Source of the DNA: a virus
Taxonomy: Duplodnaviria > Heunggongvirae > Uroviricota > Caudoviricetes
Length of the DNA: 38,209 nucleotides
Virus record (IMG/VR): IMGVR_UViG_2545824644_000015
Span: 1 to 38,209 of that record
Direction: 5' to 3' (one strand)
The notes under the pieces were generated by a model. It searched no databases, was not told the origin of the DNA, and saw only the letters and a program-made list of their open reading frames with translations. A program made the translations under genes and the position numbers. This document shows positions 1 through 38,209 of the stretch, piece after piece (within the stretch, counting starts at the first letter, position 1; each line of letters begins with the position of its first letter).

Positions 1-1158
1 ATGCTCACCGTTAAGCAGATTGAAGCAGCAAAGCCGAAAGAAAAACCATACCGCCTTCTCGATGGTAATGGCCTGTACCTTTATGTCCCTGTATCAGGGA
101 AAAAGGTATGGCAGCTTCGCTACAAGATTGACGGTAAGGAGAAAATCCTGACCGTCGGAAAATATCCGCTTATGACTTTGCAGGAGGCAAGGGATAAAGC
201 ATGGACCGCGAGGAAAGACATCTCGGTTGGCATCGATCCGGTAAAAGCGAAAAAGGCTTCGTCTAACAACAATTCCTTTAGCGCCATTTACAAGGAATGG
301 TACGAGCACAAGAAGCAAGTCTGGTCAGTAGGCTATGCAAATGAACTTGCAAAAATGTTTGATGACGACATTTTACCCATCATCGGCGGTCTTGAGATTC
401 AGGATATTGAGCCGATGCAACTGTTGGAAGTAATCCGCAGATTTGAAGATCGCGGTGCAATGGAGCGAGCCAACAAAGCCCGCAGAAGATGCGGCGAGGT
501 TTTCCGTTACGCTATTGTCACTGGTAGGGCTAAATATAACCCGGCACCTGACCTTGCTGACGCCATGAAAGGATACCGCAAGAAGAACTTCCCGTTTCTT
601 CCTGCAGACCAGATCCCGGCATTCAACAAAGCACTGGCAACATTTTCAGGAAGTATCGTATCGCTCATTGCGACCAAAGTTTTACGCTACACAGCCCTAA
701 GAACGAAAGAGCTTCGTTCCATGCTATGGAAGAACGTCGATTTTGAAAACAGGATTATCACCATCGACGCCAGTGTGATGAAGGGTCGCAAAATTCATGT
801 GGTTCCTATGTCAGACCAGGTGGTTGAACTTCTCACTACGCTAAGCTCTATCACCAAACCAGTATCAGAGTTTGTTTTTGCCGGGCGCAACGATAAGAAA
901 AAGCCAATCTGCGAGAACGCGGTATTACTTGTGATCAAACGAATCGGCTATGAGGGTCTGGAAAGCGGTCACGGATTCAGGCATGAATTCAGCACGATTA
1001 TGAACGAGCACGAATGGCCTGCTGACGCTATTGAAGTGCAACTGGCACATGCCAACGGCGGATCTGTGCGTGGGATTTACAACCACGCTCAGTATCTCGA
1101 TAAGCGCAGGGAGATGATGCAGTGGTGGGCGGACTGGCTTGATGGGAAGGTGGAGTAG
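1..1158 (+). CDS. int: Tyrosine site-specific integrase (P4-like N-terminus)
   Basis: 385 aa ORF; N-terminal MLTVKQIEAAKPKEKPYRL...GLYLYV motif typical of phage integrases; C-terminal HGFRHEF (H-x-x-R) and RGIYNHAQY catalytic-Tyr region. Confidence 0.9.
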   Translation: MLTVKQIEAAKPKEKPYRLLDGNGLYLYVPVSGKKVWQLRYKIDGKEKILTVGKYPLMTLQEARDKAWTARKDISVGIDPVKAKKASSNNNSFSAIYKEWYEHKKQVWSVGYANELAKMFDDDILPIIGGLEIQDIEPMQLLEVIRRFEDRGAMERANKARRRCGEVFRYAIVTGRAKYNPAPDLADAMKGYRKKNFPFLPADQIPAFNKALATFSGSIVSLIATKVLRYTALRTKELRSMLWKNVDFENRIITIDASVMKGRKIHVVPMSDQVVELLTTLSSITKPVSEFVFAGRNDKKKPICENAVLLVIKRIGYEGLESGHGFRHEFSTIMNEHEWPADAIEVQLAHANGGSVRGIYNHAQYLDKRREMMQWWADWLDGKVE

Positions 1159-1330
1159 TTATTACAACGATTCTTATAAAAAAGAAAAGCCTTGCACATA
1201 TAGCAAAGCTTTTCACTTCTCAGGATTTCTTACACCAAGAAACCCTCAACAATAACAAATGCAATTTTATATGTTAACTACATATGCATTTCATTAAAAC
1301 CAATCATAAATGCTTATCATACTTTAATTG

Positions 1331-2458
1331 CTATAATTGATCGCCTTCTATTTTTTCAACTCGAGTGGTTGAAACATCATTCTTAAATCCACTCCACCAT
1401 TTTCTTAGCTTATTGTTTATTGGCTTTTCAAAAAACAAATACATCATTATTGATATAAATAATGAAGCAAACAGAGCCATTACTATAAATTTAATTACAT
1501 TTATAGCACCAAGACCAGAAACATTAAAGAACTTGCTCAATGTACTGATTACTATAGTGTGGACCAAGTAAAATGAAAAAGAAGCATCACCTAAAAGTAT
1601 CATAACTTTATTTGATATTATTTTTGAAATAATACCACCATTAAACGAAAACACTAATATTGAAAAGGCCATTGATGGTATAAAAAGCGCATCATACTGT
1701 AATCCATTGCTATTTTGACTTTTTGCCACCATATAGACAGACATTAGGATAAAGACTACAGATGATATTTCAGCAAATGATAGAACTAAATATGACGGCT
1801 TTGACTTAAACTCAAAATATAGTTTACACAATATAATACCGATTAAAAAGTCAGGCAACCTATTAAAAGGGTTTATGTAAAAGAACCAGTGAGAGAACGC
1901 ATCACTAATTTCCCCATAGCTTGCCATGTAAATAACATTAATTAAAATTAACGCAGCAAACAAAGCGAGCATTCTTTTTCGCGCGAAAATTATAAAACAA
2001 AAAGAAACATAAAAGAACATTTCTACAGAAATGCTCCAGGATACTGCATTGAATGAGAAATAGTCTTCCTTATCTACTGAGTAAGACTGAATTAATAGTG
2101 CATTTTTTATTATAGACAATATATTTGGTGAGAATCCACCACCTAATATTGAGTGTCCAACTATAAACACAGTCAAGCAAAGCAAATGTACTGGATATAT
2201 TCTAAATACTCGATGCGCAAGAAAATCAACGAAACTTCCGTTTCCATTACGCAATGAAATAGTAAAACTATATGTTAATATAAACCCAGATAAAATAAAA
2301 AAGAAAGTAACACCAGAATACCCAAGTTTAAAATATTCAAATGATGAAGCAAAATCTCTATTACTTGAATTTTGTATTACCGCCATGTGGCTAAAAAACA
2401 CCCCAAGGGCTGCAAATGCCCTTAGGGATGTCAGGCTATTTAGTCTTTCTGCGCGCAT
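1331..2458 (-). CDS. oac: Integral-membrane acyltransferase-3 family protein, probable O-antigen O-acetyltransferase (serotype conversion)
   Basis: Highly hydrophobic multi-TM ORF; N-terminus LTSLRAFAALGVFFSHM typical of acyltransferase-3; very AT-rich; sits between tailspike and integrase as oac does in Sf6. Start chosen at internal Met 13. Confidence 0.75.
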   Translation of the reverse strand: MRAERLNSLTSLRAFAALGVFFSHMAVIQNSSNRDFASSFEYFKLGYSGVTFFFILSGFILTYSFTISLRNGNGSFVDFLAHRVFRIYPVHLLCLTVFIVGHSILGGGFSPNILSIIKNALLIQSYSVDKEDYFSFNAVSWSISVEMFFYVSFCFIIFARKRMLALFAALILINVIYMASYGEISDAFSHWFFYINPFNRLPDFLIGIILCKLYFEFKSKPSYLVLSFAEISSVVFILMSVYMVAKSQNSNGLQYDALFIPSMAFSILVFSFNGGIISKIISNKVMILLGDASFSFYLVHTIVISTLSKFFNVSGLGAINVIKFIVMALFASLFISIMMYLFFEKPINNKLRKWWSGFKNDVSTTRVEKIEGDQL

Positions 2459-2567
2459 GATACACCTATGTTTTAATGCACAAAAATGCAACAAAAGATT
2501 GATGATACCATAAGCAACAGAAAAATCACATGATCACTTACTCACGTTCAACTTGTACCATCAGAAT

Positions 2568-5108
2568 CTAAATTATCTGCGTCACTGACAATGCTTTCTT
2601 TAACACCACTCCTCCGCTCGTTGTTGCTCCCTTTGAGTACTCAAAGGAGATATTGGCTGAAATGCCAAGATTCTCATCAGGACAATACCACCAAATTCCA
2701 ATAGGGAGCACAGATGCCTTGTCATAACTGACAGTGCGATCATACGACGACTGGTACCCATTGAAGTCATACCATTTAAACCCAGTAATTGCGTTGCCAG
2801 CAATCATGCAATCAGTGCTCATAACTACACCAAACGCATTCTTAATATTAGATGCAACTAATATGGCACTCATTGCGATATTCCTAAAGCTACATGACGT
2901 CACAGAGTATCCATTTGTATTTGCGTTTATAACTCCTATTTCTCCAAGGAAAGTCGTTGTCCTTATAGATCCATTAAAAAAAGATGTTGATTTTGTCCCT
3001 CTAAGACACACTCCCACATCAGACTCAAACGCGCTATCAGATATATCGATATACGTTGAACTTGCTGATGGATTATTCTTATAAAAGCTAACTCCGTAAT
3101 TTAGATTATTGAAATTACAACTATTAACCCTTACAGATGATACTCTTGCATCATATAAATAAAGGCCTGCCGTCATCCCTTCAAGGTGTGTGTCGTTTAA
3201 TGGAAACACTGCATTATCCCCAGCCTCGTTAGGATCATTCATTAATGTTTTAGGGTTTGTGAATTTATTTTTAATTATCGATGTAAACTCATCACAAAAA
3301 AAGTCATGTGATGCGCTATTAATTACCTTAAACCCTGAGAATCCGAATGGCTTCCCACCAGAGATTATTGCCAAACAAAATGCTTGCGCCCCACCGCGTA
3401 TTCTATATTGATTTGATTTTGATTCAAATTTAAAATTGCCTTGTAATGTTGAGTTGGTGATACAACTAAAAGAGTTACCTATGTATGATACGTTATTATT
3501 ATATGATGACGTTATGCTATAGCTGTTTACTTTATTTCCAGATATAAGAACATTATCACAAAAAAATTGAGCACATATCCCTGATTTTGATGTAACAACA
3601 TTATCAGACATTATGCTATGAATAACCATTGAGTGAAAAGTTATGCCCCAATGATCATGGCTATACGAAGTTGATATTAATGGATCGTTTATTATATTTC
3701 CAGTGCAGTTAACATAACAAACTTGCCTATATACTCCTATTGTTGAATCATTCAACCCAAGAGTTGAGCAAATGTTATCTTTAATAGAGCAAACAGAACT
3801 TGATGTGGCATAGCTAAACATAGCTTCTGGGATATTCCCTGTTAATCTATTCCTCTCGAATCTACCAGAATAACAATAATATCGCATCTCAACATGGACA
3901 TTATGGAAGTTACAACCAATCACTTCTGGCTCGATCTGAGACAAAAGCATGATTCTTCTTAGAGCATTGCTACTGCTTTTCATCGTCACACCATCTTTAA
4001 TTTTGAATGGCGTAAGGTTACCTGTTGGGAACCCAAATTTCGCAGTCCCAGCCACCTGATTTACCACCAGAGGTTGCGCCAAAATAGCCTTATTGGTAGT
4101 TGTATGACCTATAATTTTTGTTACCTGAATGAACTGAGATTGGTATCCATTCAAGTTACGTGTAAGTGCCAACCCATCTATGCTGTCAGCAGGTGTGGTG
4201 GATTTTTCCGCTTCATCAATACAGAACGGATATCCATTATCAATGACGACATATTGCCCTGTGCGATCTACACCATCGAGATATACCTCAGAGTGCCCTG
4301 CAGATGCAGGCTGAGAAAAAACTGTCATAGTTGGGAAGTCATATGGCTCAACCCTAAAATGATTACCCAATGTTATTGTGCCACGACCATATATACCTTT
4401 TGCCCCGGCTGGCGCTGTATAATCTGTTGTGGTGGTAAGGTCAGCTCCTGTAATGTTTACTTCTTCTCCGAAGTTAAACGCTGCCGTCAGTGCCTGCTCG
4501 GTTGTTACAAACCTATTGGTGTAGTTAAGGATATGGTTTAAATCATATCCGTTAAGATTCCCTACAGACTTCCAGTTTGAATCTGGTGAACTACCAGGAG
4601 GGACAGTTAATGGAACTGACAGATCACCAGTATAAATGTAATACCACCCAGTTGATGAATAGAATAGTGCCTGATATTTACTTGTTATCGTTGCACCAGA
4701 AGCAAAGGATACATTTTGCAGGCGTTTATAAACATTAAATCTAAAATTTTCATTAGCGTATAAAGAAAACTGATCTGGGTCGTACCCTAAAACATTCGGA
4801 AAATAGAACTGCTTCGCCCCATACGCATCGTACACAGCCATAGAATGGCCTTGCACAGTTACGAACTTGGCAATCTGTCCGTTATATACCGGGTAACCAG
4901 CAGCGTTAATGATGATTGGTTGAGAAACAGGAACGTGAGAACCGTCTTCGTTCTCCACATAAACCTGAATCCGGTTTTCAGGATTTACAGGGTCAGTGTC
5001 AATTTTACCGATATAAATTTCGCCATTAGCTACGGCTTTAAAAGAACGAGCCATAGTGAAGAGTTGCGAAGGCATCGATACAATCACATTAGCTGTAATG
5101 TCTGTCAT
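2568..5108 (-). CDS. Tailspike protein (P22-type head-binding N-domain fused to divergent receptor-binding domain)
   Basis: 846 aa; N-terminal ~115 aa [45 protein letters not shown]... matches the conserved P22/Sf6/HK620 tailspike head-binding domain as remembered; rest is an AT-rich, Asn/Ser/Thr-rich beta-helix-like domain. Confidence 0.9.
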
Positions 5109-5164
5109 TTAATTTGCTCCAGATACAAGGAATCGCCGCAGCGGGGCTACGGTGAATTTTGGGC

Positions 5165-5190
5165 ATAAAAAACCCAGCCGAAGCTGGGTC
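5165..5190 (-). terminator. Rho-independent terminator upstream of tailspike gene
   Basis: Plus strand aaaaaacccagccgaagctggg; on minus strand GC stem cccagc/gctggg followed by U-run. Confidence 0.6.
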
Positions 5191-5354
5191 GTTGCGTTGG
5201 TTATCTGTCAGTAGTTATGTACTGGCTGAAGGATTTGTACAAAAAAATCACCTGACGGTGGGTTAATTTTTGCATTTACCTGGGCCATATTGACTACTTA
5301 TAAAATGAGATCAATATTTAATCGCCCAATAACGGGTGTATGTTGAGGTATATC

Positions 5355-5534
5355 ATGGCGAAAAAACCAGGTGAAAACACAGGAAAAAACGGCGGAATAT
5401 ACCAAGAAGTTGGCCCACGCGGCGGTAAGAAAGACAATTTTGCCACCGTCAAGGACAACGAAAGGCTTCCACCAACAACAAAGCCAGGTCATGGCTGGGT
5501 ATTAGATAAGCGAACTCCAGACAGCAAAAAGTAA
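5355..5534 (+). CDS. Small conserved protein of unknown function (tentatively YjzC-like)
   Basis: 59 aa MAKKPGENTGKNGGIYQEVGPRGGKK...; RBS gagg 7 nt before ATG; own terminator immediately downstream. Family assignment from memory only. Confidence 0.55.
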   Translation: MAKKPGENTGKNGGIYQEVGPRGGKKDNFATVKDNERLPPTTKPGHGWVLDKRTPDSKK

Positions 5535-5540
5535 TAATCA

Positions 5541-5563
5541 AGCCGGGTCACTCCGGCTTTTTG
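5541..5563 (+). terminator. Rho-independent terminator
   Basis: agccgg-gtcact-ccggct hairpin followed by ttttt. Confidence 0.65.
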
Positions 5564-5913
5564 ATATGTCGCTCGCAGAACTCAACAAGCCTGCTCATTA
5601 AGTAGCAGTAAGTCTCGTTGGCTCTTCCTGGTTCAACATCAACACCGACCCTTGAGCAGATATCGAATGCCATGTGAGCGCACTCATGGGCAATAGTAGA
5701 TAGTTTGCCATTGAACACGCCTATCACATGCAAAACACCATTCTCGCTGCTCATTGTATGAGACGCTCCGTTGGCATCCGAGTCCTGCACGTCCACACCA
5801 AGTTTTTGATGCAGGCGTTGCCATTCTGGAAAGTCTCTACAAAACACAATTGTACCGCTCTCAAAGAGCGGAACGAGCATCTTTGGTACGTTTCCAATGT
5901 TAACTTTTTTCAT
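5548..5913 (-). CDS. Hypothetical protein with HExxH motif (possible small zinc metallopeptidase, ImmA/IrrE-like)
   Basis: ORF with internal start MKKVNIG (AGGA 4 nt upstream); contains HECAH with downstream Glu residues; no other recognisable domain. Confidence 0.4.
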   Translation of the reverse strand: MKKVNIGNVPKMLVPLFESGTIVFCRDFPEWQRLHQKLGVDVQDSDANGASHTMSSENGVLHVIGVFNGKLSTIAHECAHMAFDICSRVGVDVEPGRANETYCYLMSRLVEFCERHIKKPE

Positions 5914-5947
5914 GGTATCCTGCGCAAAACTAAGGAGGTTGGTGTGA
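5913..5947. repeat. 35-bp exact repeat copy 1 (tggtatcctgcgcaaaactaaggaggttggtgtga) carrying SD plus GTG start
   Basis: Identical to 7678..7712; contains aaggagg SD and GTG start of the downstream plus-strand gene; reverse strand supplies AGGA RBS and abuts start codon of the minus-strand HExxH gene. Confidence 0.9.
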
Positions 5948-6333
5948 AGCAATTTCTTGCTGCTATGTTCTTATTCATATCTTTTGGGGCTACAGCAGAG
6001 TGCTGGGTCGTTGGAGATATGCGCGGAATAAGCTATTCAGAACGAAATAATTTCCATCCGGAAGAAGATGGTTTTAGTGGAACATTCATCATTAAGACAA
6101 GCGGTGAAGATGCCAGCATCACATATTCTGGGACAGATGCGGGCGGCATGGCTTACAAAGCATTGTCTAAAAACTCCATCATAGGAATCGGCGCGAATGG
6201 CGAAACTCAACGCGTTATCGACTCATGGGTAATACATCCTACTGGAACAGTTTTAATGTCAAAAACCATTTCCGGTTATGGAAATATGGATTCAACCAAA
6301 GCTTTTGTTGGAAAAGTAAAAAGAAAATGTTAA
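5944..6333 (+). CDS. Secreted/periplasmic hypothetical protein (signal peptide)
   Basis: GTG start 7 nt after aaggagg; N-terminus VKQFLAAMFLFISFGATA-ECW has n/h/c signal-peptide architecture; Cys near both termini of the mature protein. Confidence 0.6.
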   Translation: MKQFLAAMFLFISFGATAECWVVGDMRGISYSERNNFHPEEDGFSGTFIIKTSGEDASITYSGTDAGGMAYKALSKNSIIGIGANGETQRVIDSWVIHPTGTVLMSKTISGYGNMDSTKAFVGKVKRKC

Positions 6334-6354
6334 TGATAGGATTATGGCCCTACA

Positions 6355-6540
6355 TCAACAGGTTACGCGCCCCTGAGTAATTCTATTGCGGATTTGCTTC
6401 TTACGGTGGTTTAGGCTGGAGAGCTTGTCTTCTGCTTCTGATATTTGCGCATCCAGATCTTTAAGTTCAAGCTCTGAAAGTCGCTGGTCAAGCAGGGTTT
6501 GGTTTAACTCAATGTTGTTCAGACGTTCTTCTATGGTCAT
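6355..6540 (-). CDS. Small coiled-coil hypothetical protein
   Basis: 61 aa; strong RBS taaggag 6 nt before ATG; heptad-like Leu/Glu-rich sequence. Confidence 0.45.
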   Translation of the reverse strand: MTIEERLNNIELNQTLLDQRLSELELKDLDAQISEAEDKLSSLNHRKKQIRNRITQGRVTC

Positions 6541-6552
6541 GATTACTCCTTA

Positions 6553-6580
6553 TAAAAAACCCACCTGAAGGTGGGTTTTA
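6553..6580. terminator. Bidirectional rho-independent terminator
   Basis: aaaaaa-cccacc-tgaa-ggtggg-tttt; A-run and T-run flank a perfect 6-bp GC stem so it can terminate either strand. Confidence 0.75.
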
Positions 6581-6583
6581 TAA

Positions 6584-7552
6584 TTAGATTTCTGGTTTCA
6601 TTCTTCCGAAAACCTTTTCTATTCCTTTTTCGTATTCTTCTCTTGTCTCACTCATCGCTGCGACACCAAGAAGCTTACCGATATGCTGACGCAAAGCCTT
6701 GACACCAATTTCAGAAAGGAACAGATGCAACTTATCAGATTGTTTTCCGTTCTCGTCTCGGCTGGCTCGAATCTGTTCAAGGATTTTACCTTTACTCTTT
6801 GCTAGCGGGGTGTATATCTGCATGTTGGTTAGCTGCCCAAAACGAATAGGTCGTCCTTTCTCTGGCCTATTCAGGCCGTACAGTCGATACCACTCCTCGT
6901 ATAGCTCATCTGGAAATTCCTTTTCATATTGACGAGCCTCTTCACGAACAAACGCTTTGAACTCGTCAATGACAGCCTGAACTTCTGGACGATAACCAGC
7001 AAGCGCATACGCAACCCCCTTAATTCCCGCCTTAGCGGAGGCATTAATAAGTCTCTGTGCTGCGGCGGCTGCCTTTAACCGTGATTGTGGTAGATCGTCA
7101 TTATCTTTGGCTTCTATTAGTGCCCTACCAATATCAACAATTGCTGTAATGTCATAACCTAACGCTTGATGAACGGTTTTAGACTTCGAAGTAAGTTGAA
7201 ATTTATAGGGATTTTCCATTTTTCGCTGCAATTCTAGATCTCGGTATTTGCTCATATACTGAGCGCCAAGCAGTTGATCTAAATCCCTGGCATGTTCACC
7301 AATCCCTAGCAACTGAGATAATCCAGTTTTCGTAACAACGACAGTTTTCGACTCGTCATCCAGTACATAACATTCAGCATCAATGCCAAAATCATCTAAA
7401 AAGTTACCACGATGAGTTGCCCTGAGAATCTTACTTTTCCATCTTGCAGCAGCTGCTTTCTTTGCTATTTCAGAACGCTGCTCTTTAGTCAGCGACTTTG
7501 CGCGAGCGATCCCGCCCTTAGCTTTCCCTTCGCCACTTTTCTTTTCAGTCAT
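6584..7552 (-). CDS. Hypothetical protein, P63C-domain-like with basic N-terminal region
   Basis: N-terminus MTEKKSGEGKAKGGIARAKSLTKEQRSEIAKKAAAARW resembles the conserved N-terminal motif of phage P63C-domain proteins (from memory); start placed at Met22 so the operator-like repeats lie upstream. Confidence 0.5.
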   Translation of the reverse strand: MTEKKSGEGKAKGGIARAKSLTKEQRSEIAKKAAAARWKSKILRATHRGNFLDDFGIDAECYVLDDESKTVVVTKTGLSQLLGIGEHARDLDQLLGAQYMSKYRDLELQRKMENPYKFQLTSKSKTVHQALGYDITAIVDIGRALIEAKDNDDLPQSRLKAAAAAQRLINASAKAGIKGVAYALAGYRPEVQAVIDEFKAFVREEARQYEKEFPDELYEEWYRLYGLNRPEKGRPIRFGQLTNMQIYTPLAKSKGKILEQIRASRDENGKQSDKLHLFLSEIGVKALRQHIGKLLGVAAMSETREEYEKGIEKVFGRMKPEI

Positions 7553-7553
7553 A

Positions 7554-7643
7554 ATGCAAGCACCTTTGTTGTGATGTATGCTTGCATTATATGCACTGTA
7601 CACACATACAAGCAAGCATAAAACAAAAACAAAATGCTTGCAT
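7554..7643. promoter_or_regulatory. Cluster of four 10-bp operator-like repeats (ATGCTTGCAT and inverse) in divergent intergenic region
   Basis: ATGCTTGCATTA at 7578 and 7634 (identical 12-mers); inverted near-copies ATGCAAGCAC at 7554 and AAGCAAGCAT at 7610. Confidence 0.5.
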
Positions 7644-7677
7644 TACAACCGCGCTACTCCAACTACACATTATCATC

Positions 7678-7712
7678 TGGTATCCTGCGCAAAACTAAGG
7701 AGGTTGGTGTGA
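7678..7712. repeat. 35-bp exact repeat copy 2 carrying SD plus GTG start
   Basis: Identical to 5913..5947. Confidence 0.9.
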
Positions 7713-8158
7713 GTGAAAAATTATCAGTTGAGATTTACAGGGATGCCAAAAAATTGATTAAAAAGGCATTGCTGATTTCCCTATCTTTGTTAGCCATTGC
7801 CATTGTTTATTTTGTGGCAGACAAAATCTATACAGAACAAAAAAATAGCAAAAAAAGCGCTGAACTGATTATGCGAGCCGAAAATGCTGTCAAGGGTAAA
7901 TCACCCATGGTATTCAACAGAACATTCCTTGGCGAAAGCTCCTCTATTTCTGTTTGGTTTATTAATGATTCAGATGGGCATATTCTTGTAGAAAAAAACG
8001 GTGAAAAATCATTGTTTTCATCAAGAGAATCCGTATACGGTGGCATCAATGCATACCATCAAGCCGGAAAGGCATGTGAAACCCTGTCTTTTTCTATGAC
8101 TTCAGGTTTTGTGATATCTGTTTCTTGCGATTTTGATGATTATTACACTAAAAAATAG
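7709..8158 (+). CDS. Membrane-anchored hypothetical protein (candidate superinfection-exclusion/moron product)
   Basis: GTG start after aaggagg inside the repeat; basic N-terminus followed by hydrophobic segment LLISLSLLAIAIVYFV; occupies the sieA/immI position of P22-like phages. Confidence 0.5.
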   Translation: MSEKLSVEIYRDAKKLIKKALLISLSLLAIAIVYFVADKIYTEQKNSKKSAELIMRAENAVKGKSPMVFNRTFLGESSSISVWFINDSDGHILVEKNGEKSLFSSRESVYGGINAYHQAGKACETLSFSMTSGFVISVSCDFDDYYTKK

Positions 8159-8175
8159 CCATCCATGGCATTTAG

Positions 8176-10008
8176 TCACTGCTGTGTTGCCTCAGTAGCA
8201 AACAGCGGTCTGATGGCATTCGCAGCATTATTTAGCGCTCTTTCATAGGCTGGCGTTCCTGCTTTGGTGTTTGCCAGACGTAAGAGCGCATTCCTGGCCA
8301 TAGGGCTTTCATAAACCCTCGACATAAGGCCAATCCCTGTTTCCCCAGCCAATAGCGCGCCTCCGGTTTTTAGGTTACCAATAACCCTTACCAAAGGCGC
8401 GAGTGTCATGCCAGTCTTCGTCACAACATTAGCCTCAGATGCTCTTTTGGTAGCATCGAGAATAGATAACATCCCCTCTATCTCTTTTCCGTTCTTCCCA
8501 CCAAATACAGTTTTAAACACCTGACCATTTGCTTGTTTTTGCAGTTTGCCAAGCTCGCTCATCATTTTCTGAGGGCTGTCACCTACCTTGTCAGCTATTT
8601 TGCTGATATATGCCGCCCTTAGCATGTCTTTACCTTTTTGATCGAGTTTCCCGTACAATCGAGCTATATCTGACCCATATTGTCCATACACAATGGTATT
8701 TACAGCCTCGGGAGTTAAATCTCCTTTGTTTAGAACGTTTTTAAGGCGCGTTTGAGTTGCATGTGTTGCCATTTTTGCATAATCAGCTTTTCCCGCTCTC
8801 CATGCTGAAGCATCTTTTGGGCTAAGTCCTTTCGCTATAGATTTACTAAGGCTATTGGTTAGCGAGTTATAGACCCTGTCGACCATTGTTTGCGACATTG
8901 ATGGCAGAACTGTACGATCGCCTTTTACGTCAATGCGGAACTGAGTTCTCAGCTTATCAAGTAACTCAAAGGCATCATCTCCATTTGTTATCTCCTGAAT
9001 GGCATTCTTATAATCATTAAGCGCAGAAATGGTCTGGGTGTCAGAAACACCTTTAAGTTTCCCAAGTTCGTTTACTGCTCCGTCGATAGCTCTTATGGCG
9101 CCACTTGTATCAACTGGCTTTCCAACCATTCTTCCTGACAGGCTGTTTAGTTTTGACTTGGCTAACGATTTTTCCCTTGCAACGCCTGACTTTAGACTAT
9201 CAACGACTACAGATGGATCGTAGTCGCCGTATTTTTCGGTGAAGCGATTAACAAGCTTGGTTCTGGCATCCTGCTGTGCGGATCTCATTGGTCCAGTACC
9301 AGCTATGACTCCTTCTGAGTAACCCTGCAGTTGATTGCCAAGTTTTGTTTTTGGAGGAACTACATCCGATGTCATAACTGGTACATCTGCCGCAGCGGCA
9401 CGCTTGAGCAATTGCTGATCTGCTGGTGATATTTCGCCACGAACAGCAGTAATTCCACGCCCTATTCCCTTTGCTGCTGCGGAAAGAACCCCCTGAGCGG
9501 CAAGGTTAACTCCGGCATTTTTAGCTGCATTTTGTGCGAAATCGCCTTTCTGATTTGCGGCCTCTGCCAGTGAGCCAATAGCCATGCTTCCTGCCGTTCC
9601 AACTCCTGGAACTAAATACCCACCAATTGTTTCACCGGCTTGCGCGTAGGGGTCTGTCGGTCGATCGACAGGGCGATAAACATCATCCAAAACCTTGGGG
9701 CCACCAAGCCCTTGGCTGATTGCATTAATCAGACTTGCGCCACCCTGCAATACGTCAAATGGTATGTTTACCAGACCGCGACCAGCCTGCTCTGCAATTT
9801 GCCCTGCACTTTGACCACCTGTGAGCCAATCGCCAGCTTGTTGCATCAATGATAGTTCTTCACGTGCTGGTTCATTATTGGCCTGATTAACTGTTTGTTG
9901 CTGAACAGCCTGACCAGCAAAATACTCATCAATGGCGGTGCCAATATCTTCCGTGCTCGTACCATCAGGGAAGGTAAATGTCTTACCGTTTGCAGTTACT
10001 TTCATCAT
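8176..10008 (-). CDS. Ejection (DNA transfer) protein, P22 gp16-like
   Basis: 610 aa, Gly/Ala-rich; position and size match P22 gp16; N-terminus [22 protein letters not shown]. Confidence 0.8.
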
Positions 10009-11480
10009 TCCACCGTAAATTGAATGCCTGATTTTGAGGTATATGATCCGGATTGACTCTGCTGCTGTTGGGTATTTGTCGGTTGTTGGCTATTGCTCTG
10101 TTGTTGACTATTTGCAGCACTTGAAACCACCAAAGCATCATAAACGCGACCAGACTGACCACGTAATGAGTTATATTGGCCCTGCATTTTTCGCATTTTT
10201 GTTTCAGTAGCAGCCTTGGAATCACCGGGCTGAGGCAGGTACATTTTGGAATACTCCTGCATCTCTGGCAGAGTAATTGCTGCACCTGTTTCTGGGCGCA
10301 AAATTGCATACAATGCGTCTCTCGCATTTACCATATATTGCTGCTCCGCTGGTGATAGGCTTAAATTTGCAATAGTCCCATCACCAAGAGAGCGATTTAT
10401 TAATGCAACTCGCTTAGGGTCAATGCTTTTACTAAGCTGATTCATTGAGTCCATTGAATCTTTTAATCGCAAAGCAAATCCTGCCGCCTTCTTGGAACCC
10501 TCATTAGCCTTATCTATGATGCTTTGCGCTTGTGGCAAGCTAATTGGTTTAATGCCATCACCAGATATAGGTTGGTTTAGTTTTCCGGCTTCCTCGCTGC
10601 CATCGGTGTAATACTTAGTTACCGAGCCATCAGGATTGGTTTCAACCTTAAGTAATTTCTTAGCATTGGGATTAATTCCCGCCGCTGCCGCAAATGCCGC
10701 TGCACCATCTGGATCCGCCTTTAACATTTGCGCGTACTGATTATAATTCTGCATTGCGGCTGTTGGTGCATATGCTGACGTTAACGCATTTGCTCGGCTA
10801 ATATCCTGCCCTCTCGCCTGAAGTGCTTCTCCAGCCTTATTGCTGCGGATTGTCTCTGCCAGCCTGCCTCGGTCAATTTCACGACCAGCCATCTTATCCT
10901 GAACAGCAAACGCCTTTTCTGGTCCAAGCGCACCGAGAGACATAGTAGTCAGCATGTGTGATAGCTGCTCTGGATTCTGGATACCTGTCTGAATCATCCA
11001 GTCAGCATTCGCACCAACGCGATTTAACCTGTCCTTGTTGTCAGTAATGAATTTACTGTAGGCTTCCGGTCCCTGAGAAAGAGCGACGTTAGCCCTCATG
11101 GCTAAATCGCCCATATCGTTGCGTTGCTGCTCATTAAGACCGGAAAACGCCTGTTGTGCCTGCGCAACAAACGCTGGATTTTCCTTGGCAAACTTAAATA
11201 GTCCCGATGGATCACCAGAAGCCCATGCATCAGCATGAACCTTATTGAACGCATTAATCGCTTTCTGTTGCTGTTCCTGCTTATAAATATCAGCAACTCC
11301 AGCCAGACCACGTAACGCGGTCAGACCAACGTTATTTGCACCTGAGCGAGCCAGTTCATTGTTTTCGCGGATCAGACCAAGCGTTGCGTTAATGTCGCTT
11401 GCCTTTGGCGCATTCTCATTTTGCGTACCGATGCCAGCCAGAAAACCACCAGAATTAATACCCTGTTGCCACGTAGCCAT
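10005..11480 (-). CDS. Ejection protein, P22 gp20-like
   Basis: 491 aa, Gln/Ala-rich; gene order and size. Confidence 0.75.
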
Positions 11481-11489
11481 GATTACCCC

Positions 11490-12182
11490 TTAAAACAACG
11501 AGCCAAGCAGACCAAGACCGCCGCCGATCGCAGCCCCCCACGGAGTGGATGAACCAATTAATTTCGCAAGTCCAGCCCCAGCAATAGCACCAGACGCACC
11601 TCCGCCAATAGCAGATTGCATTGCTGATGGTCTGTTGGCATTTGCCGCTGCAAGAGCCGCACTTTGCTGCGAAATCTGACTCATGTTGTTGGCATATGTC
11701 TGCCCGGCGTTTGCCTGACCTTGCAGTGCGCCAAGACCAACATTTGCCAGATTCTGGTAGTTGTTCATCTGACCAGATAGCCATTGCTGACCAAGCGTTG
11801 GTGCGATTGTTGCTAACTGATTACTGGTTGCGGTGGAACCCAATCCACCTGTTGCTTCCGCTGCCGCCAGACTCTGATAGCGAGCCTGACCAGCAAGATC
11901 TTTGTACTGCTGAGAGTTGTAATACTGGTTAAGTGCCTGACCTTGCCCTTCCAGAGACGATAAGTTCTCGAGGCTTCCGACATACTTATCAGCCAGAGGA
12001 GTAAACGGCTTCAGGTTGTTCATGATGGTGTTGAACTGCTGATTTTGCAGGTCTGCGGCATACTTCTGAGCTTCTGCGGCATACTTTGCGCTTTTATCAG
12101 AACTGCCACCTTTCCCGCCTTTTTCAGGGCAATAAGGTTCCTCGCCGCGCAGTTTTCTGCCCAGCTTAAATGCATATAACAT
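11490..12182 (-). CDS. Ejection protein, P22 gp7-like
   Basis: 230 aa; Gly/Ala/Gln-rich with hydrophobic glycine-rich C-terminus; order/size. Confidence 0.75.
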   Translation of the reverse strand: MLYAFKLGRKLRGEEPYCPEKGGKGGSSDKSAKYAAEAQKYAADLQNQQFNTIMNNLKPFTPLADKYVGSLENLSSLEGQGQALNQYYNSQQYKDLAGQARYQSLAAAEATGGLGSTATSNQLATIAPTLGQQWLSGQMNNYQNLANVGLGALQGQANAGQTYANNMSQISQQSAALAAANANRPSAMQSAIGGGASGAIAGAGLAKLIGSSTPWGAAIGGGLGLLGSLF

Positions 12183-12184
12183 GG

Positions 12185-12643
12185 CTATCTCCCGTGATTC
12201 AGGAAGTCGATTAGTTCTTCGCGTGTAGCACTGTAAAATGTCACGTCATCCACGCCTTTGAAGTATTTCTTGATGGTTCCGACACGCTTAAGGCCAATCA
12301 TTGCGCAGTAAATCTGCCCGTGGCGGAATTTGCGTGCGGCGAACGATGTGACGCACTGAACGGTGGTGTTAGTCAGAATGTATCGCCAGAACGCCAGCCC
12401 GATTTCCTTGCTGAAGCCGCGAACCTCTGGCAGGTACATGGCGTGGCAATCGAATGTCAGCGGCTGAATCTCCTGATAGTAAACAATGCCGCCGAACTGC
12501 CCGTGCACGTTCACCTCAAAGTAACGGCAATCATGTTTATAGTCGTATCCATCACCGTTGTTGCTCCCGGCAATAATGTCAGGGTGATTTCCGACTGCTT
12601 CGATCAAGTCGATGTTTCGCGTTGGTTTGAACTGAATCATCAC
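12185..12643 (-). CDS. Virion protein in P22 gp14 position
   Basis: 152 aa between tail needle and gp7-like genes; assignment by synteny only. Confidence 0.5.
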
Positions 12644-13488
12644 TGCTCCGCGATTATCTTGATGGTTGTGGCAGTAAACGCCGCACCATTTGACTGGATG
12701 GTTAACGTACTGCCATTTGTGGCAAGAAATCCGTCTTTATCCACGCTGAAGAACGTAGCTAACAGGATGTTGTCGGTTGTTGTCGCCGCATTACGACTGC
12801 TAACCAGTGTGTCAGGAACAGAGCCGGAAAATGTTAGCTGCATTGACCTGTTGGTGGTTCCGCTGGGCCACGTCCCGACGATCGACAGCTTGAAGAACAA
12901 GGTTTTGTTCTCGTTGAACACAACCATCTTGTTGTTAACAGTGTCAAAGAATGGTGCCAACGTCCCGGATGACGGCGTGAGCGTTTTCAGCAGGCTAACA
13001 AGGTTGGTCGGCGCTGTCGGGATGGTTACAGATACACCAGAGTAAACAACCTCTGACTTCTTGCGTGTGGTTGCATACTCCAGAGCATCAATGCGCGTTT
13101 CATGGTCTGAAACCTGCGACTCCAGCGACTGAACTCTGGTATCAAGCGACGCAATATCGCTTTCATTCTGAGCGATTCGCGTTTCATGTTCCTGAAGAGT
13201 TGATTCTGCCTGGCTGATTCGCTCCTCATGATTAACAAGCGTTGCTTCCGCAGCAGAAATTCGCTGCTCATGGTCAGCGAGAATCACATCCTGCTCATCG
13301 TTCCTGACTTGTGCATCATAAGCGCCCTGTCCGGCCTCGTTGGCCTTGCTAGCCACATTACCAACATCAGTACCCTGTGCAATAACGTACAACAGATATG
13401 ACTGCGAGAAGATATTGCGTGGAAGGACTGATGTGTCGAGTCGTGTAGCCTGAATGATTACCGGCACATTGAGATTCGAATCCGCCAT
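12640..13488 (-). CDS. Tail needle protein (gp26-like, Sf6-type with C-terminal knob)
   Basis: 282 aa; trimeric coiled-coil heptads ([37 protein letters not shown]) followed by a C-terminal globular domain. Confidence 0.85.
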
Positions 13489-14906
13489 TACTCAATCCTT
13501 ATCTGGCAGCCAGACAGAGTGACAGGTGACTTCGTGATAACGCGCAATTTGAAGCCAACATTTTTCCTGATTCGCCCGACACGCTTCCACAAAACACGTT
13601 TGTCATAAACGAACGGTTCATTCTGCTCAATCATCTGCTCACGCCCGTAATTGATGCCGTCAGTGGTTGCAGAGAGGAACAGGCGGTCGGCGTACTGAGC
13701 TACGCCAGTGGATGATTCCACCTCCAGATCGAAGCATCTGGCGTTATCCGCTTTGAACAGTGGAGTAAACAGCAGGTGTTCCTGTTGAAGCCCATACTGA
13801 CTGCTGATATCGAACTGCAATTTCCCGGTCACCGATTCCAGCTTATCGCCGCACGTTATCTGATTTCCTTCGTAAATGAAGTCGATAGCGCGGTACACAT
13901 CGTCATACAGGCCTGTTTTCAGTACACACCATTGCGGACCATTGGCACTTGAAGATGCGTCGTATACGAGGACATGGCGCGGAAGATGGATAATCAGCAG
14001 CTCATGCGCATCAAATCGCAGCGATTCCATCACGCCATCAGCCAGTTCATCAGCAGTGTAGGAGCGGAGGATTTTCTCAATGCTCGCGCTGGCGATTGGT
14101 GACACCTGACCGGATCCGATGATGTATACAGACGGCGCACCTGTTGCCGGATTGCTGATGAACGCATAGGAATCAGCAAACGGCGTTTTGCAGTAAGTCC
14201 CGGCGATTCCTTTTTGCACCATCAACGATGGCTGGGCGACATACAAAGCGGCACCAACAGTGGTTGCGCCCGTCAGGGAGAAATATTCAATAGTCGATGA
14301 ACCAAAGCAGACTATGAAGTCTCGCCATGTACCTATGCCGATGATGCCGTCAGGCTGCGACTCTGCGCGATATTGTGCGCTGTATCGGTCAGGATGTGAT
14401 TCGTCTTCAGGGTCAGTGATAAACCATGAATCAGTGCCGTCTTTTGACCACGCATAACGCCCACGTAAGCGCGTAATGTCGCGGACTGAACCTAACTCAT
14501 ACTGCGTGAATCCGCTGTCTGTAGGCCAGTTTGAGACTGTTTTAACCGTGCCATCATAACGATACTCTACCAGTTGACCATTAACGCCTACCGCCTGTGA
14601 TGTCCGACCATGCGCCATTGATACGCGACCACTTCCGGCAACATCACCGACTTCACTTTCGCCTTTGTAAAGCTTCCCACCACACACGCGATAAACAGCA
14701 TTCTGCGCCATGTTGTACTCGACGCCGCGAGATACGCCGTTCACATCAGAACGTTTGGCAATGCCCGGGAATGAGCGAAGATATCCGCTGCTGTTCAGGA
14801 TTTCTTTGGGTGTAGCCAACATATTCACTGGCAGATAGTCGATATAGTCGGCGTTTCGAAAGTCTTTGCCGACGCCTTTCATGAGCGGAAGTTGCTGAAT
14901 CGGCAT
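13488..14906 (-). CDS. Tail hub / tail accessory protein (P22 gp10-like)
   Basis: 472 aa, same length as P22 gp10 as remembered; synteny. Confidence 0.8.
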
Positions 14907-14915
14907 TTATTCACC

Positions 14916-15377
14916 TCACGTACTCGGATCATCTTTCTCGATGTAAAACCGATTCCACGTAAACGCGCTTTTGTTACCACTACCGCGAGGCATGTCATTT
15001 CGCCGCTCAAGTGGTGGTATTTTGGTTAAAGCGATACAGATTGTTTGATATGCACTGTCAGCAGCGGTAAGGAGAGCGTCCGACGGCTGAATGACATTAT
15101 CCATGCACACTTGCACAGCGAGTTTCAAAGCGACGCCATCATTTGCCCATGCAGGGATACCTGAATCATCGTCAGGTAACGGCATGATGCCGTTTTCTGT
15201 ATCAGCAAACTGATACCCAAGCTCGATACCTTTCGCCTGCCATGCTGCCATCATGTCTTCGAGGTCATTAATGGCATCTTCAATTGCCTGAGGGTCAGCA
15301 TCTGTCAACGTGGCATTGGAATACAGCCCGGCTTTTCGTAAAGCCTTTAGAACGAGATCACCCTTCGTTTTCGCCAT
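14916..15377 (-). CDS. Head-to-tail adaptor (P22 gp4-like)
   Basis: 153 aa between coat-side small ORF and gp10-like; synteny. Confidence 0.7.
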   Translation of the reverse strand: MAKTKGDLVLKALRKAGLYSNATLTDADPQAIEDAINDLEDMMAAWQAKGIELGYQFADTENGIMPLPDDDSGIPAWANDGVALKLAVQVCMDNVIQPSDALLTAADSAYQTICIALTKIPPLERRNDMPRGSGNKSAFTWNRFYIEKDDPST

Positions 15378-15585
15378 CTTCTTCCGCCTTAGCCACTTTT
15401 TGCTTCGTTGCGGTTTCTTCAGGAGTTTTTACCCAGCCTTTTTTCAGGTGAGATTTAACTTCTTCGTCATCAACAATGATGTAATCGACGGCAAACTGAC
15501 CGCAGGTGATCATGTTGCCAGGCTTATAGAGCATTGTTCGTGCCATTGTCTTCTCCCAATAAAAATGGGGCCGAAGCCCCACCAA
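15358..15585 (-). CDS. Small hypothetical protein between coat and gp4-like genes
   Basis: 75 aa ORF co-directional with late operon. Confidence 0.45.
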   Translation of the reverse strand: MVGLRPHFYWEKTMARTMLYKPGNMITCGQFAVDYIIVDDEEVKSHLKKGWVKTPEETATKQKVAKAEEDGENEG

Positions 15586-15587
15586 AA

Positions 15588-16841
15588 TTACTGCCCGGCA
15601 ATAACGATGCCCGTATATTCAGGAACAAGTACAGAGCAACCGTACAGAGTGGTGAAACGAGCAGTGGTTACGCCTTTGATGTGGTCGAAGGCGTAAGACA
15701 TGATCAGCGTAGCGCCCTGCTCGGTGGTTGCTGTCATTACCTGTGGACCCTGACCAGTCGGGAACGCCAGTTTTCCGTACATCAGCTCAACAGAACCATC
15801 AGCCCAGAACAGGTTAGCCGGTGCAGCATTCTTGTTGAGAATGGTGATTGCTGCGCTATTTGCCGCGTTAGCATCAACGTTTGCATATGGTCGGCTGGCG
15901 ACATCCGCGTTGTCAGGCGGCAGAATTTTCGGGGAGATAGTTACTGTCGTTCCGCTAACTGCCAGAACGCGGAATACCTGCGGCTGCCCGGTAGTATCTT
16001 TGGTGATCTGGTGTACAGAATTCACGCCAGCAATGGTGAATGCATCGCCAACCTGCAAACCTTCAGCAGATACCGTAATGGTCCCCTGTCGGTTATCCAC
16101 TGGCATATCGTTAGCATCTTTCGCTTCAACCTTGTGCGCAGGTGCTGCTGCCAGCGTAATGGAAGTTGCTGTACCCTTCGGAACACGACCAGAAATATCG
16201 GTCTTGTAGCTATCGAAGGACGCAACCGGAGGGATCTGCGCTTTTTCGTATGCTGTCAGGGTTGCGCCCTGAGCATAGGCACGGTGACCAAGCTCGCCAG
16301 CAAGGTCTTTGTAGTTGAAGGGGTTCCAGAAAGAGCGGCGGTTGATACCCTGTGGTACACCAATCGCCGTCATAGTGGCATCAATACCTGCCGCACAGTT
16401 CCACAAATCACGGCCCTGTGAACCAGTGGTTGAGTCAGCCATTGTGATCACGTTAGTAGCACGCTGCGTGACCATGGAAATCAGGTCAGAGTCAATCTGT
16501 GCAGCAAGGCGCATACCTGCGGCGCGACCAGCTTCAGTTTTATGTTCCGGGTCACGCATTTCACGCGCATCCAGAGTGTACAGAATGTTTTTCGGCTCCT
16601 TGAACACTGAAGGAACAAGGCGCTGAACCAGTGCTGTTGGTGTTTTGCTGCTGAGATCGAGGCCTTCCTCAATGTTCATGTGGTAATGCTGCGGACGATA
16701 CAGAACATCACCTGCTCGCTGCATTGCTGTATCACCGGGACGGAATTTTTTAGCGTTACGGGAAACTACGCAGGCGGCCTCAAAGCCTTCAACGTAGTTT
16801 TCGAACATGATTTCAAGGTCTTTTGCTAATTGGTTATCCAT
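15588..16841 (-). CDS. Major capsid (coat) protein
   Basis: 417 aa; immediately downstream of scaffolding gene; size matches Sf6/P22 coat. Confidence 0.85.
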   Translation of the reverse strand: MDNQLAKDLEIMFENYVEGFEAACVVSRNAKKFRPGDTAMQRAGDVLYRPQHYHMNIEEGLDLSSKTPTALVQRLVPSVFKEPKNILYTLDAREMRDPEHKTEAGRAAGMRLAAQIDSDLISMVTQRATNVITMADSTTGSQGRDLWNCAAGIDATMTAIGVPQGINRRSFWNPFNYKDLAGELGHRAYAQGATLTAYEKAQIPPVASFDSYKTDISGRVPKGTATSITLAAAPAHKVEAKDANDMPVDNRQGTITVSAEGLQVGDAFTIAGVNSVHQITKDTTGQPQVFRVLAVSGTTVTISPKILPPDNADVASRPYANVDANAANSAAITILNKNAAPANLFWADGSVELMYGKLAFPTGQGPQVMTATTEQGATLIMSYAFDHIKGVTTARFTTLYGCSVLVPEYTGIVIAGQ

Positions 16842-16859
16842 GCTTAATGCTCCGATAGG

Positions 16860-17753
16860 TTATTTTTTTGCCTTTTTAGCGGCGAAATACGGCGTCCAGT
16901 CACCAGTTTCCAGCGCCTTGGCTTTCAGTTTGTCGAGGTTGTTGATTACTGCGCCGTTGCTCCCCTTAACTGTCGGGGTTGTGGCTGCCGTGGTTTTTGC
17001 TTTTGGCATGATTCTGGCCTTAGATTCGATACGTTCCAGCAGACGACCAATTGCTACGGGGTTGGTAGCTTCTGCCAGTTGCTTGCGCAGTTCAGCGTTG
17101 CGACCGAGCGCCAGAACAACGATTTCCGGCTTCTCTGACTCAAACAGGATCGCGTTTTGTGTCTCGATGGGGATTTCCTCGAGTACGGCCTGCTCAGCTT
17201 CCTGATAGCCAGGAACTTTGAGGGCCTTAACACGTTGCTGATATTTGGATAATCGCTCTTGATAGGCAGCCTGAAGCTCCTGCTCCTTCTGCTTGCGAGC
17301 CATCTCCTGTTGCTGGTACTTGCCGTTATCCTCTGCCCACTTAGCCATGCGTTGCTGGTAGATTTCTTCATCGAAACCGATGTCCTCATCATCCAGTTTT
17401 GGCATTCGCGGTGGTTGAGTGATTACCGGCTGCTGCTCGACGGGTTTCTGAGACTGACGCATCAGCTCTTTCAGCTCACGGTCTTTCTCTTTAATCGTCT
17501 TGCGCAGGTGTTTTACCAGTCCATGCTCTGCGCCATCTTCGCTGGTTGGCGAATCCAGCTTTTCGTCACCAAAGTAGAATTCCTGTTCTGATTCGTCGTC
17601 ATCAGTTTCAGTAGCTTCCTCTGCATCATTGCCGGAGGACTCACTGCCATCTTCTGTTTCGACTTCTTCAGCCAGTTCGACATCATCAGGAATCTGCTCT
17701 GACGCGTCGGTTTCGATTTCAACTTCTGGTGTGTTTTCTGCCATCTGGTCCAT
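16860..17753 (-). CDS. Scaffolding protein
   Basis: 297 aa, highly acidic N-terminus, charged coiled-coil; between portal and coat. Confidence 0.85.
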   Translation of the reverse strand: MDQMAENTPEVEIETDASEQIPDDVELAEEVETEDGSESSGNDAEEATETDDDESEQEFYFGDEKLDSPTSEDGAEHGLVKHLRKTIKEKDRELKELMRQSQKPVEQQPVITQPPRMPKLDDEDIGFDEEIYQQRMAKWAEDNGKYQQQEMARKQKEQELQAAYQERLSKYQQRVKALKVPGYQEAEQAVLEEIPIETQNAILFESEKPEIVVLALGRNAELRKQLAEATNPVAIGRLLERIESKARIMPKAKTTAATTPTVKGSNGAVINNLDKLKAKALETGDWTPYFAAKKAKK

Positions 17754-17843
17754 TTGTTACCCCTGTTTACTCGATGTTCAGCCCATCGGAAGGCAATAGG
17801 GTGCCAGGCCTCATAAAGACAGCCATTGCACGTTATGGGTTAA

Positions 17844-20042
17844 TTACTGCTGTGGTTGTTGCTGAGTTGATTTTTGCAGGATGCTGCTGATGTCCATGCG
17901 CTGCGCATGGCCCTGTGCCTGACTTTTCAGGACAAGCTCTGCATCAGCACGGGCATTATCTCCTTGCTGTTGCTGGAACTGTCCGAGCAGTTTCAGCGCC
18001 TCACGGATATCAGATTTTTGCTGGCTATCGGCAGATGCGAGGATTTTCACAACATTTGCCGCAGCAACCTGAGCATCCGTCTGTGCCTGGAATGCTTTAA
18101 CCTGAATGGCTGCTTGTTCGTTCTGCGCTTTCTGCAATTCAGCCTGACCAGCAAGAAGCTGACCTTGCGCAGCAACCATAGCCGGATCTGGCTGACTGGC
18201 CTGTTGTTGTTTCGCCTGCTCAACCATCTGCTGTTCTTCTGGTGTTCTCGGCTTGATAACTCCAGACAGAAGCAACTGATTGCGGTTGTATTCTTTAAGG
18301 TCGTCCATCCCTTCGCCGTCCATATTGTCGAGAATCATCGACGATACAAGGTCGTGCTTCGGCGTTCCTGGTGGGATAAGTGCCAGCATGGAAAGTAACG
18401 ACTTAACCGTTGCATCACGGCGAGTAGCGAACGACTGACCAACATCGACAGTCACTTCATAGTTACCCTGCGAAAGGTCGTTAAGCGCGATAACCTGCCC
18501 TGTCTGACGGTCAACCACTTCACCAGTCATCAGCGCCACGTCATCGCTGCCGTCCTCATTAACGATACGCATCGGCGTATCACTGCCATAGACCTCACGC
18601 GCCATAGAAAGCCACACGACGCCAGCGCGGCGCATGGATTTAGCCATGTTGTCCATGTAGATATAGGACTGCGTGTCCATCCGGTTAAAGATGCTATCAA
18701 CGGTATCGGTAGCGACGTTGCTCGGCATGTTCTCAAGCTGCGACGCACCCGTAATTTGCTGAATAGCAGTTCCGGTGTACTGCAACAGCCCGGCAAGTGC
18801 GGGGGGCATTTGTGTTGGAGGAGTCCAGCCAGCAACCTGTGCCTCTGAAATGACCGTTCCGTTTTTGTCCTTCTTGCTGGTCATGGGAAGAACTGCAGGT
18901 CTTTTCTTATTCCTCTCTGCCCAGTGATTCATTAATGGACCGGGAATGAAATCAACATCCACGATAGGAATGCCATCACCGCCAGCCTGAGTAGCGTTAT
19001 CTGCAATCATGGAAACCATCAGGTTCTCAAGACGCTGTGCATCCATCGCTTTTGCAGCGTGGCCTTCGATTCGCTCCTGATTATCAACAAATGAGCGACG
19101 CCCATATACCGGGATGAGAGGAATATGTTCGCCCGGAATACGCTTCGGTTCTTCCAGCCATTCAGCGCCAGACAGAAGGCCGCAATAAACGCGGCGTTTC
19201 TTCACTGTCCGCTCGCCAATCAGTTCGAATGCGCCATCGGTCAGCTCGTCAACAACATCTTTGATTTGCTCTTCATCATAGATTGCCGTTTCTCCGCTAA
19301 CAGGGTTGCGCCACGCCGTGAGCTTCACCTTCTCTATGCGAACTTCGTAGTAGCGTCCAACATAGATGGCATCGGGCGTTGACCAGTCATACTGAGTACC
19401 AGTGTCATCACGAGAAAGGCTTGCCGCGATGGAATCAGGGTATTCAGCCTCGAACGCTTTAGGCGTCATGGAGAACATTTCCATAGCCCACATAGCATCA
19501 GAGCGGTCATATTGCTTGCTGTCCTGATCGAAGAAGACGCATGTCGCTGGGTCGTAAACAGGAAGAAGACTGATGCGTCGCTGCTCGTTACTCGGATCCA
19601 TTTCATCTTCGTAATCGGCACACATGCGGAAACAACCGAATCCACCCGTTACGGCATCATCAAATGCGTTATCACACGCTTCGCCACCGGATGTTTCCTG
19701 ATAGTCAGCGCGGAATTTGCCGTTCATTTTTTCGGCTAACGCTTCCGATGCCTTATCGTCCTTCGGCCTGAATTTAACGCTGATGCGATTCTGTCGATAC
19801 TCGCCAATGATGCGATCACATTCACGGGCAATCTTATTCAGTTCAAAGCGCGGGTAATGCTCAAACCTGCCTTCATCAAATGAGTAACCAGCGTTTGTGC
19901 TGCCTTCCCACTGTGCGCCGGATACCCGGACGAAACGTTGAGCCTCAATAATCTGCTCACGCATATCCTGCGTTGCTGACCAGGCATTATCAAAGTTGCA
20001 CAGCACCTTGCGATGCCAGTCAGTCATCTTTTTTTCTGCCAT
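17844..20042 (-). CDS. Portal protein
   Basis: 732 aa downstream of large terminase; Gln-rich coiled-coil C-terminal barrel typical of P22-like portals. Confidence 0.9.
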   Translation of the reverse strand: MAEKKMTDWHRKVLCNFDNAWSATQDMREQIIEAQRFVRVSGAQWEGSTNAGYSFDEGRFEHYPRFELNKIARECDRIIGEYRQNRISVKFRPKDDKASEALAEKMNGKFRADYQETSGGEACDNAFDDAVTGGFGCFRMCADYEDEMDPSNEQRRISLLPVYDPATCVFFDQDSKQYDRSDAMWAMEMFSMTPKAFEAEYPDSIAASLSRDDTGTQYDWSTPDAIYVGRYYEVRIEKVKLTAWRNPVSGETAIYDEEQIKDVVDELTDGAFELIGERTVKKRRVYCGLLSGAEWLEEPKRIPGEHIPLIPVYGRRSFVDNQERIEGHAAKAMDAQRLENLMVSMIADNATQAGGDGIPIVDVDFIPGPLMNHWAERNKKRPAVLPMTSKKDKNGTVISEAQVAGWTPPTQMPPALAGLLQYTGTAIQQITGASQLENMPSNVATDTVDSIFNRMDTQSYIYMDNMAKSMRRAGVVWLSMAREVYGSDTPMRIVNEDGSDDVALMTGEVVDRQTGQVIALNDLSQGNYEVTVDVGQSFATRRDATVKSLLSMLALIPPGTPKHDLVSSMILDNMDGEGMDDLKEYNRNQLLLSGVIKPRTPEEQQMVEQAKQQQASQPDPAMVAAQGQLLAGQAELQKAQNEQAAIQVKAFQAQTDAQVAAANVVKILASADSQQKSDIREALKLLGQFQQQQGDNARADAELVLKSQAQGHAQRMDISSILQKSTQQQPQQ

Positions 20043-20043
20043 A

Positions 20044-21459
20044 TCAACCTACACCACAAGGAATTGAGTAACTGGAATAGTCGGGTTGCGCAGCCGACTC
20101 CGGGCAATGCATACACATCATCAGCGCATCAGCCAGGTTAGGAGATGGAATACCGAGCTTCTGCTTCATTTCGACCTTAGTCATAAGCTCCAGCTTCCCG
20201 TTGTTATTGAATTTGCGCTGAATCTGCGTCAGTTCTGCAAACAGCTTCTCCAGCATCTTCTCGCCTATTGCTTCCTTGTCGAAACTCAGCATGTCGTCGG
20301 GGTCTGCATACTCACCGTGGACAACCGCCCGATATGTCAGATAAAGCCTGTCAGCCAGCGCGTAATAGAATTGCGCTCGCTTATTGCGGAACACATCACC
20401 AATAGTGCGAACGTTGTCACCCTGTACGACTTCATCAGCCCATGCTCCGGCCTGATACGGAGCATCTTCATCGAATGGCGATTCGCTGCCCTTGAACATC
20501 GTGGCGGTGATTTTCTTGCCGGAGAACGCTTCCGTTGTCTGTCTGCGTAGCCCGGCACCAACACCATCACCATCCCACAGGTAATGGTCAGCGCCGTCTT
20601 CAATCGCCAGCGAAGTAGCCCAGTCAGCACCCTCGTTGATGTCCATCAGCAGACCTTCGGCAATGCGCTTAACTACCGAACCGTGGCGCGATGCATAACC
20701 TTTGGCATCCGGCCCTGTATCTGACGGGTCATGCGCAGAGACAACAGCGCCTTTCGCTTTCCATCCGAGTTTCTTGTGCGCATCGGTTGCGGCTTCAAGC
20801 CATTCACGTTTGATGATTGCCATATCACTTGCGCTTACTGGCTCACCAAGCCAGATGTGACGATACAGTGTCGGGTTTCTGCGTTTACACTCTTCCATCT
20901 CCAGACGGAGAACTTCAGGAAAGTGCGGGTTGTCGGTGTAGTTCACCGTCAGCAGGCAAATATCATCTGGAGGATTTACGACGAATCGCTGATAGGTATC
21001 GTCAAGGATGTTCTTCGGGTTAAAGCTCACCCATATTTCGGAAAACGGCTTGCGGATGGTTGGTATCAGGATATCCCATGATTCCTTCGTTACCGCTTCC
21101 GCTTCTTCCACCCAGCAGATATCAATGCCTTCGAGCGATTTAATCTTCGTCGGGTTGTTTTTGATGCCGTAGAACATGAATTCAGCATTCGTTCCGAGAT
21201 GACGAATCATTGAACGCTGAATTTCAAACTCAGCCGAATACCCTTCCCGCTCTATGGTGTCTTCAAGCAACCGGATTACCGAATCGCTGATACTGTTTTG
21301 CAGTTCACGAGCGCAGAGAATACGCACAGGCTGCCGACGCGCCGCTTCAACAAGCAGTCTCGCAATTGCCCATGACTTACCGCTACCTCGACCGCCTTTG
21401 GCGACTTTGTAGCGATGCGCCTCAATGAACGGTTCAAAGATAGGATTAATCGAGGTCAT
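20044..21459 (-). CDS. Terminase large subunit
   Basis: 471 aa; Walker A-like GGRGSGKS near N-terminus; synteny. Confidence 0.9.
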   Translation of the reverse strand: MTSINPIFEPFIEAHRYKVAKGGRGSGKSWAIARLLVEAARRQPVRILCARELQNSISDSVIRLLEDTIEREGYSAEFEIQRSMIRHLGTNAEFMFYGIKNNPTKIKSLEGIDICWVEEAEAVTKESWDILIPTIRKPFSEIWVSFNPKNILDDTYQRFVVNPPDDICLLTVNYTDNPHFPEVLRLEMEECKRRNPTLYRHIWLGEPVSASDMAIIKREWLEAATDAHKKLGWKAKGAVVSAHDPSDTGPDAKGYASRHGSVVKRIAEGLLMDINEGADWATSLAIEDGADHYLWDGDGVGAGLRRQTTEAFSGKKITATMFKGSESPFDEDAPYQAGAWADEVVQGDNVRTIGDVFRNKRAQFYYALADRLYLTYRAVVHGEYADPDDMLSFDKEAIGEKMLEKLFAELTQIQRKFNNNGKLELMTKVEMKQKLGIPSPNLADALMMCMHCPESAAQPDYSSYSIPCGVG

Positions 21460-21896
21460 TTTCCGAACAGAGTGCTCATCGGTGATGTTTCAATCTGGAT
21501 TGCGCCGCCGTCTTTGCCTGTTAGCTCGTGATCAACCTTGTCGCGCCATTTATCCTTCTGTCGGTTCTTAAGCCAGAAAATGGCAGCGGTTGTATCAGGC
21601 GGGTAATACTTCTCAAGCGGAGTTTCGACAATTCTGTTTTCAATAACACGAATATCGATATCTGGAGCCACGAAGCCCATAGCGCGTTGATAAAGACGAT
21701 CACTAACTTCTGCATCAGCGACGGCCTTACCCTTTTTTATGGACTCCGAAAACTTAGGATAATCAAGCTTCCACTTGTTAATAGTTGACTCACTGACTTC
21801 GAAGAAATCAGCAAGCTCTGCATCGGTGTAGCCCAGCAAGCACAGTTTGCGTGCCTGTTCGGCGTACGCCTCTTGATACTTTGTTGGGCGCGCCAT
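21456..21896 (-). CDS. Terminase small subunit (Sf6 gp1-like)
   Basis: 146 aa; HTH-like N-terminus; C-terminus KDGGAIQIETSPMSTLFGK matches Sf6 small terminase as remembered. Confidence 0.85.
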   Translation of the reverse strand: MARPTKYQEAYAEQARKLCLLGYTDAELADFFEVSESTINKWKLDYPKFSESIKKGKAVADAEVSDRLYQRAMGFVAPDIDIRVIENRIVETPLEKYYPPDTTAAIFWLKNRQKDKWRDKVDHELTGKDGGAIQIETSPMSTLFGK

Positions 21897-21898
21897 GT

Positions 21899-22153
21899 TT
21901 ATGCTCCGGTAGTGAACAGGTCTAACGCTTCCTTAGATTTACGCACCGCTTCGAATGTGCGGATCGTGATATCTGAATTAGCGCCGCCTGACTGGAAGTG
22001 AATTTTGAATAGCTCAAGCTTCAGTTCGTCAGTGCCAATGAATTGAAATGCTTCTTCTGCGGCTGCGTTCTGGTTCATGACCAGTTTGTAAATCTCTAAC
22101 TGGAATTTCTGTTCTTCAGTCATGGGAATAATCTCTGCCATTGTTGGCTCCAT
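21899..22153 (-). CDS. Hypothetical protein upstream of terminase
   Basis: 84 aa ORF co-directional with late operon. Confidence 0.5.
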   Translation of the reverse strand: MEPTMAEIIPMTEEQKFQLEIYKLVMNQNAAAEEAFQFIGTDELKLELFKIHFQSGGANSDITIRTFEAVRKSKEALDLFTTGA

Positions 22154-22588
22154 TTATCCGTTAAAAGGGATATCAGTTAAGTTATCCCGTGTAGGGTATA
22201 AGCCATTGTCGAGACCACTCATTGAATGGCCTCTGCAATAACCGATGTCTTTCCATCAGTCCGCCACCACAAAGAATCTTTTTTGCCTTAAGGCTGGAGG
22301 TTCATCTTTCAGTGGCTGCCAGTGTTATTTCCCCACTTACTGGCTTGGGTTGTTTCGCGGTACTGCCGTAACTGGTTGCCCAGAATAAATTCCGGTTTCA
22401 TTATCAAGCCCACCCGTAGATAGGCTTTGTAATGAACTGGCTCTTATCTCAACGCAGCCCCTTACCGCGCGCCAGATGCTCAACTTCAAGCATCAGCAAT
22501 GAGATGTTTAATCTGGATTCTCTCCAGAAGTGATCGCCACCCTGTCTACAGAGCCAGATGTGAAGGATGATGAGTAAAATTATCGCTA

Positions 22589-23026
22589 TCATCGAAGGCA
22601 TTGCGTCCTGATGTATTCCTGCAGGTAGTTAACCTGCGCGGTTATCTTGTCGATTCCACTTCGGAGACGGTAATAATTGAGTTCAGCATCTGCTGTAAGT
22701 CTTGGGCTTTCTCCATCGCCCATGCTGCTGGCTCCGGTCGTTGACTTTGCACAGGTGGCGGCGACTTGCAGGCGCTTACGACCAGCAGAAACATCAGCAC
22801 GGAGACTTTCGATAGTCGCGTTAGCATCAGCAAGCTCCTTTGTGTATCTTGCGTCGAGTTCTGCTACATCATGTTGCCGCTTCTGCATATCAGCGATAAT
22901 GGATGTGGCTTTATCGCGCTGTTCTTTATAGGTAATGGCGTTATCACGGTAATGATTAACAGCCCATGACAGGCAGACGATGATGCAGATAACCAGAGCG
23001 GAGATAATCGCGGTTACTCTGCTCAT
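22589..23026 (-). CDS. Rz: i-spanin Rz
   Basis: 145 aa; N-terminal TM anchor then coiled coil; follows endolysin. Confidence 0.9.
22642..22833 (-). CDS. Rz1: o-spanin Rz1 (embedded in Rz, +1 frame)
   Basis: Lipobox LLVVSAC followed by Pro-rich segment; entirely within Rz in another frame. Confidence 0.8.
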
Positions 23027-23499
23027 ACCTCAATCTCTCTAACCGTTCCGCCTGCTTCTTTGAATTTTGCAATCAGGCTGTCAGCCTTATGCTCGAACTG
23101 ACCGTAACCAGCGCCCGGCAACGAAGCCCAGATATTGCTGCAACGGTCGATAGCCTGACGAATATCACCGCGATCAATCATCGGTAAAGCGCCACGCTCT
23201 TTAATCTGTTGCAGTGCCACAGCGTCCTGGCTTTTCGGAGAGAAGTCTTTCAGGCCAAGCTGCTTACGATAGGCATCCCACCAACGGGAAAGAAGCTGGT
23301 AGCGCCCGGCGGCTGTTGATTTGAGTTTTGGGTTTAGCGTGACAAGTTTACGAGGGTGATCGGAGTAATCAGTGAATAGCTCTCCGCCTACAATGACGTC
23401 ATAACCATGATTTTTGGTTTTCTGACGTCCGTTATCAGTTCCCTCCGACCACGCCAGCATATCGAGGAACGCCTTACGTTGATTATTGATTTCCACCAT
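23023..23499 (-). CDS. R: Endolysin (lambda R-type lytic transglycosylase)
   Basis: 158 aa; near-identical to lambda R as remembered ([28 protein letters not shown]...). Confidence 0.95.
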
Positions 23500-23806
23500 C
23501 TTCTACTCCGGCTTTTTTAGCAGCGAAGCGTTTGATAAGCGAACCAATCGAGTCAGTACCGATGTAGCCGATGAACACGCTCGTTATATAAGCGAGATTG
23601 CTACTTAGTCCGGCGAGGTCGAGAAGGTCACGAATGAACCAGGCGATAATGGCGCACATCGTTGCGTCGATTACTGTTTTTGTAAACGCACCGCCATTAT
23701 ATCTGCCGCGAAGGTACGCCATTGCAAACGCAAGGATTGCCCCGATGCCTTGTTCCTTTGCCGCGAGAATGGCGGCTAACAGGTCATGTTTTTCTGGCAT
23801 CTTCAT
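23483..23806 (-). CDS. S: Holin/antiholin (lambda S-type, dual start)
   Basis: 107 aa [20 protein letters not shown]..., Met1-Lys2-Met3 dual-start motif. Confidence 0.95.
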
Positions 23807-24048
23807 GTCTTACCCCCAATAAGGGGATTTGCTCTATTTAATTAGGAATAAGGTCGATTACTGATAGAACAAATCCAGGCTACTGTGTTTAGTAATCAGA
23901 TTTGTTCGTGACCGATATGCACGGGCAAAACGGCATGAGGTTGTTAGCGCAATCTCCTGCCACCCGCTTTCACGAAGGTCATGTGTATAAGGCCGCAGCA
24001 TAACTATCACTGATGAATTCAGGACATCCAGTGGCTACGGCTCAGTTA

Positions 24049-24124
24049 TGGTGCTGGTTAACGGACTTGAACCGCTACCCATTCGCTTACAAGGCGACTG
24101 CTCTACCATTGGAGCTAAACCAGC
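24049..24124 (-). tRNA. tRNA-Thr (anticodon UGU), CCA encoded
   Basis: Hand-folded cloverleaf: 7-bp perfect acceptor stem, perfect 4-bp D stem, anticodon loop CUUGUAA, T-loop TTCAAGT, discriminator A then CCA. Confidence 0.7.
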
Positions 24125-24129
24125 ATATT

Positions 24130-24204
24130 TGGCGGGACAGCGTGGACTCGAACCACGATAAGAAGGTTAACAGCCTTCCGTAATTACCTTTATACGACTG
24201 ACCC
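24130..24204 (-). tRNA. tRNA-Asn (anticodon GUU), CCA encoded; one acceptor-stem mismatch
   Basis: Hand-folded: T-arm CGTGG-TTCGAGT-CCACG, anticodon loop CUGUUAA, acceptor stem 6/7 paired, D stem 3/4 paired; could be a degenerate copy. Confidence 0.55.
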
Positions 24205-24268
24205 AAATAAAAAATCCCGAAACCGTTGTGCAGGCTCTAACTATTACCTGCGAACTGTTTCGGGATTG
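24205..24268 (-). terminator. Late-operon terminator tR' (lambda-like)
   Basis: Long hairpin aatcccgaaac...gtttcgggatt followed by U-run on minus strand; flanking sequence matches lambda 6S RNA/tR' region as remembered. Confidence 0.8.
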
Positions 24269-24397
24269 CATTTTGCAGACCTCTCAGCCTGCGATGGTTG
24301 GAGTTCCAGACGATACGTCGAAGTGACCAACTAGGCGGAATCGGTAGTAAGCGCCACCTCTTTTTATCTCACTACCACAACGAGCGAATTAACCCAT

Positions 24398-24889
24398 CTA
24401 TCCCATACTGGAGAATTCACCATGATATTTTATCCTGGCATTTTCCATTGCCTTTCTCGCCTCCTCGATATCGTCAAAACACCCTACATGAATCCTTTTA
24501 CCATTGACCCTAATTCTTCCAACCCACTTGTTTGCAGCAGAATTAAAAGTCACCCCCTTCACACCAGATGAATTGTTTTTCCTCATCTTGCTGTTCCATG
24601 AGTTTTGAGTGTTAGTAACAACACGAAGATTGGCTATCCGGTTATCAGATCTATCACCATTAATATGGTCAATCACATCGGTTGGCCAATCATTGTAAAC
24701 CATCAGCCATGCAATTCTATGGACATATAGCCGCATCCCATAAAGTTTTACCTGCAGATATCCATTTGTTTTATAGCCAACAACAGCGCCATAGATAAAT
24801 CTAGAAGACCGAGGTGGATTCTTCCATGTAAGAATTCCAGTATCTGGATTGTAATTAAAAAGTCTCAATGCATCTTCACGTTTTAACAT
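24398..24889 (-). CDS. HNH homing endonuclease (HNH_3 with AP2-like DNA-binding region)
   Basis: 163 aa with VIDHINGDRSDNRIANLRVVTNTQN HNH core and C-terminal GV(K/T)...W...GRIRVNGK...GCF AP2-type repeat; AT-rich. Confidence 0.85.
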   Translation of the reverse strand: MLKREDALRLFNYNPDTGILTWKNPPRSSRFIYGAVVGYKTNGYLQVKLYGMRLYVHRIAWLMVYNDWPTDVIDHINGDRSDNRIANLRVVTNTQNSWNSKMRKNNSSGVKGVTFNSAANKWVGRIRVNGKRIHVGCFDDIEEARKAMENARIKYHGEFSSMG

Positions 24890-25089
24890 AGGCGAACCAC
24901 ATAGATATTAGAGCCTGCTGACATAGAAATATCACCACGAGAGAAGTCGCCAAAGGCGATATTTCTCAGGCTCTATTCCTATGTGCTCTCGAGTTTATGA
25001 TGCGCATGTCAGTGCGCTTAGAACTTAAAGATGAGGTGGGTAAAAACTGAAAGAATGTGAACAGATATAAATCTGCCATTCTTGGGTTA

Positions 25090-25118
25090 AATTTACCCAA
25101 CTTTATTCAAAAAGTCAA
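25090..25118 (-). promoter_or_regulatory. Late promoter PR' with Q-binding element
   Basis: Minus strand TTGACT-17 bp-TAAATT immediately downstream of Q; spacer ttttgaataaagttggg nearly identical to lambda PR' spacer as remembered. Confidence 0.8.
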
Positions 25119-25160
25119 TATCATGCCGTTAATATGTTGCCATCCGTGGCAATCATGCTG

Positions 25161-25784
25161 CTAACGTGTGACCGCATTCAAAATGTTGTCTGCGATTGAC
25201 TCTTCTTTGTGGCATTGCACCACCAGAGCGTCATACAGCGGCTTAACAGTGCGTGACCAGGTGGGTTGAGTAAGGTTTGGGATTAGCATCGTTACAGCGC
25301 GATATGCGGCGCTTGCTGGCATTCTTGAATAGCCGACACCTTTGCATCTTCCGCACTCTTTCTCAACAACTCTCCCCCACTGCTCTGTTTTGGCTATATC
25401 AACCGCACGGCCTGTACCGTGGCAATCTCTGCATCTTGCGCCCGGCGTCGCGGCACTACGGCAATAATCCGCATAAGCGAATGTTGCGAGCACTTGCAGT
25501 ACCTTTGCCTTAGTATTTCCTTCAAGCTTTGCCACGCCACGGTATTTCCCCGATACCTTGTGTGCAAATTGCATCAGATAGTTGATAGCCTTTTGTTTGT
25601 CGTTCTGGCTGAGTTCATGCTTACCGCAGAATGCAGCCATACCGAATCCGGCTTGTGATTGCGCCATCCCCATAGCAGCCATCACATCAGTACCGGAAAG
25701 AGAGTCAGAAGCCGTGGCCCGTGGTGAGTCGCTCATCATCGGGCTTTTTGGCGAATGAAATTTAGCTACGCTTTCGAGTCTCAT
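25161..25784 (-). CDS. Q: Late-gene antiterminator Q (lambda type)
   Basis: 207 aa, essentially identical to lambda Q as remembered (MRLESVAKFHSPKSPMMSDSPRATASD...). Confidence 0.95.
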   Translation of the reverse strand: MRLESVAKFHSPKSPMMSDSPRATASDSLSGTDVMAAMGMAQSQAGFGMAAFCGKHELSQNDKQKAINYLMQFAHKVSGKYRGVAKLEGNTKAKVLQVLATFAYADYCRSAATPGARCRDCHGTGRAVDIAKTEQWGRVVEKECGRCKGVGYSRMPASAAYRAVTMLIPNLTQPTWSRTVKPLYDALVVQCHKEESIADNILNAVTR

Positions 25785-25969
25785 CGTCTTCCCCTCTTGC
25801 CCTGTTTGACCATCAGGACGCCGTTAACTATTACGTGACGCTCGCCTTTGCTGTCTCGGTTGTACTTGAGCACTGTTCCTCTTGCGCAGGAAAGCATCCT
25901 TGCCACTTCGGTCTGATTGCCTCGTGTCTGGATAAGAAGCTCTGGTATCGTTTGAATTGTGGCGTTCAT
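25781..25969 (-). CDS. ninH: NinH-like protein
   Basis: 62 aa; TIPELLIQTRGNQTEVARMLSCARGTVLKY resembles lambda NinH. Confidence 0.75.
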   Translation of the reverse strand: MNATIQTIPELLIQTRGNQTEVARMLSCARGTVLKYNRDSKGERHVIVNGVLMVKQGKRGRR

Positions 25970-26328
25970 GCGTTCTCCAGTTCGGTGATTTTTATTCCAA
26001 GCCTTCCACCTGGTACTTTCACACCACGAATTACGCGAATGTCATCGAATTGCTCGTCGTCTTCCGCAAATCCGGCGTGGATAAGGGAGTCGAGTAAACC
26101 TTTCAGGATGTTGTCGAGGTCGCGGCGGCGGGAGTCTGGAACGTCTGCGATGACTTTGATGCGGAGTCGTGATTTGGTGAAAATGTCTAACTTGAGTTGG
26201 CGGATTATTTGCTGTACATCTTTTCGGTATTTCTGGCCTTTATCGCTGATGTAGTATTGGCTTCCCCTTCTTCGCCAGTAGGTATTCACCGACGGCGGGT
26301 ATGGAAGCACAAACCGATATTCATTCAT
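25966..26328 (-). CDS. rusA: Holliday junction resolvase RusA-like
   Basis: 120 aa; N-terminal LPYPPSVNTYW and DxDN region typical of RusA family. Confidence 0.85.
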   Translation of the reverse strand: MNEYRFVLPYPPSVNTYWRRRGSQYYISDKGQKYRKDVQQIIRQLKLDIFTKSRLRIKVIADVPDSRRRDLDNILKGLLDSLIHAGFAEDDEQFDDIRVIRGVKVPGGRLGIKITELENA

Positions 26329-26615
26329 GACTTAACCTTCCCCTCCTTCAGCAATACCGCCTGCGTCCTGATCACGCCTTCGAGGTGGTAAAGTCTGGCG
26401 TCTTTGTTGTCGAGGTTATGGGTGCGTCGGTCGATTTCATCGTGACACGCACTACAAGCCCATGCACCGATCAGGTCGTCAGGCTTCATTCCCGTTCCGC
26501 AAATTCCAGCCATCCGGTAATGTGCCAGAACTGTAGTTTCAGGATTGCCATTGCATACGCCGTAAATACGTACCTGGCATTCTCTGCCGCGTGCTTCTTT
26601 GCGTAGGTTAGCCAT
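26325..26615 (-). CDS. DUF1364/YbcO-like zinc-binding protein
   Basis: 96 aa with conserved Cys/His pattern (RECQVRIYGVC...ACSACHDEIDRR) resembling DLP12 YbcO. Confidence 0.7.
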   Translation of the reverse strand: MANLRKEARGRECQVRIYGVCNGNPETTVLAHYRMAGICGTGMKPDDLIGAWACSACHDEIDRRTHNLDNKDARLYHLEGVIRTQAVLLKEGKVKS

Positions 26616-26884
26616 TATGGTTCACTCCAGTAATTCTCAATTGCAGCAGCCATTCTCTGCATCCACTCAGCCAGCTTTAACGCGGCTTCTCTTTCAGAAC
26701 CACATTTAGGGAAATCCTTCATTTCCATGCTGGCCTTATATGTTCTGAATGACAGGTCTCCGGTAATAACCAACTCCTGATCAAGCACCGAGCGTTTATT
26801 CCGGTGTTGAACGTAATAGACAGATTCAGTCCGCATTTCTTCTCTGTCTTTTTTGAAGGAAATAAGCTCAGAGAAATCACTCAT
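26615..26884 (-). CDS. Hypothetical nin-region protein
   Basis: 89 aa ORF; RBS gagga upstream of ATG. Confidence 0.5.
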   Translation of the reverse strand: MSDFSELISFKKDREEMRTESVYYVQHRNKRSVLDQELVITGDLSFRTYKASMEMKDFPKCGSEREAALKLAEWMQRMAAAIENYWSEP

Positions 26885-27047
26885 CGTCTTCTTCCTCGTA
26901 CATTGAGCTATTCGGATCGCTCATCAGTTCTGCGCAGCAATCTGAGCACACGTGAACTTCCAGCACATGCAGCTTCTGACCGCAGTTAGCGCACGTTAAA
27001 GCCCGCTCGACGCTTTGTTGTTCGTAACTTCGATTTGGGTCAATCAC
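26875..27047 (-). pseudogene. ninF: ninF-like gene disrupted by +1 frameshift
   Basis: Frame C gives [17 protein letters not shown]-stop; frame B continues RAGALTCANCGQKLHVLEVHVCSDCCAELMSDPNSSMYEEEDDE; removing one G from gagcgggcgct joins them into a NinF-like protein. Confidence 0.5.
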
Positions 27048-27226
27048 CTTGTTTTCCTCGCACGTTCTCTAAGCCACCGGATATCCCACAGGTGAGCCGT
27101 GTAGTTGAAGGTTTTTACGTCAGATTCTTTTGGGATTGGCTTGCGTTTATTTCTGGAGCGTTTCGTTGGAAGGTATTTGCAGTTTTCGCAGATGATGTCG
27201 GTGATACTTCGTCGCTGTCGTCTCAT
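27044..27226 (-). CDS. ninE: NinE
   Basis: 60 aa [60 protein letters not shown], close to lambda NinE as remembered. Confidence 0.85.
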
Positions 27227-27750
27227 GCAGCCCTCCTGACGCCCTGCCCGATCGCCATCAATGCCGCTTTGGATACGGTGGTAAACATCCGTCGAGGACT
27301 GATGAACGGTCGCCAAATCAGCAGCATGGAGCCTTTGCTGTTTCCCTTCTTCTCCAGCCCTGTCGATGGTTCGATAAAATTAATCCGTCCATCAGTGATA
27401 ATACGAACTTCGTCGACACTCTCCAGAGCCTTGCTGAACCATCCGACTGACATATCCTCTGGCACAAGCATCACTACCGTCTGTCGCTGTTGTATGCACT
27501 GTTCAGCGGCTTTTTCCACCCACGGCCTGATATTGCTGTACGGTGGGTTATTCCAGATTGCACCGTGGCTTACCCACTCAGAATTTAGCGCGTCGTCGGC
27601 CTCAGTTAACCAGTGAGCGCACAGAGCATTTTTGTCGCTCGCTGCCGAATCCAGCCAGAATCCAAACTCAATATCCAGTGCATCAAAAAGCCAAAGCGGC
27701 GTTTGCCAGCAGTCCTTGTCGTGTGCTGGCGTATTTGATTTGATAGTCAT
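27223..27750 (-). CDS. Orphan DNA N6-adenine methyltransferase (phage Dam-like)
   Basis: NPPY catalytic motif ([10 protein letters not shown]); DCWQTP motif typical of phage N6A methylases; start at Met10 (ATGA overlap with ninB). Confidence 0.8.
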
Positions 27751-28196
27751 GCAGCTCTCCCTTTTCGTTGTGACCATTCATACTCTCGCCGGGAGTCATC
27801 ACTCCACCGCACGTTGCGCTCTGAGCCGAACCAAAACATGATTTCGATAAGCTCAGTCATGCTGGCCTTTCGCATTTTGCTGGTACGCACGCCAAGCATG
27901 ACAACGCCACCGTCGATACCAGGAACACTTCGTTGCTCCAGTTTTTTGGTCTTAAGCCACAGGGCAGTGAACAGGTCTTTCCAGTCTTCCGGTGCCAGCC
28001 GTTGACCATGCCATAGCACCTGACGCGAAACATCGTTCAGCATCGGCCACATACGGTCATTCTGCGCTTTGCTGCGCTTGGGTTCTTTAACGTGGACTTC
28101 GTGGGGTGACTTGTCGTCGATGGGTAGTGAGAGAATGGCGTCTATGGCGTTATTTCTGATTGCTTCGTTGCGAAGCAGAAAAGTTTGTTTTGTCAT
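27747..28196 (-). CDS. ninB: NinB (Orf-family recombination mediator)
   Basis: 149 aa; SKAQNDRMWPMLNDVSRQVLWHG and C-terminal RWSDDSRREYEW match lambda NinB pattern. Confidence 0.85.
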   Translation of the reverse strand: MTKQTFLLRNEAIRNNAIDAILSLPIDDKSPHEVHVKEPKRSKAQNDRMWPMLNDVSRQVLWHGQRLAPEDWKDLFTALWLKTKKLEQRSVPGIDGGVVMLGVRTSKMRKASMTELIEIMFWFGSERNVRWSDDSRREYEWSQRKGRAA

Positions 28197-28398
28197 GCTT
28201 CATCATCTCGTTCCATGCATCCATGCATTCTTGGTGGCTATTTCGCGTAACCTCTATCTTCGTTTTCTCACCTTCACACCAGTGGCGAAGGTAAACTTTC
28301 AGCACGATGTAACGCTGACCCGTCCAGTGCTTCGTTTCGTCGAATGTAGATATTCCGGAACCGCAAAATATGCACGGCTTTAACTCGCTCATACTCAC
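28150..28398 (-). CDS. Small zinc-finger protein, possibly Lar-like restriction alleviation
   Basis: 82 aa; ELKPCIFCGSG motif near N-terminus; 3' end overlaps ninB by 47 nt. Confidence 0.4.
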   Translation of the reverse strand: MSMSELKPCIFCGSGISTFDETKHWTGQRYIVLKVYLRHWCEGEKTKIEVTRNSHQECMDAWNEMMKHDKTNFSASQRSNQK

Positions 28399-28715
28399 TC
28401 CTTCACTTTGACTCCAGCAGCGCGGATGGCATCTACATCGCTTTCGTATTGCGATTCTGCACCTGAGTCATAGCCAATGTGATAATCACCGGGAAGTGGG
28501 CCTTTCTTTGGCTTTTGCAGCTCAATCTCGATAGCTGCTCGCGATGCCTGCCATAAAGTCCACCACTCATTTAAGGAGTGACGAATATCCATGCTTGAAA
28601 ATGCGAAGTACCTATCACCATTTCTTGCCTCGGTTATCATCTCGAATGGTAATTTCAATTTTTTGGCAACGTATTCCTCAAACTTCTTTCTTGATTCGTC
28701 CATATCACTCTCCAT
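28395..28715 (-). CDS. Hypothetical protein
   Basis: 106 aa ORF co-directional with early right operon. Confidence 0.5.
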   Translation of the reverse strand: MESDMDESRKKFEEYVAKKLKLPFEMITEARNGDRYFAFSSMDIRHSLNEWWTLWQASRAAIEIELQKPKKGPLPGDYHIGYDSGAESQYESDVDAIRAAGVKVKE

Positions 28716-28730
28716 CGATGATTTTTTGGG

Positions 28731-28913
28731 TTACCAATAATATTTGATAGTCGCCATAATTATCGGTAGCAACGCGCAGACAACTGAAAACCGTAAAACA
28801 AAACCTACTCCCAATATGCGATATCCATTATTCCAGAGAACAAAACTCATCATCAGAAGGAATCCATGAAAAATCGCGACAAGAAATAAACTACAAATAA
28901 ATGCATTTACCAT
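28731..28913 (-). CDS. Small hydrophobic hypothetical protein
   Basis: 60 aa, two predicted TM segments, AT-rich. Confidence 0.4.
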   Translation of the reverse strand: MVNAFICSLFLVAIFHGFLLMMSFVLWNNGYRILGVGFVLRFSVVCALLPIIMATIKYYW

Positions 28914-28996
28914 CGGTACTTACCCCTCGCTCTTAATCCAATAAAAAAGGGCTACTGTGTAAATAGCCCCTGTTATTATCTCAGTGATGTAGACGG

Positions 28997-30373
28997 TCAT
29001 ACGTCAGCCCCTTGTGCATATCGTCTGCCACGCGCAGCAGGTGCATTTGATGCTGTGCAAATCTGTCTGGCTTCATCCTGGTCACATGCCACAAAGTGTC
29101 CGTTGCAGAACCGCTGGTAAACCGTACCAAGTGAGCCAAAACGGTTTTTCGTCACGATGATTTCAGCAAATGGCGCGGCGCTACTGTTCTCGTCATATAC
29201 AGCTTCCCGATAGAGCATGATGATTGAGTCTGCGTCCTGTTCAATGCTTCCTGAATCACGCAAATCTGCGTTTGTCGGGCGTTTGTTTGGCCGCTTCTCA
29301 ACATCGCGCGAAAGTTGACTTAGGGAGATAACAGGCGTTTTCAGGTCTTTCGCCATCGCCTTCAGGCTTCCGGAGATGTGAGCAATTGCGAGGTCGTTGC
29401 GATCTGCTTTCGGCTTCTCAATCAGGCCAAGATAATCCGCCATGATGAGTGACAGGTTTGGATTTTCCTGTTTGTGCCGTTCTGCGATTGAGCGTATTTC
29501 TTCGACCGATAACCGCGAGGCATCGACTACCCATACATCCAAATCTGCAAGCTGACTCATGCCGTTAGCAACACGCGCCCAGCCTTCGTCATCCATCGAT
29601 GCAGGATTTCGCAGCACGCTAACCGACATCCTCCCGGCGTTGGCAATGCTCCGCTCTGCAATCTGCAATGCGCTCATTTCCATCGAGAAAATCAATACTC
29701 CGCGCCGGACGTCAGAACCAGGAATAACACGACTTGCCACGCCTTCGGCAATCTTCAGCGCCAGCTCGGTTTTACCCATACCAGGACGAGCGGCGATTAT
29801 CACCAGGTCTTCCGCGTTCATCCCTCCGGTGATGGCATCAAGTTCTTCGATTCCGGTCTTCAGGGTATCTGACTCTTCTCCGTTCCTCAGACGCCTGTCA
29901 AGCGTGTCAGTGTAGTCAGTGATGATTTCCCCTAACCGTACAGGTTTAACCTCGTCACGGGGCTTTCTGATGGCTGAAAGACGCTTTACAAGTTCATCCA
30001 TCGCCTGACTCGATGCGTCGATGGTTCCGCTCTGAATTGGTTCACGCATTTCATCCATGATTTCCAGCACCAGACGGCGGTGATAGTTATCCGCGACCAT
30101 TCCGGCATATCCCTTCAGGTTTGCGGCACTCGGGCAGTTTTTGCTGGTCATCAGGATTGACGTGAAATGCTCCTCTCCGCACGCCTCGGCAACCATCAGC
30201 GCGTCGATTAGGTTTCTGTTTCGCGCCTGCTTGCGGATAACCTCGAAGGCTTTCCGGTAGAGCGGAATTGAAAACGCTTCCGGATCCAGCGTTGCCAGAA
30301 CGTCGCTGGCGGTTGGAGTTAATCCACCAATCAGCAGACCGCCGATAACGCTCGCTTCGATATCCTGTCTCAT
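28997..30373 (-). CDS. Replicative DNA helicase (DnaB-like, P22 gp12 type)
   Basis: 458 aa; Walker A ARPGMGKT; DnaB N-terminal domain; follows O-like initiator. Confidence 0.9.
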
Positions 30374-31200
30374 GCAATCCCCCTGTCTGCAAACTTCCCT
30401 TCCCGTACTCCCGTTAACGAGTCTTCTCTCAGCAGGTAATCAAAATCAGCCGTCCAGCCCGTGTCGTTGTCTCCGAAGTAAAACGGCTTGGCCTGATGCA
30501 CAAACGCCCTGACATACGCTCTGAAACCGTCCACGTTTGGCGTTTTCAGTTGCGGGATGATTTTCTTCAGGCGGCGTTTGCGTTTCTCGTTGACCGCAAC
30601 AGCGTGTGGCAGTCTGTCACCGACTTCGGTGTTGTAGGCGTTCAGGAAGGATTCGTAGTCGATTCGTTCTGCCTTGCGACGTTCAGGTTTAACCTGCCCA
30701 TCGCCGCCCCCGTTAGGGGGTAAGGGGGTATTTGTATTTATTGTCTTTTGTATATTGTCTTTTGTGTTTGACTGATTCGGTAAATTGCCTTTTACCGATT
30801 TGGTGAAGGTTTGTTTTACCGAATTGGTAAATGTTTTACCGAATCCGTTAACTTTCGTTTTCCACTCGGAAATGTTTGTATTCATACCAACTTGACGCCC
30901 CACCTGAATGAGAACTCCCATTCTGATAAGCTCGTTTTTGGCGGTAGAGCATTTGGTTGGTGCCATGCCAGTGAGTTCAGCGAACTGTTCGTTTCCGATC
31001 CAATCTATTTTTTTGTTGTAACCGTATGTCTTGCGCCACACAGCCATAACAATCAGTAACTGATGTAGAGTAAGTCCAGAAAGCATGGCGGCTTCTAACA
31101 GTGTGTTTGCAGTCCGAGTGTAGCCATCTTCGAGTTCTGCCACGCGATGCTCCACGACCTCCAGTTGAGGCCTGTAATCAGCTAACTTAACGACGCCCAT
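30370..31200 (-). CDS. Replication initiator (lambda O N-domain-like, P22 gp18 position)
   Basis: [15 protein letters not shown] and RKTYGYNK motifs as in lambda O N-terminus; iteron array inside coding region. Confidence 0.85.
30700..30855. promoter_or_regulatory. Origin of replication: iterons plus AT-rich tract inside initiator gene
   Basis: Three direct copies of ttttaccgaa(t)t... (30790, 30813, 30833) plus an inverted copy (30769), adjacent AT-rich tatttgtatttattgtcttttgtatattgtcttttg, and flanking gggggtaagggggta repeat. Confidence 0.75.
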
Positions 31201-31348
31201 GTTTCACTCCTGCTTTGGCTAGTCTGTAAACACCAACAAGGCGCTCTGCGAACGCCCTGTTATTTGCTGCGGCTACCACTAATCCCTCAGGTGAATCAGG
31301 GTGTCGAATCTCTTCTTTTTCCTGGTATTTCTTACGACGTTTTGTCAT
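31187..31348 (-). CDS. Small basic hypothetical protein between c1 and initiator
   Basis: 53 aa MTKRRKKYQEKEE...; aggag RBS 5 nt before ATG; overlaps initiator start by 14 nt; below ORF-track size cutoff. Confidence 0.35.
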   Translation of the reverse strand: MTKRRKKYQEKEEIRHPDSPEGLVVAAANNRAFAERLVGVYRLAKAGVKHGRR

Positions 31349-31382
31349 AATTACTCCTGTAGATTGATCCAGTCTTTCTACA

Positions 31383-31661
31383 TCAGGCCTCGAAGAATTC
31401 GCCGTTCTTCGGGGCTTTTTCTTTTGTCAGCATTCTGGCTACTTTCTTAGCCAGTTCCGCCAACTCCTCGTCTTCAACACCCCATTCAAGAACAGCCAGA
31501 AGCATTCCCATTTTTGGGATGAAGCTGTCTTTCCATCGCGAAATTTGCGATTCATTAATCCCTAACGCGTCGGCAACCTTTCGCTGTCCACGTACAGCAA
31601 TTCGATTCAGGATGTTGCTTGTAATTGCATTCGCTTTCTTGCGAGTACTTGTAAGTTCCAT
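31383..31661 (-). CDS. c1: CII-like transcriptional activator (P22 c1 position)
   Basis: 92 aa from internal Met; SQISRWK...MLLAVLEWGV matches lambda CII core; aaggaaa RBS; longer ORF-track start would overlap nutR. Confidence 0.8.
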   Translation of the reverse strand: MELTSTRKKANAITSNILNRIAVRGQRKVADALGINESQISRWKDSFIPKMGMLLAVLEWGVEDEELAELAKKVARMLTKEKAPKNGEFFEA

Positions 31662-31718
31662 ATGTAAGTATTTCCTTAACAAATAAGAAGTTATGCGCAT
31701 CAACTTATGCGCGTTGTA

Positions 31719-31763
31719 TTCCCGCATTTCGGCGGGAATGAGGACCATGACTGTTAAAGAGCA
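31719..31763 (-). promoter_or_regulatory. nutR (boxA GCTCTTTAA plus boxB hairpin)
   Basis: Minus strand gctctttaacag...tcccgccgaaatgcggga between cro and c1; boxB identical to the nutL copy. Confidence 0.7.
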
Positions 31764-31769
31764 ATTTGC

Positions 31770-31955
31770 TTATGCCGCTTTGCGGTAAGCGCTTTCTTGA
31801 TACTTCAGGGCGCCAGCTGTAACGACTTCCAGTCGATAGGCGTCTTTCTCTGGGATGACTTCCTTCCACTGAGAGACTGCTGCGTCGCTAATGCCTAACG
31901 CTTTAGCTACAGCACGCTGGGTTCCGAAGTGGTCGATAACATCTTTCTTGTACAT
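31770..31955 (-). CDS. cro: Cro repressor (P22 type)
   Basis: 61 aa MYKKDVIDHFGTQRAVAKALGISDAAVSQWKEVIPEKDAYRLE..., near-identical to P22 Cro as remembered. Confidence 0.95.
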   Translation of the reverse strand: MYKKDVIDHFGTQRAVAKALGISDAAVSQWKEVIPEKDAYRLEVVTAGALKYQESAYRKAA

Positions 31956-31959
31956 AGAC

Positions 31960-32035
31960 TCGCTCCGAAATTAAAGAACACTTAAATTATCCACTAAAGG
32001 AATCTTAAGTCAAGTTTATTTAAGATGTCTTAACT
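31960..32035. promoter_or_regulatory. OR operators with divergent PR/PRM
   Basis: P22-type operator half-sites (aattaaagaacacttaaatt; tatttaagatgtcttaacta); minus-strand TTGACT-17-ATAATT (PR) at 31985-32013. Confidence 0.8.
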
Positions 32036-32686
32036 ATGAAAACTCAATTGATGGGAGAGCGCATTCGCGCTCGGAGAAAAGAACTCAAGATCAGGCAGGC
32101 CGCACTTGGAAAGATGGTCGGCGTGTCTAATGTTGCCATATCTCAGTGGGAACGCTCTGAGACAGAGCCAAATGGAGAGAATCTTCTCGCCCTGGCTAAT
32201 GCGTTGAAGTGTTCCCCTGACTATCTGATGAAAGGAGAGGAAAGTCTTTCAAACATTGCCTATCACAGTAGGCATGATCCAAGAGGGTCATACCCTCTGA
32301 TTAGCTGGGTGAGCGCAGGATGCTGGATGGAAGCTGTAGAACCATATCATAAGCGTGCAATAGATAACTGGTACGATACAACCGTAGACTGTTCAGACGA
32401 TTCGTTTTGGTTGGACGTGAAGGGAGACTCAATGACGGCTCCGGCAGGTCTCAGTATCCCTGAAGGAATGATAATACTCGTCGATCCTGAAGTAGAGCCG
32501 CGTAACGGGAAACTGGTAGTTGCAAAGCTCGAAGGAGAAAACGAGGCAACTTTCAAGAAGTTAGTTATTGATGCAGGCAGGAAGTTTCTAAAACCACTTA
32601 ACCCACAATATCCGATGATCGAGATCAACGGGAACTGCAAAATCATCGGCGTAGTTGTCGATGCAAAACTAGCAAACCTTCCATAA
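32036..32686 (+). CDS. c2: C2 repressor (P22 immC type, LexA-like autocleaving repressor)
   Basis: 216 aa, near-identical to P22 C2 as remembered; HTH N-domain and S24 peptidase C-domain. Confidence 0.95.
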   Translation: MKTQLMGERIRARRKELKIRQAALGKMVGVSNVAISQWERSETEPNGENLLALANALKCSPDYLMKGEESLSNIAYHSRHDPRGSYPLISWVSAGCWMEAVEPYHKRAIDNWYDTTVDCSDDSFWLDVKGDSMTAPAGLSIPEGMIILVDPEVEPRNGKLVVAKLEGENEATFKKLVIDAGRKFLKPLNPQYPMIEINGNCKIIGVVVDAKLANLP

Positions 32687-32710
32687 GGGGGCATTCGCCC
32701 CTTTTTTTTA
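32686..32710 (+). terminator. Rho-independent terminator after c2
   Basis: ggggc-attc-gcccc followed by tttttttt. Confidence 0.85.
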
Positions 32711-32777
32711 TTTCCTTTAAAAATCAAAGCCAAACTTAAGTTACGAAAGAAAATTTAAGTTTTCTTCAAAAATACTC

Positions 32778-32806
32778 TTGACCATTAATTAAAGAGATCT
32801 TAAATT
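32778..32806 (+). promoter_or_regulatory. PL promoter with OL operators
   Basis: TTGACC-17 bp-TAAATT; overlapping P22-type operator palindrome attaaagagatcttaaatt. Confidence 0.7.
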
Positions 32807-32852
32807 TAAGCCATCAGCAGGACGCTGGTAGCCAAACGGAACAGATTGGCAG

Positions 32853-32893
32853 GCTCTTTAACATTGATGGGATTGTCCCGCCGAAATGCGGGA
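32853..32893 (+). promoter_or_regulatory. nutL (boxA plus boxB)
   Basis: gctctttaacattgatgggattg-tcccgccgaaatgcggga; boxB identical to nutR. Confidence 0.7.
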
Positions 32894-33087
32894 ACCAAAG
32901 AGTAGTTGGCTTTGGGATTGGATGAATGAGCAGGCTGATGCTCGACCAATGTATAAACAGCGCTCATGGCAAGCAGTAACCAATCTGCGCCTCAAGACAG
33001 CGTCACTAGTAGTGCGGGCGCTCTAACCAGTAAGCCGGAGTTCAGCACCGGCCATCCAATCGCCAAAGTCAATCATCGGAGGTCAAC

Positions 33088-33387
33088 ATGGCAGTAGTCA
33101 TTACATATCTGGCTGACGATAACGCCAGAAATCGCCGCAGAGCACGCAGACAGGCTCAACGTGAACAGGCAATGCAAGAGCAGCGACTGGCGCGAAAAAT
33201 TGCGCTAAAGCTCTCTGGTTGCGTCAGAGCAGACAAAGCAGCATCACTCGGAAGCCTTCGCTACAAGAAGGCAGAAGAAGTCGAGCGTAAACAGAACCGT
33301 ATTTACTACCGCAAGCCACGCAGTGAAATGGGTGTGACTTGTGTTGGTCGCCAGAAAATGAAATTAGGCAGCAAACCACTTATTTGA
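33088..33387 (+). CDS. N-like transcription antiterminator
   Basis: 99 aa; arginine-rich motif NARNRRRARRQAQREQ near N-terminus; C-terminus GVTCVGRQKMKLGSKPLI resembles lambda N C-terminus; first gene after PL/nutL. Confidence 0.75.
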   Translation: MAVVITYLADDNARNRRRARRQAQREQAMQEQRLARKIALKLSGCVRADKAASLGSLRYKKAEEVERKQNRIYYRKPRSEMGVTCVGRQKMKLGSKPLI

Positions 33388-33395
33388 GGTGAAAT

Positions 33396-33563
33396 ATGGA
33401 AATTGAAATACCAGACAGCTTCGACCCTGAATGGCAAGCAATGATGCTTCGCCAGTTAGCTGGAAACATTGAGGCCCTTAAAAATCGAGAAGATGAACCT
33501 GACGAACTACTTATCGACTGCGAGGAAATTATCGAATCTCTTCGCGAATATTCAGGATTTTAA
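33396..33563 (+). CDS. Small acidic hypothetical protein
   Basis: 55 aa; gagg RBS 6 nt upstream; followed directly by a terminator; below ORF-track cutoff. Confidence 0.45.
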   Translation: MEIEIPDSFDPEWQAMMLRQLAGNIEALKNREDEPDELLIDCEEIIESLREYSGF

Positions 33564-33589
33564 GGCCGAATAGTCGGCCTTTATTTTTG
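33563..33589 (+). terminator. Rho-independent terminator (tL1-like)
   Basis: ggccga-atag-tcggcc followed by tttattttt. Confidence 0.75.
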
Positions 33590-33610
33590 GCACTAACAAC
33601 AGAGGCTAAC

Positions 33611-33907
33611 ATGGAATTTAAAGGTACTGAAGGTAAGTGGGAAATAATGATGGATGGCGATGAGATTAAAATCATCCAGGCAGACTCACTTGAAAATGGC
33701 GCTGGCTGGCGTTCGTATATTGCAATCTGTGAGGAAGTTCAATGCATTGAAGATGCCAATCTAATAGCGGCAGCACCTGACCTTCTCGAAGCGCTTCAGT
33801 TATTACTTAAGCAAACCAAAAATAGAACAACGACAACATATCCAGAATGGTATGGAGCTGTTAATAAAGGTCTTGCAGCAATCAGAAAAGCTCTTGGGGA
33901 AGAATGA
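33611..33907 (+). CDS. Hypothetical protein
   Basis: 98 aa from MEFKGTEG; agagg RBS. Confidence 0.5.
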   Translation: MEFKGTEGKWEIMMDGDEIKIIQADSLENGAGWRSYIAICEEVQCIEDANLIAAAPDLLEALQLLLKQTKNRTTTTYPEWYGAVNKGLAAIRKALGEE

Positions 33908-34065
33908 TGAATAAGAAATACATTGTTGAAGTTATAGAGCGAGAAACGAAAGAAGTAATTAAACATTTCGAATTTGATAATTATAGAAAAGCTGACCGCG
34001 TAGAAGAAGGATTGTTGCGACAAAGTAATCTCGAAAAATTTGATGTTGTCATGCGATGCGAATAA
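33904..34065 (+). CDS. Small hypothetical protein
   Basis: 53 aa; ATGATG start overlapping upstream stop; AT-rich. Confidence 0.4.
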   Translation: MMNKKYIVEVIERETKEVIKHFEFDNYRKADRVEEGLLRQSNLEKFDVVMRCE

Positions 34066-34158
34066 GCACCTATAGCAGATTTGCGAGTCTGCTATGTGAG
34101 CAATGTCGCTCGTAACTAAACAGGAGCCGACTTGTTCTGATTATTGGAAATCTTCTTC

Positions 34159-34183
34159 GCCCTCCAGTGTGAGGGCTTTTTTA
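34159..34183 (+). terminator. Rho-independent terminator
   Basis: gccctc-cagtgt-gagggc followed by tttttt. Confidence 0.8.
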
Positions 34184-34248
34184 TATGCATACCAATAACG
34201 CTTCACTCGAGGCGTTTTCGTTATGCAATCAAACAGAAGGAGCATCCT

Positions 34249-34419
34249 ATGCAACAGTTCGCTATTGCAGGGGCGGCATCGGTTCGCCCTTTCAACCCAA
34301 TTTTATCGGTGCAGCATTCACGAAAAAATATTTTAACCGGAGCAGACTTTAAACAACCAAGAATGAAAAGTTTGCTCGAAAAGCTTTGGGATATTTTGAA
34401 ACAACAAGGCCGTCCATGA
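34249..34419 (+). CDS. CIII-like protein (putative FtsH inhibitor)
   Basis: 56 aa MQQFAIAGA...LLEKLWDILKQQGRP; resembles lambda CIII ends (MQYAIAG...DILNQPG); aaggag RBS. Confidence 0.5.
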   Translation: MQQFAIAGAASVRPFNPILSVQHSRKNILTGADFKQPRMKSLLEKLWDILKQQGRP

Positions 34420-34586
34420 GTTTTACAGATAACTGGTCAGACGAAGAATTCATTCGTCAGATGAAAGAATTAATCGGTAACGAAGGAGATATTCATGTCA
34501 CTTGCAACCACAGTGAAGGAGAGCAAGTTACAGAGACGCATGTACACGCAGCAGGCGTTAATGTATCGCCAGAAGGGAGATCGTGA
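34416..34586 (+). CDS. Hypothetical protein (kil position)
   Basis: 56 aa; ATGA overlap with upstream stop; overlaps next ORF in another frame. Confidence 0.35.
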   Translation: MSFTDNWSDEEFIRQMKELIGNEGDIHVTCNHSEGEQVTETHVHAAGVNVSPEGRS

Positions 34587-34665
34587 AGGTGTTCGCGTAT
34601 TTTTAAATGCGGCAAAGACTGAAGTATTAAATCAGCGTTATTTCCTTGGGCCATGTCCATTCTGA
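34495..34665 (+). CDS. Hypothetical basic protein immediately upstream of erf (arf position)
   Basis: 56 aa MSLATTVKESKLQRR...; aggagat RBS; ends 10 nt before erf start. Confidence 0.4.
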   Translation: MSLATTVKESKLQRRMYTQQALMYRQKGDREGVRVFLNAAKTEVLNQRYFLGPCPF

Positions 34666-34675
34666 GAACAATCAT

Positions 34676-35281
34676 ATGAGCAAAGAATTTTACGCAAGAC
34701 TGGCAGCTATTCAGGAGAATCTGAACGCGCCAAAGAATCAGTACAACTCATTCGGAAAATATAAATACAGAAGCTGCGAAGACATTCTTGAAGGCGTTAA
34801 GCCGCTACTGAATGGCCTGTTTTTATCAATCAGCGATGAAGTTGTGTTGATTGGTGATCGGTATTATGTGAAAGCCACGGCAACTATTACCGATGGCGAA
34901 AACAGTCATACGGCAACCGCTCTTGCACGAGAGGAAGAAAGCAAGAAAGGAATGGATTCTGCACAAGTTACTGGAGCTACAAGCTCTTATGCACGCAAGT
35001 ATTGCCTCAATGGTTTGTTCGGCATTGATGATGCGAAAGATGCAGATACAGACGAGCATAAACATCAGCAGAACGCAGCAGCAAAGCAATCAAAACCATC
35101 ACCTACACCTGAACAGGTTCTAAAGGCATTCACTGACGCAGCAATGCAAAAAAACACCGTAGAAGAGCTTAAACAGGCGTTCGCCAAAGCGTGGAAGATG
35201 CTCGAAGGCACACCGGAGCAGCACAAAGCGCAGGACGTTTACAACATCAGACGAGATGAATTAGAAGGGGCAACTGCTTAA
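34676..35281 (+). CDS. erf: Erf single-strand annealing recombinase
   Basis: MSKEFYARLAAIQENLNAPKNQYNSFGKYKYRSCEDILEGVKPLL... near-identical to P22 Erf N-domain as remembered. Confidence 0.9.
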   Translation: MSKEFYARLAAIQENLNAPKNQYNSFGKYKYRSCEDILEGVKPLLNGLFLSISDEVVLIGDRYYVKATATITDGENSHTATALAREEESKKGMDSAQVTGATSSYARKYCLNGLFGIDDAKDADTDEHKHQQNAAAKQSKPSPTPEQVLKAFTDAAMQKNTVEELKQAFAKAWKMLEGTPEQHKAQDVYNIRRDELEGATA

Positions 35282-35661
35282 TGGCACATTCGATTACAGT
35301 AAGACTAAACAAACCCGCAAGAGAGTTTCAGGCCGGGGAAAATATCGGATTCAACATCCGTGCTGGCGTTCAGTATTACGATCGCCAGACAAAAAAGAAA
35401 GAATGGACAAACTACAGCGCCGTTGTATTTGCCAAGCCTGGAGCGCAAGCGGATTACTACCGTAGTGTTCTTGTTGAAGGTGGCATTGTGGAAATTACCG
35501 GAGAAAACATCAGGGTTGATGTTTATCAGGGGCAAAATGGTCAATCAATCACCCTTGAATTACTGAATGCAAAGATTGGATTTGCAGCTTCAGGAAATGG
35601 CCAGCAGCAAAGTAGTAACCAGCAGAACACTCCTGAATACGACGATTCCATCCCCTTCTGA
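35281..35661 (+). CDS. Putative single-stranded DNA-binding protein (SSB-like acidic C-terminal tail)
   Basis: 126 aa; C-terminus ...EYDDSIPF resembles the SSB partner-binding tail (D-D-x-I-P-F); directly downstream of erf. Confidence 0.5.
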   Translation: MAHSITVRLNKPAREFQAGENIGFNIRAGVQYYDRQTKKKEWTNYSAVVFAKPGAQADYYRSVLVEGGIVEITGENIRVDVYQGQNGQSITLELLNAKIGFAASGNGQQQSSNQQNTPEYDDSIPF

Positions 35662-35684
35662 TTTAGAAAAATAAGGATTTAATT

Positions 35685-35981
35685 ATGCCAGCGCCTCTGT
35701 ATGGTGCGGATGACCAGCGCCGCTGTTCCGGCAAATCCGTATCGGAGGTGCTGGATAAATTCAGAAAAAACTACGACCTGATAATGTCGCTACCGCAGGA
35801 AACGAAAGAGGAAAAGGAATTTCGCCACTGTATATGGCTTGCAGAGAAAGAAGAACGCGAGCGAATTTACCAGACATCAATCCGACCATTCCGCAAAGCC
35901 ACATATACCCACTTCCCTGAATATATCGACCCGCGCCTGCGTAATTACCGCTCACGCTATGGCGCTATCAGTAATGACTGA
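35685..35981 (+). CDS. Abc2-like anti-RecBCD protein
   Basis: 98 aa [10 protein letters not shown]...[13 protein letters not shown]; position after erf as in P22; identity from memory only. Confidence 0.5.
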
Positions 35982-35991
35982 GGAATTTACC

Positions 35992-36156
35992 ATGAGAGGA
36001 CTTGCATACAATCCCGGCATTCTTCCGGCAGAAATGATTATTCTCCAACGCGTAAAGCCAATGCCATCGAGAGAGGAATTACTTAAGAGAAATTCTTTTC
36101 CGTCAGTAAATCAAAACAAATATCTGAATGCGATGTGGCGGAGTGGGAAGAAATGA
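35992..36156 (+). CDS. Small hypothetical protein
   Basis: 54 aa; gagga RBS. Confidence 0.4.
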
Positions 36157-36584
36157 AGCAAATGTCACTAATTGAGATGGATGGTTTTCTGAAAGGTAAA
36201 TGCATCCCAAGTGATTTAAAGGTTAACGAAACAAACGCTGAATATCTTGTCCGTAAGTTCGGTGAACTTGAATCAAAACTGGAAACGGCGTTGCGGGAGT
36301 GTCGTTCTGCTGGAATCACGATTGATAACCTTGAGGCTAAATGCGCGAAGATGGCTGCTGAAAATACCTCACTTAAGCAATCTGAGAAGGAATTTAATGA
36401 CTTTTGTCGTGAGGAGTTTAGCGAATGGGAAGATGATATTACTGAAACCCAAGCCACCGATGCTTTTCTGGCTGAAGTACGGGCGCAGGGCGTGGAGATG
36501 TTTGCTGACCATCTGTTGTGCCCAGACCTTGATGACACTATCCGTGACTTTGCTGCCCAGCTTCGCAAAGGAGGCAACCAGTGA
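36153..36584 (+). CDS. Hypothetical protein (Ea/Ead-like early-left region)
   Basis: 143 aa acidic coiled-coil protein; ATGA overlap. Confidence 0.5.
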
Positions 36585-37204
36585 GCGAAATTAATTACCA
36601 GGCACTGCGTGAGGCGGCGGAACGTGCAATTCCAGCAATGGAACGCCTATTAATGTTGCCAGCTGATGATGATTTGTTGAGTGAACAGGAACTTAAAGAT
36701 TACGGTGTGGATATTGATGCGCTCAACGCCTTCAAATTTCTGGCCGGACCAGAAACCGTGCTGGCATTACTGGATGAACGGGAAAGAAACCAGCAATACA
36801 TCAAAAGCCGCGACCAGGAGAACGAGGATATTGCGCTTACGGTAGGGAAGCTGCGTGTTGAGCTGGAAGCCGCAGAGAAGCGCAACGCAAAATTACAAAG
36901 CGAGAATGCATACATCCGCAACAGGTACAAAGAACTGGACCTATTAATCGGGAAAAACATTCTGGTCATGCAGGCTGCGATTATCGAATGGCAATCGACT
37001 GGCGATGCTAAAAGCGGACTGGCATGGATTTATAACACACTGTTTGGCCCTGGCGAATTGCCGGACGAATCTGAGAAAGATGCTCAGGCCTACTTTAATC
37101 GCAAATATGCACCGATTGACGAAAAGCTTATGGAGCTTCACAAGTGGTTTTGGGAACAAAGTGAAGCCGAGCGCGCCGCCGGCATTCGCATCAAAGGAGA
37201 GTGA
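36581..37204 (+). CDS. Hypothetical protein (Ea/Ead-like)
   Basis: 207 aa; coiled-coil segment; translationally coupled to upstream gene. Confidence 0.55.
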   Translation: MSEINYQALREAAERAIPAMERLLMLPADDDLLSEQELKDYGVDIDALNAFKFLAGPETVLALLDERERNQQYIKSRDQENEDIALTVGKLRVELEAAEKRNAKLQSENAYIRNRYKELDLLIGKNILVMQAAIIEWQSTGDAKSGLAWIYNTLFGPGELPDESEKDAQAYFNRKYAPIDEKLMELHKWFWEQSEAERAAGIRIKGE

Positions 37205-37205
37205 T

Positions 37206-38209
<1,004 letters not shown>

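Follow-up and report, generated by a model that had tools for sequence, protein, structure and literature searches.

The window, a stretch of viral DNA of 38,209 nucleotides, comes from an E. coli prophage of the P22-like (Lederbergvirus) type that is integrated at argW, and its tailspike and acyltransferase genes make up the end that serves host recognition and, probably, lysogenic conversion (Table 1). The virion and ejection gene set in the rest of the window is P22-like, with 95 to 97% identity to phiv205-1, CUS-3, and Kapi1. The tailspike gene closes this P22-type set: the ejection-protein genes come before it, as do gp20 and gp16 in other E. coli copies, and the int end of the prophage lies next to it. 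The integrase gene is 96.9% identical in DNA sequence to the intS gene adjoining tRNA-Arg in O157:H7, and in other E. coli assemblies the integrase module adjoins yfdC, mlaA, and fadL. Only one open reading frame (ORF) of at least 100 codons lies between the tailspike gene and int. It encodes an AT3 protein; among ORFs of that size in the interval we found no GtrA or GtrB gene indicative of gtrABC-type conversion. The tailspike-acyltransferase-int arrangement recurs in about 22 E. coli contigs, and tailspikes of the WP_021499307.1 type occur in roughly 100 E. coli assemblies. Both ORFs lie where the first-pass annotation of this DNA had placed them, with the tailspike at 2568-5108 and the acyltransferase ORF at 1331-2494, each on the minus strand.

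Table 1. Features of the tailspike-acyltransferase region, in window coordinates
Feature	Position	Strand	Remarks
IntS-type tyrosine integrase	1..1158	+	Pfam PF00589, PF22022, PF13356; prophage end at argW site
Hairpin terminator between convergent acyltransferase and integrase genes	1184..1214	.	Scan: 12-bp stem and T-run, minus strand only
AT3-only membrane acyltransferase, 375 aa	1331..2458	-	Downstream of tailspike gene, same strand
Terminator-like hairpin, 10-bp stem (7 G-C pairs) then T-run	2391..2427	-	Scan; inside acyltransferase codons 11-22
Spacer from tailspike stop to acyltransferase ATG, 109 bp	2459..2567	-	No terminator
AGGTG ribosome-binding site	2467-2463	-	Read from spacer sequence
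Candidate extended -10 promoter TGgTATCAT	2510-2502	-	Read directly from spacer sequence; candidate only
Tailspike gene, 846 aa	2568-5108	-	
Swapped receptor-binding part, tailspike residues 114-846 (733 aa)	2568..4769	-	
P22-type head-binding (anchor) domain, tailspike residues 1-113	4770..5108	-	Pfam PF09008, E=1.8e-63
Terminator-like hairpin upstream of tailspike gene	5171..5190	-	Scan
gp20-type ejection gene	10005-11480		PF16928; upstream of tailspike gene

The tailspike is a chimera: a conserved anchor of 113 residues gives way at codon 114 to a rare receptor-binding domain (RBD). The anchor DNA is 86 to 94% identical to that of HK620, Sf6, N7, and CUS-3, and DNA similarity to HK620, Sf6, CUS-3, and P22-type phages ends at window position 4768, which is codon 114. 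The best match of the tailspike among PDB sequences was Sf6 gp14 (7sg7). Matches to this protein and to the P22 tailspike were confined to residues 1 to 132, so the C-terminal 733 residues are unlike the P22 receptor-binding domain. The first-pass annotation had proposed, from the sequence, a conserved P22-type head-binding domain of about 115 residues followed by some 730 residues that had been swapped in, and the domain boundary and the end of DNA homology agree with that proposal.

The adjoining gene encodes an acyltransferase that is complete. The ORF from TTG comprises 387 codons, but the ATG at 2458 aligns with the starts of homologues, is used by public gene callers, and gives a protein of 375 residues. 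This protein covers positions 3 to 325 of the 326 in Pfam PF01757 (E=6.3e-29; 101.5 bits versus a cutoff of 31) and matches PHROG 3333, "O-acetyltransferase" (E=1.4e-82). Two motifs define functional AT3 proteins and are essential in OafB and Oac: R-X10-H, in transmembrane helix 1, and RXXR, in helix 3 (PMC9833829). In the window protein these are R13-X10-H24 and R83-V-F-R86, and none of the four motif residues varies among 15 homologues, one of which is Sf6 Oac. Judged by its profile coverage and intact motifs, the enzyme is neither truncated nor visibly inactive. AT3 enzymes have about 10 transmembrane helices; for the window protein, a simple hydropathy scan gave 7 to 9 strongly hydrophobic segments and a weaker first helix. 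The protein carries PF01757 alone, with no SGNH domain, and is therefore not a two-domain enzyme of the OafA/OafB type; a PDB sequence search returned a chance match only. An identical protein is encoded in about 30 E. coli assemblies. Its position on a prophage, downstream of the tailspike gene and before int, is that of a lysogenic-conversion Oac. AT3-only proteins modify other glycans too, which is a counterpoint to O-antigen as the acceptor.

Both genes depart from the phage in base composition. The GC content is 0.316 for the acyltransferase gene (GC3, 0.269), 0.381 for the RBD, 0.440 for the head-binding domain, and 0.478 for the rest of the window, and both genes fall below every stretch of the same length elsewhere in the phage (minima, 0.396 and 0.414). 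The acyltransferase gene is thus as AT rich as the first-pass annotation had described it. Its other observation, an AT-rich RBD with a break near residue 115, was right about the break, with GC falling to 0.349 over residues 114 to 200, but AT richness is not uniform beyond that point: residues 201 to 400 have 0.442, residues 401 to 700 have 0.341, and the end has 0.402. At codon 114, homology breaks off more abruptly than composition changes. We rejected the possibility that AT richness is peculiar to the E. coli copy, since the cassette formed by the two genes (described below) is equally GC poor in Enterobacter-type hosts (acyltransferase, 0.33 to 0.35; RBD, 0.42 to 0.45; flanks, 51 to 57% GC).

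No solved or characterised tailspike matched the 733 C-terminal residues, for which PDB sequence matches ended at residue 132. The best match to the RBD among 50,697 deposited phage genomes, far from a near-identical characterised tailspike, was a protein of Hafnia phage TS33 (WQY91224.1; 57.6% identity over 97% of the C-domain) that is annotated as hypothetical and is therefore uninformative on specificity. A tblastn search of deposited phages with residues 114 to 846 found TS33 alone, with no homology to the RBDs of P22, Sf6, or HK620. No other deposited phage genome carries a homologous RBD. TS33 is a siphovirus (Guernseyvirinae, a subfamily of virulent phages) with another anchor and no adjacent acyltransferase gene. 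An RBD alignment scan of one genome per GTDB species yielded no confirmed relative, megablast of window positions 1800 to 4780 (the RBD and the 5′ part of the acyltransferase gene) against 5,426 complete E. coli genomes yielded no match, and NCBIfam has no family for either protein. The RBD comprises a small PF18668-like domain (about residues 118 to 205), a right-handed parallel beta-helix body, and a C-terminal domain. Structure prediction shows the central domain as a parallel beta-helix, the pectin-lyase-like fold of depolymerases and tailspikes; the model has moderate confidence overall (pLDDT, 68.5), residues 144 to 250 and 662 to 733 being poorly predicted, and its structural matches have sequence identities of only 7 to 13%. 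Four acidic residues in the predicted helix body are invariant (E294, D341, D405, and D584 in C-domain numbering) and are candidates to which we assign no catalytic role; fold searches with the RBD did not separate hydrolase from lyase chemistry.

A tailspike gene next to a gene for a modifying enzyme is the textbook layout of Sf6, P22/BTP1, epsilon15, and PhiV10. Like the window, Sf6 is a P22-like podovirus with the same head-binding domain, an IntS-type integrase (96.8% DNA identity), and an AT3-only acyltransferase, Oac, between tailspike gp14 and int, and the R-X10-H and RXXR motifs are common to both enzymes. However, the Sf6 RBD is unrelated, with similarity stopping at codon 114, and Oac has only 25% identity to the window acyltransferase, over 157 residues. 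Sf6 oac runs toward the tailspike gene and is served by an annotated promoter of its own, whereas the window gene is co-directional with the tailspike gene and the late operon, so that expression in the prophage is not evident from the layout. The epsilon15/PhiV10-like phage TL-2011b has the identical order of tailspike gene, short gap, and co-directional AT3-only acyltransferase gene, and its acyltransferase is the closest to that of the window in deposited phage genomes (41.9%). It differs in having an RBD unrelated to that of the window, and phages of this group have another anchor type, with holin and endolysin genes rather than int after the cassette. In the P22-like prophage BTP1, an AT3-family acetyltransferase guards the O-antigen of the lysogen from the phage's own tailspike and blocks superinfection, and GtrC, too, shields the O-antigen against this tailspike and prevents infection (PMC4413052). 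BTP1 OafB is an AT3-SGNH fusion with 27.9% identity to the window protein over 82% of its length. The tailspike of BTP1 belongs to the P22-type rhamnosidases, and function in BTP1 was shown by experiment, whereas we infer it for the window. An oac homologue of PhiV10 modifies the O157 antigen, and PhiV10 lysogens are serotype converted (PMC9558356).

On these grounds we favor, with a probability of about two in three, a reading in which the chimeric tailspike targets a surface polysaccharide, most likely O-antigen, and the paired acyltransferase, inherited with it as a cassette, modifies the same polymer in the lysogen. What the data show is that the tailspike is a chimera with a predicted beta-helix fold, that the motifs of the acyltransferase are intact, and that the two genes are inherited together. 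The functional model is, by analogy, that of Sf6 Oac, BTP1 GtrC/OafB, and PhiV10; from it we infer which polysaccharide is targeted, how the RBD acts on it, which acyl group is added and where, that the lysogen expresses the gene, and that the modification blocks the tailspike. The 113-residue anchor would plug into the P22-type tail, and the beta-helix RBD would bind one surface polysaccharide and probably cleave it. The acyltransferase would carry an acyl group, probably acetyl derived from acetyl-CoA, through the inner membrane and place it on that same polysaccharide in the lysogen, such that neither the phage's own tailspike nor those of phages with the same specificity could any longer bind or cut the polymer. 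The outcome would be superinfection exclusion and a changed serotype, and the O-antigen of the lysogen would be spared from tailspikes released by induced siblings.

The same architecture could be aimed at a different surface polysaccharide (group 1 or group 4 capsule, colanic acid, or enterobacterial common antigen), with the tailspike a capsule depolymerase and the acyltransferase modifying capsule. We consider this rather unlikely. The PHROG match of the tailspike is driven by the anchor domain, and the beta-helix fold is no guide to the substrate, since the O-antigen tailspikes Det7, 9NA, HK620, and CBA120 score almost as high in the fold search. Moreover, most P22-like and epsilon15-like phages of E. 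coli and Salmonella with this layout target O-antigen (PMC10408124).

Pairing of a tailspike with an enzyme that modifies its probable target fits the way in which the two genes are inherited. A continuous blastn block of 3.04 to 3.06 kb with 70% DNA identity, running from about position 4600 to 1568 of the window, is shared with an epsilon15/PhiV10-like podovirus contig (L010) and with an Enterobacter cloacae siphovirus prophage (L014, with L015). L010 thus carries the same RBD-acyltransferase cassette as the window. At the protein level, these relatives are 78% and 75% identical to the window in the RBD and 56% in the acyltransferase. L010 and L014 have in common a 3,166-bp block with 89.8% DNA identity (RBD, 91.3%; acyltransferase, 90.4%), yet their tail anchors are unrelated; the anchor of L010 is 68% identical to the N terminus of the putative TL-2011b tailspike (gp48, annotated as hypothetical). 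Temperate siphovirus and myovirus prophages carry RBD relatives at 70% and 41%, followed by a convergent gene for an AT3-SGNH acyltransferase, and this pair is likewise common to prophages as a single 4.1-kb block; the 618-residue AT3-SGNH proteins next to related RBDs are just 23 to 29% identical to the window acyltransferase. An independent second cassette behaves in the same way, between a TL-2011b-type prophage and a P22-like argW prophage. Taken together, these alignments show that the RBD and acyltransferase genes are co-inherited as one collinear cassette across unrelated phage backbones. The first-pass annotation had spoken of a host-range/serotype module, and the idea is stronger than that annotation could see, because the two genes are inherited together as one DNA block.

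The linkage might still be positional, with the acyltransferase a passenger in a recombination-prone slot at the end of the tail block and without effect on tailspike recognition. Genomes of the Lederbergvirus and Uetakevirus groups vary most downstream of the receptor-binding gene (PMC10408124), divergence is much faster in the acyltransferase than in the RBD (56% versus 78% identity in one comparison and 64% versus 92.5% in another), and RBDs with 80% identity have acyltransferases of unrelated types as partners. Three observations make this decidedly unlikely. An AT3 gene lies immediately beside the RBD in all 7 temperate contexts of this RBD family and in neither of the 2 lytic-type phages, Hafnia phage TS33 and a relative with DNA polymerase A (L011); the shared blocks are uninterrupted, and their limits coincide with the anchor joint on one side and the 3′ end of the acyltransferase gene on the other; and in decayed copies (L012 and L013) the remaining tailspike 3′ end is still joined to the acyltransferase gene. 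Under the reading that we favor, the AT-rich cassette of roughly 3.2 kb would recombine at the anchor/RBD joint and near the acyltransferase 3′ end, which would explain its presence on both podovirus and siphovirus backbones.

A consensus scan found neither a promoter nor a terminator in the 109-bp spacer. Promoter-like sites in the region were at chance level (17 found; 17.6 expected), and as the scan gave no signal above chance we rejected a firm promoter call. The equivalent spacers of L010, L014, and L012 share a conserved TTGAAT/A-16-TATGAT motif that the window does not have. We also set aside gtr-type Dam/OxyR phase variation, given a single GATC in the spacer and no GtrA or GtrB gene. 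From its position, the terminator beyond the acyltransferase gene would act bidirectionally. HK620 has annotated terminators in the stretch homologous to that upstream of the window tailspike gene. It is very improbable that the acyltransferase acts mainly as a late gene, transcribed by read-through from the tailspike gene in lytic growth and modifying the polysaccharide of dying cells so that progeny are not trapped on debris: while it shares the strand of the tailspike gene across a short gap with neither a terminator nor a consensus promoter, and while in epsilon15-like relatives it sits between the tailspike and lysis genes within the late block, PhiV10 (whose layout we assume to be that of TL-2011b) converts the serotype of its lysogens, relatives have the conserved promoter-like motif before the gene, and in L012, where the chromosome has no phage genes, an intact acyltransferase gene persists beside a decayed tailspike, which speaks for an advantage to the host apart from lytic growth.

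The hairpin within acyltransferase codons 11 to 22 has a predicted RNA folding energy of -22.6 kcal/mol (z=-3.5). It is kept in the relatives with 56 to 58% identity, with two compensatory pair changes at synonymous sites, and is absent from the 42% relative of phage TL-2011b. It could limit acyltransferase expression and may do so either by ending late-operon read-through or by throttling expression unless the message is being translated. More tentatively, and with considerable doubt, we propose that recognition and masking form one selectable mobile unit across prophages, of which this hairpin may be a functional element. Such a unit may be exchanged intact between P22-like, epsilon15-like, and siphovirus prophages of different enterobacterial genera, and myovirus prophages may carry it with a different acyltransferase type. 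If the cassette is exchanged intact, a phage that gains a new host range would at once gain the immunity and serotype conversion that go with it.

The tailspike-acyltransferase pair is of a well-known kind, its member described here is uncharacterised and has not been studied before, and no established concept is changed by it. What is new is that the RBD and acyltransferase genes, to judge by the DNA they share, are one collinear cassette that travels among unrelated phages. Should the pairing prove functional, it would constitute a new E. coli receptor specificity together with the modification that cancels it, and it would aid prediction of prophage host range, O-antigen typing with phage proteins, and the design of tailspike reagents or tailocins. 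Co-travel of the two genes suggests a rule for annotation, in which an AT3 gene beside a tailspike RBD points to the receptor of that RBD. It would also explain how a temperate phage can switch host range without necessarily exposing the new lysogen to self-attack.

The window holds a complete P22-like (Lederbergvirus-type) prophage; large blocks between positions 5300 and 30000 match Escherichia phages phiv205-1, CUS-3, and Kapi1 at 95 to 97% identity. The block comprising the integrase, acyltransferase, and tailspike genes recurs in other E. coli assemblies (98.3% identity over window 1 to 5123), where it adjoins yfdC, mlaA, and fadL, i.e., the argW site. Both the tailspike (WP_021499307.1, "phage head-binding domain-containing protein") and the acyltransferase ("acyltransferase family protein") have exact NCBI matches, each an uncharacterized E. 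coli entry. For the acyltransferase, the ATG start matches the starts of homologues in an alignment and is also the start used in public records.

Features of the window and their coordinates
Feature	Position	Strand	Remark
IntS-type integrase	1-1158		Pfam
Acyltransferase, ORF from TTG	1331-2494	-	
Acyltransferase from ATG at 2458	1331-2458	-	375 aa
Terminator-like hairpin	2391-2427	-	10-bp stem and U-run, within acyltransferase codons 11-22
Candidate extended -10, TGgTATCAT	2510-2502		By eye
Tailspike	2568-5108	-	846 aa
25-nt sequence, three related copies	5165-5189, 5239-5263, 6552-6576		72-88% identity to first
Direct repeat TGGTATCCTGCGCAAAACTAAGGAGGTTGGTGTGA, two copies	5913-5947, 7678-7712	+	35 nt, perfect
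P63C-domain protein	6584-7615	-	343 aa; PF10546, phrog_2384

The first-pass annotation had proposed that the tailspike keeps a P22-type N-terminal head-binding domain of ~115 aa, and Pfam indeed placed this domain, here called the anchor, at residues 1 to 113 (E = 1.8e-63). The remainder had been described as unlike the P22 receptor-binding domain (RBD). In agreement, DNA similarity to HK620, Sf6, N7, CUS-3, and Salmonella P22-like phages stops at codon 114 (window 4768), and alignment with the solved Sf6 and P22 tailspikes is limited to residues 1 to 132. The acyltransferase gene, noted earlier to be very AT-rich, has a GC content of 0.316, compared with 0.381 in the RBD (residues 114 to 846), 0.440 in the head-binding domain, and 0.478 across the remainder of the phage; acyltransferase and tailspike are each GC-poorer than any same-length stretch elsewhere in the phage. 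The AT richness also claimed for the tailspike C-part holds on average but not uniformly (GC of 0.349 for residues 114 to 200, 0.442 for 201 to 400, 0.341 for 401 to 700, and 0.402 for 701 to 846); homology therefore breaks off more sharply than composition does. We concluded that the tailspike is a P22-like family member in its anchor and genomic position but that its RBD falls outside this family.

The family of the tailspike C-domain is very rare. Using tblastn against 50,697 phage genomes, we found a single match, an unannotated protein (57.6% identity) of the Guernseyvirinae siphovirus Hafnia phage TS33. There were ten relatives among 5.8 billion proteins, and scanning 1.84 billion cluster representatives in full with HMMER gave four clusters at E < 1e-30, the remaining matches being limited to a small PF18668-type domain (residues ~118 to 205) common to many tailspikes. 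Neither the 5,426 complete E. coli genomes searched nor a GTDB set with one genome per species contained a match. An AlphaFold model built from the ten-sequence alignment had moderate overall confidence (pLDDT, 68.5) and a confident beta-strand core; the modeled fold is therefore that of a polysaccharide-binding or -cleaving tailspike. The model does not separate hydrolase from lyase chemistry and has no assignable catalytic residues.

The acyltransferase is an intact, AT3-only member of the acyltransferase-3 (AT3) family. It covers positions 3 to 325 of the 326 in the PF01757 profile, matches PHROG 3333 ("O-acetyltransferase"; E = 1.4e-82), and has no SGNH domain. The R-X10-H and RXXR motifs are reported to be indispensable to AT3 proteins such as OafB and Oac (PMC9833829). 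Here they are R13...H24 and R83-V-F-R86; together with W141, E146, and E344 they do not vary among 15 homologues, one of which is Sf6 Oac, and Y194 hardly varies. Among phages, the O-acetyltransferase of epsilon15/PhiV10-like TL-2011b is the closest homologue (41.9%), whereas Sf6 Oac (25% identity over 157 aa) and BTP1 GtrC (27.9%) are distant. Only the position of the gene supports placing it, by function, among the serotype-converting O-antigen acetyltransferases.

Comparison of related loci shows that the RBD and acyltransferase are inherited together as one cassette. A single unbroken block of ~3.05 kb (window ~4600 to 1568; 70% identity), spanning the RBD, the spacer, and most of the acyltransferase, is carried by metagenomic contig L010 and by Enterobacter cloacae prophage L014/L015, with 56% amino acid identity for the acyltransferase. 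We consider L010 an epsilon15-like podovirus because its anchor resembles the N terminus of TL-2011b gp48 (68% identity; a putative tailspike annotated as hypothetical) and holins follow its acyltransferase. L014 is a siphovirus prophage; it has a tape-measure gene, and its anchor differs. These two loci share a 3,166-bp block at 89.8% identity (RBD, 91.3%; acyltransferase, 90.4%) despite unrelated anchors and downstream genes. In chromosomal loci L012/L013, which lack phage genes, an intact acyltransferase remains attached to a frameshifted tailspike 3' end. In every host the cassette has a low GC content, even within flanks of 51 to 57% GC, indicating that low GC belongs to the cassette and not to this E. 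coli copy.

RBD relatives and their adjoining acyltransferases
Locus	RBD identity to window	Acyltransferase
L010, epsilon15-like podovirus contig	78% (amino acid)	AT3-only, co-directional
L014/L015, E. cloacae siphovirus prophage	75% (amino acid)	AT3-only, co-directional
L007/L008/L017, siphovirus prophage	70%	618-aa AT3-SGNH, convergent
L009, Lelliottia myovirus prophage	70%	618-aa AT3-SGNH, convergent
L018, viral contig, siphovirus-type anchor	41%	AT3 gene, convergent
L011, lytic-type (DNA polymerase A)	65%	None adjacent
Hafnia TS33, lytic-type	58%	None adjacent

The RBD and convergent AT3-SGNH gene (AT3 fused to an SGNH domain, OafB type) likewise form one 4.1-kb block common to siphovirus L007 and myovirus L009. 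A second, unrelated pair, a PF27114 RBD and an AT3 gene, forms one 2,485-bp block in L020 (2837-6107) and L022 (3134-6110), with 82% DNA identity and amino acid identities of 92.5% (RBD) and 64% (acyltransferase). Its carriers, a TL-2011b-type epsilon15-like prophage and a P22-like E. coli argW prophage, have unrelated anchors; thus, cassette behavior is not unique to the window. Separately, the tailspike N termini of L014, L007, and L018 represent one siphovirus tail anchor (84 to 86% identity over 135 aa) bearing three combinations: co-directional AT3-only, convergent AT3-SGNH, and a 41 to 44% RBD with convergent AT3. This shows that modules have been replaced repeatedly on one backbone.

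A decayed copy of the prophage occupies argW in E. coli O157:H7 genomes (locus L001 6001-8469, NZ_AP018488.1; window 1-1818 and 10828-10905). The gene after intS there is a 378-aa chimeric ORF in which a ~9.0-kb deletion (equivalent to window 1819-10827) joins the N terminus of a gp20-type ejection protein in frame to acyltransferase residues 215 to 375 (98.8% amino acid identity), so an ancestor of O157:H7 carried this acyltransferase. The public labels of the fusion, "phage DNA ejection protein" or "acyltransferase," are misleading.

The conversion model proposed below is weakest in gene layout and expression signals. Sf6 oac converges on the tailspike gene and has its own annotated promoter, whereas the window acyltransferase is co-directional with the late operon, 109 bp downstream of the tailspike. 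Scanning this gap revealed no terminator and no consensus promoter, and promoter-like sites in the region were at chance level. By eye, we noted a candidate extended -10 and an AGGTG ribosome-binding site before the acyltransferase. A TTGAAT/A-16-TATGAT sequence conserved in the relatives' spacer is missing from the window. The hairpin within codons 11 to 22 (2427 to 2401; -22.6 kcal/mol; z = -3.5) is kept, with two compensatory synonymous pair changes, in relatives of 56 to 58% amino acid identity, whereas the 42% relative in TL-2011b lacks it. It may attenuate expression or terminate read-through from the tailspike gene, but with so few sequences and so conserved a peptide motif we do not call it functional.

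The region upstream of the tailspike is variable. Copies of the TGGTATCCTGCGCAAAACTAAGGAGGTTGGTGTGA repeat, which includes a Shine-Dalgarno sequence and GTG start, precede two plus-strand passenger-type ORFs between the tailspike and ejection genes: one of 116 aa (phrog_2651; signal-peptide-like N terminus; ending at 6333) and one of ~149 aa (one hydrophobic segment, no family match; ending at 8158). The first two 25-nt copies overlap terminator-like hairpins found by scanning, and the copies may mark module boundaries. The P63C-domain protein lies in this variable region, the place of the immI genes in P22. E. coli copies of the module that are otherwise identical vary here, carrying an HNH endonuclease (L003) or an Arc/Mnt-type repressor (L006).

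The tailspike-acyltransferase layout has long been known from Sf6, P22/BTP1, epsilon15, and PhiV10. What is new is a rare, uncharacterized RBD subtype with its own acyltransferase, along with clear evidence, from sequence, that they are transferred as a pair across morphotypes of phage and across genera. In BTP1, the prophage acetyltransferase GtrC/OafB shields the lysogen O-antigen from the prophage's own tailspike and proved necessary and sufficient for blocking infection (PMC4413052; reviewed in PMC9558356); in PhiV10, an oac homologue modifies the O157 antigen (PMC9558356). The architecture, intact motifs, modeled fold, and co-inheritance are shown here; for function, we adopt a model by analogy with these experimentally established systems. 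The RBD would recognize, and probably cleave, one polysaccharide, presumably O-antigen rather than capsule. The acyltransferase, if expressed from the prophage, would acylate that polysaccharide in the lysogen, so that this specificity would no longer work.

Follow-up and report, generated by a model that had tools for sequence, protein, structure and literature searches.

What does a P22-like prophage keep between its tailspike gene and the neighbouring ejection-protein gene? In the window (the whole 38,209-nucleotide stretch of Caudoviricetes DNA analysed), this gap holds six small genes. The first-pass annotation took them for the most likely seat of an undescribed anti-phage system. They could be a single system, decaying remnants, or separate genes brought together by recombination.

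The island among P22-like phages

The island (5109-8175) is exactly the gap between the tailspike gene (2568-5108, minus strand; Head_binding match of the product, E 1.8e-63) and the gene for a gp16-type ejection protein of 610 amino acids (8176-10008, minus strand), whose stop borders it. The six genes are intact and follow the strand order + - + - - +. Three of their starts were refined relative to the earlier calls.

5355-5534 (open from 5340), plus strand: orf59a homologue, 59 aa, small, basic, Gly/Pro-rich; 98% identical to P22 orf59a
5548-5913, minus strand: hkcC homologue (HExxH protein), 121 aa; 100% identical to HK620 HkcC
5944-6333, plus strand: Hex-family protein, 129 aa, GTG start, signal peptide; first sieA-slot cassette; phrog_2651
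6355-6540, minus strand: 61-aa coiled-coil protein with basic C-terminus; phrog_7586, E 6e-42
6584-7552, minus strand: P63C-domain protein, 322 aa; PF10546, 52.5 bits against a cut-off of 26.1; phrog_2384, E 2e-104
7709-8158, plus strand: 149-aa bitopic membrane protein, GTG start; second sieA-slot cassette, behind sieA leader copy 2 and adjoining gene 16

In P22, HK620, CUS-3 and epsilon34, this position, with gene 16 on one side and gene 9 on the other, holds the "ant moron" (the immI/sieA region), described in 2008 as in rapid flux (Villafane et al. 2008, PMC2629481). The island shares this flux, the PsieA region and the sieA leader, and its orf59a/hkcC pair is the pair found in P22 and HK620 (98-100% identity); P22 record BK000583 has the same hkcC reading frame, unannotated. 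The island, a recombination hot spot within the late operon, is the "ant moron" of a P22-type E. coli prophage resembling CUS-3 and HK620.

As in HK620, mnt-arc-ant of immI are gone and only terminator remnants persist. The genes mnt, arc, ant, sar and sieA are all absent from the island, and none of its six proteins resembles P22 Mnt, Arc, Ant or SieA by BLASTP or PHROGs. The first-pass annotation had placed the locus correctly in the sieA/immI slot and had rightly denied it these four proteins; the HExxH, signal-peptide, 61-aa coiled-coil, P63C and membrane-anchored reading frames exist as it described them. It also counted three rho-independent terminators. Terminators are present, but folding backs at least four hairpin and U-run sites: 5171-5190 (minus), 5248-5261 (minus, weaker), 5540-5559 (plus) and 6553-6582 (both strands). 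Terminator-like sites number 10 in the region against 4.1 +/- 2.1 in shuffles.

5165-5190, minus strand: rho-independent terminator, ant remnant (tANT of HK620); hairpin and U6, -15.3 kcal/mol, z -3.5
5239-5263, minus strand: weaker terminator-like hairpin, remnant of the deleted mnt (tMNT of HK620); repeat family D1, -9.3 kcal/mol, z -2.7
5290-5318, plus strand: putative promoter 5' of orf59a; TTGACT-17-AATATT, matching the consensus at only 9 of 12 positions
5540-5559, no strand assigned: hairpin common to convergent orf59a and hkcC ("tORF59A" of HK620, annotated there as bidirectional); U-run clear on the plus strand only
6553-6582, both strands: terminator from the P63C stop to the start of the 61-aa gene; inverted repeat I9; -16.6 kcal/mol with U6 on the minus strand, -15.3 on the plus strand
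7552-7645, no strand assigned: divergent intergenic region with four ATGCTTGCAT-type half-sites that make two inverted-repeat pairs; inverted repeat I1

The HK620 counterpart of the first site carries the annotation "associated with remnant of P22 ant gene". The orf59a homologue belongs to phrog_3202 (E 1.3e-31; pN/pS 0-0.3), and its likeness to YjzC is weak (PF14168, 19.1 bits, under the cut-off of 25).

Exchangeable modules

Every island gene has homologues elsewhere, and all six are under purifying selection, with pN/pS of 0-0.5 against diverged copies where computable. Proteins identical to those of the island recur in hundreds of assemblies, and catalytic and cysteine motifs are retained in relatives down to 26-43% identity. 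These observations and the intact reading frames argue against the island being functionless debris that has decayed since the loss of immI. Such decay would account for the ant and mnt terminator remnants and for the frameshifted P63C genes in related loci (ET479, Emek), but it is very improbable.

A single integrated defence or exclusion system, so far undescribed, is suggested by the arrangement: the genes form a compact, contiguous group with terminators in between, in a slot known for an exclusion gene. Comparison of the slot over 80-odd related loci of P22-like prophages speaks otherwise. Nearly every subset of the six genes turns up, alongside unrelated partners; each gene is also found without the others, and no locus has all six. 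Since they assort freely over these loci, the six genes are not one system. Coverage of the island reaches 80% or more in only one of 5,426 complete E. coli genomes, and there the order is permuted; the exact arrangement is absent from those genomes, from 50,697 phage records and from 66 leader-bearing viral contigs. PADLOC defence models match none of the six genes. Already contradicted by assortment, the single system is largely refuted and can hardly be credited. Nor is the region undescribed, being a known "ant moron" whose orf59a and hkcC are found in P22 and HK620. The island is put together from modules that can be exchanged independently of one another, and free assortment extends to upstream modules, slot genes and gp16 alleles.

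Alternating orientation, earlier read as a sign of a defence cassette, is better explained by the time of expression. The plus-strand genes (orf59a, Hex-like, 149-aa) would be expressed by the prophage, like P22 mnt, orf59a and sieA. The minus-strand genes (P63C, 61-aa, hkcC) would be read within the late transcript; their strand has the sense of the late operon, whose transcription has to continue into the tailspike gene.

The hkcC product is probably a small zinc peptidase of the thermolysin type, produced at a late stage of infection. Its HExxH (76-80) and NET motifs are invariant across 20 homologues with identity down to 43%. As in thermolysin-type (M4) and minimal gluzincins, an Asn-Glu pair (N99-E100) stands exactly 20 residues past the second His. 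An ungapped alignment of 47 residues places H76/E77/H80/N99-E100 on H142/E143/H146/N165-E166 of thermolysin, at an E-value of only 0.1-0.7. The AF2 model (pLDDT 89) is an alpha/beta fold whose predicted order of beta-sheet, active-site helix and "glutamate helix" is gluzincin-like. In contrast to thermolysin, HkcC has only 121 residues, and searches of Pfam, PDB and Foldseek gave no significant match.

The 61-aa and P63C proteins occur in many prophages. The former is 93% identical to Emek orf61 (pN/pS 0.13-0.27), and its gene has AAGGAG 7 nt 5' of the ATG. An NCBI label of XhlA on a relative is unsupported (E 0.14). The P63C protein is 100% identical to URC09200 of phage vB_EcoP-611R6 and has an invariant basic N-terminal motif, GKAKGGxARA...T.EQR; its gene shows 14 synonymous and 0 non-synonymous differences, and no PDB relative was found by sequence. 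A 14-bp hairpin on the minus strand (-19.9 kcal/mol, z -3.9) encloses the P63C start codon in the intergenic region 7552-7645, which contains four of the five ATGCTTGCAT-type matches in the whole window and is kept in 12 contigs, 5' of different slot genes.

Two cassettes in the sieA slot

In P22, sieA and 85 bp upstream of it suffice for exclusion (PMC10883804). Island positions 5834-5946 differ from the region upstream of P22 sieA by 1 nt, and part of this region appears a second time.

5883-5913, plus strand: PsieA promoter homologue, by P22 annotation, overlapping the 5' end of hkcC
5913-5947, plus strand: sieA leader copy 1 (TGGTATCCTGCGCAAAACTAAGGAGGTTGGTGTGA), 35 nt, with Shine-Dalgarno and GTG start, repeated perfectly as direct repeat D2; forms the mosaic joint at the left of the sieA slot
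7678-7712, plus strand: sieA leader copy 2, lacking the PsieA -35/-10 region; direct repeat D2
8159-8169, plus strand: right-boundary motif CCATCCATGGC, directly 3' of the slot gene stop; recurs across slot families

The 29-nt core of the leader is found in 66 IMG/VR contigs, once in each. In these viral contigs its GTG is the start of at least 12 unrelated families of small-protein reading frames, hydrophobic N-terminal segments are present in 11 of 12, and conservation around the leader ends at the start codon. In at least seven unrelated slot families, the stop codon precedes a CCATCC[A/G/T]TGG-like motif. The sieA position is a cassette slot, bounded by the leader at the left and often by CCATCCRTGG and the 3' end of gene 16 at the right.

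Because the leader is present twice as a perfect repeat (1765 bp apart), the island holds two slot cassettes, stacked with the Hex-family gene first and the 149-aa gene second. The module between them consists of the 61-aa gene, a terminator, the P63C gene and the intergenic region. Removal of the inter-repeat unit leaves exactly orf59a-hkcC-leader-149aa-gene16, the arrangement of contig L016. Homologous recombination at the leader and at the end of gene 16 may swap the cassettes. The doubled leader and its unrelated slot occupants are new here. In the slot region of an E. coli prophage an annotated Rap1a/Tai immunity protein is found, and some occupants look unlike phage-exclusion genes.

The 129-aa protein of the first cassette is 99% identical to Emek orf129. 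It belongs to the same PHROG as phage 434 Hex and Sf6 gp38 (phrog_2651, E 3.2e-60; Hex, E 1.4e-58) and aligns with Hex over its full length at 27% identity (BLASTP 4e-12). Cleavage is predicted after A-T-A, and cysteines are conserved at both ends; C20, W21 and C129 are invariant in the family. Signal peptide, mature N-terminal Cys-Trp and C-terminal Cys are shared with 434 Hex and Sf6 gp38, as is, for 434 Hex, a prophage-expressed position. The setting differs: the hex and gp38 genes belong to the PRM operon in the immunity region, 3' of cI, whereas the island gene occupies the sieA slot in the late region, with the PsieA region driving it.

Hex ("heterologous exclusion") was named for the exclusion of P22, a phenotype cited in PMC3564112. 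The sole biochemical study instead gives it a cytoplasmic role: deleting hex makes spontaneous induction more frequent, dependent on recA, and a Hex fragment prevents the 434 and P22 repressors from being cleaved in vitro (PMC3564112). The island protein might likewise stabilise lysogeny by guarding the repressor from RecA-stimulated autocleavage. This role does not fit a secreted protein. All members have a signal-peptide-like N-terminus, the invariant Cys-Trp and the C-terminal Cys; the published stable fragment begins at Glu43 of the 158-aa reading frame, exactly the predicted mature N-terminus; and the island gene is uncoupled from a repressor gene. Repressor protection by this protein is therefore improbable.

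The 149-aa protein of the second cassette is predicted to have a short cytoplasmic N-terminus, one transmembrane segment (about 20-37) and a periplasmic all-beta domain with two invariant cysteines. Its AF2 model (pLDDT 88.7) has a helix at 2-60 and eight strands. The family is small, with 4 clusters among 5.8e9 proteins and 15 representatives among 1.84e9, and W83, D87, G120, C123 and C140 are invariant. PHROG, Pfam, PADLOC and phage-database matches are all absent. Structure searches gave no informative neighbour: the best PDB match has E 0.11, and Foldseek of viral models (BFVD) returned a single unnamed protein. Wherever examined, the gene adjoins gp16, and in other prophages a cI-like (HTH_3/Peptidase_S24) gene or an Mnt-like repressor gene immediately precedes it on the same strand. 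Here its leader copy lacks the PsieA hexamers and no convincing sigma-70 promoter was found in 7600-7677, so its expression in the island is assumed.

Proposed exclusion and its known counterparts

Taken as a whole, the island is read as a mosaic "ant moron" with two stacked envelope genes in the sieA slot and a role in exclusion, at a probability of roughly 0.6. The first-pass proposal of an exclusion cassette is reasonable for the Hex-like and 149-aa genes, given their sieA-like placement behind the sieA leader and the Hex homology; it does not extend to the other genes as one six-gene system. Both envelope proteins would lie in the periplasm or at the inner membrane and probably keep rival phages from infecting the cell. 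In the manner of SieA and 434 Hex, they would hinder DNA delivery by superinfecting P22-like phages. They may differ in specificity, and stacking would then broaden exclusion.

Alternatively, the slot proteins are lysogenic-conversion factors with another envelope role, such as immunity to bacteriocins or type VI effectors, stress protection or modulation of the host surface. The slot hosts many unrelated small envelope proteins, among them one of the Rap1a/Tai immunity family in the region of at least one prophage, and exclusion by both slot proteins is something we infer. However, the only tested occupant (SieA) and the only tested Hex-family member exclude P22-type phages (PMC10883804, PMC3564112), and slot genes adjoin those for ejection proteins, the targets of SieA. 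Conversion of this kind is rather unlikely.

Exclusion by the two slot proteins would have parallels among other phages. T4 Sp, P1 Sim, lactococcal Sie2009 and Ltp of TP-J34 are small envelope proteins for superinfection exclusion, encoded by phages or prophages and thought to block DNA entry. In each, a single N-terminal anchor or signal is combined with an extracytoplasmic domain, and the predicted layout of the slot proteins is similar.

The closest comparison is with P22 SieA (Leavitt et al. 2024, PMC10883804). Both slot genes are like sieA in the GTG start within the same leader, the end adjacent to gene 16 and the envelope product. Sequence similarity to SieA is none. SieA, with four hydrophobic segments, is polytopic in the inner membrane, whereas of the slot proteins one (129 aa) is secreted and the other (149 aa) crosses the membrane once and has a beta-rich domain in the periplasm. 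Finally, the P22-like "ant moron" has one leader and one slot cassette, whereas the island has two of each.

The ant moron and its genes

The island fills 5109-8175 of the window, exactly the gap between two minus-strand virion genes, those for the tailspike and a gp16-type ejection protein, as the first-pass annotation had placed it. All six open reading frames described there are present, with three of the starts refined. As a whole, the window is an E. coli prophage of the CUS-3/HK620 type, in which the integrase and acyltransferase genes come before the tailspike gene, the island and the virion genes.

Genes and boundary motif of the island, with neighbouring genes of the window
1-1158, integrase
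1331-2494, minus strand, low-GC acyltransferase
2568-5108, minus strand, tailspike, 846 aa, P22 head-binding domain (E 1.8e-63)
5355-5534, plus strand, orf59a-like protein, 59 aa
5548-5913, minus strand, HExxH protein (HkcC), 121 aa
5944-6333, plus strand, signal-peptide protein (Hex-like), 129 aa, GTG start
6355-6540, minus strand, coiled-coil protein, 61 aa
6584-7552, minus strand, P63C protein, 322 aa
7709-8158, plus strand, membrane-anchored protein, 149 aa, GTG start
8159-8169, right-boundary motif, CCATCC[A/G/T]TGG(C)
8176-10008, minus strand, gp16-type ejection protein, 610 aa

All six genes are under purifying selection (pN/pS 0-0.5 against diverged copies, where computable). Terminator-like sites are enriched in the island, with 10 against 4.1 +/- 2.1 in shuffles. 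Rho-independent terminators had been counted as three; four fold convincingly, at 5171-5190, 5248-5261, 5540-5559 and 6553-6582.

Outside the island, the minus-strand gene at 1331-2494, between integrase and tailspike, encodes an acyltransferase-type membrane protein, probably an O-antigen acetylase, and has a GC content of 29-31%. The receptor-binding part of the tailspike (2568-5108) is also low in GC, at 30-38%. The low GC of both suggests that they were acquired jointly as a serotype module.

The region from gene 16 to gene 9 in P22-like phages was named the "ant moron" by Villafane et al. 2008 (PMC2629481). Ten moron types were found among sixteen genomes, and the region was judged to be in rapid flux; hkcC and 59a were listed as P22 genes of unknown function (PMC2629481). 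The island consists of non-virion genes between homologues of P22 gene 16 and gene 9, and its earlier assignment to the sieA/immI slot stands.

In a megablast search of phage genomes, the island's left third (5140-5946) matches P22 at 98.6% identity and HK620 at 96.6%. The P22 counterpart contains orf59a and, without annotation, an ORF identical to HK620 hkcC; the annotated PsieA promoter and the beginning of sieA also lie there. In HK620, the counterpart is annotated with ant and mnt terminator "remnants", HkcD (orf59a), a bidirectional terminator and hkcC. The orf59a and hkcC genes of the island are 98% and 99-100% identical, respectively, to the P22/HK620 copies. The unannotated P22 ORF opposite sieA was also considered as Pid, the dgo-operon instigator. 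This was rejected, as pid lies elsewhere, between orf25 and orf80 (PMC3573128).

BLASTP finds no match to P22 Mnt, Arc or Ant among the island proteins, which carry no Arc or antirepressor Pfam domains. No similarity to P22 SieA types A-C is found by BLASTP either; P22 SieA matches phrog_7745 at 9e-109, and the window proteins do not. The six proteins are thus as unlike Mnt, Arc, Ant and SieA as first described. The sar RNA is absent by Rfam scan, which yielded just sub-threshold hairpin-type matches.

A duplicated leader and the sieA slot

A repeat finder picks out a direct repeat of 35 nt without a mismatch, its copies at 5913-5947 and 7678-7712; the sequence is TGGTATCCTGCGCAAAACTAAGGAGGTTGGTGTGA. 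This leader includes a strong Shine-Dalgarno sequence, and its GTG is the start codon of both exported proteins on the plus strand, the Hex-like protein and the 149-aa protein. P22 homology stops exactly at the leader GTG, which is the start of sieA. The conserved Shine-Dalgarno sequence and this mosaic joint indicate that GTG is the true start.

Two long mechanical ORFs (5728-6333 and 7634-8158) begin at upstream ATGs and read through the leader, and they share the peptide GILRKTKEVGV because of the 35-nt repeat. Several database annotations (611R6 URC09199, cluster P0002) likewise begin at upstream ATGs.

A 29-nt core of the leader occurs in 66 IMG/VR contigs, with one copy in each. At least 12 unrelated protein families are translated from its GTG in these contigs, including the HK620 HkcB type, the Hex type, SieA, a 116-aa polytopic family, a 62-aa family and the 149-aa family. 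An N-terminal hydrophobic segment is present in 11 of 12 slot families. Alignments show near-perfect conservation as far as the GTG and none beyond. On its upstream side, the leader follows one of two alternative modules: one consists of hkcC and PsieA, the other of the P63C gene and its intergenic region.

On the other side, the motif CCATCC[A/G/T]TGG(C) comes right after the stop of many unrelated cassettes and is followed by the end of gene 16. Besides the window, it is found in the related loci L009, L011, L015, L016, L019, L022, L033, L054, L064 and others. The motif may mark a recombination joint, work as an RNA element or reflect nothing but common ancestry. Conservation that ends at the GTG, the variety of families behind it and the right-end motif together mark the sieA position as an exchange slot for small envelope proteins.

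No publication was found on this leader and the families behind it. The sieA gene itself is carried by 22 of 66 P22-like phages (Leavitt et al., PMC10883804). The leader is present in 124 of 5,426 complete E. coli genomes and had no match in two scans of the GTDB species-representative genomes.

Across loci L008-L073, the slot family and the gp16 C-terminal type are strongly linked. HkcB occurs with gp16 ending in ...SLSGMAQE in every contig with an intact cassette, SieA pairs with ...NEATRQ, and the 116-aa family pairs with ...QKEAQ; the 149-aa family is found with two gp16 C-terminal types. The linkage may be plain physical linkage, or it may reflect functional matching to the ejection protein. 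Because the slot and gp16 are physically adjacent, it is not taken as functional coupling.

The DNA upstream of the Hex-like gene differs from the P22 PsieA region at one base, and 85 bp of that region is enough to express sieA in P22 (PMC10883804). The PsieA-homologous promoter (5883-5913) lies inside the first codons of the opposite-strand hkcC, and the leader repeat begins at the last base of the hkcC start codon (5911-5913). Because of this overlap, transcription of the slot gene and of hkcC must collide head-on.

The second leader copy is without the PsieA hexamers, and no convincing sigma-70 -35/-10 pair was seen in 7600-7677, including by manual reading, so expression of the second cassette is uncertain. 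The divergent region 7552-7645, from the P63C gene to the second leader, carries four ATGCTTGCAT-type half-sites as two inverted pairs. Its minus strand folds into a hairpin of 14 bp (-19.9 kcal/mol, z -3.9) within which the start codon of P63C lies, and the loop contains the Shine-Dalgarno sequence; this hairpin region is almost invariant in 12 contigs. It may be an array of operators, or it may control translation.

A composite island

The idea that the six genes form one system is not borne out. A tblastn census of 53 loci gave 14 presence patterns of the six proteins, with all six in none of them (0/53). The pair orf59a and hkcC is found alone in 17 loci, P63C alone in 9, and hkcC with the 61-aa gene in 4. 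When tabulated across loci, the upstream module, slot family and gp16 allele assort freely.

Exact copies of the slot proteins have varied upstream neighbours. The Hex-like protein occurs in 1,281 blocks of the assembly collection and adjoins gene 16 in 10 of the 10 places listed, where its upstream neighbours include P63C, ClpP, PIN-domain and SocA/Panacea genes. The 149-aa protein occurs in 114 blocks and adjoins gene 16 in every place listed, preceded by hkcC, P63C, a cI-like HTH_3/Peptidase_S24 gene or an Mnt-like gene.

Segment mapping shows that the island is a composite. Its parts recur in other loci, as P63C-intergenic-leader-149aa in L078, leader-Hex-61aa in L058, and 61aa-terminator-P63C-intergenic-leader in L012 and L067. 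Locus L016 reads orf59a-hkcC-leader-149aa-gene16, which is the window minus the 1765-bp unit between the leader copies. Deletion of the intervening 1765 bp is what 35-bp direct repeats predict, and L016 holds such a product.

At least 80% of the island is covered in just one of 5,426 complete E. coli genomes, that of ET479. There (L005, NZ_CP100950, 3000-6600) the order is permuted to P63C-leader-Hex-61aa-orf59a-hkcC-leader, which is consistent with recombination between leader copies. ET479 also has a frameshifted P63C gene, and an HNH endonuclease gene beside the tailspike.

Searches for defence systems returned no meaningful match for the six proteins in PADLOC-DB 2.0 at E <= 0.1, the sole match being a coiled-coil one of the 61-aa protein to JetC (0.01). 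Nothing meaningful came from NCBIfam. Well-known phages already have four of the six genes on record: orf59a and hkcC themselves, the Hex-like gene as a homologue of 434 Hex, and the P63C gene, whose product is identical to that of a published phage. The observation itself holds, slot included, but the region is a documented hyper-variable moron and its six genes are not one system. The result refines a known region and contains no new kind of biology. Modestly new are the use of the sieA slot for interchangeable cassettes and the doubling of that slot in the window, the 149-aa occupant, the thermolysin-type site of HkcC and the likely secretion of Hex.

Ant morons at other loci (L077, L079, L083, L084, L086-L088, L006) contain PIN-domain genes with a 239-aa partner and SocA/Panacea-domain pairs. 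Further cargo includes a protease resembling ClpP and, immediately upstream of the 149-aa gene, a cI-like repressor of the HTH_3/Peptidase_S24 type. In general, the ant moron serves as a depot for regulatory genes and for genes of toxin-antitoxin-like kind.

The slot proteins and their neighbours

HkcC. Homologues were found in 32 clusters. The HExxH zinc-binding/catalytic motif for which the protein was first singled out, H76-E77-C-A-H80, is indeed invariant in 20 homologues, down to 43% identity. N99-E100-T101 is invariant as well, with E100 at H80+20; the Ser-Asp of the NExxSD-type motif is absent. An ungapped 47-residue alignment places these motifs onto thermolysin H142/E143/H146/N165-E166, with an E-value of just 0.1-0.7. 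The zinc ligands of thermolysin are established for family M4. In the HkcC model (pLDDT 89), a beta-sheet is accompanied by a backing helix, by the helix bearing HExxH and by a "glutamate" helix. Foldseek returned nothing significant for it, the top match being the SprT-type protease SPRTN (probability 0.63). Lenient Pfam scans of HkcC and P63C added just a marginal SprT-like match, and PDB profile searches with their alignments gave nothing useful. Judged by its motifs, HkcC is a putative minimal gluzincin outside any curated family. The literature on P22 would then need correcting to include an unannotated, conserved, putative thermolysin-motif mini-protease.

Other moron proteins. The description of orf59a as YjzC-like is not supported at the Pfam gathering threshold: it covers 47 of 55 PF14168 positions (E 0.0017), but its 19.1 bits fall below the threshold of 25. 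The P63C label is confirmed by PF10546 at 52.5 bits (gathering threshold 26.1) over residues 199-286 of 322. Phage vB_EcoP-611R6 has the same protein (100% identity), listed as hypothetical, and full-text search found no paper on a phage P63C domain. The 61-aa protein is a coiled coil. The NCBI label "hemolysin XhlA family", given to a relative, was rejected (PF10779 E 0.14, 12.8 bits against 34.7, no TM segment).

Hex-like protein. The 129-aa protein is 27% identical to phage 434 Hex over its full length (BLASTP 4e-12; tblastn 2e-5 to 6e-4). Both match phrog_2651 (E 3.2e-60 and 1.4e-58, respectively) and so belong to PHROG 2651. A hydropathy scan finds one signal-like hydrophobic segment, in keeping with the signal peptide first noted. 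The name Hex refers to the "heterologous exclusion" of P22 that an imm434 lysogen shows; protection of the repressor from RecA was reported later, and such phenotypes are reported only for 434 Hex (PMC3564112). At the 434 hex locus (L074), the published stable fragment "sHex" starts at Glu43 of the 158-aa ORF (1429-1905), the residue after the predicted signal peptide MIRIAALLSILLTTSANS. This start and an invariant Cys pair suggest that 434 Hex is secreted or periplasmic. A periplasmic Hex would sit uneasily with the reported RecA-related mechanism, and the published account of 434 Hex may need correcting, as its sequence looks like that of a secreted protein.

149-aa protein. This is a near-ORFan: a set of 5.8 billion proteins yields four clusters and one of 1.84 billion yields 15 representatives, and there is no PHROG, Pfam, PADLOC or phage-database match. 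Members of its family, at 26-98% identity, retain a single TM segment, a cytoplasmic YxDxK motif and the residues W83, D87, G120, C123 and C140. An AlphaFold2 model from the family alignment (pLDDT 88.7) has a long helix (2-60) and an eight-stranded beta domain, with no significant PDB neighbour and one unnamed viral neighbour. In the window its gene lies behind the leader and adjoins gene 16, a sieA-like placement.

The mosaic structure, leader duplication, slot property and homologies are observed, and a working model can be set on them. In P22, mnt, orf59a and sieA lie on the strand that the prophage expresses, and transcription of the late operon has to cross the moron before it reaches gene 9 (PMC2629481). 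By extension from P22, the plus-strand genes of the island would be expressed in the lysogen and the minus-strand genes would ride the late transcript. By analogy with SieA and Hex, there is about an even chance that the Hex-like protein works in the periplasm or at the inner membrane to hinder incoming P22-like phages from delivering their DNA. The same role for the 149-aa protein, on the same analogy, is somewhat less probable. Having both would extend the range of phages excluded. The chief alternative gives the two proteins a different envelope function; a Rap1a/Tai immunity protein is annotated in the moron region of one prophage.

Exclusion can be extended to a joint reading, to which a probability of roughly 0.3 is given. 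The sieA position would be a dedicated exchange site, with the fixed leader on one side and CCATCCRTGG plus the gene 16 end on the other. A dozen or more unrelated small envelope proteins would be swapped through it, and each would inhibit the gp7/gp16/gp20 DNA-ejection apparatus in its own way. The 149-aa protein, with its single membrane pass and beta domain, would represent a new family of exclusion proteins, duplication of the leader would stack two specificities, and 434 Hex would act in the periplasm and not on RecA. If the other slot occupants are exclusion factors, they would amount to a ready-made set of natural inhibitors, unrelated to one another, of the ejection-protein channel, with the Hex-like and 149-aa proteins among the candidates.

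Compared with the P22 ant moron, the window is without mnt, arc, ant and sieA, and immI leaves terminator remnants only, as in HK620. SieA of P22 has four hydrophobic segments in the hydropathy scan, whereas the 149-aa protein has one and the 129-aa protein has its single signal-like segment. The Hex-like gene has the PsieA region, as sieA does, yet in the window it is displaced from gene 16. In 434 and Sf6 (gp38), hex follows cI on the PRM transcript, whereas the Hex-like gene lies in the sieA slot of the late region. The Hex-like protein and 434 Hex both begin with a segment resembling a signal peptide, have an invariant Cys-Trp where the mature protein is predicted to start, and carry a Cys at the C-terminus.

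Follow-up and report, generated by a model that had tools for sequence, protein, structure and literature searches.

The window, i.e. the whole stretch of 38,209 nucleotides analysed here, is the DNA of an E. coli P22-like phage. P22-like phages possess an accessory-gene slot, bordered by the ejection gene 16 on one side and by the tailspike gene 9 on the other. In the window, the left border of this so-called 'ant moron' region is the tailspike gene (gene 9 homologue, 2568..5108, minus strand) and the right border of the slot is the gene 16 homologue encoding a DNA ejection protein (8176..10008, minus strand). The window also has an orf59a homologue (5340..5534, plus strand; 99.4% identical to P22, PHROG 3202, weak YjzC-like match), which is followed by a t_mnt-type hairpin at 5540-5559. 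The hkcC homologue (5548..5913, minus strand) encodes a 121 aa protein with an HExxH motif, reads in the late-operon direction and is 99-100% identical in 80 IMG/VR loci. Its ribosome site is located inside the first copy of a short repeat, termed E. This copy (5913..5946, plus strand) has a left flank of class U1 and heads cassette gene 1 (5944..6333, plus strand), whose 129 aa product begins with a signal-peptide-like segment, MKQFLAAMFLFISFGATA, followed by EC…. Two genes on the minus strand follow: A 61-aa coiled-coil gene (6355..6540, PHROG 7586), found in 29 loci, where it has at least three different sets of neighbours, and marked by mosaic breakpoints at 6349-6357 and 6540, and a gene for a 322 aa P63C-domain protein (6584..7552; Pfam PF10546, E = 7e-14), which has the late-strand direction. 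The second copy of E (7678..7711, plus strand) has a left flank of class U2, which is the P63C regulatory region. Operator-like repeats (7551..7645) separate this copy from the start of the P63C gene; they consist of four TAATGCAAGCA half-sites in two inverted pairs and are conserved across the class U2 flanks. The P63C gene sits relative to copy 2 as hkcC does relative to copy 1. Cassette gene 2 (7709..8158, plus strand; 149 aa, one membrane helix at residues about 20-38) is directly followed by an 11-nt motif, the R-box CCATCCATGGC (8159..8169, plus strand), 6 nt before the gene 16 stop. No terminator-like site was found after 6333 or 8158 before the next gene, and the gene 16-gene 9 region of the window contains none of the genes mnt, arc and ant.

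In a search of the whole window, the 35-mer TGGTATCCTGCGCAAAACTAAGGAGGTTGGTGTGA was found in two exact copies at 5913-5947 and 7678-7712, both on the plus strand. No further copy with up to 3 mismatches is present on either strand of the window, and the pair did not occur in any of 100 dinucleotide-preserving shuffles (chance expectation 0). This confirms the preliminary description, which had reported the exact repeat, a GTG start at the end of each copy and, in copy 1, a second ribosome site for the divergent HExxH gene. The in-frame GTGs at 5944-5946 and 7709-7711 each open an ORF on the plus strand, one for the 129 aa signal-peptide-like protein and one for the 149 aa protein with a hydrophobic segment, and the antisense strand of copy 1 provides AGGA 4 nt upstream of the ATG that it abuts. 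The flanks of the two 35-mers are unlike (ttttttca before and agcaattt after copy 1, attatcatc before and gtgaaaaa after copy 2). A repeat search established that the 35-mer is not part of a longer repeat but that identity ends at both edges, which disposes of the longer duplication that the preliminary description had itself named as an objection. The unit as such had to be corrected: The match of 35 nt is exact, but the conserved unit E comprises 34 bp with GTG as its end. The 35th base, an A, is shared by coincidence, as the second codons of the two genes, AAG and AGT, happen to begin alike.

E forms the entire spacer between two divergent start codons. Its right two-thirds consist of the perfect Shine-Dalgarno (SD) sequence UAAGGAGGU, a 5-nt spacer and the GTG start; in copy 1, the SD TAAGGAGGT is found at 5932-5940. 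The first base of this copy is the complement of the A in the hkcC ATG, and the antisense AGGA occupies 5918-5921. The gene that starts at the GTG is oriented against the late operon, and its product is a small protein that is exported or sits in the membrane. Among loci that were not retrieved via E, bases 1-11 and 14-25 are essentially invariant and bases 12-13 have at least 6 alleles. Altogether, 31 of the 34 positions are almost invariant and three adjacent ones are highly polymorphic. The variable trinucleotide (bases 11-13) shows no significant association with either the left or the right flank class (p = 0.22 and 0.10, respectively); recurrent mutation instead of crossovers inside E could explain this missing linkage.

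In the left third of E, TGgTATCCT (5913-5921 in copy 1) represents a possible extended -10 element. It may act as a promoter, so that E alone might express the following ORF in the lysogen, as two features of the sequence weakly suggest. A diverged E copy (L301) retains TG-n-TAnnnT but has lost the antisense AGGA. The SD-spacer-GTG half of E also exists without the 5' half: Phage CUS-3, in which the upstream genes are co-directional, has only bases 16-34, which is the other such hint. A scan with the sigma-70 consensus revealed no plus strand promoter in or upstream of either E copy. The only sigma-70 site near the two copies lies on the minus strand within cassette 2. In P22 records, the putative promoter P_sieA is placed just upstream of E, not inside it. 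If E did contain its own promoter, it would be a natural 34-bp unit of promoter, ribosome site and start codon.

Comparison with P22 identified the repeat. The window is 99.4% identical to P22 from 5300 to 5946, and the match stops at the sieA GTG. E agrees in 33 of 34 positions with the P22 sequence that ends in the annotated sieA start. In the P22-pbi record, P_sieA is annotated in the 31 bp before E, and sieA starts at E bases 32-34; the promoter annotation traces to Hofer 1995 and Vander Byl 2000. The repeat thus consists of the P22 sieA leader in duplicate, and this leader is the head of the sieA/hkcB accessory-gene slot. The position in the window agrees with this: Copy 1 abuts hkcC, copy 2 heads the gene beside gene 16, and both cassettes are directed against the late operon. 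sieA itself is absent, and its head is present twice. The preliminary description had recognised neither this known leader nor the locus, a hypervariable region described earlier as the 'ant moron'. This region was reported to be in 'rapid flux' (sixteen genomes display ten types of gene content), and hkcC was named in P22 in the same study (Villafane 2008, PMC2629481). The P22 sieA region was also the subject of Hofer 1995, as cited in PMC10883804. A sieA-yfp fusion is expressed in P22 lysogens, and E plus 18 nt has served as a lambda-Red homology arm for sieA replacement (PMC4697819). A literature search for the sequence of E yielded this use as a recombineering arm and no description of the element. 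The papers on the region that were compared report gene-content variation and describe neither a discrete shared 34-bp element nor near-free assortment, a common GTG or a tail motif. A hotspot-survey preprint does not mention the locus.

To assess E in the population, loci were collected from IMG/VR with a 31-mer, with the hkcC protein (independent of E), with the 3' half of E, and from metagenomes. E is present in 297 of the 334 fetched loci, in one copy in 295 and in two copies in only 2, the window and one E. coli prophage. The census comprises 143 distinct haplotypes; their left flanks fall into 10 unrelated classes and their ORFs into 15 unrelated families. All but one of these families have a signal peptide or membrane anchor, and 13 of the 15 use the common GTG; in one variant, an ATG occupies its place. 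Flanks and cassettes were observed in 57 combinations vs 62.2 +/- 2.4 expected under random assortment (Cramer's V 0.38), and the residual association is significant (p = 0.008), so assortment is not wholly free. All pairings of the window's parts (U1-C1, U2-C6, U1-C6 and U2-C1) exist in nature: The gene of cassette 1 follows E behind at least 7 different left flanks, and cassette 2 was found behind both U1 (L010, L011) and U2 (L004, L069). The U2-E junction of copy 2 recurs in two E. coli prophages (L069, L070) as well as in 10 places with an identical P63C protein. This identical protein was hit in 5,062 index blocks of an assembly collection, of which 27 contigs were read, and it adjoins a cassette and gene 16 in all 10 places shown. 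The breakpoints inside E vary (bases 10-16, 25 and 30). Among complete E. coli genomes, 494 of 5,426 contain E; no match to the E pattern was obtained in 185,579 species-representative genomes including those of Escherichia and Salmonella. Where an E. coli genome has several matches, the other copies are not within 6 kb (two records checked) and presumably sit in other prophages.

The preliminary description had proposed a search of gene starts in related prophages; in P22-like phages, the 34-mer was found to head at least 15 unrelated genes for small membrane proteins. Since E is the only sequence common to unrelated left flanks and cassettes, which assort almost freely, the comparison shows it as the crossover site for cassette exchange. 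Given 57 combinations where 62 +/- 2 are expected, and unrelated flanks and ORFs, E serves as a shared translation-initiation head and, at the population level, as the recombination joint of this hypervariable slot. Of the functions originally considered, the joint for module exchange is well supported by these comparisons, by the nearly free combination of 10 left flanks with 15 ORF families as well as by a relative that lacks one E-to-E unit. The 'portable translation-initiation cassette' is apt as a description, with 13 ORF families at the same start codon, but E is not an autonomous mobile element. The exchange itself would be homologous recombination by RecA or a phage recombinase of the Erf/Red type. 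For pairing, RecA requires at least 31-34 bp and Red-beta 23-27 bp (PMC3945230), and the 34 bp of E are at this published minimum. In all, it is probable, and we hold this with good confidence, that the repeat represents two E heads of the sieA/hkcB slot, that E serves both as shared initiation head and as exchange joint, and that two slot units were joined in the window.

For this joining, parts and relatives are at hand. The DNA between the heads (5948..7677) makes up, together with one E, a 1,765-bp E-to-E unit that contains cassette 1, the 61-aa gene, the P63C gene, the U2 regulatory region and one E. Locus L011 is collinear with the window (98%) minus exactly one such unit and has a single E. 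Arrangements of the parental type exist as well: 61aa-P63C-U2-E is contiguous in L007, and E-cassette 1-61aa is found in L002, L053 and L070. A unit orf59a-hkcC-E-cassette 1-61aa was probably joined to a unit 61aa-P63C-E-cassette 2-gene 16, most likely by a crossover in the shared 61-aa module, which is the likely homology used. An equivalent route would be the integration of an E-bearing circle at E. Here, a small circle of 1,765 bp (cassette 1-61aa-P63C-U2-E) would have entered the E of a one-head phage by a single crossover and could be excised in the same way. Such circles have been documented for the promoter-early stem-loops (PeSLs) of T4-like phages (PMC2839356), L011 corresponds to the window minus exactly one E-to-E unit, and L070 and L002 display the circularly permuted order P63C-U2-E-cassette 1-61aa. 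However, one unequal crossover in the 192-bp 61-aa module between the existing L007 and L070/L053 types yields the same structure, and this module offers more homology than the 34 bp of E. The circle is conceivable but rather unlikely. It concerns only the path to two heads and is compatible with the main explanation. By whichever route, the outcome would be two envelope proteins under the same leader instead of one, of a kind expressed by the P22 prophage.

Homologous exchange accounts for how E-bearing cassettes are shuffled, but not for the first fitting of 13 unrelated ORFs to the same GTG. In this context, the other end of the cassettes deserves attention. Many of them are marked by the R-box (consensus CCATCCRTGGC, 11 nt), a short imperfect palindrome that comes immediately after the stop codon in unrelated cassette families and borders on at least 5 different gene-16 3' alleles. 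It is doubtful, though imaginable, that E head and R-box tail constitute an ORF-precise 'socket' that captures and exchanges unrelated genes of small envelope proteins by a specialised process, be it via E-bearing mini-circles or by some other way of fitting an ORF between constant start codon and constant tail. If so, gene capture like that of PeSLs or integrons would operate in temperate enterobacterial phages, and the roughly 15 cargo families would mostly represent superinfection-exclusion or surface-modifying proteins not described so far. Still less probable, and in our view improbable altogether, is that E and R-box are the recognition site of a dedicated, site-specific or specialised, exchange mechanism that would account for the exact ORF fit. 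The same start codon in 13 of 15 families speaks for it, as does the palindromic box behind the stops of many unrelated cassettes and beside at least five gene-16 alleles. However, neither in the window nor in annotated relatives do the slot and its immediate surroundings encode a recombinase, transposase or integrase, the breakpoints inside E are not fixed, and E is devoid of secondary structure. In the hkcB family, moreover, the R-box simply encodes …NPSMDD, and it may thus descend from the end of an ancestral gene. An integron-like cassette system was rejected, as the region has no recombinase and E no hairpin-forming site.

The near-invariance of 31 of 34 positions, a stronger constraint than a ribosome site alone needs, would also fit a target of a trans-acting regulator, sRNA or protein, of phages or host, with the mosaic as a by-product. 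The preliminary description had likewise thought of a shared regulatory target and a complementary small RNA. This idea was not sustained. The window contains, on either strand, no other full or half copy of E or its complement. Both E copies and their antisense strands fold no better than shuffles (z = 0.1 to 1.5), and Rfam at the gathering threshold gave no match at E and only two tRNAs elsewhere in the window. Furthermore, two back-to-back ribosome sites and the -10 element could account for most of the constrained positions. Regulation in trans as the reason for the identity of E is therefore improbable, and a structured regulatory RNA (riboswitch, sRNA or known antisense target) was rejected, since neither structure beyond shuffles nor an Rfam match was seen. 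Finally, 1.7 kb of DNA flanked by two direct repeats might recall the edge of a recent tandem gene duplication or the target-site duplication of a mobile element, but this reading is refuted and hardly credible, as identity ends abruptly at both edges of the 35-mer with unlike flanks, the two downstream proteins are unrelated (separate clusters in all-against-all BLASTP), no transposase is encoded between the copies, and 295 other loci, with many different contexts, have the 34-mer only once. A transposon or IS was likewise rejected: The genes between the copies are cassette gene 1 with its signal peptide, the 61-aa coiled-coil gene and the P63C gene, and a repeat search found no terminal inverted repeats at 5948/7677.

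As to the proteins under the two heads, searches of Pfam, PHROGs, NCBIfam and PADLOC yielded only PHROG 2651 (unknown function) for cassette 1 and nothing for cassette 2. For eight further cassette families, these four collections gave no informative match. Each of the two window proteins has one hydrophobic segment; for cassette 2, sequence prediction yields a short cytoplasmic N-terminus, one membrane helix and a C-terminal domain. Single-sequence AlphaFold models are of low confidence, with a pLDDT of 56 for cassette 1 (all-beta) and 63 for the other window cassette. SieA types A-C are characterised by the motif FxRYPxEAxxFNK and three to four membrane helices (PMC10883804). The motif is absent from both window proteins, and in the all-against-all BLASTP neither clusters with SieA. 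By position and analogy to SieA, both are candidate superinfection-exclusion or lysogenic-conversion factors. The common start codon is also of use for annotation: The start of cassette 1 is set too late, by 7-13 residues, in database entries, and the shared GTG supports the 164-aa SieA start that the literature calls uncertain. As a sequence tag, E retrieves about 15 families of small envelope proteins, among which SieA alone has a known function; the E-tagged families are candidates for new superinfection-exclusion or lysogenic-conversion factors. What had been a vague 'rapid flux' of the 'ant moron' thereby acquires a defined anatomy: The 34-bp head does not vary, the ORF does, and an 11-nt tail often follows.

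Among known systems, the P22 sieA region is the same in sequence (33/34), map position and the neighbours hkcC and orf59a; the window differs in lacking sieA and in having two heads. A further system is STnc6030 of the P22-like prophage BTP1, an antisense RNA acting in superinfection exclusion (Owen 2020, PMC7067206). Its transcription unit, which is expressed from the prophage, is located like the E cassettes at the gene 16/gene 9 junction against the late operon. Its effector, however, is reported to be the RNA instead of a protein, and BTP1 has neither E nor R-box. A moron of lambdoid phages is an independent promoter-gene-terminator unit in the late operon that is often expressed from the prophage (PMC2629481; see also PMC3594210). 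The window cassettes resemble morons as small genes against the late operon, and prophage expression was shown for P22 sieA. However, the classical moron carries its own promoter and terminator, whereas here the head is fixed at the locus, only the ORF changes, and neither cassette is followed by a terminator.

The PeSLs are mobile regulatory cassettes of T4-type phages (Arbiol 2010, PMC2839356). They, too, are short conserved regulatory sequences that extend up to the SD and start codon of unrelated ORFs, of unknown function, in hyperplastic regions, and recombination between their copies shuffles, deletes and duplicates genes. For E, the corresponding arrangement is seen with 15 ORF families, 57 combinations and an empty-site relative. 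In contrast to E, PeSLs combine consensus sigma-70 promoters with a strong terminator stem-loop, and their host genomes, those of lytic phages, carry about 50 copies each. E has neither consensus promoter nor stem-loop, is found in a temperate phage against the late operon and, instead of in many copies, occurs once or rarely twice per genome (one in 295 loci, two in 2). E is also akin to the linkers of phage genomes. Linker sequences in the modular theory of phage evolution reportedly go back to Susskind and Botstein in 1978. The linker idea has largely been displaced by 'illegitimate recombination plus selection'. Like such a linker, E is a short conserved sequence at a module boundary that would provide homology for exchange between unrelated modules. 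With flank-cargo exchange near linkage equilibrium, E would be a concrete, quantified natural example, at one locus only, of short-homology linkers in phage mosaicism.

The 35-mer TGGTATCCTGCGCAAAACTAAGGAGGTTGGTGTGA occurs in the window in two exact copies on the plus strand, at 5913-5947 (copy 1) and 7678-7712 (copy 2). No other copy with up to three mismatches is found in the window, and none turned up in 100 shuffles. The repeat is not part of a longer duplicated segment: the bases flanking the two copies are unlike on both sides, and a repeat search yields an isolated two-copy family. Each copy provides the in-frame GTG start of a plus-strand ORF. Cassette 1 (GTG at 5944-5946) encodes 129 aa with a signal-peptide-like N-terminus; the 149 aa product of cassette 2 (GTG at 7709-7711) has a single hydrophobic helix spanning approximately residues 20-38. 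Copy 1 also serves the divergent HExxH ORF (5548-5913, minus strand), whose ATG overlaps its first base and whose AGGA is located 4 nt upstream. The preliminary description of the repeat was accurate. The true conserved unit comprises 34 bp, designated E; the 35th base matches only by chance, through the second codons of the two ORFs. Next to E copy 2, at a distance of 1 nt, a 29 aa Cys-rich ORF begins (MIMCSWSS…; 7587-7676, minus strand).

The DNA belongs to a P22-like (Lederbergvirus-type) phage or prophage of E. coli and is in opposite orientation to the P22 map. Within the phage collection, phiv205-1, CUS-3 and Kapi1 come closest to it. Both copies of E are located between the tailspike gene (2568-5108, minus strand) and gene 16 (8176-10008, minus strand). 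This interval corresponds to the "ant moron", a region in rapid flux for which ten gene-content types were found in sixteen genomes (Villafane et al., PMC2629481). The window lacks sieA, mnt, arc and ant. Because the match between window positions 5300-5946 and P22 (99.4% identity) ends at the sieA start and the sieA CDS in the P22-pbi record begins at E bases 32-34, E, which differs from P22 in a single base, is identified by sequence as the leader, Shine-Dalgarno (SD) site and GTG of sieA. The HExxH gene is accordingly hkcC. Its 121 aa product shows 99-100% identity across 80 IMG/VR loci; the profile that it matches is PHROG 1365 (unknown function), and no family was found for it in Pfam or NCBIfam. 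The hkcC ORF is present in the P22-pbi record without annotation.

Comparison loci were collected in four ways: with an E 31-mer in IMG/VR (66 loci), with the hkcC protein and so independently of E (80 loci), with a less strict E pattern applied to metagenomes (82 loci) and with the 3' half alone, which added 86 loci. E is present in 297 of the 334 fetched loci and in 494 of 5,426 complete E. coli genomes; a search of 185,579 species-representative genomes with the E pattern gave no match. In a census of 143 distinct haplotypes of 454 nt, the 120 bp left of E fall into 10 unrelated classes. Among them are U1 (hkcC, as at copy 1), U2 (the P63C gene and its regulatory region, as at copy 2) and a YafO-toxin pair found in two E. 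coli prophages. To the right, 15 unrelated ORF families (62-164 aa) include SieA, HK620 hkcB, epsilon34 gene 14 and both window genes. All families but one have an N-terminal signal peptide, lipoprotein box or membrane anchor, and SieA is the only one with a known function. Thirteen of the 15 families begin at the identical GTG, which is replaced by ATG in one variant. Flanks and cassettes form 57 combinations, compared with 62.2 ± 2.4 expected under random assortment (residual association: Cramer's V 0.38, p = 0.008). All four pairings of the window's own parts, U1 or U2 with cassette 1 or cassette 2, exist in nature. Since E is the sole sequence common to otherwise unrelated neighbours, it behaves as a recombination joint for module exchange, one of the roles originally suggested for it. 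The ATG at the left edge of E is kept in every left-flank class. A long ORF follows it in the hkcC class only; the other ORFs comprise 2-32 aa and are relic-like, e.g. MKKVNI… of hkcC in one class.

The shared start codon bears on two annotations. According to a 2024 paper on SieA, it is uncertain which codon starts sieA (product of 162 or 164 aa). The GTG common to 13 cassette families, in P22 at position 3145 of the fetched locus, favours the 164 aa form. For cassette 1 (5944-6333; 3175-3543 in the E. coli ET479 locus, L002), the start given by RefSeq and the PHROG profile is an internal ATG, 7-13 residues further downstream, so that the signal peptide is mostly lost. The longer form is favoured by the SD and GTG that cassette 1 shares with other cassettes.

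Base conservation was measured in the hkcC-anchored sample, in which E was not a search criterion. Here, bases 1-11 and 14-25 are essentially invariant, and bases 12-13 have at least six alleles. In the full set of loci, at least nine alleles are seen at bases 11-13 (window 5923-5925 and 7688-7690), and the other 31 positions are almost invariant. Linkage of these alleles with flank class on either side is not significant (p = 0.22 and 0.10), a result compatible with crossovers inside E as well as with recurrent mutation. Copies with the 3' half only (for example CUS-3, L253, L267 and L316) break at bases 10-16, coinciding with the variable site; in CUS-3, co-directional genes are located upstream of this copy. 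In two cassette families, the break comes at base 25, behind the SD, and the ORF has an ATG start of its own. Because of this pattern of conservation and breakpoints, E is best seen as two abutting blocks: a 5' block (bases 1-10) with the start and AGGA of the divergent gene and a 3' block (bases 14-34) of the composition AAAAC-UAAGGAGGU-UGGU-GUG. The 5' block reads TG-G-TATCCT, which gives a hint of an extended -10 element. A diverged copy, L301 (TGGTAGAGT), retains TG-n-TAnnnT and has lost the antisense AGGA. A consensus promoter scan at E found none, and the putative P_sieA in the P22-pbi annotation lies in the 31 bp directly before E, not in E. Neither RNA structure nor an Rfam family was found for E. 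The sole σ70-like site near the repeat (TTGGCA-18-GATAAT, 7720-7749, minus strand) falls within the 5' part of cassette 2; its direction is towards E copy 2 and P63C.

At the other end of the cassettes, the R-box, an 11 nt short imperfect palindrome CCATCC(A/G)TGGC, or a variant with one or two mismatches directly follows the stop codon, or lies within 6 nt of it, in about eight unrelated families. The 3' end of gene 16 that adjoins it comes in at least five different alleles. The window has an R-box after cassette 2 (8159-8169) and none at cassette 1. In hkcB genes, it is part of the coding sequence and encodes the C-terminal …NPSMDD. Two families have an E-3'-like ribosome site (GGGAGGTTAATATG) and a second ORF behind it. 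The R-box could be either the remnant of an ancestral gene end or a functional linker. Homologous exchange does not account for the first precise placement of unrelated ORFs between head and tail.

Genomes with two E heads are rare (window and L002; 2 of 297 loci). Both copies have G at base 12 in the window and T, a frequent allele in the census, in L002. The mosaic breakpoints of the window (5913, 5946-5953, 6332, 6349-6357, 6540, 6551-6578, 7678, 7711-7722 and 8153-8175) coincide with gene boundaries. In late-operon direction, the canonical P63C-type locus reads gene 16, cassette, E, P63C, an optional 61-aa gene, mnt, arc, ant, tailspike. L007 carries 61-aa gene, P63C, U2 and E contiguously in the exact window arrangement; in L002, L053 and L070, E, cassette 1 and the 61-aa gene are contiguous. 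A single crossover between these two types in the shared 192-bp 61-aa module would yield the window order with two heads. Equally consistent is the integration or excision of an E-bearing circle, because L011, collinear with the window at 98% and having one E, lacks exactly the 1,765-bp E-to-E unit, and the order of this unit is circularly permuted in L070 and L002. Integration and excision as circles have been shown for PeSLs of T4-like phages (PMC2839356). A terminator-like hairpin of the type AAAAAACCCACC-TGAA-GGTGGGTTTT occurs three times at module boundaries (5164-5190, 5238-5264 and 6551-6577); this further short repeat might provide homology for recombination. The stretch from the P63C start codon to E copy 2 (7551-7645) contains four TAATGCAAGCA half-sites, arranged as two inverted pairs. 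They are conserved in all U2-class flanks and look like a putative operator region for a repressor.

With 34 bp of identity, E matches the minimal efficient pairing segment reported in the literature (RecA 31-34 bp, Red-beta 23-27 bp; PMC3945230). E plus 18 upstream bases has already been used as a lambda-Red arm for sieA replacement; the prophage expresses sieA, and expression is stronger in the carrier state (PMC4697819). At the same map position in BTP1, an antisense RNA excludes superinfecting BTP1 (PMC7067206). Position, orientation and membrane targeting make both proteins of the window candidates for exclusion or conversion factors. BTP1 is without E; in the same gap (L333 14022-14178, minus strand) it has TATAAT, GGAGGG and a 23 aa hydrophobic ORF (MERDLLNFVFLIFGLVVGKLLFA). 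These lie in the gene 16-tailspike junction, where the antisense RNA STnc6030 is reported to map (PMC7067206). In addition, the window has two adjacent tRNA genes (24052-24204, minus strand); P22-like BTP1 carries a tRNA-Asn/tRNA-Thr pair after the late regulator gene q.

The hypervariability of the region is already known. As a discrete 34-bp element, E is not described in the published accounts covered, which do not extend to the key older papers. E does not have the features of integrons or transposons. Compared with the PeSL regulatory cassettes of T4-type phages, it is missing their defining consensus promoter, terminator stem-loop and many copies per genome, but it works like them and like the linkers of modular theory. 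By sequence and position, E belongs to the P22 sieA-leader class.

Follow-up and report, generated by a model that had tools for sequence, protein, structure and literature searches.

Upstream of the gene for a P63C-domain protein, the phage DNA analyzed here (the window, 38,209 nt) carries four copies of a 10-bp motif, which raises the question of whether these copies are operators and, if so, which protein would bind them. The initial annotation had placed the copies at 7554, 7578, 7610, and 7634, and all four were confirmed to start at exactly these positions. Each of them is a near-palindrome of the form ATGC-WW-GCAT (consensus ATGCWWGCAT). Together, sites A to D (Table 1) make up a 34-nt imperfect inverted repeat (7552-7585 / 7612-7645), which is 79% complementary and centered near 7598. 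The sites are arranged as the pairs D-C and B-A, each spaced by 24 bp (about two helical turns) in the window and by 20-24 bp elsewhere, and the distance between the pairs varies. The 7-mer core, GCAAGCA/TGCTTGC, was found just 12 times in the window. At least four cores within 90 bp were not seen in any of 2000 first-order Markov shuffles, where the maximum was three (in 8 of the 2000). The cluster is not a product of chance. The perfect form TGCWWGCA was present in the whole window at 7555, 7579, and 7635 only. Dispersed REP-like extragenic repeats were rejected as an explanation, because the perfect sites lie at one locus in the window and elsewhere only upstream of homologous genes.

The adjacent gene had been modeled as 343 aa from TTG 7615. 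This model was replaced by one of 322 aa from ATG 7552, with which the Shine-Dalgarno sequence and the N-termini of the homologues agree. With the start set there, the motifs are truly intergenic between two divergent genes, as had been proposed, with site A immediately next to the start codon. The match of the product to PF10546 covers residues 199-286 and scored 52.7 bits against a gathering cut-off of 26.1. The 1682 homologues found were all unnamed or called "P63C domain-containing". No PADLOC profile, NCBIfam family, or PDB sequence matched the P63C protein, and no conserved downstream partner gene or ORF was found for the cassette. The literature search returned nothing relevant on P63C-domain phage proteins, ST104 ORF23, or the site motif; the array is apparently undescribed.

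Table 1. Features of the P63C locus and its surroundings in the window. A' to D' are the sites in gene orientation.
Feature	Position	Strand	Remarks
Tailspike gene	2568-5108	minus	
Bidirectional terminator-like hairpin closing the cassette	6553-6582		ACCCACCT..AGGTGGGT, flanked by A/T runs
P63C-domain gene, 322 aa	6584-7552	minus	Pfam PF10546, E = 6.8e-14; phrog_2384
N-terminal basic module, aa 10-38	7439-7525	minus	KAKGGIARAKSLTKEQRSEIAKKAAAARW; candidate DNA-binding element
Site A	7554-7563		ATGCAAGCAC; A' = GTGCTTGCAT; ends 1 nt before ATG; overlaps the SD-to-start segment; about +17 to +26 of the predicted transcript
Shine-Dalgarno AAAGGTG	7561-7567	minus	AAGG at 7563-7566; AGG/GAG conserved ahead of A' in homologous loci
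Site B	7578-7589		10-mer ATGCTTGCAT at 7578-7587; ATGCTTGCATTA to 7589; B' = TAATGCAAGCAT; about -8 to +2 of the predicted promoter
Predicted transcription start	7579	minus	About 7 nt after the -10, from whose position it is predicted; 5'UTR about 27 nt
Predicted -10, TATAAT	7586-7591	minus	Last two bases = first two of site B; from the sequence and the 69-locus matrix
Site C	7610-7619		AAGCAAGCAT; C' = ATGCTTGCTT; contains the predicted -35 hexamer
Predicted -35, TTGCTT	7610-7615	minus	Within site C; 18-nt spacer to the -10
Site D	7634-7645		10-mer ATGCTTGCAT at 7634-7643; ATGCTTGCATTA to 7645; D' = TAATGCAAGCAT; distal; about -55 to -64
Possible -10 (TATCAT, 7671-7676), sieA-type leader, and SD of the divergent gene	7671-7708	plus	Putative promoter
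Divergent 149-aa membrane-type gene, sieA position	7709-8158	plus	No family match
Gene-16- and gene-20-like injection proteins	8176-11480	minus	
immC	near 31.4-32.7 kb		

The window covers nearly all of a P22-like (Lederbergvirus) prophage, in reverse orientation, and its P63C locus lies where P22 has sieA and immI. Six small ORFs lie between the tailspike gene and gene 16. No match to Arc, Mnt, or Ant was found among the ORFs at 5109-8175 using Pfam and PHROGs, and no other Pfam-recognizable regulator was found between the tailspike gene and gene 16. The locus resembles P22 immI (Pant/Pmnt, Arc and Mnt operators, ant, sar) in its slot between gene 16/sieA and tailspike, and also in its divergent genes, short intergenic region, and palindromic candidate operators overlapping promoters, but arc, mnt, ant, and sar homologues are lacking in the window. 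Comparison of the P22 immI region (Oarc/Omnt) with 7554-7645 gave no match, and the sole similarity to P22 was the sieA leader at 7678-7711. An immunity circuit of the P22 immI type was rejected, because its defining genes and operators are absent. The immunity-like role suggested in the initial annotation was not upheld in a wider sense either: the prophage contains no further copies of the sites, these bear no relation to the immC operators, no Ant/Arc/Mnt homologue accompanies them, and in other phages they are found in non-immunity contexts. In phage vB_EcoP-611R6 the region is 97% identical and the cassette lies beside a complete arc/ant set, which points to an added cassette and not a replacement immunity system. 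The 61-aa protein, which had been named as a second possible regulator, was set aside, since its ORF lies beyond a terminator, it is a coiled-coil protein, and it is not conserved as a neighbor.

The divergent gene most likely starts at GTG 7709, behind AAGGAGG at 7697-7703; the alternative ATG 7634 lies inside site D. Its putative promoter has a fair -10 and no recognizable -35. If this promoter is used, site D would be centered near -44 of it, and the array could also act on this opposite gene. An exact 35-nt direct repeat, TGGTATCCTGCGCAAAACTAAGGAGGTTGGTGTGA, at 5913-5947 and 7678-7712, corresponds to the leader, SD, and GTG of P22 sieA. At 5870-5947 a full PsieA-like promoter with the leader precedes a 129-aa lipoprotein-like gene, and at 7678 the sieA leader is present alone, without the full promoter. 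In IMG/VR immI-type loci the sieA leader was found ahead of many different genes, as if it were a linker for cassette exchange. Three related terminator-like hairpins (AAAAAACCCACCTGAAGGTGGGTT type) are located between small accessory genes (5164-5190, 5238-5264, and 6551-6577), which suggests that each of these genes is an independent cassette.

The array was then compared with those of other phages. The 85 bp upstream of the P63C gene were 79% identical to the region ahead of ST104 orf23, also a P63C gene. This gene is located elsewhere, between the cI terminator, which it follows directly, and gene 24; its upstream region retains the four sites, and the spacers have diverged. Protein-based retrieval yielded about 74 IMG/VR loci with the array, homologous arrays in Klebsiella and Phaseolibacter genomes, and 80 much more distant relatives that are 38-59% identical to a high-GC member. 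Scanning with the DNA pattern added high-GC contigs with the array, whose proteins are about 40-55% identical. Most matches to the motif pattern in IMG/VR were isolated chance occurrences, and only loci with at least three sites were used. Some of the distant loci (within L079-L198) were thus selected by the motif, and the protein-retrieved set is the unbiased one. The cassette was found in 46 of 5426 complete E. coli genomes.

Across loci the order was D'(GCAAGCA)-C'(TGCTTGC)-B'(GCAAGCA)-A'(TGCTTGC), followed by the ATG. In the 69 unique four-site loci, a number that overstates independence because many loci are close relatives, the A' core ended -1 to +2 nt from the ATG. The mode of both the D-C and the B-A spacing was 24 bp, with a range of 14-24 for D-C and values of 20-22 for B-A in distant lineages, and the C-B spacing varied from 11 to 33 bp. 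The 7-bp core was invariant while the spacers diverged freely. GCAAGCA was present within 160 nt upstream in 86 of the 87 unique loci encoding a protein with the canonical N-module, and 94% of these 87 loci had at least two 6-mer cores, compared with 0.8% of 594 coding control chunks. All four sites were kept in ST104-type, tRNA-adjacent, and high-GC contexts, which have no divergent gene.

The surroundings of the cassette differ between groups of loci. In nine loci it directly follows the conserved cI terminator GGTCGCAGAAATGCGGCC-T6 (L002, which is ST104 13272-13356, L003, L027, L031, L057, L061, L063, L066, and L067). In other lambdoid phages this slot, between cI and N/24, is occupied by accessory genes. 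Another group has the cassette about 60 nt after a tRNA-Arg(tct) gene (L032, 2763-2837). In L034 (7 contigs) and L070, B' and A' alone are kept, and D' appears joined to B', as though a deletion had taken out the stretch between the repeats. With the predicted -35 and -10 gone, the gene may not be expressed, or may be transcribed from elsewhere.

The position of the P63C promoter relative to the sites was analyzed in the same loci. The 69 unique loci gave T58 A61 T51 A54 A65 T69 for the hexamer whose last base is the T preceding the B' core; this corresponds to TATAAT, with the final T set by how the site is defined. TTGCTT, TTGACA, or TTGCAT was present 17-18 nt upstream of this -10, in or next to C', in most of these loci. 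A simple promoter scanner missed the promoter, because TTGCTT scores just 3/6, and the assignment comes from conservation across loci. In ST104-type loci the terminator abuts D', so that no promoter can lie further upstream there. We predict that a conserved sigma-70 promoter of the P63C gene is embedded in the array.

The initial annotation had pointed to the basic N-terminus of the gene product as a possible DNA-binding element, and the comparative data favor it as the best candidate binder, because the presence or absence of the sites tracks that of an N-terminal module in two protein families. Every site-bearing gene encodes a protein that begins with this module (consensus GGxARAxxL(S/T)xExRxxIAxKAAxxRW, after K/R), in which G13, G14, R17, R26, A30, R37, and W38 are invariant. 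No sites were found for six module-less relatives whose sequence begins at the conserved KATHxG segment (L307, L315, L330, L334, L335, and L340). In a family with no Pfam P63C match, one member (L167/L360) has the module and three sites; no sites were found in 15 readable module-less relatives, or in another relative, L361, which retains a truncated remnant of the module. The proteins of L071-L078 are 54% identical overall to the window protein, and their first 40 aa or so are identical and their upstream regions near-identical, which indicates that module and array move together as a unit. Loci with a divergent second helix (..KMVxAxxAK..) have ACGTGCA-type inverted repeats around the -10 (L324, L346, and L349-354), and those with an altered module helix (L341 and L343) have TAAGCAT-type repeats in this place.

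AF2 modeled the module as two helices, 11-20 and 23-39, with moderate confidence (pLDDT 54-71), followed by a confident beta/alpha domain (43-134) and then by a helical C-terminal part containing P63C. Residues 1-135 showed no sequence or fold match to HTH, RHH, AbrB, or KilA-N/Bro-N. No Pfam or NCBIfam family and no solved structure in the PDB matched the module, for which just a sub-threshold resemblance to LEA_5 was found. The module was present in about 310 cluster representatives, mostly proteins of 45-120 aa with two tandem copies (range 1-6), and it is also fused to a Cro/C1 HTH (P0126), a vWA domain (P0229), and a repeat protein (P0228). Four small stand-alone module genes (five contigs, L381-L385, two of which carry the same gene) had no GCAAGCA sites upstream, which shows that the module is not universally tied to the ATGCWWGCAT operator. 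The beta/alpha domain (aa 43-134) may share in site recognition or be responsible for it.

We consider it probable that the four motifs serve as operators in a self-contained cassette of one gene, which is negatively autoregulated by its own product through the N-module. The P63C product would bind the palindromic ATGCWWGCAT as a dimer or higher oligomer, through the basic N-terminal module of about 30 aa. Occupation of B and C would exclude RNA polymerase and give negative autoregulation, and sites A and D would add cooperativity. The transcript would begin at the end of site B, and site A would cover the SD and ATG. The earlier proposal that the motifs are operator sites is supported on comparative grounds, by the conserved sequence, the free spacers, the lack of covariation, and the overlap with a conserved promoter. 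A broader reading is put forward more tentatively. The module may be an undescribed, portable element for sequence-specific DNA binding, which together with the ATGCWWGCAT array would form an autoregulation unit whose 7-bp code is unchanged from enterobacterial to high-GC proteobacterial phages, and which would hold a possibly harmful P63C effector at a fixed low level.

The sites might instead be read as operators for another trans-acting factor, a host regulator or a phage protein such as the prophage repressor, with P63C not being the binder. The small stand-alone N-module proteins without these sites and the location of the ST104-type cassette right behind cI would fit such a factor. However, the array follows the gene into different backbones, positions, and hosts (from enterics to high-GC bacteria) and is gone when the N-module is absent; moreover, the 38-kb prophage has no further perfect site, and no conserved neighbor gene could encode a partner. 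We regard this alternative as unlikely, and the breadth of hosts and contexts makes a host factor improbable. The prophage repressor was rejected as the binder, because the immC operators are P22 c2-like and unrelated to the sites. By-eye comparison with the consensus sequences of Sigma-54, CII (TTGC-N6-TTGC), LexA, CRP, and similar factors showed no fit.

An explanation by nucleic-acid structure would make B'/A' a 5'-UTR hairpin that controls translation or mRNA stability and D'/C' a terminator or insulator hairpin, or would have the repeats act as DNA cruciforms. If transcribed, B'/A' would indeed give a hairpin of -16.4 kcal/mol (z = -4.6) whose loop contains the SD and whose stem is followed immediately by the AUG, and the whole region folds at -33 kcal/mol, but arrays of palindromes fold well by construction. 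No compensatory change was found in the core pairs of the 69 unique loci, where all variation breaks pairing; a central A.A or T.T mismatch was present in 6-13 loci, and the central AA/TT is direct and not inverted in several lineages (L314, L316, L322, and L280). The conserved -10 abutting B' would also put the predicted transcription start at the end of B', and B' outside the mRNA. Rfam returned matches to generic hairpins only, far below threshold, and no family reached threshold. Invariant cores, free spacers, and the lack of compensatory changes argue for protein sites and not hairpins, and we think it highly improbable that structure accounts for the repeats. We attach just as little weight to the view that P63C, once bound to the sites, chiefly activates or switches either the sieA-position gene or its own promoter, instead of being a simple autorepressor. 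Site D near -44 of the candidate plus-strand promoter would be in a class II activator position, and this promoter has the -10 hexamer TATCAT without a -35. However, where a divergent gene is lacking (ST104-type, tRNA-adjacent, and high-GC contexts), the full set of four sites is still present, and B and C overlap the core elements of the predicted P63C promoter, a position typical of repression.

Autorepression of the P63C gene by its product would resemble that of multi-operator autorepressors such as lambda cI at OR, LexA, and type II antitoxin operons. As in these systems, palindromes lie over the -35, the -10/+1, and the leader, the candidate regulator is encoded immediately downstream, and the paired sites are about two helical turns apart, which suggests cooperative binding. 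In contrast to the classical autorepressors, the candidate element is a two-helix module of about 30 aa with no HTH, RHH, or AbrB match, which is fused to a large protein and has no partner gene. The cassette also resembles prophage morons (rexAB, sieB, and sieA), being a single gene with its own predicted promoter and terminator that is exchanged among phages, and it is found in both the cI-downstream slot (ST104 orf23) and the sieA/immI slot, which are hot spots. BstA of BTP1 is another example of such a prophage accessory cassette. Unlike rexAB, sieB, sieA, and BstA, the P63C proteins have no known role in defense or exclusion.

Autorepression through operators over a promoter is ordinary; the new part would be a candidate DNA-binding module together with a deeply conserved 10-bp site on the widespread P63C family. 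The uncurated short basic module, which is present in hundreds of small proteins, is a candidate nucleic-acid-binding motif. P63C-domain proteins are common in prophages, with at least 1682 homologues and almost no literature, and for this family the conserved array of promoter and operators, with its defined site of 10 bp, offers a concrete handle, which predicts the binder, the binding site, and the regulatory logic.

Follow-up and report, generated by a model that had tools for sequence, protein, structure and literature searches.

Paired tRNA genes downstream of the late antiterminator gene are already known from temperate phages: the cassette has been annotated and published, it is widely distributed, and discussion of it goes back to the Sf6 genome paper. 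[quoted passage not shown] Phage L and ST64T carry a homologous cassette in the same slot, in which tRNA-Asn is accompanied by a gene annotated as Leu-UAA. In Stx phages of the Sp5/933W type the tRNA identities are not Asn and Thr but Ile and Arg, which serve the rare AUA and AGA/AGG codons. The slot that these phages use follows Q-pR'-tR' and precedes the genes for late lysis (PMC7547250), as it does in the locus described here.

The isoacceptors encoded by the Asn-Thr cassette are also substrates of tRNases. P2 OLD, the effector of the classic P2-lambda interference (Govande et al. 2025, PMC12445682), kills by cutting host tRNA-ThrU within its anticodon stem, at a paired CNG (positions 28-30/40-42), with tRNA-Asn(GUU), tRNA-Lys and tRNA-Val as slower substrates; among the tRNAs of E. 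coli, a UGU anticodon occurs in ThrU only (PMC12445682). Phage Thr(UGU) tRNAs rescue from P2 OLD. The phage 21 tRNA, termed tRNA-Thr21, protected cells and resisted cleavage in vitro; its resistance is attributed to a shortened anticodon stem together with C28U/G42A, and the UGU anticodon was required for function in related phage Thr tRNAs (PMC12445682). In a 2026 preprint, the Thr(UGU) tRNA of HK446 was likewise a strong counter-defence against OLD for HK97, HK542 and Bas34, but the single Thr tRNA gave no rescue of lambda or of the toxicity in a recB-null background (10.64898/2026.07.10.737580). In the published work the protective Thr tRNAs were expressed from plasmids, under constitutive or inducible promoters, rather than from their natural late operon. 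[quoted passage not shown] The Lys, Thr and Asn variants of T5 together neutralise PARIS, and Lys(UUU), the prime target, is required for rescue (PMC12409363).

Here we describe the Asn-Thr cassette in a mosaic P22-like (Lederbergvirus-type) E. coli prophage. The window, that is, the whole stretch of 38,209 bp that was analysed, contains patches that are 95-96% identical to phiv205-1, CUS-3 and Kapi1, and none of the records reaches 80% coverage. The features of the locus, in order of transcription, are as follows.

25161-25784, minus strand: late antiterminator Q of the lambda type, 207 aa (Pfam PF03589 Antiterm, E=1.3e-57)
25090-25118, minus strand: late promoter pR', TTGACT-17-TAAATT (promoter scan)
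24399-25075, minus strand: HNH_3+AP2 endonuclease insertion of ~680 bp, with an ORF at 24398-24889, interrupting the pR' leader
24268-24398, minus strand: remainder of the 6S leader RNA, lambda type, near-identical to lambda in alignment
24205-24267, minus strand: intrinsic terminator tR', with a hairpin at 24215-24267 and the T-tract TTTTTTATTT at 24205-24214
24130-24204, minus strand: tRNA-Asn(GUU), 75 nt, encoded CCA, G73 (ARAGORN and Rfam)
24125-24129, minus strand: inter-tRNA spacer AAUAU, 5 nt, of the same length in phage 21 and Sf6
24049-24124, minus strand: tRNA-Thr(UGU), 76 nt, encoded CCA, A73, G1-C72 and C2-G71 (ARAGORN and Rfam)
23807-24048, minus strand: lambda-like untranslated spacer between the cassette and S, 242 nt (lambda alignment, megablast)
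23483-23806, minus strand: holin S of the lambda family (Pfam PF05106, E=7.3e-30), the first late gene past the cassette

Identity and integrity of the two tRNA genes

ARAGORN finds exactly two tRNA genes in the whole window, and its coordinates are identical to those of the pair that a sequence-only reading of this DNA had proposed at 24049-24204 on the minus strand. Against Rfam RF00005, for which the gathering score is 29, tRNA-Thr scores 61.5 bits (E=4e-11) and tRNA-Asn 55.3 bits (E=2e-9), the latter 26 bits over the threshold; such scores lie far beyond chance, and neither gene falls below the cutoff of either predictor. The T-loops are of the GGTTCRA/UUCRA type in both genes and CCA is encoded in both, as had been claimed, and arm parsing shows that U8, A14, G18G19, U33 and A37 are all canonical. 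The identity set of E. coli AsnRS is G34U35U36 and G73, and that of ThrRS is G1-C72, C2-G71 and G35U36. Each gene has the elements of its cognate synthetase, GUU and G73 in tRNA-Asn and G1-C72, C2-G71 and G35U36 in tRNA-Thr. Judged by these sequence features, the two are confirmed as genuine elongator tRNA genes.

The earlier reading had also seen mismatches in the acceptor and D stems of tRNA-Asn and had suggested that this gene may be degenerate. The mismatches exist: the acceptor stem contains U4:U69, and the D stem contains U13:U22. The variable loop of the same tRNA is 4 nt, and tRNA-Thr has a G27:A43 mismatch that leaves a 4-bp anticodon stem. Such features are what one would cite for an explanation in which one or both genes are decaying relics, carried by mosaic recombination without function. 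Decay does happen in this slot: ARAGORN makes no call for the second tRNA in phage L or ST64T, and in phage L this tRNA is 4 nt shorter and has another anticodon loop. The Asn gene of phage L is the phage 21 copy, one D-loop base from that of the window.

The comparison with Klebsiella phage ST101-KPC2phi6.1 argues against decay of the present pair. This phage has an Asn-Phe-Thr-Arg array in the same slot, with two extra tRNAs relative to the window, and its Asn and Thr genes are 90-92% identical to ours with compensated stems. In tRNA-Asn, pairs 6:67, 7:66 and 28:42 are doubly changed, along with one loop base; in tRNA-Thr, pairs 3:70 and 6:67 are doubly changed, along with two loop bases. 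Pair-breaking substitutions number zero, and the U4:U69, U13:U22 and G27:A43 mismatches are kept in the Klebsiella copies. Five compensated pairs and none disrupted point to purifying selection on tRNA structure. In addition, both genes lie well over the Rfam threshold, and in a comparison of the window with phage 21 and Sf6 the cassette is better conserved than the sequence on either side of it. An identical tRNA-Thr is functional in vivo, and its G27:A43 mismatch is part of the resistance mechanism. We consider it very improbable that these are relics. The suggestion of a degenerate tRNA-Asn does not survive the margin over the Rfam threshold, the intact GUU and G73, the three compensated pairs and the conservation of the mismatches themselves.

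An exchangeable cassette between tR' and the holin gene

The order of transcription, on which the sequence-only reading is to be corrected, is tR', tRNA-Asn, the 5-nt spacer, tRNA-Thr and S. The 3' end of Q and the sequence downstream of it are 96-99% identical to Q of lambda and HK446. A -10-like pause element, AAGAAT, follows pR' at 25083-25078, and the pR' region is identical to that of HK446 and lambda bar a few substitutions, as far as the AATGG at 25076. The tR' hairpin folds with -33.1 kcal/mol (z=-3.55, equal stability in 0/200 shuffles) and differs from lambda tR' by one substitution. G1 of tRNA-Asn directly abuts the terminator T-tract with no spacer, TTTTTTATTT being followed immediately by GGGTCAG, and the cassette ends ~240 nt upstream of S.

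The flanks of the cassette are 97.7% identical to lambda in two pieces, with lambda homology resuming at AACTGAGCCGTAGCC, downstream of tRNA-Thr. From the T-tract to AACTGAGCCGTAGCC there are 163 bp in lambda and 159 bp in the window. The sequence-only reading had given lambda-like sequence on both sides and about 165 bp of replaced lambda spacer, and both statements agree with the alignment, in which 163 bp lie between the anchors. Its placing of the genes in the slot of the Stx phages is likewise consistent with the Stx2a phage Sp5, where the tRNAs lie upstream of stx2AB in the same slot (PMC7547250). The left junction falls inside a T-tract common to lambda tR' and phage 21 tR', and the right junction at AACTGAGCCGTAGCC is common to lambda, phage 21 and Sf6. 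In E. coli prophages that have the same Q-HNH-leader arrangement and are devoid of the tRNAs, homology ends at 24207, in the same T-tract. Because homology breaks at this shared T-tract and at shared junctions, the tRNAs behave as a discrete exchangeable cassette.

Two origins for sequence in this slot were considered and rejected. The 163-bp tR'-to-S spacer of lambda does not appear to be a decayed tRNA relic, as its global alignment score of 44 compares with 33.4 ± 8.4 for shuffles (z=1.25, with 115/1000 shuffles as good). Recent capture from the E. coli host was also discarded: the phage tRNA-Thr is 70% identical to thrU/thrT and the tRNA-Asn 62% identical to asnT, and at 62-70% identity to asnT, thrU and thrT these genes are not recent host captures.

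A 176-bp module containing both genes is 98-99% identical in ~59 phage records, in which it is annotated as tRNA-Thr and tRNA-Asn; carriers among the phage records include phage 21, Sf6, SfI, HK446, Kapi1, mEp506, BTP1 and SPN9CC. The cassette was found in 353/5426 complete E. coli genomes. The module matches that of phage 21 and Sf6 at 98.9% identity over 175 bp; for HK446 and Kapi1 the value is 99.4%. In phage 21, Sf6, SfI, HK446, Kapi1 and BTP1, as in the window, both tRNAs are present in the order Asn-Thr with a 5-nt spacer, abutting the tR' T-tract and upstream of the holin gene. The tRNA-Thr is identical at 76/76 positions to that of phage 21, Sf6 and HK446, and the tRNA-Asn matches at 74/75, the difference being a single D-loop base, A20 in place of the C20 of those phages. 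HK446, Kapi1 and mEp506 have the same lambda-type flanks as the window, with Q/pR'/tR' on one side and S on the other (98% over 999 bp), whereas phage 21 and Sf6 differ from the window in having Q/qut/tR' of the 21 type. A further difference from those phages is the HNH endonuclease cassette in the pR' leader.

This HNH insertion is separate from the tRNA cassette; it lies on the same transcript, upstream of tR'. Its ORF has HNH_3 (E=5.7e-17) and AP2 (E=5e-8) domains in Pfam. Homology to lambda and HK446 stops at 25076 and restarts at 24398, and a pentamer, (A/G)ATGG, flanks the insertion on both sides. The insertion sits after the -10-like pause element, which reads AAGAAT in the window and AACGAT in lambda and HK446. 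A pR' leader interrupted by HNH was not found in the phage collection, and the arrangement occurs in 16/5426 E. coli genomes, with or without the tRNAs.

Late expression and codon usage

A simple consensus-match scan of the minus strand revealed no sigma-70-like site in 24205-24838, and the only such sites farther upstream on this strand are pR' (25118-25090) and one inside the HNH ORF. Since G1 of tRNA-Asn abuts the T-tract, there is no room for a promoter between tR' and tRNA-Asn. A promoter belonging to the tRNAs themselves is therefore considered unlikely, on a scan that is a simple consensus match and that shows no sigma-70-like site from tR' to tRNA-Asn. In Sp5, in contrast, a promoter and transcription start site have been mapped between tR' and the tRNAs (PMC7547250), for which the window has neither room nor motif. 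The phage L paper weighs excision of the tRNAs from late mRNA against a promoter of their own (PMC8022706). Considering the position of the cassette and the lack of a promoter motif in the scan, we infer Q-dependent read-through into the tRNAs, and late expression under Q is the most economical reading.

As established for lambda, pR' is constitutive and polymerase stops at tR', and the conserved sequence suggests that the same would apply here. Q-modified polymerase would pass tR' and transcribe Asn-Thr, then S-R-Rz and onwards through the genes for lysis and for the virion. Processing by RNase P and by exonucleases that trim the 3' side would free tRNAs that already end in CCA, and host AsnRS and ThrRS would be expected to charge them via the canonical identity elements, a step to which the published function of the Thr copy in vivo is relevant. 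The phage tRNAs could then sustain the decoding of ACA and of AAC/AAU during the late protein burst, ACA being a codon that only the single-copy tRNA-ThrU reads in E. coli.

A different purpose, suggested for HK446, is that the tRNAs make up for a host tRNA gene that integration of the prophage has disrupted (10.64898/2026.07.10.737580). [quoted passage not shown] Several observations speak against it. The thrW product is Thr(CGU), not UGU, and P22-type attP sites rebuild thrW upon integration (PMC8022706); moreover, a search of the window for the P22 attP core that tolerated up to 3 mismatches gave no match. Compensation at thrW would leave tRNA-Asn without a reason, and behind tR' the genes would be expressed at a low level in the lysogen, exactly when they are needed. 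With the attP core absent and the anticodon wrong, this candidate was rejected, and we give it hardly any credence.

Codon usage was compared between 18 late genes (6096 codons), 22 early genes and a baseline of 85 annotated K-12 CDS (28,735 codons). ACA occurs at 19.2 per 1000 codons in the late genes as compared with 5.6 in the K-12 CDS, a 3.4-fold enrichment; across the phage the range is 17.4-19.2 per 1000, or 3.1-3.4-fold. ACA accounts for 31% of Thr codons in the late genes and for 10.7% in K-12 (odds ratio 3.75, Fisher p=2.5e-20). Asn codons amount to 50.2 per 1000 in the late genes and 36.0 in K-12, which is 1.4-fold, and in the coat gene AAC makes up 17/20 Asn codons. In the codon comparison that the sequence-only reading had suggested, the signal is thus clear for ACA but no more than modest for Asn.

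These numbers lend themselves to an explanation by pure codon supplementation, in which a ThrU equivalent serves ACA, the tRNA-Asn serves the late genes, and nuclease resistance is an incidental by-product of divergence. SfI shows the same ACA bias, 17.3 as compared with 7.1 in its host (PMC3636060), AAC use in the coat gene of phage L has been noted (PMC8022706), and the cassette heads the late operon. However, AGA and AGG (8-fold) and ATA (3-fold) are enriched as well, and TCA and GGA are enriched as much as ACA or more, yet no phage tRNA is present for any of them. With AGA, AGG and ATA more enriched but without a tRNA, codon demand alone does not predict the Asn and Thr pair, and the SfI authors found no bias that would account for tRNA-Asn (PMC3636060).

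Anticodon arms and the tRNases P2 OLD and PARIS AriB

The determinants recognised by the two nucleases, namely nucleotides 36-41, nucleotides 28-30/40-42 and the length of the anticodon stem, were tabulated for the host, window and T5 tRNAs.

host thrU: 36-41 UAAUCA; 28-30/40-42 CUG/CAG; stem 5 bp
host asnT: 36-41 UAAUCC; 28-30/40-42 CGG/CCG; stem 5 bp
window Thr: 36-41 UAAGCG; 28-30/40-42 UCG/CGA; stem 4 bp
window Asn: 36-41 UAACCU; 28-30/40-42 AAG/CUU; stem 5 bp
T5 Lys: 36-41 UAAACC
T5 Thr: 36-41 UAAGCA
T5 Asn: 36-41 UAAGUU

The value for T5 Lys matches the published numbering (PMC12409363), which validates the numbering used here. As the list shows, both window tRNAs are without the paired CNG of OLD and without the UAAU of AriB, whereas host thrU and asnT have both. 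The window tRNA-Thr exhibits the two features of tRNA-Thr21, the altered paired CNG and the shortened stem, and U39 is lacking from T5 Lys, Thr and Asn just as it is from the window Thr and Asn. Since the window tRNA-Thr is the same as that of phage 21 and HK446, its resistance to OLD is experimentally established on an identical sequence. For the remaining combinations, loss of the recognition motifs suggests that tRNA-Asn is refractory to both OLD and AriB, and tRNA-Thr is predicted to be refractory to AriB as well.

These substitutions bear directly on codon supplementation as a sole explanation. In both tRNAs they fall exactly on the OLD and AriB determinants, at 27:43, 28:42 and 39, and overexpression of host ThrU was unprotective where phage Thr protected (PMC12445682; 10.64898/2026.07.10.737580). 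Together with the enriched codons that have no phage tRNA, these observations lead us to regard supply of codons with incidental resistance as unlikely, if still worth keeping in mind. The main selective value of the cassette probably lies in the insensitivity of the phage copies to Toprim tRNases, of the host or of a prophage, for which precisely these isoacceptors are targets.

We therefore favour, with a probability of about 0.7, a reading that combines supply and resistance, in which tRNAs made from the late operon would maintain the decoding of ACA and AAY codons, above all under cleavage of the host tRNAs. The phage tRNAs would replace the isoacceptors cut by P2 OLD, of which Thr(UGU) is the primary one and Asn(GUU) another, and by AriB. 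Some observations fit this combined reading less well. Q-dependent timing may be too late for nucleases that are triggered early, and AGA, AGG and ATA, more enriched than ACA, have no tRNA. In HK446, Gp33 is the OLD trigger and gp27/Oad2 an OLD inhibitor, and the phage escapes OLD mainly via Oad2, another purpose having been suggested for its tRNA (10.64898/2026.07.10.737580). The Asn copy of ST101-KPC2phi6.1 keeps a paired CNG. Finally, tRNA-Lys(UUU) is absent from the window, where ARAGORN gives two tRNAs only, and without it the cassette cannot neutralise PARIS alone.

A more specific proposal is that the pair of Asn(GUU) and Thr(UGU) is no accident of codon usage but forms a matched two-tRNA counter-measure against ATPase-Toprim tRNases such as P2 OLD, PARIS AriB and their relatives. 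It is prompted by the substrate lists of OLD and AriB, which share exactly these two isoacceptors, and we advance it tentatively, at somewhat less than even odds. If it were true, the tRNA-Asn of lambdoid phages would be a second nuclease-resistant replacement tRNA, overlooked so far, and placement behind tR' would time the supply so as to protect late-protein synthesis. A tRNA-Asn that is also nuclease-resistant and aids escape would explain why both tRNAs travel together.

The nearest functional parallels are the resistant tRNAs of the T5/T4 type (anti-PARIS, anti-OLD and anti-retron-Eco7), which likewise keep the anticodon of the targeted host tRNA but have mutations in the anticodon arm. 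In those lytic phages the tRNAs form large arrays with early or middle promoters of their own, whereas the window has two tRNAs behind a Q-controlled terminator, and the T5-type set includes the Lys(UUU) needed against PARIS, which the present cassette is without. As a discovery the cassette matters little, as annotations of it already exist in phage genomes by the dozen and in E. coli prophages by the hundred. What makes it useful is that nature here offers a clear case: a temperate phage with a minimal set of tRNAs, in whose anticodon arms the recognition motifs of two host or prophage tRNases are avoided.

Some minor observations concern HK446 and the accessory genes. The HK446 RefSeq record has no tRNA annotated, and its sequence contains the Asn gene too, where the published account speaks of "a single" tRNA (10.64898/2026.07.10.737580). 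PADLOC detected no defence system in eight accessory ORFs of the window, in which the only matches were HTH-domain matches of the CI-like repressor. A homologue of Gp33, the published OLD trigger, is encoded in the window at 34416-34583 with 96% identity, and the window also has Erf, gp31 and Abc2, plus a 57%-identical homologue of Oad2.

Early-left recombination locus and P2 OLD

The early-left region of the window contains an HK446-like recombination locus of five ORFs, and the percentages listed are identities to the HK446 counterparts.

34416–34583, plus strand: Gp33 homologue (96% identical)
34676–35281, plus strand: Erf homologue (99.5%)
35281–35661, plus strand: gp31 homologue (95%)
35685–35981, plus strand: Abc2 homologue (97%)
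36153–36584, plus strand: gp27/Oad2 homologue (57%)

In HK446, Gp33 is the trigger of P2 OLD, the tRNase that cuts host tRNA-Thr(UGU), and gp27/Oad2 is its inhibitor (bioRxiv 10.64898/2026.07.10.737580). Since homologues of both occur here together with a resistant tRNA, the same phage appears to combine an OLD trigger with a tRNA that resists this nuclease and possibly also with a protein that inhibits it, so that all three would bear on one defence system. The Abc2 homologue is an anti-RecBCD protein.

Variants of the tRNA cassette

The HK446 RefSeq and GenBank records (NC_019714.1) have no annotated tRNA genes, and the 2026 preprint (10.64898/2026.07.10.737580) credits this phage with "a single" tRNA, Thr(UGU). 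The HK446 sequence nevertheless contains the complete Asn-Thr cassette at about 35097–35252 (L012), with a tRNA-Thr identical to that of the window and a tRNA-Asn one base apart. Position 20 in the D-loop of tRNA-Asn (window 24185) is A in the window and in the Klebsiella phage described below, and C in phage 21, Sf6, HK446, and L; it is the sole difference between the window tRNAs and those of phage 21.

Two relatives carry altered versions of the cassette.

L008:519–838, Klebsiella phage ST101-KPC2phi6.1: expanded array Asn-Phe-Thr-Arg, in the same antiterminator-to-holin slot as in the window
L007:601–672, Salmonella phage L cII-101 (ST64T alike): positional homologue of tRNA-Thr, annotated as tRNA-Leu(UAA)

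The Asn and Thr tRNAs of the Klebsiella phage are homologous to those of the window with compensated stems, and its tRNA-Asn has regained the paired CNG motif through C28-G42; in the version known from E. coli, Shigella, and Salmonella phages this pair is A28-U42. The tRNA-Leu(UAA) of L and ST64T is 4 nt shorter than tRNA-Thr, its anticodon arm is badly paired, and ARAGORN did not call it in this cassette. It is probably a decayed copy, which would mean that the second tRNA can disappear while Asn is retained.

Endonuclease insertion and left end

The lambda-type pR' leader is interrupted by a cassette of ∼680 bp.

24399–25075, minus strand: HNH_3+AP2 endonuclease cassette
24398–24889, minus strand: endonuclease ORF within this insertion

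An (A/G)ATGG pentamer is found at each of the two junctions, and the cassette takes the place of sequence normally occupied by the Q-loading paused complex. It lies directly downstream of the -10-like sigma-dependent pause element and is followed by the remaining 6S leader and tR'. Because pR' is constitutive, transcription of the ORF might take place in lysogens too. No phage-collection record has the insertion in the pR' leader; 16 of the 5426 complete E. coli genomes do, 5 with the tRNA cassette and 11 without.

The P22 thrW attP core does not occur within the window. At the left end, three genes lie together.

1–1158, plus strand: integrase
1331–2458, minus strand: O-antigen O-acetyltransferase-like gene (PHROG 3333)
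2568–5108, minus strand: tailspike

This group (1–5108) resembles the serotype-conversion morons that Sf6-like phages typically carry.

Follow-up and report, generated by a model that had tools for sequence, protein, structure and literature searches.

How a lambdoid phage could keep its late switch working with a nuclease gene placed a few nucleotides past the late start point is the question raised by one locus in a viral DNA of 38,209 nt (IMG/VR record IMGVR_UViG_2545824644_000015), the whole of which is called the window below. An initial annotation, made from the letters alone, had recognized minus-strand -35, QBE, and -10 elements of the lambda PR' type, a leader of about 190 nt, and a 163-aa HNH-AP2 ORF, with lambda-like sequence resuming exactly at the ORF stop and continuing through tR'. 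All of this was borne out. Promoter scan and alignment both identified PR', the leader measured 194 nt from +1 (25083) to the ATG, and the ORF matched HNH_3 and AP2. In the alignment, lambda-like sequence restarts at 24397 (ATGGGTTAATTCGCTCG), abutting the TAG stop, and runs on through tR'.

PR' lies 3' of the Q gene on the minus strand, in a Q region 97-99% identical to those of lambda, HK446, and Kapi1. The QBE has two mismatches to that of lambda, and the same two are found in HK446 and Kapi1; the HK446 record labels the matching stretch "lambda PR' with 2bp mismatch". The lambda-type Q antitermination cassette is collinear in the window, in the order Q, -35, QBE, -10, -10-like element, GG, and tR'. 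The tR' terminator is intact (hairpin, 24264-24216; T tract, 24214-24209) and lies 682 nt farther from PR' than in lambda. The tRNA arrangement that follows it is also found in Kapi1, without the HNH gene. The coordinates of all features are collected in Table 1.

Table 1. Features of the late promoter region, in window positions. L011 is the locus whose HNH gene is the closest relative (86% identity).
Feature	Position	Strand	Basis and details
Lambda-type Q antiterminator gene, 207 aa	25161..25784	minus	ORF; Pfam PF03589 Antiterm, E = 1.3e-57
PR' late promoter	25090..25118	minus	-35 TTGACT (25118-25113), QBE in spacer, -10 TAAATT (25095-25090); promoter scan and alignment
Candidate -35-like element for sigma region 4 in the Q-loading complex	25085..25090	minus	TTAACC here, not TTGACT/TTGACC
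Predicted sigma-dependent pause element	25076..25083	minus	+1 = A at 25083; -10-like AAGAAT at +1 to +6; GG at +7/+8; homology to lambda AACGATGG
Inserted block, 684 nt	24398..25081	minus	Takes the place of CG at +3/+4 of the empty allele; alignment
Poorly conserved spacer, pause element to RNA module	25021..25075	minus	Identity to L011, 74% (module, 95%); terminator-free in minus-strand scan
Structured RNA leader module	24882..25020	minus	CM R1 match, 138 bits; covariation
HNH_3 + AP2 endonuclease gene, 163 aa	24398..24889	minus	Pfam; AF2 model
Lambda 6S RNA region from +5 (ATGGGTTAATTCG...) to tR'	24208..24397	minus	Moved 682 nt downstream; alignment with lambda and L011
tRNA-Asn(GTT) and tRNA-Thr(TGT)	24049..24204	minus	Directly 3' of tR'; ARAGORN and Rfam tRNA; outside the insertion

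The 684-nt block is absent from lambda, HK446, and Kapi1. Between the two alignment anchors the window has 915 nt where lambda and HK446 have 233 nt, which makes a net gain of 682 nt; an equivalent parse of the alignment adds 682 nt after +8 together with two substitutions. The sequence interrupted is TGACxCAACGATGGGTTAATTCG, the CG-to-GA change is strictly linked to the insertion, and an ATGG repeat is present at both junctions. Empty alleles occur in flanks that are otherwise 97-99% identical to those of filled alleles, which upholds the proposal that an HNH-AP2 gene was inserted into the PR'-tR' leader. The junctions are the same in all 44 filled alleles collected, and the arrangement is therefore not a chance one. 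A precise-loss allele, AAGAATGGGTTAATTCG, was found neither in IMG/VR nor among 5,426 Escherichia coli genomes.

The sequence had also been read as diverging directly after the -10, with the pause-inducing initial transcribed sequence replaced. The alignment contradicts the first statement and narrows the second. Homology extends over the 14 nt 3' of the -10 (window, TAACCCAAGAATGG; Kapi1, TGACCCAACGATGG; lambda, TGACTCAACGATGG), and unrelated sequence begins only at +9 (25075). The sigma-binding part, AAGAAT at +1 to +6 and GG at +7/+8, is kept, and only +9 to +17 are new. The +1 position was set by homology to lambda, and the assignment is anchored by the lambda start-to-tR' distance, which we take to be that of the 194-nt 6S RNA. 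Where lambda has AACGAT followed by GGG, the window has AAGAAT followed by GG, with A+2 and T+6 retained, as they also are in every relative (AATGCT, AATGAT). The segment AAGAATGG is unchanged in all 44 filled alleles, across at least four discriminator/QBE haplotypes. ES18, which has the Q type of locus L012 and no HNH gene, parts from the L012 sequence right after the -10, which argues that the cassette carries its own pause element.

Sigma-dependent pausing requires sigma on a -10-like element and the G-rich segment that follows it, and a pyrimidine at the RNA end determines the pause site (PMC5001585). During Q loading, a -35-like element directly upstream of the pause element engages the repositioned sigma region 4 (PMC9388147). 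Positions +9 to +18 of the window read CAGATTTATA, and the lambda elemental pause C16/G17 is missing. No full elemental pause sequence (G at -10, pyrimidine RNA end, G next) is present at +16/+17 in the window; a partial match occurs at +17, with a U end, G8 at -10, and A as the next base. The -35-like element TTAACC is a private G-to-A variant, TAACCC occurring in the window alone among the 44 filled alleles, the others of which have TTGACT or TTGACC. With C16/G17 gone and TTAACC as a weakened -35-like element, the window could therefore be impaired in Q loading.

The nuclease gene had been described as expressed from PR' under Q control. The promoter half of that statement holds, PR' being the only plausible promoter for the gene in a promoter scan; a separate promoter was considered, and the sole candidate, one weak promoter-like site within the ORF, was rejected. 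The Q half is not supported. The gene lies upstream of tR', a terminator scan of this allele was negative for the minus strand from PR' to the ORF, and PR' is constitutively active in lysogens, with transcription normally terminated at tR' (PMC7547250), so that Q should not be needed for transcription of the HNH gene. A leader-internal terminator that would make expression Q dependent was likewise rejected for the minus strand of this allele. Xenorhabdus-type relatives do have one, upstream of the RNA module, and Q independence is therefore not general across the lineage.

The spacer contains a nonconserved ORF that begins at the +5 AUG; L011 differs there by 1 nt in length, which disrupts the reading frame. 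Neither this 37-aa ORF nor a 44-aa ORF starting from TTG was accepted as a gene; they are unconserved, with nonsynonymous differences among close alleles in addition to the L011 frameshift.

The last ~130 nt of the leader, two-thirds of its length, form a structured RNA module. Helix P1 (25017-25013 with 25006-25002) closes a loop, CTGACAT (25012-25006, the last base shared with P1), that pairs with the bulge ATGTCAG (24924-24918) as a pseudoknot. In addition, a (24991-24986) pairs with a' (24943-24938), b (24985-24967) with b' (24917-24898), and c (24966-24956) with c' (24935-24925). A weak Shine-Dalgarno (SD) sequence, GUGG (24900-24897), lies mostly within b', its G residues paired in helix b, and in pattern-derived copies the start codon follows 19 to 22 nt past the motif. 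In pair counts, 97.7% of cells were paired, compared with 33-50% in slid controls, and double changes were found in 8 pairs (39 cells) of the module alignment. RNAalifold recovered P1, b, and c. The pseudoknot and a-a' are supported by per-sequence complementarity; column-based pair counts for them on the CM-made alignment A2 were dropped, since insert columns misalign those segments. The module has an MFE z-score of -3.5, and compared with L011 it is 95% conserved, while the neighboring DNA is 73-83% conserved. A covarying sense-strand fold, a fixed distance to the start codon, and overlap with the SD sequence are the features of a cis-regulatory mRNA leader.

In 152 phage records and 954 E. 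coli genomes, copies of the module lie upstream of genes of the KilA-N, Rha, Ant, GIY-YIG, and HNH types. About one-sixth of E. coli genomes are carriers, and Stx2a phages are included. These genes differ widely in function, and the sequence points to no particular ligand. When the window and 16 loci were scanned against Rfam 15 (including C4, isrK, HEARO, riboswitches, and ribozymes), also at permissive settings, the only matches were tRNAs, ALIL, and subthreshold chance hairpins. In the literature covered, which was incomplete, neither the insertion nor the module was found to have been described before. The module belongs to a widespread phage RNA family that appears to be undescribed, whereas the nuclease insertion departs only modestly from known cases.

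The 163-aa protein matches PF13392 HNH_3 (E = 5.7e-17) and PF00847 AP2 (E = 5e-8), and an alignment of 30 sequences shows no variation at D74, H75, N77, N83, N87, and N99. It was modeled by AF2 with a pLDDT of 93.5, and the C-terminal domain of the model overlays the AP2 (GCC-box) domain of AtERF1 at 1.3 Å over 51 residues. The nearest relatives in phage records share 42-47% identity and are annotated as HNH or homing endonucleases (see also PMC2248197, PMC2790892). In the PDB, sequence and fold searches led to AP2 domains and, weakly, to I-PpoI, and to no characterized close homologue. Two other assignments were rejected. A group I intron-encoded HNH protein is at odds with the lack of any Intron_gpI or other Rfam match, with the ORF stop abutting lambda sequence, which leaves no 3' intron segment, and with the noncoding site. 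A packaging-type HNH protein (HK97 gp74-like) is at odds with the HNH_3-AP2 family and with a position far from the terminase genes.

The filled allele was present in 16 of the 5,426 E. coli genomes and in none of 50,697 phage records, and empty alleles in more than 1,200 genomes. Filled alleles span different prophage backgrounds, with varied nin regions and with or without the downstream tRNAs, and share no flanking haplotype; discriminator/QBE variants differ 6 to 30 nt from the junction. No co-conversion tract is visible, and polymorphisms come within 6 nt of the left junction. Five HNH relatives, at 86, 74, 66, 62, and 56% identity, each follow the preceding gene at a distance of ~250 nt. 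In four cases that gene is a Q gene of another type, and in the fifth (L034) it is a cut ORF with Q-like CxxC motifs. A protein-pattern scan of GTDB species genomes found no relative, and a metagenome motif scan found the same E. coli allele and nothing else. In two HNH-positive genomes there is a second match to the query; an empty allele tolerated in the same cell, if that is what the match represents, would speak against an active, constitutively expressed nuclease.

Taken together, these data make it probable that the window holds a free-standing HNH-AP2 endonuclease cassette resident in a lambda-type late-operon leader, between a sigma-dependent pause element and tR'. Such a cassette would comprise its own copy of the early transcribed region (AAGAATGG...), with the -10-like pause element at +1 to +6; the ~55-nt spacer; the ~130-nt pseudoknotted RNA module, its basal helix over the SD sequence; and the nuclease ORF, whose stop codon adjoins the resumed lambda sequence. 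PR' would fire constitutively, and RNA polymerase would still be expected to pause at about +15 to +17, AAGAAT and the following GG being a possible binding site for sigma region 2. Without Q, the cassette would be transcribed to tR', an HNH mRNA of ~876 nt replacing the 194-nt 6S RNA; since polymerase should reach tR' without Q, the gene would be transcribed in lysogens and in early infection. With Q, the same transcript would extend into the late genes. The folded leader may keep translation low or gated. The nuclease would most likely cut PR' leaders that lack the HNH gene in related phages, after which the cassette would be copied in by recombinational repair (homing).

Ordinary spread by lambdoid mosaic recombination, with no homing, is possible but on balance unlikely. 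Here the gene would be a moron, exchanged through the conserved PR' on the left and ATGG microhomology on the right, and the nuclease would be kept for some benefit to the prophage, such as cutting superinfecting lambdoid phages from the constitutive PR'. The left junction does fall within a sequence common to all PR' types (TGACxCAA), with ATGG at both junctions, and morons are known to occupy the Q-to-S interval, where the window has the tRNAs. The L011 flanks have diverged as much as the HNH gene itself, so that vertical co-divergence with ordinary recombination fits as well as homing does. The dN/dS of 0.08 between the HNH gene and its 86% relative indicates strong purifying selection, something that a gene with a purely parasitic role would not usually show. 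Set against these points, an HNH_3-AP2 protein of this size is the typical architecture of phage free-standing homing endonucleases (3,810 phage records, many annotated as such), and the lineage has kept one site across four Q types. The filled allele is also rare and patchy, with decayed copies (a 54-aa deletion form and one frameshift). This combination of rarity, patchiness, decay, and conservation fits a long-resident free-standing homing-endonuclease cassette with predicted cleavage activity.

That the insertion broke late regulation, abolishing the pause site and Q loading and leaving carriers as decaying, defective prophages, is improbable. The replacement of lambda +9 to +17, including the elemental pause site, and the G-to-A change in the -35-like element would suit this explanation, but the constancy of AAGAATGG and of A+2/T+6 described above argues against it, as do the intact Q, lysis, and terminase genes around the insertion, the persistence of the Q-PR'-cassette architecture at a dS of ~0.9, and the occurrence of the filled allele on IMG/VR viral contigs of 38 to 61 kb. 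It is very improbable that the module acts as DNA, as a recombination linker or protein-binding site at cassette boundaries. It does mark the 5' edge of interchangeable genes (KilA-N, Rha, Ant, GIY-YIG, HNH, and others) in a known variable slot. However, compensatory changes preserve its four helices and the loop-bulge pairing through five to seven sequence variants, many of its G-U pairs become A-C mismatches on the opposite strand, and the reverse strand scores at most 24 bits with the CM, against 138 bits for the sense strand. The fixed start-codon distance and the SD sequence inside helix b likewise point to RNA.

More tentatively, and judging from sequence comparison, we suggest that the module may represent a new class of ~130-nt pseudoknotted phage RNA, in which the P1 loop pairs with a bulge of 6 to 7 nt in a long two-part hairpin and a fourth helix connects the 5' flank with the apical loop. 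Through a ligand, a protein, or a processing event, it might gate translation of the interchangeable accessory genes found in the late operons of lambdoid and P22-like phages (KilA-N, Rha, Ant, GIY-YIG, HNH). The HNH lineage might then have brought both the module and a portable sigma-dependent pause element to the PR'-tR' leaders of four or more Q types. It would be a selfish cassette that restores the regulatory site into which it inserts and, in doing so, obtains transcription at the lysogen stage.

Free-standing HNH_3-AP2 homing endonucleases of phages (T4 mobE, Xanthomonas phages Xop411 and Xp10, T1-like coliphages) have the same domain architecture and size. Intergenic insertion, presence/absence polymorphism, and decayed copies are common to phage homing endonucleases and the window's cassette. 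Unlike those genes, this one is in a temperate lambdoid phage, where it occupies the noncoding PR'-tR' regulatory leader and not a site within or next to conserved protein-coding genes; it brings a working-looking copy of the interrupted element and has a constitutive promoter, and its nuclease activity is predicted. Compared with the lambda late cassette, with which it shares Q, -35, QBE, -10, the -10-like element at +1 to +6, GG at +7/+8, and tR' (PMC9388147), the window has 682 extra nucleotides between pause element and tR', a replaced C16/G17, and a mutated -35-like element, and the short terminated transcript would become an mRNA of ~876 nt. The lambda late switch can, it appears, accept a 0.7-kb insertion 8 nt past its start point, provided that the pause signal has its sigma-binding part rebuilt, and the exchangeable +9 to +17 offers a natural test of which determinants are truly needed for Q loading. 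StxS of Stx phages is likewise expressed in lysogens from the constitutive PR'-tR' interval (PMC7547250); StxS is an Hfq-binding sRNA, whereas the interval in the window holds a protein-coding gene with a structured 5' leader. A nuclease gene would occupy the single late-region interval transcribed in lysogens, which bears on prophage expression of selfish and exclusion functions.

The leader itself has several parallels. Hairpins control the translation of T4-type homing endonucleases (I-TevI, mobE), and the lambda N leader is processed by RNase III. As with I-TevI and mobE, the window has leader structure over the ribosome-binding site, upstream of a gene whose product could be toxic or whose expression could need timing; its module is far more elaborate than those hairpins, with four helices and a loop-bulge pseudoknot, and is common to unrelated genes. 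Antirepressor leader RNAs (c4 of P1/P7, N15, and Salmonella IsrK) are, like the module, structured RNAs just 5' of ant/KilA/Rha-type genes, and its covarying complementary segments are reminiscent of c4 a'/b' and their targets. In contrast to c4 and isrK, the module has no Rfam match, its complementary segments are all in one ~130-nt unit, and its context is a late operon behind a terminator. A very common, uncatalogued RNA thus precedes antirepressor-like and nuclease genes and may control genes of prophage cross talk. The structured module within the "190-nt leader" had escaped the initial annotation, and it is not specific to the HNH gene.

Alignment of the PR'-tR' leader with the leaders of lambda, HK446 and Kapi1, which lack the HNH-AP2 cassette (empty alleles), indicates a genuine, if somewhat unusual, polymorphism in which a free-standing HNH-AP2 cassette has inserted into the lambda late leader. 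The alignment bears out the insertion proposed in the initial annotation: the lambda-like stretch (ATGGGTTAATTCGCTCG...) begins right at the TAG of the HNH ORF and persists through tR', and the anchor-to-anchor length, 233 nt in both lambda and HK446, grows to 915 nt in the window (net gain, 682 nt). The upstream boundary, which had been placed directly past the -10, has to be moved, since likeness to lambda, Kapi1 and HK446 continues for 14 nt more. Past the -10, the empty alleles read GGGTAAATT-TGACCC-AACGATGG-GTTAATTCG in Kapi1 and HK446, with TGACTC instead in lambda; the window reads GGGTAAATT-TAACCC-AAGAATGG-CAGATTT...GGGATAG-ATGGGTTAATTCG. With +1 set by homology with lambda as the A at 25083, the first unrelated base is +9 (25075, minus strand). 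The lambda start point and tR' together define the 194-nt 6S RNA.

Formally, CG at +3/+4 is replaced by 684 nt; equivalently, a 682-nt insert past +8 is accompanied by two substitutions, with ATGG at both junctions. The insert is strictly linked with GA at +3/+4: AAGAATGG occurs in all 44 alleles with the cassette (filled alleles) that were collected, followed by CAGATT (by GAGATT in one), and a search of IMG/VR and of 5,426 complete E. coli genomes turned up no AAGAATGGGTTAATTCG allele. Lambda 6S RNA starts with a minimal ORF, AUG-GGU-UAA, at +5 (lambda +5 to +13), which in the filled allele comes straight after the HNH stop (window 24389-24397, minus strand); the first AUG of the filled allele, at +5, opens a non-conserved 37-codon ORF. 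A possible 5-bp hairpin, CAGAU-UUAU-AUCUG, at +9 to +22 (25062-25075, minus strand) is seen in the window only and is probably due to chance, because other filled alleles have AUCCG.

The promoter lies 42 bases past the Q stop. Its spacer differs from the lambda Q binding element (QBE) at two positions, identically in HK446 and Kapi1, and the HK446 record labels this stretch "lambda PR' with 2bp mismatch." The two tRNA genes after tR' are common to Kapi1, mEp506, and many E. coli prophages, and are absent from lambda.

Coordinates of the late-leader features in the window and of module copies in loci collected for comparison
Feature	Location	Strand	Remarks
Lambda-type Q antiterminator, 207-aa ORF	25784-25161	minus	PF03589, E 1.3e-57
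PR' -35, TTGACT	25118-25113	minus	promoter scan
PR' -10, TAAATT	25095-25090	minus	promoter scan; -35/-10 spacer 17 nt
RNA module	24882-25020	minus	
HNH_3 + AP2 ORF, 163 aa	24889-24398	minus	HNH_3 5.7e-17, AP2 5e-8
tR' hairpin	24264-24216	minus	lambda-like
tR' T tract	24214-24209	minus	lambda-like
tRNA-Asn(GTT) + tRNA-Thr(TGT)	24049-24204	minus	first begins 4 nt past tR' T tract
Module copies	L089 1216-1352; L091 1216-1356; L090 1514-1654; L093 1198-1332		
Module copies	L088 1490-1626; L007 5955-6091; L009 5778-5921		

The sigma-dependent pause requires a -10-like element bound by sigma region 2 and, just 3' of it, a G-rich segment that provides the sigma 1.2 contact and the G at -10 of the elemental pause sequence; the exact pause site is set by a pyrimidine at the RNA 3' end, in lambda C16, followed by G17 (PMC5001585). 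In the filled allele the hexamer is in place, changed from AACGAT to AAGAAT with A+2 and T+6 retained, and appears if anything nearer consensus; G7 and G8 are retained as well. The proposed replacement of the pause-inducing sequence thus fails for the sigma-binding part; it holds only for the pause-site part, +9 to +17, which is new (CAGATTTAT) and has a partial elemental-pause match, with U at +17 and G8 at -10. Pausing and Q loading may be quantitatively normal in the filled allele. During loading of lambda Q, sigma region 4 shifts onto an adjoining upstream -35-like element (PMC9388147). This element (25085-25090, minus strand) is TTAACC in the window and TTGACT, TTGACC or similar in the 43 other filled alleles; the private G-to-A change might weaken Q loading in this prophage.

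The HNH gene is positioned upstream of tR'. Scanning showed nothing terminator-like on the minus strand from PR' to the ORF, and PR' was the one credible promoter for HNH. In lysogens PR' fires constitutively, and its transcription stops, likewise constitutively, at tR' (PMC7547250). Given this arrangement, a PR'-tR' transcript of ∼876 nt carrying the HNH ORF would be expected when Q is absent. The initial annotation put the gene under Q control, but Q should not be needed, and the position upstream of tR' predicts Q-independent transcription at the lysogen stage. This does not extend to the whole lineage. The two Xenorhabdus-type relatives (L033 1117-1385, L034 519-776) have an intrinsic terminator past the pause region, ahead of the RNA module, and another 3' of the HNH gene, so that HNH expression there should be Q-dependent; lambda-type alleles have none before the gene. 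The two lineages would thus follow different regulatory logic, Q-dependent and Q-independent.

Most of the HNH leader is a conserved RNA module of ∼130 nt, composed of a hairpin, P1, and a long hairpin in which helices b (19 bp) and c (11 bp) flank a 6- to 7-nt bulge on the 3' strand. Helix a-a' links 6 to 7 nt directly 5' of b with the apical loop of c, and the P1 loop pairs with the bulge. Across 31 distinct copies, standard pairs occupy 97.7% of cells, versus 33 to 50% when the partners are slid; both-sided changes occur in eight pairs (39 cells), a number reached in 0 to 1 of 500 shuffles, and RNAalifold recovers P1, b, and c independently. The loop/bulge and a-a' pairings, which are absent from the model behind the alignment, are maintained in a wider set in five versions (CTGACGT/ACGTCAG, CTGACAT/ATGTCAG, TCTCAC/GTGAGA, TCGCA/TGCGA, and TCACAC/GTGTGA) and in seven versions (CGAGAG/CTCTCG, CATGAG/CTCATG, CCAAGA/TCTTGG, CTGAGAG/CTCTCAG, CACGAG/CTCGTG, CCCGAG/CTCGGG, and CACAGAA/TTCTGTG), respectively. 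Frequent G-U pairs and poor reverse-strand scores point to a sense-strand RNA. A single plausible Shine-Dalgarno sequence (GUGG in the window, AAGG or UAGG elsewhere) has its G residues within the 3' end of b', so the folded module should limit translation. A compact fold around a three-way junction made by the loop/bulge helix is geometrically plausible, as c stacked on a-a' (11 + 7 bp) would be about as long as b (19 bp); other conformers, or processing by RNase III, are no less plausible. Scans against Rfam 15, some of them permissive and run on the module alone, gave nothing credible, and we found no published description in the literature searched, the coverage of which is incomplete. P1 is deleted in one Stx2a phage lineage (Stx2_EH1965; L094 1514-1643) and partly duplicated in another locus (L013 ∼3880-3925, CGCACTGACATCAT-GCGCACTGACATGCGC).

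The AlphaFold2 (AF2) model of the protein is confident (pLDDT 93.5). On superposition, its C-terminal domain fits plant AP2/ERF DNA-binding domains (AtERF1, 1.3 Å over 51 residues); a fold search gave only a weak match of the N-terminal part to I-PpoI, and a PDB search identified no solved close homologue. The nearest phage proteins (42 to 47% identity) are HNH/homing endonucleases of T1-like coliphages, Salmonella phages, and Xanthomonas phages, and all 30 sequences of an alignment share D74, H75, N77, N83, N87, and N99. The cassette is best filed as a putative phage homing-endonuclease gene; the main rival reading, still plausible on the sequence data, is a useful moron moved by ordinary mosaic recombination. 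Counted at ≥80% of the 1,101-nt query and 97 to 99% identity, the full allele is present in 16 of 5,426 complete E. coli genomes, more than 1,200 of which carry empty lambda-type alleles, and in 0 of 50,697 phage records; it was also found on viral contigs of IMG/VR (14 full-length) and on 4 contigs from metagenomes. The nin region, the presence of the tRNA genes, and the QBE and discriminator haplotypes vary among carriers. Decayed HNH copies occupy the same site on IMG/VR contigs (L035/L043, L038/L054), with either an in-frame internal deletion leaving 54 aa or a frameshift past ∼40 codons, and the upstream RNA module is intact in both kinds. The Q-PR'-tR' query matches twice in two HNH-bearing genomes (NZ_OZ040950.1, NZ_CP196291.1); an empty lambda-type allele as the second match would show that such sites survive alongside the nuclease in one cell. 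In one HNH-bearing prophage, rusA and ninH, just upstream of Q, are separated by an inserted IS3-family element that contains an ALIL pseudoknot (L007 1113-2326).

Protein relatives at 86, 74, 66, 62, and 56% identity are each encoded ∼250 nt 3' of the preceding gene, which in four of the five is Q: lambda-like (cut at the contig end), ES18/P22-like (254 aa), 273 aa, and Xenorhabdus (276 aa). The fifth, L034, has at this place a truncated ORF whose CxxC motifs resemble those of Q. The early transcribed regions of the relatives are mutually homologous (AAGAATGGCAG, AAGAATGGGAG, AATGCTGGGAG, AATGCTAGGAG, AATGCTAGGAT, AATGATAGGAT), and every hexamer retains A as its second and T as its sixth base. 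ES18, which has the Q type of one relative (L012) and lacks the HNH gene, departs from it directly past the -10; the cassette therefore brings its own discriminator and pause element. Between the window and the 86% relative (L011), identity is 80% at the Q 3' end, 83% in the promoter region, 74% in the spacer, 95.3% in the RNA module, 83.5% in the HNH coding sequence (dN/dS 0.08, dS 0.88), and 73% in the 6S region. By these comparisons the cassette is old, its protein is under purifying selection, and the module is its most constrained part. What sets the cassette apart is its location in a regulatory non-coding site where it rebuilds the sigma-dependent pause element, the position of its gene upstream of tR' with the predicted Q-independent transcription in lysogens, and a pseudoknotted leader RNA of a widespread, apparently uncatalogued family.

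A 20-nt leader motif, TTTCTAYGTCAGCAGRCTCT, matched 25 IMG/VR contigs and 22 Xenorhabdus contigs, with more than one copy in several Xenorhabdus genomes; one further match, in an unrelated MAG (L075), was taken as chance. A start codon follows 19 to 22 nt past the motif in nearly all copies, and the genes behind it vary (HNH-AP2, P22-Ant-like, Rha-like, and others). A search for diverged copies with a covariance model built without pseudoknots gave matches of 26 to 66 bits, upstream of HK620 hkbK (KilA) and epsilon34 gp68 (GIY-YIG) and in CUS-3, Stx2a phages, a Klebsiella phage, and Salmonella S107; many Xenorhabdus prophages also have the module. In lambdoid and P22-like phages, the genes behind it are of the KilA-N, Rha, Ant, GIY-YIG, HNH, and other types. 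Of 5,426 E. coli genomes, 954 have the KilA-type variant by blastn, as do 152 phage records, which include 77 Stx-converting phages. The usual order is lysis genes, intrinsic terminator, module, variable gene, and terminase, and second copies, also among the covariance-model matches, stand before KilA-N or Rha genes past the lysis genes in the very E. coli prophages that bear the HNH allele. The window itself lacks one, and its slot between the lysis genes and DUF2560/terminase (22154-22588, minus strand, ∼430 nt) is empty except for a 50-aa ORF, and the same slot in related prophages holds the module with KilA-N or Rha. The KilA-N-, Rha-, and Ant-type proteins behind the module (L089, L090, L092, L009, L006, L040) share a similar C-terminal segment, ...ASMSGRLLNRWG..KKP.L..R...LEQQ.Q...PG, and seem to be interchangeable N-terminal DNA-binding domains fused to one common C-terminal domain.

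Follow-up and report, generated by a model that had tools for sequence, protein, structure and literature searches.

We conclude with good confidence that this prophage carries an orphan dam gene whose product is identical to M.EcoVT2Dam, a functional small ORF that belongs to a divergent clade of Lar proteins, and a second Lar gene that has been killed by IS100, and that the two intact genes are independent modules. The first-pass annotation had taken these three genes together as layered defences against host restriction. The sequence features on which it drew are real and its interpretation is partly supported; an anti-restriction complement that acts as one layered unit is not supported.

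Genomic context of the nin region

The window (the whole stretch of 38,209 nucleotides that was analysed) is a P22-like, CUS-3-like prophage of E. coli, and the genes considered here are part of its nin region. Enterobacteria phage CUS-3, a Lederbergvirus, matches window positions 14000-36885 with 96.5% identity (70% of the query). An integrase gene, an acyltransferase gene, and the gene for a P22-type tailspike lie at the start of the window, and are followed by the head genes, the lysis genes, Q, the nin genes (all on the minus strand), the replication genes (O and a DnaB-like P), the immunity genes, and the early-left operon with erf and abc2. The stretch as a whole is ordinary lambdoid phage content and not a new defence-evasion system, and a PADLOC search of the neighbouring unknown ORFs gave no defence-system match. 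The features referred to below are as follows.

1331-2494, minus strand: acyltransferase of the Acyl_transf_3 family, between the integrase and the tailspike
24398-24889, minus strand: homing-type endonuclease with HNH_3 and AP2 domains
27044-27226, minus strand: ninE (Pfam NinE, 144.3 bits, residues 31-88 of the long ORF)
27223-27750, minus strand: dam, predicted orphan phage N6-adenine (GATC) methyltransferase, 175 aa (Pfam, TIGR01712, identity to VT2-Sakai orf32, PADLOC)
27747-28196, minus strand: ninB, Orf-family recombination mediator, between dam and the Lar-like ORF (Pfam NinB, 164.1 bits, profile positions 2-131 of 131; PHROG 72)
28150-28392, minus strand: predicted Lar-like small zinc-ribbon protein, 80 aa, CCHC/WTG clade (sub-threshold Lar scores, PHROG 599, hhalign, AF2 model, dN/dS)
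28395-28715, minus strand: upstream ORF with no assigned function (PHROG 343), whose 3' end carries the AAGGAG ribosome-binding site used by the Lar-like ORF
34646-35281, plus strand: Erf recombinase
35685-35981, plus strand: Abc2 anti-RecBCD protein (Pfam, 204 bits)
37820-37897, plus strand: remnant of a canonical Lar-family gene, about 26 codons from its 5' end, pseudogene (92% identity over 26 aa to an intact-length relative)
37898-38209, minus strand: end of an IS100kyp-type element (IS21 family) with the C-terminal part of istB, which disrupts the Lar gene and continues beyond the window end

An orphan methyltransferase identical to M.EcoVT2Dam

The proposal that the nin region encodes a Dam-like N6-adenine methyltransferase with an NPPY motif holds. 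The protein scores 218.1 bits against the Pfam Dam family (PF05869, cut-off 28.1) and 265.7 bits against TIGR01712, the NCBIfam equivalog for phage N-6-adenine methyltransferases (cut-off 97.05), and NPPY, which corresponds to catalytic motif IV, (D/N)PPY, occupies residues 68-71 of 175 (window 27538-27549). The long ORF spans 27223-27777. Because the alignment to the HMM starts only with residue 11 of this long ORF and RefSeq relatives are annotated at 528 bp, the start was assigned to the ATG at 27750, which overlaps the stop codon of ninB in an ATGA sequence; the start of ninE overlaps the stop codon of dam in the same manner (ATGA).

All 175 residues of the dam product are identical to those of VT2-Sakai orf32, that is, M.EcoVT2Dam, an enzyme that PMC6602927, citing Radlinska and Bujnicki (2001), describes as targeting GATC. 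With the specificity carried over from the literature on this identical protein, the product is predicted to be a GATC m6A methyltransferase. The two genes also share the position between ninB and ninE and the ATGA-coupled arrangement; there is no difference at the protein level, and what differs is the carrier, as VT2-Sakai is an Stx-converting phage whereas the present gene resides in a P22-like podovirus. Judged from its sequence, then, the dam gene is already known, being an exact copy of a characterised enzyme that a large proportion of E. coli prophages encode, and it is by itself of little significance. A 2.5-kb nin query that includes dam gave matches in 2242 of the 5426 complete E. 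coli genomes, with a phage N-6-adenine-methyltransferase, NinB, and NinE annotated in every hit among the matches listed. The same query matches 425 phage records, among them many Stx phages, mEp213, HK97-like phages, Sf6, and Salmonella phages.

The methyltransferase had also been described as having no cognate endonuclease, and this was borne out, as its neighbours are ninB and ninE and no cognate restriction endonuclease lies nearby. Since PADLOC matches the protein to its orphan-MTase models (oMTase) and the only nuclease-like genes of the window are rusA, ybcO, and that of the HNH-AP2 homing endonuclease, the label 'orphan' is correct.

Whether such an enzyme serves against restriction is a separate matter. 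In a Dam+ host, which already methylates GATC, no such role of the phage enzyme is established, and the term 'anti-restriction' for dam is therefore an inference and not a finding. Host Dam under-methylates the virion DNA of P22 and lambda, possibly because replication outruns the enzyme (PMC8022706), and the most economical reading is therefore that a phage copy completes the methylation. The Lar-like ORF, ninB, dam, and ninE form a translationally coupled chain that is read from the early-right operon, and the phage Dam would most likely top up GATC methylation on fast-replicating phage DNA that host Dam has left under-methylated. Progeny DNA that is fully methylated in this way would resist nucleases specific for the unmethylated site, such as MboI/DpnII-type enzymes or MutH. 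A Dam of this kind would provide a general maintenance function and would not be a dedicated anti-restriction device.

GATC is under-represented in the window, which has 80 sites where base composition predicts 147 and a Markov estimate 180, and this in spite of the GATC methylase that the phage encodes. Similar densities are reported for P22 (62 sites) and L (73 sites) (PMC8022706); the depletion is thus a trait of the group and says nothing specific about the phage dam. CTAG is also very rare in the window, with 9 sites.

A divergent Lar-clade protein upstream of ninB

The other intact gene had been noticed as a small ORF with an ELKPCxFCG motif that overlaps the 3' end of ninB. Both the ORF and the overlap are real, although the overlap is with the 5' end of ninB and not the 3' end, and the motif reads ELKPCIFCG (28360-28386). 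The longest form of the ORF spans 28150-28398; its start is most likely the ATG at 28392, which follows AAGGAG at a distance of five bases and gives a protein of 80 aa. PGAP calls the same start and the same 80 aa in an identical prophage, where the product is named hypothetical.

Neither of the two Lar-like ORFs of the window reaches the threshold of the Pfam Lar family, an outcome that the first-pass annotation had itself named as one that would tell against its proposal. The ORF upstream of ninB scores 18.7 bits against Lar_restr_allev (PF14354, cut-off 28.6) and 19.1 bits against TIGR03655 (cut-off 39.6), and the second ORF, at 37820, has no Pfam Lar match. For comparison, RalR and VT2-Sakai orf30 score 53.5 and 41.2 bits, respectively, against Pfam Lar. 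PHROG 599, named 'Lar-like restriction alleviation protein', does match the ORF upstream of ninB (E 1.1e-7).

The four-Cys zinc ribbon of Lar proteins (CPFCG ... CxxC) is not complete in this protein, whose first knuckle is CIFCG and whose second is H37-W-C39-E-G-E, with the fourth Cys missing; the candidate zinc ligands are C7, C10, H37, and C39. When the protein is aligned with RalR, VT2-Sakai orf30, and a third Lar, residues C7, F9, C10, G11, C39, and W60-N61 are invariant, CEGE stands where the others have CxxC, and about 10 residues are inserted. The C-terminal helix with the conserved W-N pair is present (W60 and N61), and it spans residues 53-74 in an AF2 model that has a mean pLDDT of 84.9 and consists of the N-terminal knuckle, three strands, and the helix, with low confidence only for residues 67-80.

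A word-index protein search with the Lar-like protein gave only 3 close relatives, and an exhaustive HMMER search was needed to recover its family, which comprises 130 clusters (at 50% identity) with E values up to 0.001, all of them matching residues 1-65. In these sequences, C7, C10, W23, G25, and C39 are invariant and P8, T24, H37, W60, and N61 nearly so; His-x-Cys stands in place of the second Cys-x-x-Cys knuckle, and a WTG hairpin forms a conserved insertion. The signature CxxC...W[TN]G...HxC is kept strictly in 113 of 129 members, most of the others differing only at the middle residue of WxG, and a second Cys pair occurs in only three of the 129. Because this signature is held across 130 clusters, we regard the ORF as a member of a conserved CCHC clade and not as a broken Lar. 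Most clusters are unnamed or 'hypothetical', the only domain fusions in longer members involve DUF551 and are uninformative, and a literature search found no experimental study of any member of the CCHC/WTG clade.

The clade nevertheless belongs with Lar. PF14354 is matched at E<0.01 by 57 of 60 members, its cut-off is passed by 10 of 20 sampled, and one relative, P0005, with 54% identity to the window protein, reaches 33.5 bits and so passes it. A profile of the clade aligns with the RalR/Lar profile in hhalign at 97.7% probability (E 1.6e-12), and the window protein as a single sequence still gives 77.5% (E 1.9e-5), even though its identity is only about 26-31% to canonical Lar proteins and about 25% over 60 aa to RalR. 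These comparisons argue that the ORF is truly, if remotely, homologous to Lar. The earlier description of the ORF as Lar-like thus stands at the level of remote homology, and falls short at that of the Pfam and TIGR03655 cut-offs and of the second CxxC.

Compared with Lar/RalR of the Rac prophage, the window protein is similar in size and has the same (K/E)PCxFCG knuckle at the N-terminus, a third Cys that follows a beta-hairpin, and a C-terminal helix with an invariant W-N. In contrast to RalR, it has H-W-C-E-G-E in place of the second C-x-x-C and a WTG hairpin of about 10 inserted residues, its WN is followed by EM and not by (K/R)R, and it lies below both curated cut-offs; moreover, its gene is located in the nin region whereas ralR adjoins recET.

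Structural searches gave little to add. The protein sequence had no match in the PDB at E values up to 10, and a Foldseek search of the AF2 model against the PDB returned nothing below E 0.1; the loose resemblances to dsRBD, HPF, and MqsA-like folds that it did return were not trusted. Against BFVD, the only significant Foldseek match was an uncharacterised protein of Klebsiella phage MEW1, with annotated Lar proteins at E of about 0.12. The gene that occupies the same slot upstream of ninB in CUS-3, ECRS218_0038 (L004 14749-14961), was considered as a further Lar relative and rejected (hhalign probability 0.9%); it is a small Cys-rich ORF (CKCG...CQIYC...TEWN) that looks Lar-like only by eye.

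The loss of a zinc ligand could also mean that the ORF is a decaying, functionless remnant of a canonical Lar. Its scores below the Pfam and TIGR03655 thresholds would agree with decay, as would its rarity in E. coli (4 of 5426 genomes), the PGAP name 'hypothetical', and the sequence CIFCG, given that P follows the first Cys in 118 of the 122 clade members whose knuckle motif can be read. However, conservation throughout the 130 clusters extends to both H-x-C and the WTG insert, the gene has a strong ribosome-binding site, and the predicted fold is a confident one. In addition, comparison with an orthologue from Salmonella (83% nucleotide identity) gave a dN/dS of 0.10 at a dS of 0.89, which indicates purifying selection. 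We therefore consider decay highly improbable. The ORF has instead the marks of a real, functional gene that is kept by purifying selection and belongs to a distinct clade of the Lar superfamily.

A second Lar gene interrupted by IS100

A second CPFCG protein had been reported at 37820. An ORF with this motif does exist there, but only about 26 of its codons are Lar codons and the rest is IS100 sequence. The homology, to a Lar-family gene carried by other prophages (92% over the first 26 residues), ends at about 37893-37898, and the segment that follows, 37898-38209, is 99.7% identical to the istB regions of Yersinia pestis IS100. A complete Lar domain, with both knuckles and the WN helix, is accordingly lacking; besides having no Pfam Lar match, the ORF scores 20.8 bits against TIGR03655 (cut-off 39.6), whereas its intact-length relative, in which neither the second knuckle nor the WN helix is missing, exceeds the Pfam Lar cut-off (29.9 vs 28.6). 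PGAP marks relatives of this ORF in other strains as partial. On this evidence, the second Lar gene is judged to be a pseudogene that was inactivated by IS100.

Independent modules around a mosaic junction

The Lar-like ORF and ninB, both on the minus strand, overlap by 47 nt, the 3' tail of the former covering the 5' end (the start) of the latter, so that the last 15 or so codons of the Lar-like ORF (28150-28196) are a read-through into ninB in another frame. In VT2-Sakai and phage 1717, a canonical Lar occupies the exact slot of the Lar-like ORF. The product, VT2-Sakai orf30 or 'Lar-like restriction alleviation protein', likewise lies directly upstream of ninB, overlaps it, and is annotated at 80 aa, in VT2-Sakai from a GTG start that has its counterpart two codons upstream of the start chosen here. 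It differs in being a canonical four-Cys Lar with no BLASTP similarity to the window protein outside the tail; only the last 14 or so residues are common to the two, and these are encoded by the shared 5' end of ninB in another frame. The Salmonella orthologue of the Lar-like gene, on the other hand, lies upstream of a DUF1367 gene and not of ninB, has a different tail, and has no dam nearby. The Salmonella counterpart of the ORF at 28395-28715 is a shorter, phiTE_015-like protein with an identical C-terminus.

Most database matches to the ninF-ninB module end at about window position 28177-28190, where we place a mosaic junction between the dam module and the Lar-like gene. Because the tail tracks ninB and differs in Salmonella, and most matches stop at this point, the overlap with ninB is a by-product of the junction, and the functional protein consists of approximately residues 1-65. 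Of the 5426 complete E. coli genomes, only 4 contain the Lar-like allele, whereas 2242 match the nin stretch with dam. No phage record matches the allele at high identity; matches at about 37% come from four Klebsiella phage records. As the Salmonella copy moreover stands without dam, we regard dam and the Lar-like gene as independent mosaic modules and not as a co-inherited pair.

These results bear directly on the proposal of a layered anti-restriction complement in which dam, the Lar-like protein, and the second Lar are selected together. All three genes have some annotated link to restriction evasion, Lar, ninB, and dam stand in a row in VT2-Sakai and phage 1717 as well, and the prophage also encodes the anti-RecBCD protein Abc2. 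However, the second Lar is destroyed by IS100 and cannot add a layer, the junction separates dam from the Lar-like gene, and the two differ greatly in their distribution. The Dam+ host already supplies GATC methylation, and a homologue of lambda or CUS-3 Ral, when looked for in the window, was absent, though the close relative CUS-3 has ral. A co-selected complement is therefore unlikely, and the claim of layered defences does not survive as a statement about a unit.

Possible function of the Lar-like protein

According to King and Murray (1995), as cited in PMC4041452 and PMC11482910, the Rac prophage protein Lar alleviates EcoKI restriction and enhances modification. By homology to Lar and by its positional replacement of Lar in the slot used by Stx phages, the Lar-like protein would most likely be a small protein that binds zinc and modulates a host nuclease or a type I restriction-modification complex, as reported for Lar. 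This analogy suggests a host restriction complex as the object of modulation, with low certainty on which one. The window contains no EcoKI site (AAC N6 GTGC) on either strand, where about 4-5 would be expected by chance, so that relief from EcoKI of the Lar type would be unnecessary for this genome. Lambda Ral, a functional analogue of Lar that enhances EcoKI modification (PMC12707154), has no sequence relationship to the Lar-like ORF.

The biochemical role of Lar itself is disputed, which weakens any transfer of function to a divergent clade. The Rac protein was later described as a non-specific DNase toxin, RalR, that is paired with the sRNA antitoxin RalA (PMC4041452). Accordingly, the Lar-like ORF could encode the toxin of a type I toxin-antitoxin pair, a DNase like RalR, and not an anti-restriction factor, and it speaks for this that RalR is the founding Lar protein and that NCBI now names its close relatives as such toxins. 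The window protein, however, is only distantly related to RalR and has one zinc ligand changed, and its place in a translationally coupled lytic operon is untypical of toxin-antitoxin genes. In an Rfam scan of the window, furthermore, only two tRNAs scored above threshold, although RalA may lie outside the Rfam models. A toxin is, on balance, a doubtful interpretation, and modulation of a host nuclease or restriction complex remains the one that we propose.

A more specific suggestion, which we put forward tentatively and consider possible rather than probable, is that the clade is a functionally distinct family of small anti-defence proteins that replaced canonical Lar in the nin slot and would target a nuclease or a restriction-modification type other than the EcoKI type. 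If it is true that the clade blocks a defence other than type IA restriction, this would add one more small phage counter-defence protein, a modest advance. The useful outcome of the present analysis is a correction of the annotation: a genuine, sub-threshold protein of the Lar superfamily has been left 'hypothetical' by the pipelines, and the second 'Lar' is a pseudogene.

Other features of the prophage

Several further observations were made outside the nin region. Genes for tRNA Thr (TGT) and tRNA Asn (GTT) lie at 24049-24204 on the minus strand, between Q and the lysis genes and beside the HNH-AP2 endonuclease. Between the tailspike and the ejection-protein genes, an immI-like region contains ORFs at 5728-6333 (plus strand), 7634-8158 (plus strand), and 6584-7615 (minus strand), one of which contains a P63C domain while the other two match nothing in Pfam or PADLOC. 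Downstream of N, the early-left region at 33396-34600 on the plus strand holds several small ORFs without family match, in the place where CUS-3 has ral. Abc2, absent from the earlier annotation, is a further counter-measure against a host nuclease. Finally, the acyltransferase at 1331-2494 is similar to those moron products of CUS-3 and Sf6-type phages that are O-acetyltransferases of surface polysaccharides.

Follow-up and report, generated by a model that had tools for sequence, protein, structure and literature searches.

The SSB type described here is known from phage HK97. A 2025 Genome Research study of 325 lambdoid phages named the HK97 gp40 type 'SSB-1b', on the basis of an AlphaFold 3 fold like that of bacterial SSBs and of its place in the recombination (Rec) module, and placed HK97 gp40 at no more than 15% identity to the SSB-1 of ES18 (PMC12315714). 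[quoted passage not shown] A 2026 preprint (July) calls the equivalent Gp31 of HK75/HK446 'uncharacterized'. Phage records nearly always annotate the gene as 'hypothetical protein', and it stands under this label between erf and abc2 in HK022, HK446, HK542, CUS-3, Sf101, phiv205-1 and many Stx phages.

A second described system is the SSB of HK620 (HkaK, DUF669, 'SSB-2'), which belongs to another protein family, has no homology to bacterial SSB and is partnered by Sak4 instead of Erf (PMC12315714, PMC5928155). It occupies the slot immediately upstream of abc2 in a P22-like Rec module and has an acidic tip ending in PPF. This tip (NDYPPF) is needed for Sak4 to bind SSB-coated ssDNA and for a tenfold stimulation of recombineering (PMC5928155). 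The HK620 protein offers the best experimental model of how the SSB described below may work.

We analysed the 38,209-nucleotide stretch of IMG/VR record IMGVR_UViG_2545824644_000015, here called the window, and the SSB-like gene that it carries in a Rec module of the order erf, ssb, abc2 (Table 1). The gene is of a kind that is already known, since the HK97 gp40 type has been named SSB-1b (PMC12315714) and PHROG 44 carries an SSB label. We conclude, with a probability of roughly 0.8, that its product works in the Rec module as a functional ssDNA-binding protein and belongs to the SSB superfamily.

Taken in its entirety, the window is a P22-like podophage of E. coli, whose nearest relatives are phiv205-1, CUS-3 and Kapi1. 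Its Erf matches PF04404 (E 2e-44) and phrog_155 (E 2e-57), with 76% identity to P22 Erf and 100% identity to HK97 Erf in alignment; the most likely start is the ATG at 34676, the mechanical open reading frame beginning at a TTG at 34646. The genes erf, ssb and abc2 are part of a lambdoid-phage early-left operon; upstream of them lie terminator-like hairpins as well as the repressor gene, PL-like promoter and N-like gene listed in Table 1.

Table 1. Positions of the SSB-like gene, its parts and its surroundings in the window.
Feature	Position	Strand	Basis or remark
Integrase	1..1158		
Tailspike with P22 head-binding domain	2568..5108		
CI/C2-like repressor gene	32036..32686		Upstream of erf-ssb-abc2
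PL-like promoter	32778-32806		Upstream of erf-ssb-abc2
N-like antiterminator gene	33088..33387		Upstream of erf-ssb-abc2
erf, Erf-family single-strand annealing protein, 201 aa	34676..35281	+	PF04404, phrog_155
Coupling junction: Shine-Dalgarno-like run and TAATG (35279-35283)	35264..35283	+	Read from sequence
SSB-like gene, stop codon included	35281..35661	+	Open reading frame listing; phrog_44 match; HK97 gp40 identity
OB-fold domain, residues 1-103	35281..35589	+	
Short disordered linker rich in Q/N/S/G, residues 104-118	35590..35634	+	Low pLDDT, variable in family
Acidic tip E-Y-D-D-S-I-P-F, residues 119-126	35635..35658	+	Sole part matched to E. coli SSB in BLASTP
abc2, encoding an anti-RecBCD protein; third in the Rec module	35685..35981	+	PF11043 E 3e-61; phrog_656 E 1e-55

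The ssb reading frame encodes a protein of 126 residues (MAHSITVRLNKPAREFQAGENIGFNIRAGVQYYDRQTKKKEWTNYSAVVFAKPGAQADYYRSVLVEGGIVEITGENIRVDVYQGQNGQSITLELLNAKIGFAASGNGQQQSSNQQNTPEYDDSIPF) that ends in ...NTPEYDDSIPF*. The first-pass annotation had it starting on the erf stop codon, and this is what the sequence reads: base 35281 is common to the TAA of erf (35279-35281) and the ATG of ssb (35281-35283), giving TAATG. A Shine-Dalgarno-like GAAGGGG run at 35264-35270 lies 10 nt upstream of the ATG, and translation of ssb is probably coupled to that of Erf through the overlap.

HK97 gp40 is the same gene, with the same erf-ssb-abc2 order and the same one-base overlap with erf. The window SSB shows 91-98% amino acid identity to the copies in HK97 (Gp40), HK022, Sf101, HK542 and Stx phages, the value for HK97 Gp40 being 91.3% over 126 residues (tblastn). 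The same arrangement, with this ssb between erf and abc2, is also present in HK446, HK106, CUS-3, the mEp phages and many Stx-converting phages. One difference concerns the C terminus: the HK97 reference record ends in ...YDDSNPILI, as one additional nucleotide, an A placed three codons ahead of the stop, destroys the tip there, whereas the window copy and most others end in ...YDDSIPF.

Beyond these close relatives, the protein matches phrog_44, 'single strand DNA binding protein' (E 3.6e-27), and has 323 matches at E <= 1e-3 in a large protein collection, none of which carries a precomputed Pfam domain with the exception of one unrelated PF00793 on a fused or extended sequence. When 1.84 billion cluster representatives were searched exhaustively by HMM, 219 family clusters (50% identity) were recovered at E <= 1e-3. 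This is a small, discrete family, as only these 219 clusters were found among so many representatives.

The open reading frame is a real gene, and its OB domain is under strong purifying selection. By Nei-Gojobori counts, the OB domains of the window and HK97 copies differ by Sd 5 and Nd 1 (dN/dS about 0.05), comparison with PhiR12_2 reveals zero non-synonymous changes, and the copy in a Serratia prophage differs by 58 synonymous and 23 non-synonymous changes. Across comparisons, the dN/dS of ssb is about 0.05-0.2.

Single-sequence searches with the window protein detect little. Pfam reports no family at E <= 1, PF00436 included; TIGR00621 'ssb' gives 14.5 bits (E 0.033), where the cut-off is 53.95, so that the protein falls below both the Pfam and the NCBIfam thresholds for this family; and phmmer against PDB sequences returns nothing meaningful. 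BLASTP against E. coli SSB aligns the last 30 residues only (11/30 identities) and finds no similarity between the OB domains. Profiles reach further. A 42-sequence alignment compared with E. coli SSB by hhalign gives 89% probability (E 2e-6), and a 62-sequence alignment gives 96.8% (E 2e-10), placing residues 22-93 on SSB residues 31-101. Against PDB sequences the 42-sequence profile is non-significant (best match the SSB 4dam, E 1.2), and significance is reached only with the broader 62-sequence profile, which matches Klebsiella SSB (E 2e-6) and, over the OB domain only (residues 4-116), yeast mitochondrial Rim1 (E 8e-5). PF00436 is itself reached by 6 of the 62 family members (best E 2e-6). 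Judged by these profile matches to SSBs and by the members that reach PF00436, the N-terminal domain is a true but very diverged SSB OB domain. The earlier description of an N terminus unlike that of E. coli SSB thus stands at the level of BLASTP, which aligns the tail alone, and fails at the level of profiles.

The predicted structure agrees with this assignment. An AlphaFold2 single-chain model built on the 42-sequence alignment has a mean pLDDT of 85 and contains a confident OB fold, for which pLDDT is about 95 in residues 1-100 (by block, 90-96 for residues 1-80, 84-94 for residues 81-100 and below 50 for residues 107-119). Its elements are strands 3-8, 14-18, 21-34 and 39-51, a helix at 55-63, and strands 69-74, 76-84, 87-95 and 98-103, an order that is the one of SSB-type OB folds, in which the helix lies between strands 3 and 4 of the barrel. 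Every one of the best 50 Foldseek matches in the PDB is either PriB or an SSB of bacterial or mitochondrial origin (best E 4e-5, probability 1.0, TM 0.4-0.55). In a structure search of BFVD, family members take the top places (TMq 0.76-0.81), and after them come dozens of phage proteins that bear the name SSB. The core of the first-pass annotation, an SSB-like OB-fold protein with a canonical acidic tip beside Erf, is therefore upheld by the model, the PDB fold matches and the profile homology. Identity with PriB was rejected in spite of the PriB fold matches, because the window protein has a linker and a tip and sits in a phage Rec module; PriB we take to be an OB dimer that lacks a disordered linker and an acidic IPF tip and is encoded in an rpsF-priB-rpsR operon.

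The hhalign alignment places Y32, W42, F50 and Y82 on W40, W54, F60 and W88 of E. coli SSB, which we take to be its ssDNA-stacking residues. Among 122 aligned family sequences, 98% have an aromatic residue at each of the positions of W42, Y45 and F50, 92% at that of F24 and 72% at that of Y33 (Y in 66%). At position 82, about 61% of family sequences have Y or F, and gaps occur in others. Y32, W42, F50 and Y82 are thus putative equivalents of the stacking residues, an equivalence of aligned positions and not one read from a DNA complex.

The family shares a common build, in which a conserved domain of ~100 residues is followed by a linker rich in Q, P, G and N and highly variable in length and sequence, with members of 123-215 residues. 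Exactly at the end, 66 of 121 full-length representatives of the 50% identity clusters (about 55%) have [ILVMP]P[FWL], and a further 9 of the 121 have this motif 1-3 residues from the end. The last ten residues of family members contain on average 3.5 acidic and 0.15 basic residues, and the consensus of the last eight is D-F-D-D-D-I-P-F, identical to the tip of E. coli SSB (...MDFDDDIPF). The canonical SSB tip claimed for the 126-residue window protein, ...YDDSIPF, is confirmed by the translation and by this family consensus, and because the tip recurs among the family representatives the window tail is not a chance match.

The tip is absent in about a third of the representatives. The tip-less representatives include truncations and read-throughs (such as ...IPFAPIGLMHNNNLMHCI) as well as a genuine subclass (ending, for example, in ...FNQPQR). 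As some tip-less members still adjoin Erf, the tip is not essential for every member.

Like E. coli SSB, the window protein combines an SSB/PriB-type OB fold, aromatics at the W40/W54/F60/W88 positions, a disordered linker and an acidic ...DD(D/S)IPF tip. The proteins differ in length, and the earlier observation that the window protein is the shorter of the two is correct (126 residues versus 178). It is short because only about 17 residues separate its OB domain from its tip, compared with a linker in E. coli SSB that we take to be about 55 residues. This build, in which a disordered linker joins the OB domain to an acidic tip, is conserved, although the OB domain has diverged beyond detection by BLAST.

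This last observation bears on an alternative function, in which the protein would act foremost as a mimic of the host SSB tail. The DDSIPF tip would capture or titrate SSB-interacting proteins of the host such as RecQ, RecJ, ExoI, RecO and PriA, redirecting them to phage DNA or away from host pathways, and ssDNA coating would be secondary. Such a function would account for a tip consensus identical to that of E. coli SSB despite an OB domain that BLAST does not recognize, and it would suit a gene that adjoins another host-hijacking gene, abc2. However, the OB domain is the most conserved part of the protein and is under strong purifying selection, and it has aromatics at the DNA-stacking positions of SSB, neither of which a pure decoy would need; members that have no tip also exist. 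We regard tail mimicry as an unlikely main function.

The genomic partners of the family were surveyed in individual phage and prophage loci and in two scans for related loci, of which the first gave only near-identical E. coli-type loci and the second, seeded with distant members, sampled diversity. In IMG/VR alone, 389 loci of the family are present. Erf directly adjoins the SSB in the window, HK97, the Serratia prophage and five further loci (L093, L094, L110, L127 and L128). Elsewhere Erf is followed by a 242-residue protein that has no Pfam family and then the SSB (L103), by a YqaJ nuclease and then the SSB (L101, L104), or by an exonuclease and then the SSB (L116). RecT is followed by an exonuclease and then the SSB in Vibrio phage 1.236.O and three other loci (L129, L130, L156), and by a 160-residue protein and then the SSB in Aeromonas phage 4_L372X. 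In a Leminorella prophage the SSB follows Sak4 (PF13479 AAA_24), and in two loci (L122, L126) its context is PD-(D/E)XK nuclease or Gp157. At all examined loci with identifiable neighbours, the SSB homologue lies in a recombinase module, adjoining the recombinase or its exonuclease. A one-base overlap of ssb with the upstream gene is annotated in HK97 and in the Vibrio phage (exonuclease-OB pair) and is present between called genes in the Serratia prophage and the Leminorella prophage (sak4-ssb). Of seven annotated or called loci checked for it, four show the one-base overlap.

These arrangements show ssb to be a shuffled module part and not an Erf-specific partner, since the same SSB family stands beside Erf, RecT plus exonuclease, Sak4, and Erf plus YqaJ. 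This range of partners agrees with the published view that the parts of Rec modules are freely shuffled (PMC12315714). The proposal of a co-evolved annealase/SSB pair in the first-pass annotation is accordingly upheld only in part: it holds as regards tight linkage to a recombinase and probable coupling, and is overstated as regards co-evolution, given partners that include Erf, RecT plus exonuclease, and Sak4. Pairing with three unrelated recombinase classes is also more readily explained by a generic handle directed at the host than by one specific to a recombinase, which is a further point in favour of tail mimicry.

The presence or absence of the tip does not follow recombinase class in the loci compared. 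A division of PPF tips with Sak4 and IPF tips with Erf was considered and rejected, because the Serratia copy beside Erf ends in PPF and the Leminorella copy beside Sak4/AAA_24 ends in DDDIPF. Also rejected was a swap of the Erf C-terminal domain between P22 and the window, the two C termini being diverged but alignable.

Within the Erf loci, an Erf with the C-terminal domain type found in the window ('type A') pairs with an xPF-tipped SSB in the window, in the Serratia prophage and in L127/L128, and three tip-less SSBs (those of L093, L094 and L110) pair with Erf proteins of other C-terminal domain types. P22 Erf has the same type A domain, and P22 has no SSB of its own. Domains other than type A are also found with xPF-tipped SSBs. 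That the domain type varies together with the xPF tip is a weak hint drawn from about ten loci, and given this number and the xPF tips found with other domains the pattern is no evidence of co-evolution. It is possible, though we think it doubtful, that the xPF tip is a peptide that docks specifically on the neighbouring Erf, at its C-terminal domain, and that domain and tip types are exchanged together during shuffling. In that case P22 Erf would use the host SSB, and annealase and SSB would make up a portable pair, complete in itself, that could improve recombineering in hosts other than E. coli.

The surroundings of the gene also bear on what the protein does. Bacterial SSB-family proteins act in replication as well as in recombination, and the phage protein might likewise be a replication SSB that makes up for limiting host SSB, its place in the Rec module being historical. 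Such a role is compatible with our main reading and would match the expression of the gene, alongside further early functions, from the early-left operon, as indicated by the PL-like promoter, N-like gene and terminator-like sites upstream. As the explanation of the gene we consider it quite improbable: wherever neighbours could be identified the examined loci are recombinase modules, not positions beside replication genes, the reading frames overlap by one base in four of the seven loci checked, and the replication genes of the window phage are in the opposite arm, where they occupy the minus strand to the left of the repressor gene.

The slot itself invites comparison with Abc1 of P22, which is encoded between erf and abc2 and likewise overlaps erf by one base. 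The SSB could on these grounds be a functional analogue of Abc1, working with Abc2 on RecBCD instead of on ssDNA. Abc1 is, however, a protein of 94 residues with no SSB-like tip and of unrelated sequence (hhalign probability 0.2%), which rules out identity by slot. A functional analogy is in turn very improbable: to this sequence disparity is added that the family occurs in modules that have no Abc2 match (the Serratia prophage, the Vibrio and Aeromonas phages and metagenomic Erf-SSB-RdgC modules) and that the HK620 protein in the equivalent slot, once called 'abc1', proved to be an SSB (PMC5928155).

As an ssDNA-binding protein of the Rec module, the window SSB would be made in step with Erf through the TAATG overlap. 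It would coat the ssDNA that becomes exposed as the phage replicates and recombines, Abc2-modified RecBCD being one possible source, and would bind it through the aromatics at the positions of W40, W54, F60 and W88 of E. coli SSB. The coated DNA would then display a host-like tip as a docking peptide for Erf, for host SSB-binding proteins or for both, and the ssDNA would thereby be passed on for annealing. Binding to ssDNA, the oligomeric state and all interactions of the tip with partners are what we infer for this protein.

To the known SSB-1b type this analysis adds SSB homology at the level of profiles, the mapping of aromatics onto the DNA-binding positions of E. coli SSB, a family-wide DFDDDIPF tip, the range of recombinase partners and the frameshifted tip in the HK97 reference record. 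For annotation, 'SSB-family single-stranded DNA-binding protein (HK97 gp40 type)' is a safe replacement for 'hypothetical protein'. The activity of phage annealases, and their portability from host to host, depend on SSB tails, as demonstrated for HK620 Sak4 with its own SSB (PMC5928155), and lambda Red-beta is reported to interact with E. coli SSB (PMC6393309). A compact SSB of 126 residues, equipped with a host-type tip and found in the company of Erf, RecT or Sak4, is a natural candidate for a recombineering accessory. The significance of the window SSB is modest, and it offers a clean case in which to ask what phage SSBs serve, be it the recombinase of the phage, the SSB interactome of the host or the two together.

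HK97 Gp40, the type member of the 'SSB-1b' proteins, lacks the canonical SSB tip in its own record because an extra A, three codons 5' of the stop of gene 40, shifts the reading frame. Sequence comparison shows that Gp40 ends in ...YDDSNPILI* (NC_002167 gene 40; HK97 locus L001:4106-4495), whereas the window protein, compared over 35560-35661, ends in ...YDDSIPF*. The extra base is absent from both the window and the PhiR12_2 copy of the gene, which read TTCC-ATCCCCTTCTGA at the site where HK97 has TTCCAATCCCATTCTGA, and is either an error of sequencing or a mutation that arose in the laboratory. In several other members of the gp40-type family (P0129, P0152 and P0157; locus L127) the IPF or PPF tip is not terminal: after it comes a conserved extension of ~15 residues (...IPFAPIGLQHRSILNCM, ...IPFAPIGLMHNNNLMHCI), which looks like recurrent read-through or fusion beyond the usual stop rather than random noise.

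The position of the SSB gene between erf and abc2 (window 35281..35661) is held in P22 by abc1 (L010:7971-8255), with the same one-base start/stop overlap. In sequence, however, abc1 and the window gene have no relationship, and the gene called 'abc1' in HK620 has likewise proved to encode an SSB (PMC5928155). Across P22-like phages, at least three unrelated genes thus occupy the slot between annealase and abc2.

Directly 5' of erf are two 56-aa ORFs that overlap in different frames. HK97 has one 84-aa ORF here (L001:3239-3490), with one of the window ORFs matching its N-terminal part and the other its C-terminal part; two 1-nt gaps around 34543-34551 distinguish the window from HK97. Because the two halves fall into separate PHROGs, the split form may be common. 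According to a 2026 preprint, P2 OLD is triggered by HK75 Gp33, a possible counterpart of these ORFs; the HK75 locus cloned there is Gp33-Erf-Gp31-Abc2, with Gp33 named first.

The window appears to be in phage-map rather than prophage order, because the integrase, acyltransferase and tailspike genes lie at its left end and the early-left genes continue off its right end. The profile match of the right-end ORF suggests that an IS21-family element adjoins the ea region of the early-left arm or is inserted in it.

Features upstream of erf and at the window ends
Feature	Window position	Strand	Assignment
Integrase	1..1158	+	left end
Acyltransferase	1331..2494	-	Acyl_transf_3, possibly an O-antigen modifier; left end
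Tailspike	2568..5108	-	P22 head-binding domain; left end
56-aa ORF	34416..34586	+	phrog_2123, 'recombinase'
56-aa ORF	34495..34665	+	phrog_1723, 'recombinase'
61-aa ORF	37964..38149	-	IstB_IS21 C-terminal end (PF01695, E 3e-23, profile positions 189-238)

In two metagenomic phage modules (L093:2453-5372 and L094:2029-4835) the gene order is Erf, gp40-type SSB, a protein of 251-288 aa that belongs to no Pfam family, and RdgC (PF04381), a position that hints that RdgC may be part of the phage recombination module. The Erf proteins of these modules (L093:2453-3016 and L094:2029-2586) are near-identical over their C-terminal ~50 residues (...SLNNLTDIQAVINQINEWVKG) and show only distant kinship in their N-terminal Erf domains; the SSB partners of both lack an xPF tip (the acidic C-terminal end, such as IPF or PPF). 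Among the Erf proteins compared, namely these two, that of the window (34676..35281) and those of loci L110, L103, L101 and L116, the C-terminal domains are interchangeable, and this exchange may represent shuffling of partner-interaction domains.
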